Assembly (NCBI GenBank): GCA_029856365.1
Contig: JAHQWW010000057.1
Location: 1-22,527 of the forward strand
Source: Candidatus Hodarchaeota archaeon
Lineage (GTDB): Archaea > Asgardarchaeota > Heimdallarchaeia > Hodarchaeales > Hodarchaeaceae
Reading direction: 5' to 3'
DNA length: 22,527 nt
Shown: positions 1 to 22,527 of the stretch, piece by piece
Layout: each line of letters opens with the position of its first letter
How positions within the stretch are numbered: the first letter of the stretch is position 1
Made by a program: the position numbers and the translations under genes
The notes under the pieces: model-generated
What the model saw: only the letters and a program-made list of their open reading frames with translations
Databases searched by the model: none
What the model was told of the DNA's origin: nothing

Positions 1-1
1 G

Positions 2-205
2 ACTAAAGCTGTCAAGGATTATGATGATAGACCGAATAGAATAGGTTTAACAAGAAATCCTCAGGGAAAGGAAAGTTACAGTTCAACAGGTATCTGGGGA
101 GATCCTACACTAGCTACAAGGGAAAAAGGCCGAATAATAACAGAAATTATAATTGATGAAATTGCTGATCAAATTGAACAATTAAGAACGATGAATTCCC
201 ATTAG
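2..205 (+). CDS. Creatininase-family amidohydrolase, C-terminal fragment (5' truncated by window)
   Basis: Manual translation TKAVKDYDD...YSSTGIWGDPTLATREKGRIITEIIIDEIADQIEQLRTMNSH*. The GxWGDPxxAxxEKG motif is typical of creatininase C-termini. Confidence 0.85.
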   Translation, partial: TKAVKDYDDRPNRIGLTRNPQGKESYSSTGIWGDPTLATREKGRIITEIIIDEIADQIEQLRTMNSH

Positions 206-306
206 TATTTGGCAAGGGAGTAAATATTTTTTTTCAAATTGGATTAGAACACCGATGTGGACAAGAGTTTCCGCAGAGAATTCAAAAATTTTCGAATACA
301 AACCAA

Positions 307-1008
307 TTAATAATTCAATATATTGGAAACTTGTGAATAAAGGCGAGAACCTTTAGTATCTGATCCATCAAGTTCCATTAGAAACTTATCTATAATCAAA
401 ATGTCAAATTCTAAATCCGTTAGAAGCTCAGCATGTTTCTCAAGCCAAGCAAATCTTAATTGCTCTCTTTCTAATCTGTATTGATAGATCTCGTCAAAAA
501 GATTCATTATGGTCTCTTTGTCGATCTTAGGATTAAGGGAAGGAAGAAGTCTGATGAATAATTTCCTCAATGTATTGAGTTTTTCACGTATTTTTTCAGA
601 GTCTCGAATTGAACTGGAGAATAATTTCGCAGTTCGACCAAAATAGGCTACGTTATATTTTCCCTCACGAATTGAAACTAATTCCTGAACGCAATCAATT
701 TCCTTTAGTTTCTGAAGATGAAAATAGATATTGGAAAGTGTTATTTCACGTTGTAGTCGTTCACCAACAAATTTCTGAAGTTCCTGAGCATTGAGAGCAT
801 AACGTCTTCTTCTTCTTTCATTATTAAGAATTGAATCATCTAGAATTCCCTCACGTAATATATCTAGAATTTCACTTCTAATTTCTTGGTTCATAATAGT
901 GAAGAACGATTCATCCATAAAACGTATAGTAGGGACAACCCTCCAGAAATCAAACAACAATTTGCGGTTATTGAGCTCCTCCTGAGTAGATTTTGTATTT
1001 AAATTCAT
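307..1008 (-). CDS. ArsR-like winged-helix transcriptional regulator with helical C-terminal domain
   Basis: IRSEILDILR...LNAQELQK...ITLSNIYFHLQKLKEIDCVQE...YFGRTAK matches a wHTH pattern. Confidence 0.75.
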   Translation of the reverse strand: MNLNTKSTQEELNNRKLLFDFWRVVPTIRFMDESFFTIMNQEIRSEILDILREGILDDSILNNERRRRRYALNAQELQKFVGERLQREITLSNIYFHLQKLKEIDCVQELVSIREGKYNVAYFGRTAKLFSSSIRDSEKIREKLNTLRKLFIRLLPSLNPKIDKETIMNLFDEIYQYRLEREQLRFAWLEKHAELLTDLEFDILIIDKFLMELDGSDTKGSRLYSQVSNILNY

Positions 1009-1271
1009 GTCTAATCCCTTATATTTTAAAGAAAACTGAATATTTATATTTTTCCACAGAAATAAATTATAATCTTTTTATACCTTTCAAATGCACTTCA
1101 CTAATTTTCAACGGCACAAGATGACTGATAATTAGAAATAACAAAAGCTTTTCATATAATAAATAGAATTTAGCTGATGTTATTATTGATAAATATGATC
1201 AATATGAAATTTGAGTTTTTTATAAGAAAATGATTCATTTAGTTGTATATAAAATTTTATAAATTATGAAC

Positions 1272-1317
1272 ATTCTGTCATTAGCTGAATAATAATATGT
1301 TCAGTTAATTACTGAAT
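1272..1317. promoter_or_regulatory. Two tandem palindromic operator-like boxes TTCWGT-N5-RCTGAA
   Basis: TTCTGT-CATTA-GCTGAA at 1273-1289 and TTCAGT-TAATT-ACTGAA at 1300-1316, downstream of TATA-like sequence at about 1245-1263. Confidence 0.55.
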
Positions 1318-1338
1318 ATTGTATCGAAGGGATATTTA

Positions 1339-1533
1339 ATGGCTAAGTCTAAGAATGTAAATTTAAATCATCGAAAGTCCGAATTTTCATCAGGGATACA
1401 ATTATTACGAAATTTGGTAGGAAAAATTAGCTTTCCAAGAAGAAAACAACGAAATACGAGTAATTATAGAATTTCTCACTCATCGACAGCGCGATATAGA
1501 ATATCACTAGATAGACTCCGTTTACCTAAATAA
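1339..1533 (+). CDS. Small basic hypothetical protein (64 aa)
   Basis: ATG preceded by GAAGGGA, TATA-like element and operator boxes. K/R-rich, lies in otherwise non-coding space. Confidence 0.5.
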   Translation: MAKSKNVNLNHRKSEFSSGIQLLRNLVGKISFPRRKQRNTSNYRISHSSTARYRISLDRLRLPK

Positions 1534-1815
1534 GAGAAGGTCATAAATTGTTGAACATGCCCCATTCATCCCCTTCTTATCTTTCCTTCCTTCTTACGAG
1601 ATTTGTCATTTTGAAAGGTCATGTTCTAAAATTACTCTACATGACACTTTTATAATTTTAGAAAATCTACCTGTTGAGCTTATCCAGTAAATTTTGCTGT
1701 TATTAAGTCAAGATTTCACTTCAATAAGGTCAGATTTTAATTATTACTTCGATCATACGATTTTAACCATTTTTTAACCATTTTAATAAATCGATACTTA
1801 ATTGGAGATAAAAAG

Positions 1816-2430
1816 ATGCACAGAATGTTATTAGACTTACCTAATGGATTTGAAACTGAACGTCTTATTTTAAGACCGTATCAAGATGGAGACGAAAAAA
1901 TATTCTTAGAAATGCTAGATAAAGGTAATCGTGTTTATTTAGATGAATTATTAGGGCCAATTTCTCAAACTATTGACATAAATGAAATTAAAACAACCTT
2001 AAGACAACTCGCAGCTGATTGGGTTGCAAAAAATAGATTTGTATTAAGCTACTGGTCAAAAAATTCATTGGAATTCTTAGGACACATTTGGATTGAACCT
2101 AAGAATTGGGACTTATGCATATTTGAAATTGGATGGTTTGTTGTTATAGACAAACAAGGAAAAGGTTTTCCTACTGAAGCTGCGAGAGGTGCTTTAAAAT
2201 TTCTTTTCCAACACTTAAGAGCTCAGAAGGTTATTGTAACAGTAAGAGATCATGGTGAATATAAGGACAAAAGCATCAAAATAGCTAAAAAATGTGGATT
2301 TATACGAGAGGGTTTTTCTCGTGATTCAGTTCAGATTGTTAGTTCCAAGGGATCAGGAGCGATTGTTGGGGTCTATCATTTTGGGCTCCTAAGATCAGAG
2401 GCGATTTTAGAAGGATTTTTAGAAGAATGA
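1816..2430 (+). CDS. GNAT N-acetyltransferase, RimJ/RimL type
   Basis: ETERLILRP, FEIGWF, QGKGF-TEAA, S-KIAKKCGF-REG motifs. Confidence 0.9.
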   Translation: MHRMLLDLPNGFETERLILRPYQDGDEKIFLEMLDKGNRVYLDELLGPISQTIDINEIKTTLRQLAADWVAKNRFVLSYWSKNSLEFLGHIWIEPKNWDLCIFEIGWFVVIDKQGKGFPTEAARGALKFLFQHLRAQKVIVTVRDHGEYKDKSIKIAKKCGFIREGFSRDSVQIVSSKGSGAIVGVYHFGLLRSEAILEGFLEE

Positions 2431-2530
2431 AAAATAGTTTAAGACTCTGACTCCCCCCTTTTTTTATGTAAGAGCTCATTTCTAAGAATACATCAAAAGA
2501 TTGATTTTAATTAAAAATATTTACTTAGAT

Positions 2531-3202
2531 TTAGTCTGGGATGATTGTACGGATTTTTTTGAGTTCCTCTACCATCTGTTTCCGCAAAATAGCAATTCCT
2601 GTAGCTCTATCGCTCTCCCGTTGTGGTCTGGAGGATCCAAGTGGATTACTGGTCAGGTAACTTTCAGTAACAGTGTTAGAAGATGTTATTGTGGGTTTTG
2701 ATGGTCTTTCTGACACGATTAAAGGAGGTGGGGTAGGTGGTGCCTTGGGTGGTGAGGGTGGCAATTTAGGTGAAAGGGAAGGAACTGATGGTGGCTTAGA
2801 CGCTGGTTCTAATGGGGGTGGGCTTTGTATAACTTTCTGTTGAGGTTCTTCAGCTTGAATCTGTTTAATTCTAGAGGTTATTTCAGGTTCACTTGTTTTT
2901 AATTCAACTGCTCTCGAATAAAATAAGGTCTTTAGAGATGGCACATTTGGGATTTTACAGTGACGAAATTTCACTAATTTCAGTTCTTGTGAGATTCGTT
3001 CGAATGTGTAGAATGAAATATAATTTTCTAGTAAAGATTCTTTTAAGAAGTGATCCAATTCTGTTAATCCCTTATGAAAGGCGTGAATGACGTGGGCATA
3101 TTCTTCAAGCGGTAAATTCTTTAAATGTAAGGAGGTATTAAATTTTAAAGATGTTTTTTGTTTCTGTCCTGATTTTTTAAAGAGCCTGACCATCTCACAC
3201 AT
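2531..3202 (-). CDS. Proline-rich protein with C-terminal amphipathic helix (WH2/MIM-like candidate)
   Basis: 17 of 34 residues are Pro at 2723-2824. C-terminus is RATGIAILRKQMVEELKKIRTIIPD. Confidence 0.7.
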   Translation of the reverse strand: MCEMVRLFKKSGQKQKTSLKFNTSLHLKNLPLEEYAHVIHAFHKGLTELDHFLKESLLENYISFYTFERISQELKLVKFRHCKIPNVPSLKTLFYSRAVELKTSEPEITSRIKQIQAEEPQQKVIQSPPPLEPASKPPSVPSLSPKLPPSPPKAPPTPPPLIVSERPSKPTITSSNTVTESYLTSNPLGSSRPQRESDRATGIAILRKQMVEELKKIRTIIPD

Positions 3203-3501
3203 ACGTCCTTTGGTTAATTCTATTTCTAGTAACTTTCATTTCCGGACTCTTCTTGTTTAAAAGGACACATCATTTTTAATAGAAAGGCATTTTATAAACA
3301 TTTTCACAGGATTACTTAAAAGCAATCCTCAGGAAAGGAAAACAATGTTATTTCTTTTCCTAATTAAACCAGTATATAATATATATACTTTTCCTATCTA
3401 AAATAACCTTTTAGAATATTATACAACCCGTTATATCAGAATTTTCAACCCAGTGTTGCTTTTTATCACTTTTTTATTTGCCTCAATGATAGCGTATTTA
3501 A

Positions 3502-3548
3502 ACTCGAGTCTATTTAATATACTCAAGTTGAATTATTCAACTTAAGTA
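3502..3548. promoter_or_regulatory. Probable TetR operator array (3x ACTYRAGT at 19-bp period)
   Basis: ACTCGAGT at 3502, ACTCAAGT at 3521, ACTTAAGT at 3540. 3520-3548 is a 13/14 inverted repeat. Confidence 0.7.
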
Positions 3549-3594
3549 CAATATCTTAATAAATTCATCTTAATCCATCTGTTAGAGAAGACTT

Positions 3595-4278
3595 ATGAAC
3601 AACAATGAGAAACAAGATTCTCCTAGAAAACGAAGATTGGAACGAGAACGTAAACAGCGTCGAGATGATATTATTAAAACTGCTGAATGGTTCTTCATAA
3701 ATCTGGGATATGACCAAACGATGATTGATCGGATTGCACTTCAAGCGGGCTATAGTAAAGCAACGATCTACAATTATTTTGACTCAAAAGATGATCTCTT
3801 TATAGCTGTGGTATCTAAGGCTTTTGAGAAAATGTTTCAAATCATGAAAAAGGCAATGACTGCCTCTGACGTGAAATATGAGTTACGAACTCTTGGGGAT
3901 GCTTATCTAACCTTTGTTGAAGAATATCCTGATTATGCAAGACTCTTTGAATCAGGCAGATTAAATTTGGTTATTGGAAAAATGATCATAAAAGAAGAGA
4001 CTAGTCAAATCTTGACTGAAAGCGAAAAAGAATTTCGATATTACCAATTGAAGATTGAGAAACTCATGATTAGCGTTATCACGGAAACAATGAAAAATTC
4101 AGGAGTTCAGACTAAGATAGATCCGTTCTCGATTGTGATGGCTCTTAGTACTCTCGGGTCAGCGATCAACGAATTAGTAATGCGTGGAAAGAGAAGTCCA
4201 TCAGAAGATAGATCTCAAGAATACTTGGCAGTTTTATTCAATATTATAGACAAGGGATTGAAGCATTATGATGATTAG
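3595..4278 (+). CDS. TetR/AcrR family transcriptional regulator
   Basis: IIKTAEWFF..GYDQTMIDRIALQAGYSKATIYNYFDSKDDLF is a canonical TetR HTH. Confidence 0.95.
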   Translation: MNNNEKQDSPRKRRLERERKQRRDDIIKTAEWFFINLGYDQTMIDRIALQAGYSKATIYNYFDSKDDLFIAVVSKAFEKMFQIMKKAMTASDVKYELRTLGDAYLTFVEEYPDYARLFESGRLNLVIGKMIIKEETSQILTESEKEFRYYQLKIEKLMISVITETMKNSGVQTKIDPFSIVMALSTLGSAINELVMRGKRSPSEDRSQEYLAVLFNIIDKGLKHYDD

Positions 4279-4317
4279 GTATTGTACTATTTTAAAAACG
4301 AATGAAAGTGGATTAGA

Positions 4318-5007
4318 ATGTACAATATGAGCGATTTACCATCTATTAACGTGAATGATTCCGTGAGGAATAATATTCTCATGGGTTTAATGATCTTACA
4401 AATTTTATCATTATTGAGCGGATATTTCCTTTCCTCCCCTGGTATCATTGAAGGAACCGAGTTAGGACGTATTATTTTCCTCCTGTTTATTCTTTCTGAG
4501 GTTCCAATTGTGGTCAATTACTTCTACTTCGTTACTGTTAGATTAGGATTACCAACAGATAGCATTTCGAATGTTTTTGCAGCATATTATACTCCAAGTC
4601 TGATATTCCATAGTGGAATTTATACAATCGTGATAGGGCTTACAGTTGCACACATATTATTATTAATACAGCAATCGATATATTGTATGATCTTTATTTT
4701 CATCCTAGGGCTTTTATGGGTAATTGACTATATTCTCTGGTTTAGAAATTGGCCATTATATCCTAGAAGTGATCAGAACGTTGTTTTCCTATATTGGCTT
4801 CAATGGACAGTATTATTTGGCACATTAATAGGATTACCTTTCCATGTTAGAACTTGGAGCTTATTTTGGGTAAGCGTATTTCCTACATTAACATTTGGTT
4901 CGCTATTGATAATAATTTTCCTTGATTTGCGGAAGAAGAAGACGAATACCCAAAAAATGGAGAAATTAGAAACTCAGAATCCTATTACTCAAGTGATCAA
5001 GGGGTGA
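4318..5007 (+). CDS. Multi-pass membrane protein (about 6 TM), unknown function
   Basis: Multiple long hydrophobic segments. Operonic between TetR and flavodoxin. Confidence 0.75.
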   Translation: MYNMSDLPSINVNDSVRNNILMGLMILQILSLLSGYFLSSPGIIEGTELGRIIFLLFILSEVPIVVNYFYFVTVRLGLPTDSISNVFAAYYTPSLIFHSGIYTIVIGLTVAHILLLIQQSIYCMIFIFILGLLWVIDYILWFRNWPLYPRSDQNVVFLYWLQWTVLFGTLIGLPFHVRTWSLFWVSVFPTLTFGSLLIIIFLDLRKKKTNTQKMEKLETQNPITQVIKG

Positions 5008-5012
5008 AGTGA

Positions 5013-5492
5013 ATGGTACGTGCATTAATATTATATCATTCTCTCTTTGGGAATACCAAAGATGTTGCTCTTTGTTTAGCCCAAGGAATGGAGAAATTAG
5101 GTATTGAAACAGCTTGTTTGAGTATTGATGAGGTTGATATTAATCAAATACCAAATTATGACTTTCTAGCAATTGGAGGACCGACTCACATGATAGGATT
5201 ATCTAAAGCAATGAAGGTCTTTTTGACGAAGCTCAAAAGCGTTAATCTGCATGGAATAAAAGGATTTGCTTTTGATACTAGAAACCATTCTCGATTAAAT
5301 AACAAAAGGTGGTTCATCCTTGAAAATAGTGCTGCGAGAAAGATTGAAGGAAATATGAGAAGAATGAAGATAGAAATCATTAAACCTCGACAGTCAGCTA
5401 TTGTATATGGTCGAGAAGGGCCACTCGAATCTAATGTGAAAACATCATTTCAAGAAATAGGAAAAGATATCGGGAACATTCTTGGTTCCTAA
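5013..5492 (+). CDS. Flavodoxin family protein
   Basis: YHSLFGNT FMN-phosphate loop, IGGPTH and AFDTR motifs. Confidence 0.92.
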   Translation: MVRALILYHSLFGNTKDVALCLAQGMEKLGIETACLSIDEVDINQIPNYDFLAIGGPTHMIGLSKAMKVFLTKLKSVNLHGIKGFAFDTRNHSRLNNKRWFILENSAARKIEGNMRRMKIEIIKPRQSAIVYGREGPLESNVKTSFQEIGKDIGNILGS

Positions 5493-5608
5493 GTAAGGAA
5501 TAAAATCCTTCTATTTCTTTTTTTACTGGATTTCCAAACATCTTAAGCTTTTATTGAAGCCAAATAGTCTTTTGTGTCACCAGAATTCTTCCTATATAAA
5601 GAAAGAAT

Positions 5609-5881
5609 TCATCGCCATCTTTTGAGGGTAGGAAGGAGGGACTCAAGATATTTTTTTGCTTCTTCTATCGAAATATCAAGTGATTTTGCTGTGTTAGATA
5701 TACTCTCCTCAATCATCTCTTTCAATGTGATTTCAGGTTCAATAAATTCACCTGCTTCATAACAATAACAGCAATAATCTTCACTTCGTGTTCCATCGAC
5801 TTCTGTGCCTTTGTCATCAAGTGCTTTGAGGATCATCGCACAACTTTGACATATGGGCTCTGTTGATTTTTTAACGGTCAA
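5609..5881 (-). CDS. Putative zinc-ribbon protein (Zn_ribbon_2-like)
   Basis: CQSCAM...GTEVDG..SEDYCCYCYEAGEF...LPTLKRW family pattern. Confidence 0.88.
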   Translation of the reverse strand: MTVKKSTEPICQSCAMILKALDDKGTEVDGTRSEDYCCYCYEAGEFIEPEITLKEMIEESISNTAKSLDISIEEAKKYLESLLPTLKRWR

Positions 5882-5973
5882 TTTTCATCATCCTTTTCAC
5901 TCCTCTCAAGCGTTTTAAAGATAATTGTAAAGGTAAATCTCATCTTGAGGCATAAAGTATGATATTTGGAATT

Positions 5974-7848
5974 TCATCCAAACAAATGACTTCCATTAAT
6001 AGGTAATGTTATGAGGATTTCAGTCCCACGCCTATACGTACTGTTAACCTTAATTTTCCCCTCGTGTTTTTCTATTATCCCCCGACAAATGGATAATCCC
6101 AGGCCTGTACCCTTTCCTATCGGTTTGGTTGAAAAGAAAGGCTCAAAAACTCTCTTTAAATTTGCATTTGTTATTCCTATCCCGTTATCTGTCACTTTAA
6201 TTTCAAGATTATTCCCTTTTCTGTCAGCTGAGATATTTATTAAAGGTTTAACATCAATATTCTCGAATGCATCTATTGAATTATTTAATATATTTTGGAA
6301 TACTTGGAATAACAATGTTTTATCACCCATAACTTCAAGATCTTCATTGATTTGTAATCCAATATCTATTTTCTTTTCTAATAACCTTGAGTTTATAGAT
6401 GGAGAGCTGAGAAGATCAGATATAAGAGATTTTACTTTTATCTTGTTAGGAGTGAGATGTATTTTCCTTGAAAATTGAAGAAGGTCTGTCACAATTTTAG
6501 AGCATAATTTTATTTCCTTCTTTATACTCATGAGTTCTCTTTCCAATAAGCTAATTTCTAGAGATGATGTATCTTGGTTAATGATATTCAATAGATATTC
6601 AGCTTTAAGGGTAATGTTAGCCAAAGGTGAATTTATTTCATGAGCAACTCCTGCAGCAAGCTGCCCTACAGCAGCAAGTTTATCTTTTTCAATTAATTCT
6701 TCTTGAAGTTCTGTAATGTCTCTACCGCTTAGTTGAATTTCAAGAACAATCCCAGCGTCATCAATAATCGGAGATGCATTCCATTCAACTACTCTTATTC
6801 CTTTTGGAACCATAAAGTTGAGCGTGGTCTCTTCAATGTAGTCTATATCCTTTGTAAATCGTTCTAAAAATGATTTACCCTTCTTAAGATCATTAATATG
6901 CACGAAATTCAAAACATTTTCTTGTAACATCTCATTCTTAAGTTTTCCAAAGAATTCTATTCCTGATCGATTGATATAAGTACAGCTTCCATCAGGTTTA
7001 ATCCTCATAATAATTTCATGTGCTAGTTCCGTTATACTCTTGAATTTTTGCTTTGATATTTCTAATGCTTTTTGCATTCTTACACGGTCGGTAACTTCTT
7101 GCAGGGTCAAAACTAATCCCACAACTGTATTATTTAAATCAATAATTGGGATTAAGCTCCAATCCCAATAAGAAACTCCACGTTCAGGGTGTTCTGCATA
7201 TTCAAAAGCTTTTGCTGCGATAAAAAATGGTTCCTTTTTCTCAACTACCTGATTAAAGATCTCCTCATTCTCTTTATTGGGGTACAAATCAAAATGATTG
7301 CGACCAGGAAAAAATTCAGGTTCTCGATCATCAGCTCGAGCATATGCACGATTAACTTTAACAAAATTAAACTTTGGATCCATATAGGCGATTAATATAT
7401 CTGTAGTGTTTAAAATCCGCTCAAGTAACTGAGTGGTTTGATATAAATTCTCTTTTGACTTCTGTAATGATTCTTCAACTTTTTTTCGATCAGTGATGTC
7501 CCATGTGTATTCAATTACTTGTTTAACATCCATATTATTGCCAAAAATTGGATGACAATGTATTTCATAAATTTTGGAATTTCCCTCTCTATCAAGGTGA
7601 ATATGTTCAGTTTTAACTGGTTTTTTCTCCTTCTTCACCATTTCAAGAGGACACGGGTGTTCTTCACCTGTACATGGTGTTTTTCTTCCATGGGTGATGA
7701 AATAACACTTATCTGTGGATTTATATTCCCCAAAAATCGTTTTGGCTGCTGAATTACTCAGTTTAAGGGTGTAATCAAAGATATCAATAACATAAAAAGG
7801 ATAATTAAGGGAATTTATCAATTTTTCATTTTGATAATCACTTATCAG
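5974..7848 (-). CDS. Cytoplasmic PAS-PAS-PAS sensor histidine kinase (NtrB-like core); probable CTG start at 7848 (ORF track: 7821)
   Basis: H-box LAAGVAHEINSPL, N-box QVFQNILNN, DNGIGI, FEPFFSTK, GTGLGL. Three PAS units end in DITDRK, EVTDR and DITE. GAGGAG lies 6 nt before the in-frame CTG. Confidence 0.93.
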   Translation of the reverse strand: MISDYQNEKLINSLNYPFYVIDIFDYTLKLSNSAAKTIFGEYKSTDKCYFITHGRKTPCTGEEHPCPLEMVKKEKKPVKTEHIHLDREGNSKIYEIHCHPIFGNNMDVKQVIEYTWDITDRKKVEESLQKSKENLYQTTQLLERILNTTDILIAYMDPKFNFVKVNRAYARADDREPEFFPGRNHFDLYPNKENEEIFNQVVEKKEPFFIAAKAFEYAEHPERGVSYWDWSLIPIIDLNNTVVGLVLTLQEVTDRVRMQKALEISKQKFKSITELAHEIIMRIKPDGSCTYINRSGIEFFGKLKNEMLQENVLNFVHINDLKKGKSFLERFTKDIDYIEETTLNFMVPKGIRVVEWNASPIIDDAGIVLEIQLSGRDITELQEELIEKDKLAAVGQLAAGVAHEINSPLANITLKAEYLLNIINQDTSSLEISLLERELMSIKKEIKLCSKIVTDLLQFSRKIHLTPNKIKVKSLISDLLSSPSINSRLLEKKIDIGLQINEDLEVMGDKTLLFQVFQNILNNSIDAFENIDVKPLINISADRKGNNLEIKVTDNGIGITNANLKRVFEPFFSTKPIGKGTGLGLSICRGIIEKHEGKIKVNSTYRRGTEILITLPINGSHLFG

Positions 7849-8080
7849 GATCTACTCCTCCAATTTTTCCAATAATTAGAATAACTAGATCTTTGTTCTA
7901 ATTTTCACACAGTTATAAGACTATCTGTAGATCTTCTAAATGTGTATTGCTGTTATGAGTTATATCAATAATCTAGGATGTTTAAAACATCATGACAGTC
8001 TTATTCAAAGATGAGTTCTTATGAAAAAACAACGATTTTGAACTAAAGGAAGTTATAATATCTATAGATTGTGATCCTTT

Positions 8081-9220
8081 TTAAAGAGTGGGCTTCTTTG
8101 CTCTCCTAATATGATTAAAAACTCTTATTTTTGATCCTGGATCTACAAATCCAATTTTTTCTAAGATGAATATAATTTCTGCAAAATAATGCCCTCGTGA
8201 CGTTAGATAATATAAATTATCATCTTTTTCTAAAATATCCTCTTGGACTAATTTCTTTATGTGAAAAGCAAAGGAGGAGGAGCTTGTAACTGGTAATTCT
8301 TCGAGGATTTTATTAAAATTCAACTTACGATGAGATTTTAATAGATTAATGATATCTTTCCTTAGTGGATGTGAAATAAGACTAATGATGCTGTTAAATG
8401 CTTGAATTGAAAGTAATGATAGTGCATCGTGAATCAATAGGTGAGAAACTGCATTATCTTGATTTTTTTCTTCTACTAAAAGTATTAGAGAGAAATTTGA
8501 TGAGAGAATATTGCGACTTATCTCATCTAAGAACCCTTTAAAGTGAGTCCAACTGTGAACTCGAAAAAGCTCCTCTATTCCCTTAAAAATAATTGTTCCT
8601 TGTTCTTGTGTTCGAACAAATTCCTCAATTTGATGTTGTAATAAGTGTAGCTTTGTTGGAGGGATCTCATTGGCTCCTCTAGCGAATCCTAGACGAATAT
8701 TTAATGCATTTTCAATTTTGTACTCGTTGGCAATTTTTTGGGGATCCTCATTTGAAATGACTAAGAAAGGTCGTTCATATTCATCGAGAGAGCTCTCTAT
8801 TGAATAATCTTGTAAAATTTGTTCATTCACAGGAAGAGAAAAGGAAATATTATTACGTAGTCTCAATTCTTTCTGTACTTCTTCTATTTTTTCCCTTAAA
8901 GGTGAAACTTCAAATGGTTTCAATAAATAATCATAAGCACCAGTTTTCATTGCCTCGACGGCAGAATCAATGCTTCCATATCCAGTTATTACAATGCTCA
9001 TTAAATCTATACCCCTATTGTTAATCTCCCTAATTAAATCAATACCAGATAAGTCTCCCATCTTTAGATCTGTCAAGAGCAAATCGAACTTCTCTTTCAC
9101 AATTACCTCTAAAGCTTCCTCCGCCGAAGTTGCAGTAAAAATCTCGTGTTGATCCAAAAGTAAAATATTACTCATTGTTTCCAAGAAAGTTGTATTGTCA
9201 TCAACAATTAATATTCTCAT
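8081..9220 (-). CDS. Response regulator: REC + DUF835-like (degenerate KaiC-like) + C-terminal wHTH
   Basis: REC motifs ILIVDD, LLTDLKM, ITGYG, LLKPF. Middle LVIS..P..IPPTKL..IEEF..GTIIFKGIEEL resembles DUF835. C-terminal HPLRKDIINLL..LNFNKI..SSSFAFHIKKL..YYLTSRG is a wHTH. Confidence 0.88.
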   Translation of the reverse strand: MRILIVDDNTTFLETMSNILLLDQHEIFTATSAEEALEVIVKEKFDLLLTDLKMGDLSGIDLIREINNRGIDLMSIVITGYGSIDSAVEAMKTGAYDYLLKPFEVSPLREKIEEVQKELRLRNNISFSLPVNEQILQDYSIESSLDEYERPFLVISNEDPQKIANEYKIENALNIRLGFARGANEIPPTKLHLLQHQIEEFVRTQEQGTIIFKGIEELFRVHSWTHFKGFLDEISRNILSSNFSLILLVEEKNQDNAVSHLLIHDALSLLSIQAFNSIISLISHPLRKDIINLLKSHRKLNFNKILEELPVTSSSSFAFHIKKLVQEDILEKDDNLYYLTSRGHYFAEIIFILEKIGFVDPGSKIRVFNHIRRAKKPTL

Positions 9221-9622
9221 AGGGACATTTTCCTTTCATAAGAGTCGTTTGGGTTCATTAGCTTTCTTCAATCTTTTTAAAAAAGAAAAATTGTTCTGTC
9301 ATTTAAATGGTTAAGTTAAATTTATTCAAGATACTTCGAATCCTGAATTTTTTGTCATATTAGTTTTTTTGGAATGATTAAGTGGGTGTACCATTTATCG
9401 ATCCCATATTTATCGCATTTCCTTCGAATATCGTTTTATTCATGCCATTGAATAAAAAACTCATATAAGATTTGATTTATTTTATCTCAATTCAATTTGA
9501 GTTGTTCCTCTCCTCTGTCCTAATTCATTAAGTGGAATTAACTTAATAACTTAAGAAAGCTCAATCTTCTTTTACTACTAATCATAAAGATAAAATCGTC
9601 AAAGATTTATGGAGGAAACTCA

Positions 9623-10078
9623 ATGAATTATGATGAAATTGATAGGAAAATTCTAGAAATTTTGCATGAGAACGGTAGAACTAAATTCACTGAAATCGCT
9701 AAATCTATTCAAAAAACTGAGGGCACAGTTAGGAATCGTATTAAACGATTACAAGAGAACGGGATCATCCATGGCTTTAGGGTTGTTACATTCCCTGAAA
9801 ACCTTGGATATGAAATTCAGGCAATAATAACATTTCAACTTGAACCAAGTTATAAGAAATATATTCAAATGGAACAGTTACCACACCAAGCAGAACAATG
9901 TAACAGTAGACTTCTTTCTCTCTATCGAGCCAATGATAAAAACATGTTTATGCTTGAAGTTCTTTCTAGGAACATACAAGACTTAAACTACTTCATTTCG
10001 AATCTCAAAAAATTCAGTGGTATTTCAGAAGTCTATAAATTGCTTAAAATGGAGCGAATTTATGAGCATATTTCTTAG
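9623..10078 (+). CDS. Lrp/AsnC family transcriptional regulator
   Basis: DEIDRKILEILHENGRTKFTEIAKSI..TEGTVRNRIKRLQENGII. Confidence 0.93.
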   Translation: MNYDEIDRKILEILHENGRTKFTEIAKSIQKTEGTVRNRIKRLQENGIIHGFRVVTFPENLGYEIQAIITFQLEPSYKKYIQMEQLPHQAEQCNSRLLSLYRANDKNMFMLEVLSRNIQDLNYFISNLKKFSGISEVYKLLKMERIYEHIS

Positions 10079-10165
10079 TTTGATCTTTAAAGACTCTGAA
10101 TGTTACCAAAACTAGAGAAATTTTCCTTCAATCTAAAAGCTAAACAATGAAAGGAGGTCATTAAT

Positions 10166-10378
10166 CTGACTATCGAAATAGAGGAAAACGTGGAGTTGCA
10201 GTCACGAGCTCAGATGGAATTAGTCTGTCCTTGGTGTCACATTCATAGCATTTCTGCTATTGTTAATCACCGCATGCTTCGTTTAAAATGCTCTGAATGT
10301 GGGATGGATGCTTTTGTTTCTCGTATTCCTCGCAATAGGAAACTTAGTGATTATATCCCACGTAGATTAATTGCTTGA
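10166..10378 (+). CDS. Small C4 zinc-finger protein; probable CTG start at 10166 (ORF track: 10190)
   Basis: CPWC and CSEC pairs. AGGAGGT at 10152-10158 is 7 nt before the in-frame CTG. Confidence 0.7.
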   Translation: MTIEIEENVELQSRAQMELVCPWCHIHSISAIVNHRMLRLKCSECGMDAFVSRIPRNRKLSDYIPRRLIA

Positions 10379-10380
10379 TG

Positions 10381-10418
10381 TAATGAAAAAAGTTAATGTT
10401 GAAAATTAACATTCATTA
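10381..10418 (+). terminator. Stem-loop directly after the zinc-finger gene
   Basis: TAATGAA/TTCATTA and GTTAAT/ATTAAC nested stems, with T-rich tracts at about 10445-10456. Confidence 0.45.
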
Positions 10419-10558
10419 GCATTTCCCTCAATTTATCATTCCAGTTTTGTTTTTTTGTACTATATTTTTAATTTTGTGTTCTGTAATTTAGCGATGTAAT
10501 TAGCTAAATGCTACCTCGAAAACCATTTGAAAAAAAAGAGGAAATTAGGGTTCCTTAC

Positions 10559-13045
10559 TCATTTCCTCCTCCGATTATGAGATATTACACCCACGATGGT
10601 AACAAGAGTACCTAAGGACAGAATAAATTCAAATCCTGGGATTCTACTTGGTTTTTTCATCTCTGAGGCTATAAGTTCAGAGGCTAGTAATTGAGAATTA
10701 GCTAATTCTTTCGTGTGTGGTGTTGCATTATATTCATAAGGAGGGAAAACGAAATCTAAGTAGTTAGCTGTAATATCTTTAAAATAAATTGCGAGGGTAG
10801 CATTTCTATAGTTAGTACCATCGAATGTTCGGGTAACATCAACGTAAAGGAAGACTGGGCTAGAAACCGTTAATATTAGCATTGTGTTCCAGTATCTTGT
10901 TTCATCCCAGCCAGAACTCATTGTATCAAAGATAGTTAGGTCGTTAAGATTCCCACCGATGACACTCATCCCATCAAGCGTGGCATTCCAGGCTGAGGGT
11001 CCCGTGGTATAATTACCATGGAGATATACAGTGATATTGTAGATTCTATTCTGTCCTAAATTTAATGGAATTCCATATAGATGATCAGTATTTGCAATAA
11101 TATCATTATTAACTTCATAGAAAATTGTCCTTGAAATTTTATTTTTTGGAATGAAATAACCACCGCCAATATAATTCCAAACTAATGGGGCGTAGTGCTG
11201 TATTGGTGCTTCATTTGTACTTACTGATAATGTTGCTGTAAATGGATCAGGGAACTGAAAGGTACTATTCTCTGCATCAAAAGGTCTTATCATCAAGATA
11301 GGAATTTCATAATCACGAGTGGGCAGAAAAGCTTCTAGAAGAGTATTATTTGATCCCCATTTTAACCACTGACCAGTATCATTACGGTTGCCAATCCAAG
11401 TGTTTCCTGGATAGTAAACATTCTTTATCATTTCATTGTATTTACCAACCCAACTATACTCGTATTGGACTCTCTGATAGGGAGAAATATGGTCATCAGT
11501 TGAGATATTGATAAAATTGATTCTATTCTTTGTCAAAGGAAGCTCAAAAGCAAAGAGACTATTCTTTGTAACAGAAACAGTATCTGGAGATCTTATTGGA
11601 ACTTTAGTAAACCTAATTTCACTACTCGACCAGAAATATGTAAATCTGATGGCGTAAGTTCCTGGAGGGAAATAACGCCAATTATTACCAATTTCCCCAA
11701 CGGTTCCGAAGAGATTTCCGTATTCTGAATCAAAGAAACTATAGTCTGCTATTTGAATCCATTCATTCGGAGAAACAGTAGGGATGTAAAGATTAAAATA
11801 ATGATAATATGAGTAGTTGACAGCAATCATGTGGGGAGTCATTAGTGAAAAAGAATAGTATGTGTTGTAATCTACTTTAATATTTTTGTTAAAGGTTAGT
11901 GGTACAGTATCTGTAATCTCCTCTACCTGTTTAAAATTCTGGTAATAGATTGCATATTCTCCAACAGACCAACTTTGGGCAAATAATACCAAAAATACAC
12001 TCTCATTCTGATTAGCATGGATGCGATAACCATTTTGATCAAGATAAGTATATGGAAATGCCTCAATATGTTCTGCGATAAGGAAGACATATGGTTGGCT
12101 GCTAGTACAACCAGAATATTCAAGCATTCTAAAATCAATAAATATCTCATAATATTGATCAGCTACTAGTGTAAGATTGAACATCCTAATACTAAAAAGC
12201 TCATTTTCAGGGTAAATCATTTCATTGTCTTCGATAGTCACACGAGCTCCTTGGTCAATCTCACCTGAATATGTGGTATTTACTTCAATTTCTGGTATAT
12301 AGTCGGGAAATTCCCATGGATGTAGAGTCAATGTTATCAGTGAACTTTGATCGAGCTCTAAGGTAAAATTTAATGGCATCAATGAGTTTTTTCTTGGGAG
12401 AAATGGATAGGTCATTTGCTTCTCAACATAACCTATCGAATAACCTTGAGTTGGAAAAGCATCAGGAAAAACAATAGTCCCAGCTGCGTTACAATCATAA
12501 ATATCAATATCTAGAAAGAATGATTCGCTAGTATTGAGGAAACCAAAGTATTCAACATATGCTTCTGCCATAAAGGTAAATGAATGATCCATATGGAGGT
12601 TTATTTCCGTTCTTTGAGTATATTCAAATACAGGATCAAAACTTGAAGGAATTCTCACTGCACGAGGATAAGATTCAGGACCAAATAAAGGATGATAACC
12701 ATACCGCGCTGTATCACTCAAAAGATTGTTAGAAACATCTTGATTTCTCTCTAAATTTGTTTTTCCCGTTGAATATTCTTGATAATTAGAAAAGTATGTA
12801 TATTCTCCATTTTGAATTCCCGAATAACCTTGATAAAGAACTTGGGAATCGGTAAAATCAGTTCCTGGGTGATTTACATAATAAAGAAAATCTCCTTCTG
12901 AACCAGATGGCATAAAGGTGGCTTTTTCCACTTCTGTCCCAATAACTGGAAGCTCTCTCGCTGATGCGGGTGGAATAATGGAAAAATATAACATAAGGAT
13001 TATCAAACACGATATACTTGAGGATTTATAGCCTTTAGCCTGCAT
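10559..13045 (-). CDS. Large cell-surface glycoprotein with signal peptide and PGF-CTERM-like anchor
   Basis: N-terminal hydrophobic signal ending PASA. C-terminal IPGFEFILSLGTLVTIVGVISHNRRRK. About 15 N-x-S/T sequons; Tyr/Phe/Thr-rich, beta-like composition. Confidence 0.85.
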   Translation of the reverse strand: MQAKGYKSSSISCLIILMLYFSIIPPASARELPVIGTEVEKATFMPSGSEGDFLYYVNHPGTDFTDSQVLYQGYSGIQNGEYTYFSNYQEYSTGKTNLERNQDVSNNLLSDTARYGYHPLFGPESYPRAVRIPSSFDPVFEYTQRTEINLHMDHSFTFMAEAYVEYFGFLNTSESFFLDIDIYDCNAAGTIVFPDAFPTQGYSIGYVEKQMTYPFLPRKNSLMPLNFTLELDQSSLITLTLHPWEFPDYIPEIEVNTTYSGEIDQGARVTIEDNEMIYPENELFSIRMFNLTLVADQYYEIFIDFRMLEYSGCTSSQPYVFLIAEHIEAFPYTYLDQNGYRIHANQNESVFLVLFAQSWSVGEYAIYYQNFKQVEEITDTVPLTFNKNIKVDYNTYYSFSLMTPHMIAVNYSYYHYFNLYIPTVSPNEWIQIADYSFFDSEYGNLFGTVGEIGNNWRYFPPGTYAIRFTYFWSSSEIRFTKVPIRSPDTVSVTKNSLFAFELPLTKNRINFINISTDDHISPYQRVQYEYSWVGKYNEMIKNVYYPGNTWIGNRNDTGQWLKWGSNNTLLEAFLPTRDYEIPILMIRPFDAENSTFQFPDPFTATLSVSTNEAPIQHYAPLVWNYIGGGYFIPKNKISRTIFYEVNNDIIANTDHLYGIPLNLGQNRIYNITVYLHGNYTTGPSAWNATLDGMSVIGGNLNDLTIFDTMSSGWDETRYWNTMLILTVSSPVFLYVDVTRTFDGTNYRNATLAIYFKDITANYLDFVFPPYEYNATPHTKELANSQLLASELIASEMKKPSRIPGFEFILSLGTLVTIVGVISHNRRRK

Positions 13046-13257
13046 ATCCTATAAAACTCCTATAAACTTGGAATCTTCTAAACTGTGAAATAGGGGGTTT
13101 AAATAAGTAATTGAATGATTTTATTAAATTCAATTTGATCTTTATTCAATTTGGAGTATTATCCAAAACTTGATCGTTGGGGAATAAAGACTATTAACTC
13201 ACAAAGATCATGATAGGAAAATAGATTATTGCAAAAACCTTTAGCTTACCCAAGACA

Positions 13258-13318
13258 GAAAGAAATTTATAAATAATGGGAGAAAAATAGTATGCAATGA
13301 GTCTATTAACCGACTCAT
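13258..13318 (+). promoter_or_regulatory. Histone promoter (BRE-TATA) and 5' hairpin
   Basis: GAAAGAAA-TTTATAAA (TATA 13266-13273). ATGAGTC-N8-GACTCAT at 13297-13318, near the expected TSS. Confidence 0.6.
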
Positions 13319-13349
13319 AAACAATCATTATGGAGAAAAGGTGAAAAAC

Positions 13350-13553
13350 ATGTCTGGTTTTTCTCGTGCACGAGTTGAAAAAATAATCCGGAATGCTGGT
13401 GCCTTCAGAGTCTCTGGAGATGCAATTAATCAGTTAAATGAAATTTTAACTGACTATTCTACCAATCTTGCTAAATATGCTGTGGGTATTGCACAGCATT
13501 CTGGTCGAAAAACTGTTAAGGAGTCAGATATTAAGCTAGCGGCGGAAAAGTAA
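13350..13553 (+). CDS. Archaeal histone (HMfA/B-type, tailless, 67 aa); start likely ATG 13350
   Basis: ARVEKIIRNAGAFRVS...AQHSGRKTVKESDIKLA histone fold. AGGTGA SD precedes ATG 13350; T-tract follows the stop. Confidence 0.95.
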   Translation: MSGFSRARVEKIIRNAGAFRVSGDAINQLNEILTDYSTNLAKYAVGIAQHSGRKTVKESDIKLAAEK

Positions 13554-13674
13554 ATTCTAATGCTTTTGTTTAATATCTACCTTTTTTTTGGGTTTATTTG
13601 GATGATTAAAGTGATTCAGTAGGCAATCTCTCTTTAGTTTATCAATTAATTTTGAGTGAGTTGATTATTGTTTT

Positions 13675-14112
13675 TTGATCCATTTTCGTCCTGCAACACA
13701 AGATGATTCAGAATTCCTCTTTCGGCTTAAGAAACAGACATTAATGGAATATATTACGCTTATTTGGGGATGGAATGAAGAAGTTCAACGTCACTTTCAT
13801 CAAAAGAACTTTAATCCAAAAAATTATCGTATCATTCAAAAAGATGGACGTGAAATTGGTTGTTTATCTGTTGAGGAGCACTCAGGTAAATACACCCTCA
13901 ATATAATTGAAATTGCCCCCGAGTATCAAAATAAGGGTATTGGTCGCATACTGATTCGAGATTTAATCAATAAAGTATTACAAGAGAAGAAAGATGTTGA
14001 ATTACAAGTACTTCAGGTAAATCATAAAGCTTTCAGATTATACAGATCACTAGAATTTATCTTAAAGAGTGAAACGGACACTCATTATCAAATGGTTTAT
14101 CATTCAAGATAA
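13675..14112 (+). CDS. GNAT N-acetyltransferase
   Basis: IEIAPEYQNKGIGR acetyl-CoA motif A and N..A..LY..LEF motif. Confidence 0.9.
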   Translation: MIHFRPATQDDSEFLFRLKKQTLMEYITLIWGWNEEVQRHFHQKNFNPKNYRIIQKDGREIGCLSVEEHSGKYTLNIIEIAPEYQNKGIGRILIRDLINKVLQEKKDVELQVLQVNHKAFRLYRSLEFILKSETDTHYQMVYHSR

Positions 14113-14266
14113 TTGAGGTCTTGAAGTAGGGATTAATAGTCTCTATTTGTTTACTCATTAACTAAGATGGGCTTACTTTAAATAAGTTCACAAATTCATG
14201 GAAGACAGAAGTTCATGGCTTCCGAAAATTCAGTAAATAAATCTTAAAATAGTAGGAGAGACTTTC

Positions 14267-15154
14267 ATGACCGATCCACCTTTCGAAACACGTGTTAGTA
14301 TGGAGCATTTCATATTAGAATCACTTGATGAGATAATTTCCCTTCTAAAATCTATCGATCACCCTCAACGGATACGAATTCTAACAATGTTGATTGATCA
14401 ACCTAAGACTTTCAAAGACTTAATGGAAAAAACTGGTCTTCAAAAAAGTGCTTTAGGTAATCATCTTAACATCTTAAATGGTAAAAACCTTGTATATAAA
14501 ATAGATCGAGGATTATACAGACTTACTGAAGATGGAGAGAATATTATCCAAAATATTGCTCAGAGTTATTTAGAGATCAAAGTACGTGAACAGGAAAGGT
14601 TGGAAAGAATACAACGTCTTATTGGAAAATATACAACCTATGGAGATGAAGTCATGAATGAAGAAACAAAAATAACAACAGATTTAGATGTCCGAATAAT
14701 TACTCTCGAACCGATGCGGATAGCTAGCGTTCGAGCTATTGGTAAAAGTCCAGAAAATGATGCATGGGCAAAAATGCAATCATGGGCAGATAAAAAGGGA
14801 CTACTTGATAATCTCGAAAAGCATCCAGTCTTTGGTTTCAACAATCCAGATCCCTCTCCTGATAAGGAAGAGTATGGGTATGAATTCTGGATTAAAATCG
14901 ACCCCGAGATCCAACCTGAAGGGGATATCAACGTAAAAGATTTCAAAGGAGGTCTATACGCAGTCACAACAACTAGACTAATTATTGATCCTGAACTTAA
15001 TATAATCCCTGCTTGGAAAAAACTCGCAACATGGGTAAAAAAATCGAGTAAATATGATTTTGGAGCTCATCAATGGCTAGAAAAAGCTCTCAACCCTAAA
15101 GCGTCTCCTGAAAATTTAGTTCTCGATCTTTACTGCCCAATTAAGGAGGCATGA
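14267..15154 (+). CDS. ArsR-like wHTH fused to GyrI-like small-molecule-binding domain
   Basis: HPQRIRIL..KTFKDL..KSALGNHL..YRLTEDG followed by VRIITLEPMRIAS..VFGFNNP..YGYEFWI..GGLYAV..HQWLE..LDLYCPI. Confidence 0.9.
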   Translation: MTDPPFETRVSMEHFILESLDEIISLLKSIDHPQRIRILTMLIDQPKTFKDLMEKTGLQKSALGNHLNILNGKNLVYKIDRGLYRLTEDGENIIQNIAQSYLEIKVREQERLERIQRLIGKYTTYGDEVMNEETKITTDLDVRIITLEPMRIASVRAIGKSPENDAWAKMQSWADKKGLLDNLEKHPVFGFNNPDPSPDKEEYGYEFWIKIDPEIQPEGDINVKDFKGGLYAVTTTRLIIDPELNIIPAWKKLATWVKKSSKYDFGAHQWLEKALNPKASPENLVLDLYCPIKEA

Positions 15155-15157
15155 TCC

Positions 15158-15358
15158 ATTTCAGAAGAAATTAGTCCATCAGGCGTACAGGTGGCCTTAG
15201 ACACATTTGAAGGACTAAAACAACAAGAAACTCCAATAAAGGAGTCACTAAAATTTTTTCATCTACGAGCCTATCTTATAAACGCAAAGAAGATTCGAGA
15301 AACATGGATGAACACATCAAAGGGAAAAAACCAAACAAATAACTTTAGAGAGGATTAA
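15158..15358 (+). CDS. Candidate unannotated small protein (66 aa from ATT 15158, or 55 aa from GTG 15191)
   Basis: Stop-free frame 15155-15355 (SISEEISPSGVQVALDTFEG...NNFRED). AGGAGG lies 8 nt before ATT. Confidence 0.35.
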   Translation: MSEEISPSGVQVALDTFEGLKQQETPIKESLKFFHLRAYLINAKKIRETWMNTSKGKNQTNNFRED

Positions 15359-15680
15359 AATCCCTCTCTAAGGTGAAATTAGTTCCTTCTTTAGGTTACA
15401 CTAATTCAACTTATCTATCTTGTTATTTTAATAAGAAATCTAATAAAATAGGCTAAACTGAGAATAATCAGTCCTAAGAGAATCAAGATCAAGATTATAG
15501 GAATGTTTGACATTTGATTTTCCGCCCGAAATATTTTTGATTATCTAACTGGTGATTCTTCTAAGAAATTTCATCAAAATCATAAAAAACAAACTAAGGA
15601 GGAGTAATCCAAAGACCACTATACTTAGTAAGAGATACATATCAGTATTTTCCATACGATGAATTCACCTGCTAGTATAG
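15343..15680 (+). ncRNA. Candidate structured RNA / 3' UTR (cluster of stem-loops)
   Basis: About six consecutive stems found by eye, with G-U pairs favouring the + strand. No known family recognised. Confidence 0.25.
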
Positions 15681-15699
15681 AATAATGTCTATAATCAAA

Positions 15700-16452
15700 T
15701 TAATAAGGTCTTTGAAATTTCTCTAATTTTTTATCTAATTCTTCTAATTTAGATTCCATTCCTTCTAATCGTGTACTCATTAATATCTTAATTTCTTTCA
15801 ATTCAGAAAGCATCTGGAGAGGGATAGATTCAATTGGTTCTTCCTCGCCCTTAAGTGCGATAACAGTTCCATTAGCAGCCTGAAATTGCCGCAGTTGAGT
15901 GAGGATGTAGTCTCTCACCTCCCGATAGACTTTTATTCCTTCTAGTTTTTCCTCTGCAGTTTCATCTAGAGAATAACCTTTTCCACCTGCGGTTTGAATC
16001 TCTATGCTACCAATACCAAACAATCGGTCGAAGGGGCCCGTTTTCATGTTAATATTTGTTACCGTTCGATAAGGAACATGTTTCTCGGATTTGTTAATCA
16101 CTCCTTTATGAACCACTATTTCATGACCATGAACTATGAATAACATGGATTTTACATATATCTGCATACCAATTATGTAAACAATTGTGATCACGAACCA
16201 AATAGCCATGTAAATAGCTCCCATCCAAAAGAAAGCTTGAAGTAATACGTCTCTTCGTGATATATCAAGATTGGAAACTAAAAAAAAATCAAAAAGAGTA
16301 AATATAATTATCAGTGATGCTGTAAATATAATGAACACCAATACATATAAGAAATAGTTTTTCCAAAGAAGATTTTTGTTTGGACGAATTATTCTGGGCT
16401 CTCCTGGAGGTGGAGGGATATCAGATCCCTTAATTATTTTAACTTCGTTCAT
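15700..16452 (-). CDS. Membrane protein with bacterial PH (bPH_2, YdbS-like) domain and C-terminal coiled coil
   Basis: Two TM helices, then IVVHKGVINKSEKHVPYRTVTNI...GPFDRLFGIGSIEIQTAG. Confidence 0.88.
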   Translation of the reverse strand: MNEVKIIKGSDIPPPPGEPRIIRPNKNLLWKNYFLYVLVFIIFTASLIIIFTLFDFFLVSNLDISRRDVLLQAFFWMGAIYMAIWFVITIVYIIGMQIYVKSMLFIVHGHEIVVHKGVINKSEKHVPYRTVTNINMKTGPFDRLFGIGSIEIQTAGGKGYSLDETAEEKLEGIKVYREVRDYILTQLRQFQAANGTVIALKGEEEPIESIPLQMLSELKEIKILMSTRLEGMESKLEELDKKLEKFQRPY

Positions 16453-16997
16453 TCTTCTTTCATTCCTTGTTTTTCTCTCTTAACAATTTCATCAAATGTT
16501 TCTTTGAATTGTTCTCTTATTAATTCGTTTTTGTTCGGCTCATCAAGTCCATGTTCTTTTCTGATAAGATCAAGAATTTCGTAACATTGATCTTGACACT
16601 TAACATTACAAACATGTTCTTGCCAAAGAAAATACCCCTCTTTTACCGTATAAAAAATATAGACCTTTCGATCAATCCTAAAATCATGACCGTATAAAAT
16701 CCCATTCCTTTGAAGTACTTCCAACTTCTCTTCTTCTAAATCATCCTGAATTGAAACATCTAATCGTGAAGTATCAGCAAGTTCTTTAAGACCGTTACGT
16801 ATTTTTTTCAGACCAACGGATTTAAATTTCGATACTGTTCGGACATCTACTTTTTTTTGAAAACGTTGATCTTCTTTTTCTTTTCTCTTCTTCCTCTCTC
16901 TTTCGAGTATGACTGCAATGCCTTCGAGGCTGATCTGAGGATCCTTGAAAATTTCTCTGATAACGATCTGTTCAGAATCCGATAATTGAGTAGTCAT
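16449..16997 (-). CDS. Sigma-70 region-4/LuxR-like HTH regulator with C-terminal His/Cys metal-binding cluster
   Basis: LSDSEQIV..ISLEGIA..[charged insert]..VRTVSKFKSVGLKKIR and WQEHVCNVKCQDQC. ATGA overlap with the bPH gene. Confidence 0.6.
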   Translation of the reverse strand: MTTQLSDSEQIVIREIFKDPQISLEGIAVILERERKKRKEKEDQRFQKKVDVRTVSKFKSVGLKKIRNGLKELADTSRLDVSIQDDLEEEKLEVLQRNGILYGHDFRIDRKVYIFYTVKEGYFLWQEHVCNVKCQDQCYEILDLIRKEHGLDEPNKNELIREQFKETFDEIVKREKQGMKEE

Positions 16998-17049
16998 GAG
17001 TGTTGCCTCAAAGACATTCCAATACTGTTTAAATTACCAATTATTGTTC

Positions 17050-17090
17050 ATTACTAATATTTCGTAATGGAGTTTATAAACCTTTCGTTT
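17050..17090 (-). promoter_or_regulatory. BRE-TATA promoter plus operator for the HTH/bPH operon
   Basis: Minus strand reads AAACGAAAGG-TTTATAAA-CTCCA-TTACGAAATATTAGTAAT. Confidence 0.7.
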
Positions 17091-17197
17091 CAACAAACGA
17101 AGGTTTATTCTCCAGTTTCACAGCCATGTAGATTTTTCCATTTTTTATTCCTTGCCTGAACTGGAAATTCGACATTATTTTCTACTTTTTCCCAAAT

Positions 17198-17266
17198 GAA
17201 AAGATATATAAGTATGTTACCAAATATTAGTAATTGACTAAAATTAGTAATGAATTAAAATTAGTA
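17198..17266 (+). promoter_or_regulatory. BRE-TATA promoter plus operator array for the ABC cluster
   Basis: GAAAAG-ATATATAA-GTATG-TTACCAAATATTAGTAAT. ATTAGTA recurs at 17226, 17243 and 17260. Confidence 0.7.
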
Positions 17267-17287
17267 TTTTTAGAAGGAGCATATAAA

Positions 17288-17503
17288 TTGTTTAATCAAG
17301 AAATAAAAGAAAATTTACAAATTAAAAAGTCAATAGAGCTTGAAGAGATTCAAACGCTACGAACTCTCAGCATAGTTTGGCTTTGTTTAGGTGGAGCTAG
17401 TCCTCTGTTTTTTATAATTGGATTAGTATTCCTACTCTCTTCAATGGTTAAAGCTGAGCCAAGAGAGGCTGAAAAAGCCATTGCTGATGGAGGTCAAGCA
17501 TAA
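17288..17503 (+). CDS. Small membrane protein; start likely TTG 17288 (ORF track: 17234)
   Basis: GAAGGAG SD precedes the in-frame TTG. One long hydrophobic hairpin/TM segment. TAATG coupling to the next gene. Confidence 0.6.
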   Translation: MFNQEIKENLQIKKSIELEEIQTLRTLSIVWLCLGGASPLFFIIGLVFLLSSMVKAEPREAEKAIADGGQA

Positions 17504-17967
17504 TGGCTTGGATGGGTGCAATCGCTGCAGCAGCTGCCTGTTGTAATGACGGAAGGCGGCGTAAAAGACCAAGTAAATCATTACTCTTGGTTACTATCTT
17601 CAGCCTCGTACTCGGAATTTTTGTCCCTCTGGTAATCATCCTTGGAATGAATAGTAGTAGCACAATGACACTTTTTCCAATAATATTCATTTTCATAATT
17701 ATGATTGGAATGATTGTGTTAGTTGCTGCTGGTTTCTCTGAATCTTTTGATCAAGCTAATGAAACAGGAATAGCAGATGGAGTAAATTACAGAAGTTCTG
17801 ATAGAAATCAGAAACAAAGAAATACCTTCTATCGAAAATACGAACCTAAAGAAGAATACTATTGGGGATCTGAACCGAAATCAACCGCTCACTTCTGTAC
17901 CAATTGTGGTATGCGATTAGAGTCAGATGATCGGTTCTGTTCTTCCTGTGGTCGGAGGGTAAATTAA
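17503..17967 (+). CDS. Two-TM membrane protein with C-terminal zinc ribbon
   Basis: Two hydrophobic segments and FCTNCG...RFCSSCG. GGAGGT SD. Confidence 0.85.
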   Translation: MAWMGAIAAAAACCNDGRRRKRPSKSLLLVTIFSLVLGIFVPLVIILGMNSSSTMTLFPIIFIFIIMIGMIVLVAAGFSESFDQANETGIADGVNYRSSDRNQKQRNTFYRKYEPKEEYYWGSEPKSTAHFCTNCGMRLESDDRFCSSCGRRVN

Positions 17968-17991
17968 TTTCAAAAAAATGGTGTAAAAACA

Positions 17992-18801
17992 ATGCAACTA
18001 CAAGAAACTCTAACTGAAACAAAACAAACAAGAAAGGTACTTATCCGAACGGATAAGCTATCAAAGTATTATGGAAAAGATATCAAAGCTGTTGATGAGC
18101 TTGATCTTGAGGTTTATGAGGGCGAAACATTCGGTTTGTTAGGCCCTAACGGAGCTGGAAAGACGACCACTGTTCGCCTCTTAAACTGTATTCTGAAACC
18201 AACCAGTGGAACTGCTGACGTAAATGGTTATAATATCACTAAAGACTCTACTCAGGTGAAAACTATAACCGGGTTGTTGGCAGAGTCACCAGGGTTGTAT
18301 GAGAAGCTCAGTGCTTATGAGTTTCTCGAATTCATTGGAGCTTTATACAACATCAAAGGAAAGATGTTGAAAAAGCGGATTGATGAGCTTTTGAAGCTGT
18401 TTGGTCTCACTGATAGAAAAGATTATCTTCTTGAAGGTTTTAGCACAGGAATGAAGCAAAAAGTATTGATTGCTGCAGCATTGATCCACGACCCTGCGAT
18501 TATCTTCTTCGATGAACCAACTGCAGGATTAGATCCTCGTGCTGCTCACATGGTTAAAGATTTGATTAATGGGTTAGCAGATCAGCTTGGTAGAACTGTT
18601 GTCATTTGTAGCCATATTCTTCCAATTGTGGAAGAGCTTTGCGATCGAATTGGGATTATTAACCAAGGACGACTCATTGCTGTAGGTACAGTAGACGAAA
18701 TCATTACTCAAGCAGGAACCAACACATTGGAAGAAGCATTCATCGCTCTAACTGGAGGAGTTGATGAAAAAGAACTCCTGGCTTGGAGGAATCACAGTTG
18801 A
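17992..18801 (+). CDS. ABC-2-type exporter ATP-binding subunit
   Basis: GPNGAGKT, FSTGM, IIFFDEP and CSH motifs. Confidence 0.95.
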   Translation: MQLQETLTETKQTRKVLIRTDKLSKYYGKDIKAVDELDLEVYEGETFGLLGPNGAGKTTTVRLLNCILKPTSGTADVNGYNITKDSTQVKTITGLLAESPGLYEKLSAYEFLEFIGALYNIKGKMLKKRIDELLKLFGLTDRKDYLLEGFSTGMKQKVLIAAALIHDPAIIFFDEPTAGLDPRAAHMVKDLINGLADQLGRTVVICSHILPIVEELCDRIGIINQGRLIAVGTVDEIITQAGTNTLEEAFIALTGGVDEKELLAWRNHS

Positions 18802-20399
18802 TTTCACTCCCCAACTTTTCCTGGTTATCAATTGCTAAAACTGAATATCGTGTGACTACAAGTCGAATTCGAGAAATCAGACCTTATCTCCCCTACATTT
18901 TAATCGGGGGCTTAGCGATTTACACGTTTTTCATTGCGCCCTCCATAATTGATGCTTTTGTCGATGAGTTACATGAATTATTGCTTTCTGCAGTAGCTGT
19001 GGCTCTGATTAATGTTCTCTTCTTTGTATTTTTTGTCATGTTCGCTTCTATGCCAGTCGCATCAACTTTACAGGACATAAAAACAGAACATTTGGAAATC
19101 TACTTATCCTCCCCTGTCAAAACAAGTGATATCTTAATTGGTGAATTCCTAGGAAAAATCCCTTTCTACGCTGCATTTGCAGCAATCATAGGCGGAACGT
19201 TTACAGCAGCTCTTTTCCCTCTCGGTCTAGATGTCTTCCAGATTCTTGTTATCGTTGCGGTTTTCGTAATTCTCTTTTTAACTGCTACTTGGCTAGGTAA
19301 TATGATTGCTGTTCTCTTACGATCTATCCTAATGAAATCAGCCCGAGGAAGAGACATTGGGAAAGGACTAGCAATTGTGGTCATCCTACCATTAGTAGCT
19401 GTTATCTATCTGTTAATTGGTGGATACTATGAAGTTCTTAAAGATCCTCAAAACGCAAAACTCGTACAAGATCTTTTTGGATTCTTTCCATGGGGTTGGA
19501 GTTCTGAAATCATTGTGGCTATGGCACAGAATCCAGGAGATATCTTAGCTGTCGAATTCACAACATTTCTGCAAATCAGTGCATTAGTGACATTCTTCGG
19601 AGGCTCTTTATTAATTGGTGGATTTGTTGCAAACCGTGTTTATAACCTTGAACCAACCTCTTTTTCAGCCTCTAAATCCAAATCAAATAGTTTTTTCTAT
19701 AACTCCATCAAGACGCTCGGTGGTGGTGGAACATCTAGTCTTCTACTTTCATCAGGTTTCAAGACTTATTTCCGTAAAGCGAAGAATATTGCATGGATAA
19801 TCTATGGCGTTGGTTTAATTGTAGTCATGAATATCTTTATTTCTCAACCTGACGATCCTGAAAGTGCATTCATTATGTCCTTATTCATTGGACCGCTATT
19901 AGCTGCTTTTGTTGCCTCCGATATCAGCCTTCAGGGTAAGGAGAATTTATTACTCTATAAACAGACTCCCACGGGAACAAGAAAGTATCTTAGGATCAAG
20001 CTGTATCAATATCTCTTAACCATTCTCCCTATCGTTCTAGTTGTTGAAACTATCGTTAACCTACTCGTCCCAGATATAGCTCTAGAAATTTTGTTGCTCA
20101 ATGTGATCTTGACTCTTCTTATTGCTGCTGCAGCAATAACATTTACCATTGGTTTGTTTCTAGTGAATCCTGCGTTTCATGATAAAACTGGTGAATTCAT
20201 GATAAATTTACAAGTCTGTGTATTTGTCGTTATGATTTCATTCTTTGTCTTACTGATTCCCTTGGATCAGATTCTCTGGGATCTCTTTGCCATCGGGGAT
20301 GCCCTTTACCCTGTTGCAATAATCTACACTGCTTTTCTGTGGATCCTTGGAGTAAGTATGTTTTCTTTTGGCGCAAAAAAGCTAAATAACATGGAATAA
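18798..20399 (+). CDS. ABC exporter permease (about 12 TM); start likely TTG 18798 overlapping upstream TGA
   Basis: Many TM segments and a YLSSPVKTSDILIGEF ABC-2 loop. GGAGGA SD at 18785-18790 with TTGA overlap. Confidence 0.85.
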   Translation: MISLPNFSWLSIAKTEYRVTTSRIREIRPYLPYILIGGLAIYTFFIAPSIIDAFVDELHELLLSAVAVALINVLFFVFFVMFASMPVASTLQDIKTEHLEIYLSSPVKTSDILIGEFLGKIPFYAAFAAIIGGTFTAALFPLGLDVFQILVIVAVFVILFLTATWLGNMIAVLLRSILMKSARGRDIGKGLAIVVILPLVAVIYLLIGGYYEVLKDPQNAKLVQDLFGFFPWGWSSEIIVAMAQNPGDILAVEFTTFLQISALVTFFGGSLLIGGFVANRVYNLEPTSFSASKSKSNSFFYNSIKTLGGGGTSSLLLSSGFKTYFRKAKNIAWIIYGVGLIVVMNIFISQPDDPESAFIMSLFIGPLLAAFVASDISLQGKENLLLYKQTPTGTRKYLRIKLYQYLLTILPIVLVVETIVNLLVPDIALEILLLNVILTLLIAAAAITFTIGLFLVNPAFHDKTGEFMINLQVCVFVVMISFFVLLIPLDQILWDLFAIGDALYPVAIIYTAFLWILGVSMFSFGAKKLNNME

Positions 20400-20434
20400 A
20401 ATCCACTCTTCTTTTTTTTTCTGATAATAAAATT

Positions 20435-21379
20435 ATGGTGAAATACATGAATAAAACGTTAAGAATCATTTTGGTAGGTTTTTTTATTCTCACTTTTGTT
20501 GGACAAGTAATCCTTTTCTTATATTTAGGTGAAAGAAATGCCGCCCTCAATCAAGGAATGTCTATTAGGGGCGCTAGTATTGTTTTCTTCGCGGCAGATG
20601 GGTATTCTGAAAGTGATCTTCAGGGTGTGAAGCAGTATTTTGACCAATGGCGTGGAACGGTTACTATTGCAGGATTATCGGAAACTGTGACTGCTAAAGA
20701 AGCTTCGATGACATCTGATATACTTCTCTCAGATATAGATGAGATAGGAATTTACGATGCGATCGTTTTACCTGGTGGAGATTTAGCACCAGCACTCATT
20801 GCAAATCACCATGTGATGCAGCTTCTTGAAGATGCAAATAATGAAGGTTTAGTGATTGCTGGTATAGGTAATGGAACACTTGTACAGGCTAATGCAGGTC
20901 TTCTAAATGGTAAAAGATTTACAACTCACAGTTCAATTGTAGATAATCTCACAGCAGCAGGGGGTTTATATGTTGATGGAGCTAATGTGGTTGTAGATGG
21001 TACCATTATTACAGTTTCCCCTCCTAACTACGAGGAATTCGCTTACACAGTTGCTAATACCTTGGGTTATTCCTACAATCTTGATATCGATATTTTATTC
21101 GATAAAGAAGAACAAGGTTGGAACTATTCTATCCGTGTTATACCCTCCGACAAACATATTATCAAAAGTATGAGCATTAATCTCTCTATTTCAGGAACTA
21201 ATAATGAAAAATCACTATTTAGCACATATAATCTTGTCGAAAAAGAAGATAGTGTCTTTACAACTAGTTTTGGAATCTTGTCTAATGGTTTCTATGTCGT
21301 AGACATTGAAGTAGAGAGTATCTACGGTAATATAGAATTACATACTGATATTTCGGAATTTTCTGTTGGTGGTAATTAG
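20435..21379 (+). CDS. Membrane-anchored DJ-1/PfpI-fold protein lacking catalytic Cys, with C-terminal beta-rich domain
   Basis: N-terminal TM, YDAIVLPGG, IAGIGNGT (canonical IAAICHG), AGLLNGKRFTTH, VVVDGTIIT. Confidence 0.85.
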   Translation: MVKYMNKTLRIILVGFFILTFVGQVILFLYLGERNAALNQGMSIRGASIVFFAADGYSESDLQGVKQYFDQWRGTVTIAGLSETVTAKEASMTSDILLSDIDEIGIYDAIVLPGGDLAPALIANHHVMQLLEDANNEGLVIAGIGNGTLVQANAGLLNGKRFTTHSSIVDNLTAAGGLYVDGANVVVDGTIITVSPPNYEEFAYTVANTLGYSYNLDIDILFDKEEQGWNYSIRVIPSDKHIIKSMSINLSISGTNNEKSLFSTYNLVEKEDSVFTTSFGILSNGFYVVDIEVESIYGNIELHTDISEFSVGGN

Positions 21380-21456
21380 TCTTGTTAGAAATAAGGGACA
21401 AAGATGGTATTATTACACCATTAATCGTTAAGTATGTAAAATAAAAGTGAAAGAAA

Positions 21457-22335
21457 ATGACAACTCAAAGAATAATGACTGAAATAAACCAAACAAAAGA
21501 GAACCTTATCCGTACGGATAAGTTATCAAAGTATTATGGAAGTGTCAATAATGAGGGTGTTCTAACCGTTAGAGAACTTAAGAAGTACTTCGGAACGGTT
21601 AAAGCGGTCGATGGTCTGTCTTTCACCATCTTTAGTGGCGAAATTTATGGATTACTGGGTCCCAATGGAGCTGGTAAAACGACCACGATTAAATCTATTT
21701 TAGGAATGCTTACTCTCCAAGGAGGAAATATCACTGTCCTGGGTTTTGATCCAATAATTACACCAGAAAAAGTCAAGGAAAACATTGGTTACGTTGCTGA
21801 AGAGCCCGTGCTATACGAATCAATGACTGTTAAGGAATTATTCAACTTCATTGCATCTATTCGACGTCTCGATCCAGAACGTGTTACATCTGTAGCTAAG
21901 GAGTATCTCGTTTCGCTAAATGCTTTGAAGTATTATGACACGTTCATTGGTGGGCTCAGTCGCGGGAACAAGCAAAAGATACAGGTGATTGCTGCATTAC
22001 TTCACGAACCCAAGGTGTTGATATTGGATGAACCTCTTTCAGGACTGGATGCTAAATCTGCACGAGTATTGAAAGAAATATTCCAAATTCACAGAGAGAA
22101 AGGTGGTTCCATTATCCTGTCCACTCACATAATGGAGCAAGCTCAAACATTGTGTGACAGGATTGGTATCATTAACGAGGGTAAGATGGTTGCTGAGGGT
22201 ACATTCGAAGAGCTGCAAGAACTAGCTAAAACCACGGTAGCAACCTCCTTAGAAGACATATTCCTCCATTTAACTGGAGAAACTGAGTCAGCTAAAGGCC
22301 TCATCGAGAAATTAAGGCATCTTTCAAAAAATTGA
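21457..22335 (+). CDS. ABC-2-type exporter ATP-binding subunit with extra N-terminal segment
   Basis: GPNGAGKT, LSRGN, LILDEP and STH motifs. Confidence 0.95.
   Translation: MTTQRIMTEINQTKENLIRTDKLSKYYGSVNNEGVLTVRELKKYFGTVKAVDGLSFTIFSGEIYGLLGPNGAGKTTTIKSILGMLTLQGGNITVLGFDPIITPEKVKENIGYVAEEPVLYESMTVKELFNFIASIRRLDPERVTSVAKEYLVSLNALKYYDTFIGGLSRGNKQKIQVIAALLHEPKVLILDEPLSGLDAKSARVLKEIFQIHREKGGSIILSTHIMEQAQTLCDRIGIINEGKMVAEGTFEELQELAKTTVATSLEDIFLHLTGETESAKGLIEKLRHLSKN
21505..21541 (+). repeat. Dispersed direct repeat of 18040-18076
   Basis: 35/37 nt identical, encoding LIRTDKLSKYYG in both ATPases. Confidence 0.9.
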
Positions 22336-22347
22336 GGGTGAGAAGAG

Positions 22348-22527
22348 TTGTTGAACCGATCTGAATCATGGCGGTTATCAAAGGCCTTATACGAAGAGTG
22401 TTTCTACCAAGGGCAAATAATGACTGGTGGAACCTGGAAAACCAAAATTCTTGAACGATATAAAAAGAATATAACCAGCGCGCGAAGAGTACAATTACTA
22501 ACCTATCTATTACCTTTATTCGTCATG
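22348..22527 (+). CDS. Probable ABC permease, N-terminal part (3' truncated by window)
   Basis: GAGGGTGA SD then TTG. Open frame MLNRSESWRLSKALYEECFYQGQ...LLTYLLPLFVM to the window end, following the ATPase. Confidence 0.7.
   Translation, partial: MLNRSESWRLSKALYEECFYQGQIMTGGTWKTKILERYKKNITSARRVQLLTYLLPLFVM

Follow-up and report, generated by a model that had tools for sequence, protein, structure and literature searches.

Asgard archaea possess actin, profilin, gelsolin, ESCRT proteins and small GTPases, and to our knowledge almost nothing is known of how the actin, ESCRT and GTPase machines of these organisms are linked to membranes. Short C-terminal peptides that dock on a partner have several precedents, including the MIM tails of ESCRT-III proteins (PMC9477494), the E3B peptide of CdvA (PMC12818579) and the C-terminal helix of arcadin-2, which binds the groove of archaeal actin (PMC5173319). 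Longer helical MIMs and proteins bearing two types of MIM are also known (PMC9477494), and a further type, MIM2, has the consensus phi-P-x-phi-P-x-x-P-phi-P (PMC5840170). For a Heimdall profilin, weak binding of polyproline has been published (PMC8410842).

The window analyzed here, the whole stretch of 22,527 nucleotides at positions 1 to 22,527 of contig JAHQWW010000057.1 of Candidatus Hodarchaeota archaeon (GCA_029856365.1), encodes a protein, P0001, that belongs to an undescribed family. Its members end in a helical module which, with its tethered-arm design, has so far been found in Asgard archaea only. We found no description of the module or of its protein family in the literature, P0001 has no Pfam or NCBIfam match (hmmscan against Pfam at E ≤ 1), searches of PDB sequences with the family profile and with the module profile returned nothing meaningful, and the ESM Atlas gave no usable match to the N-terminal domain. 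Approximately 50 homologs with identities of 34–77%, all from Hodarchaeales or Heimdall-type Asgard MAGs, keep the same layout, indicating that P0001 is under selection. Nearly all of the aligned homologs begin at the residue aligned with Met4 (alignment A1, comprising 30 homologs of P0001 with an overall identity of only 36–40%), so the protein probably starts at 3193, at the second ATG of the reading frame (3191–3193), and comprises 220 rather than 223 amino acids. A TTTATAAA box is found approximately 100 nt upstream. The features of P0001 are collected in Table 1.

Table 1. Features of P0001 and their positions in the window.
Feature	Residues	Position	Strand	Basis
P0001 open reading frame, 223 aa		2531..3202	(-)	stop-free translation
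Basic-hydrophobic N-terminus M-V-[KR]-L-F-K-K, near-invariant		3173..3193	(-)	alignment A1
Helical N-domain	30-118	2849..3115	(-)	AF2 model m5ce57a8bf75e
Disordered Pro/Ser/Thr-rich spacer	121-174	2681..2842	(-)	AF2 and composition
Degenerate P-K-I-S-F-P remnant	168-175	2678..2701	(-)	alignment A1
C-terminal module	195-221	2540..2620	(-)	A1 conservation, hhalign, profile searches

In the N-terminal segment, conservation reaches 90% or more at M4, V5, L7 and F8 (A1), and the AF2 model has low pLDDT there. We infer that this segment may bind membranes peripherally, and it may resemble the N-termini of ESCRT-III proteins. The initial annotation described the N-terminus as globular-looking, in agreement with a confidently predicted helical domain (pLDDT 83–94 for residues 31–90, AF2 with a 30-sequence alignment) in which helices are placed at residues 32–58, 64–73, 76–80, 88–94 and 105–118. 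Residues E33, E34, Y35, H37, F42, L53, E55–L57, E59, T66, P85 and F94 of the domain are invariant in A1, and a conserved I-P-x-x-P-S ... L-F motif closes it.

Residues 120–190 are predicted to be disordered (AF2), and across the homologs the spacer varies freely in length and sequence and keeps its Pro/Ser/Thr composition (A1). A 34-residue tract with 17 prolines, followed by a Ser/Thr linker, had been annotated in this region, and both are present, the tract corresponding to residues 127–160 (2723–2824) with a longest proline run of 3. This density of proline has a binomial tail of 3.5e-15 at the background frequency of 0.041 found in genome ORFs of at least 100 aa. Only one further ORF of the genome reaches 17 prolines in 34 residues, and it bears the same C-terminal module; both of the most proline-rich 34-residue segments of the genome sit in module carriers. 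The arm of the main soluble clade of the family holds two short motifs, I-S-F-S-F-P and I-P-K-I-S-F-P (A1). One I-S-F motif is left in the clade of P0001, and P0001 itself has lost the first motif and key residues of the second, T171 and S174 occupying the K and F positions of P-K-I-S-F-P. P0001 is a member of a derived and diverged paralog clade of the main soluble clade. Its clade is present in a minority of the genomes of its genus, and its own genome also has a main-clade copy, cut by the contig end at C132.

The best-conserved part of every carrier is the C-terminal module. In P0001, residues 194–220 are modeled as one uninterrupted helix of 27 residues (pLDDT approximately 88, AF2). The helix foreseen at the extreme C-terminus therefore stands as a helix but not in its position, since it comprises residues 199–218 (2549–2608) and five residues follow. 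The module core, S/T-G/S-I-A-x-L-R-x-x-M-x-x-E-L-x-K/R-I/L-K/R, forms an amphipathic helix. Fourteen of its positions in P0001 are invariant in A1 (D198, A200, G202–R207, Q209, M210, E213, L214, I217 and R218), and the single-pass membrane carriers have an invariant F-A-K-S-T-S-I-A-x-L-R at less than 30% identity elsewhere. On a helical-wheel reading of A1 and A5, the conserved residues lie within one arc of 180 degrees and the opposite face is variable; R207 and R218 border one edge of the hydrophobic stripe formed by I203, L206, M210, L214 and I217, and E213 borders the other. Comparison of A1 with the single-pass membrane family A3 gave an hhalign probability of 96% (E 4.5e-9) in the module region only. 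A first module profile was built from the last 45 residues of the P0001 family, and a search of 1.84 billion representative proteins with the module profile recovered 90 clusters at E ≤ 1e-3. The core pattern could be placed in 63 representatives, and in 62 of these the matched core is followed by 9–17 residues. The module is real and portable, and it almost always stands at the C-terminus.

Module carriers differ in what precedes the helix. In the Hodarchaeales they are polytopic membrane proteins of approximately 560 aa, often encoded as a tandem pair (in the present genome at C152:9256–10956), in the Heimdallarchaeaceae (the P0053 family) and several other families they are single-pass membrane proteins of 280–360 aa, and in other lineages they are soluble proteins of 200–260 aa. 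Soluble and membrane forms share the same order of a helical region, an L-F motif, a Pro-rich arm and the helix. Single-pass and polytopic forms have homologous cytosolic hairpins (probability 97%), and the two forms are likely counterparts, given that the genes for both adjoin a ribose-5-phosphate isomerase gene (RpiA). Homology of the P0001 N-domain to the membrane-form hairpin was also considered and is not established (hhalign E 0.023, probability 2%; tblastn E 0.002). Two carriers depart from the single terminal copy, a Ras-family GTPase (P0199) with two module copies flanking a P-P-P-P-P stretch and P0137 with three tandem copies at its N-terminus; the gene contexts of both were uninformative. 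Three tandem membrane proteins on contig C89 have similar tails, whose match to the module profile lacks significance (E 0.9). In a second Hodarchaeales family, 5–9 consecutive prolines are kept ahead of a similar terminal helix, and an hhalign probability of 44% is no more than suggestive of a link between this family and the module.

Conservation of the motif across Asgard archaea, which the initial annotation had proposed to examine, is borne out by the profile search. The module is near-invariant, and a profile built from all of its forms matched in 166 of 300 sampled Asgard genomes, including 20 of 20 in the genus of P0001. Every named carrier found comes from an Asgard MAG. Several Asgard families are near-saturated for the module, and others, with both actin and ESCRT, have few or no matches (f11, 3/76; f21, 0/5; f24, 0/7); for f11, the presence of actin is taken from its published generality in Asgard archaea. 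The scarcity of the module in these three families indicates that any docking target can do without it in some lineages. In most lineages a genome has a single carrier, which argues against the module joining different carriers together; the genome analyzed here has four canonical carriers and a possible, diverged fifth. Genes neighboring the carriers give no pointer to a partner; they encode TetR, a membrane protein and flavodoxin in the clade of P0001, inositol-1-phosphate synthase in the main soluble clade, and RpiA next to the membrane forms. No conserved actin, profilin, gelsolin or ESCRT neighbor was found at the carrier loci with scanned flanking genes.

The terminal position of the module, its variable and floppy arm, the interchangeable anchors and the presence of mostly one carrier per genome are together the signature of a docking peptide. 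We infer that the module binds a different protein rather than pairing with itself or attaching to lipid, and we favor the reading, at a probability of roughly 55%, that P0001 and the other carriers are membrane-associated scaffolds presenting a tethered docking helix. P0001 would then be a soluble, possibly peripheral-membrane, member of a family of tethered-helix proteins. In such proteins a small helical domain would bear a flexible Pro/Ser/Thr-rich arm, about 60–150 residues long, ending in an amphipathic helix of approximately 25 residues with a single conserved face. We predict that this helix serves as a docking peptide for a groove in some conserved protein of the cytosol, that the arm sets its reach, and that the N-terminal part fixes the location to which this partner is brought, which in most carriers would be the cytoplasmic face of the membrane.

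A near-invariant peptide on the Pro-rich arms of at least five kinds of anchor amounts to a eukaryote-like arrangement of a disordered arm and a short linear motif. The suggestion of a eukaryote-type adaptor is supported insofar as a Pro-rich arm with a conserved C-terminal interaction helix recurs on unrelated anchors, and fails with respect to WH2. A broader proposal, which we put forward tentatively, is that the Pro-rich arm and its terminal helix form an Asgard-wide adaptor which, anchored by transmembrane, GTPase or peripheral parts, couples membranes to actin and profilin or to Vps4 and ESCRT, as an archaeal forerunner or analog of WASP/VASP and IST1-type adaptors, whose disordered arms and short motifs organize membrane remodeling in eukaryotes. 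Once found, the partner of the module would identify a hub of Asgard cell organization, and if it proved to be actin or Vps4, such adaptors would predate eukaryogenesis.

The first candidate partner to be weighed is Vps4. In this case the Vps4 MIT domain would receive the helix as a motif of MIM1 type or of the longer type 3, and the carriers would recruit or titrate Vps4 at membranes in the manner of ESCRT-III tails. We consider this unlikely. Like the MIM1 tails of the Vps2/CHMP1/IST1 class, the module is a short C-terminal amphipathic helix behind a disordered linker, with Leu/Ile/Met followed by Lys/Arg; however, the module carrier is not an ESCRT-III protein (neither P0001 nor its family matches Snf7, PF03357, and the N-domain consists of some 90 residues in short helices), its helix has roughly double the length of a MIM1 tail, and the profile similarity is not significant. 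The ESCRT cluster of the genome is located on contig C32, with the Vps4 MIT domain at L040:1483–1737. ESCRT-III tails of the Heimdallarchaeia share [DE]-[LI]-x-x-E-[LI]-x-x-[LI]-[KR]-[KR], in which E replaces the R of eukaryotic MIM1, and the second half of the module fits these class tails, reading M-x-x-E-L-x-x-I-R in P0001 and E-M-x-x-E-L-x-x-L-K-K in the membrane forms. Measured against the MIM1 consensus [DE]-x-x-L-x-x-R-L-x-x-L-[KR], the segment M210-x-x-E213-L214-x-x-I217-R218 of P0001 fits at the hydrophobic and final basic positions, whereas E takes the place of the central R and there is no acidic residue upstream.

Pattern counts in the same genome point the same way, the strict tail pattern occurring in the last 25 residues of 8 of 3456 ORFs, among them the 205-aa ESCRT-III gene of C32 and a polytopic module carrier, and the loose pattern occurring 14 times against 4.7 expected; K/E/L-rich helices, however, match such patterns easily. 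In the Heimdallarchaeaceae the membrane form and one ESCRT-III protein both end in L-K-K-x-M-S-E, but the likeness of tails is lineage-matched in one family only, and lineage-matched co-variation between module and ESCRT-III tails was accordingly dropped. In family G034 a carrier gene follows a gene for EAP30 (ESCRT-II-like), an adjacency seen at only one of the scanned loci. The I-P-N-V-P at the end of the N-domain recalls the first half of the MIM2 consensus, but MIM2 was rejected for P0001: I84-P-N-V-P88 fits that half only, the third proline is K91, and in the main clade T frequently stands at the second phi.

The profile comparison, in contrast, does not favor MIM1. Alignment of ESCRT-III tails with the module gave an hhalign probability of 21% in another register, the module profile has no ESCRT-III match in the genome at E ≤ 20, and ESCRT-III tails have nothing that corresponds to the conserved first half of the module, S-T-S-I-A-x-L-R. 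Conservation of the module also far exceeds that of MIM tails or MIT domains, the latter having approximately 30% identity between families. The MIM1-like helix of the initial annotation thus appears to survive at the level of pattern only, where it agrees with the class's ESCRT-III tails in its hydrophobic and basic residues. A predicted complex of the Vps4 MIT domain (A4) with the module (A2) speaks neither for nor against binding (score 0.28, mark 0.32). A second MIT-AAA ATPase (G000:C36, L041:433–1752) was rejected as partner because its MIT region is present in 6 of 20 genomes of the genus and the module in 20 of 20. The idea that Vps4 is lacking in module-bearing lineages with small genomes was refuted, since 5 of 5 such genomes have MIT-bearing frames of Vps4 size and 4 of 5 have Snf7.

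Self-association is the next possibility, in which the helix would cluster the carriers as a dimeric to tetrameric coiled coil and need no separate partner. The spacing of hydrophobic residues is heptad-like (203, 206, 210, 217 and 220), R207, E213 and R218 could make salt bridges between chains, and the four canonical carriers of the genome, with the possible fifth, could pair through the module. VASP offers a parallel, having a tetramerization helix at its end, after a Pro-rich region. Nevertheless, an invariant Glu occupies a d-like position of the central heptad, a plain coiled coil would seldom stay near-invariant from class to class, and most genomes have a single carrier. Self-association at the far end of an arm of 60–200 residues also seems redundant for carriers that already have a helical hairpin of an oligomerizing type. 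We therefore regard it as rather improbable; were it correct, the module would define a set of clustering membrane proteins, which is of narrower interest.

The third candidate partner is actin, either through a polyproline and WH2-like unit binding profilin and actin monomers as in WASP/VASP, or through looser docking in the hydrophobic groove as in arcadin-2. As in the WH2 and polyproline proteins WASP, WIP and VASP, P0001 places a Pro-rich tract ahead of an amphipathic helix that contains L-K-K (here L-K-K-I). The genome encodes one actin (C27:6105–7211) and one profilin, some carriers have real proline runs of 5–7, the second Hodarchaeales family has its longer run before the helix, and the three tandem copies in P0137 recall tandem WH2 arrays. 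Actin is also 76–84% identical across the module-bearing families, and in comparison with the MIT domain at approximately 30% it better suits a near-invariant ligand.

P0001 nevertheless departs from the WH2 pattern of WASP, WIP and VASP. The WH2 profile (PF02205) had no match in P0001 (E ≤ 1), nor in a sample of 131 related proteins comprising 47 A1 and A3 members (30 family and 17 membrane-form members; E ≤ 0.5) and 84 A6 representatives of module carriers (E ≤ 0.001). The L-K-K column is not conserved, L214-K-K-I of P0001 being aligned with L-D-R, L-R-R, L-S-R or I-K-R in other carriers, and the 27-residue helix is continuous, with no break ahead of L-K-K and no extended LKKT segment (AF2). 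On these grounds membership of the WH2 domain, and with it the WH2-like helix proposed earlier, was rejected. Proline runs in the P0001 family do not exceed 4 and form no conserved motif, synteny with actin, profilin or gelsolin was not seen at the scanned loci, and the module was found in only 3 of 76 f11 genomes although actin is general in Asgard archaea according to published work. Arcadin-2 of Pyrobaculum calidifontis (PDB 5LY3; PMC5173319) is likewise archaeal and docks in the hydrophobic groove through a conserved C-terminal helix alone, but it belongs to a different phylum, has no Pro-rich arm and needs a Trp that is absent from the module; no sequence relation between the two was detected, the arcadin-2 peptide being too short for the chain set searched. 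We judge docking of the module in the actin groove, in either form, to be improbable.

Least likely by far is an amphipathic helix that binds the membrane by folding back against the lipid. The module is indeed amphipathic, it carries a net charge of +2 to +4, and membrane proteins are frequent among its carriers. Its hydrophobic moment is low (0.23–0.33), however, carriers with transmembrane helices need no second anchor, and strict sequence conservation with invariant D198, R207, Q209, E213 and R218 would not be expected of a lipid-binding helix.

The tethered docking helix that we favor has a further counterpart in CdvA of the Sulfolobales (PMC12818579; PDB 9s9g), which likewise comprises a helical hairpin or coiled coil, a flexible linker and a short recruiting C-terminal peptide. 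P0001 differs in having no PRC barrel (no Pfam PRC match and an all-helical model), and its terminal peptide, unlike E3B, is a helix. The E3B peptide is said to complete the winged helix of CdvB, a result credited to Samson et al. 2011; the ESCRT-III genes found in the present analysis encode approximately 205–220 aa and have no apparent extra C-terminal domain. In fold comparisons of the P0001 N-domain with the ESCRT-I steadiness box (Vps23/Vps28/Vps37 headpiece), the top Foldseek rows were chains of 6vme and 2f6m with weak E values of 1.4–3, and VIA-align of P0001 gave Z 5.7 for 2caz_E, 5.5 for 6vme_C and 5.1 for 2f66_A, all below the informative level for helical matches. Alignment to 9s9g_A gave Z 5.1 (rmsd 2.1, 55 residues) for P0001; the membrane form reached Z 9.6 (rmsd 1.6, 64 residues), and for it 172 chains have Z ≥ 8. 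Headpiece chains of ESCRT-I and CdvA stand near the top of the fold matches for the N-domain and the membrane-form hairpin. Because such scores are no higher than helical hairpins in general can give, the likeness to the ESCRT-I headpiece and to CdvA is a lead only. One membrane-form member also has a weak match to the Pfam CdvA profile (E 7.8e-4 to 0.0023).

Of all the proteins encoded by the genome that holds the window (G000), the one best placed to be a genuine profilin-binding polyproline protein is the product of a gene on contig C9, a member of a second Hodarchaeales family. Four parts are conserved across its 37 homologues, namely a helix at the N-terminus, an uninterrupted stretch of 5-9 Pro, an acidic motif (E-V-E-D-L-A-A-L-A-F) and a terminal helix of the form S-L-K-M-E-L-M-x-E-L-K-K-K-F. 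Compared by hhalign with the module, the amphipathic helix that closes the window protein P0001, the family gave a probability of 44% and an E-value of 2.4e-4.

Features discussed in the text, with coordinates and strand
Feature	Location	Strand	Description
Polyproline-family gene	G000:C9:25206-25805 = L084:3207-3806	+	Second Hodarchaeales family, 37 homologues
[ST]-[LIV]-F-[DEG] motif	window 2918-2951 (residues 84-94)		Just ahead of Pro-rich arm
Three membrane-protein genes in tandem	G000:C89:12583-14647 = L083:3581-5630	-	Each ~225 aa
P0137	L081:9001-10035		344-aa protein, unusual carrier of module
P0199	L082:957-2006		Ras-family GTPase, unusual carrier of module
Divergent neighbours of P0001	window 3595-5492		TetR-family regulator, 229-aa polytopic protein without family, flavodoxin
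MIT-plus-AAA ATPase besides Vps4	G000:C36, L041:433-1752	-	439 aa, second such gene

The short motif [ST]-[LIV]-F-[DEG] of P0001 recurs in soluble, single-pass, polytopic and other soluble proteins bearing the module (instances include L-F-G-S, S-L-F-D and S-I-F-E-E), and may be a second conserved linear motif of this carrier superfamily. Two carriers are unusual in architecture: P0137 has three tandem modules spaced ~40 residues apart at its N-terminus, and P0199 has a Cys-rich C-terminus and two copies on either side of P-P-P-P-P. The tandem proteins of contig C89, each judged by eye to have two TM helices and a PH-like cytosolic domain, all have tails resembling E-M-L-x-E-L-R-E-I-K-x-x-L, akin to the second half of the module, with no significant match to its profile (E 0.9).

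Genes of membrane-anchored carriers adjoin ribose-5-phosphate isomerase A in several Asgard families (loci L031, L032, L033, L036, L039 and L009), the polytopic form of Hodarchaeales among them, and in genome G034 an EAP30 (ESCRT-II-like) gene lies immediately upstream. Beside P0001 itself, the TetR-family, polytopic and flavodoxin genes keep their order next to its orthologue in another species (L017); they make up a short block of conserved gene order that shows no obvious connection with P0001 or the module. The counterpart in a related genome (G011:C24:50020-50624) of the derived paralogue to which P0001 belongs looks like a pseudogene, with two TGA, three TAA and one TAG in-frame stops, and this paralogue therefore seems dispensable. 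The C36 ATPase is an accessory paralogue, because its MIT region was found in only 6 of 20 genomes of the genus.
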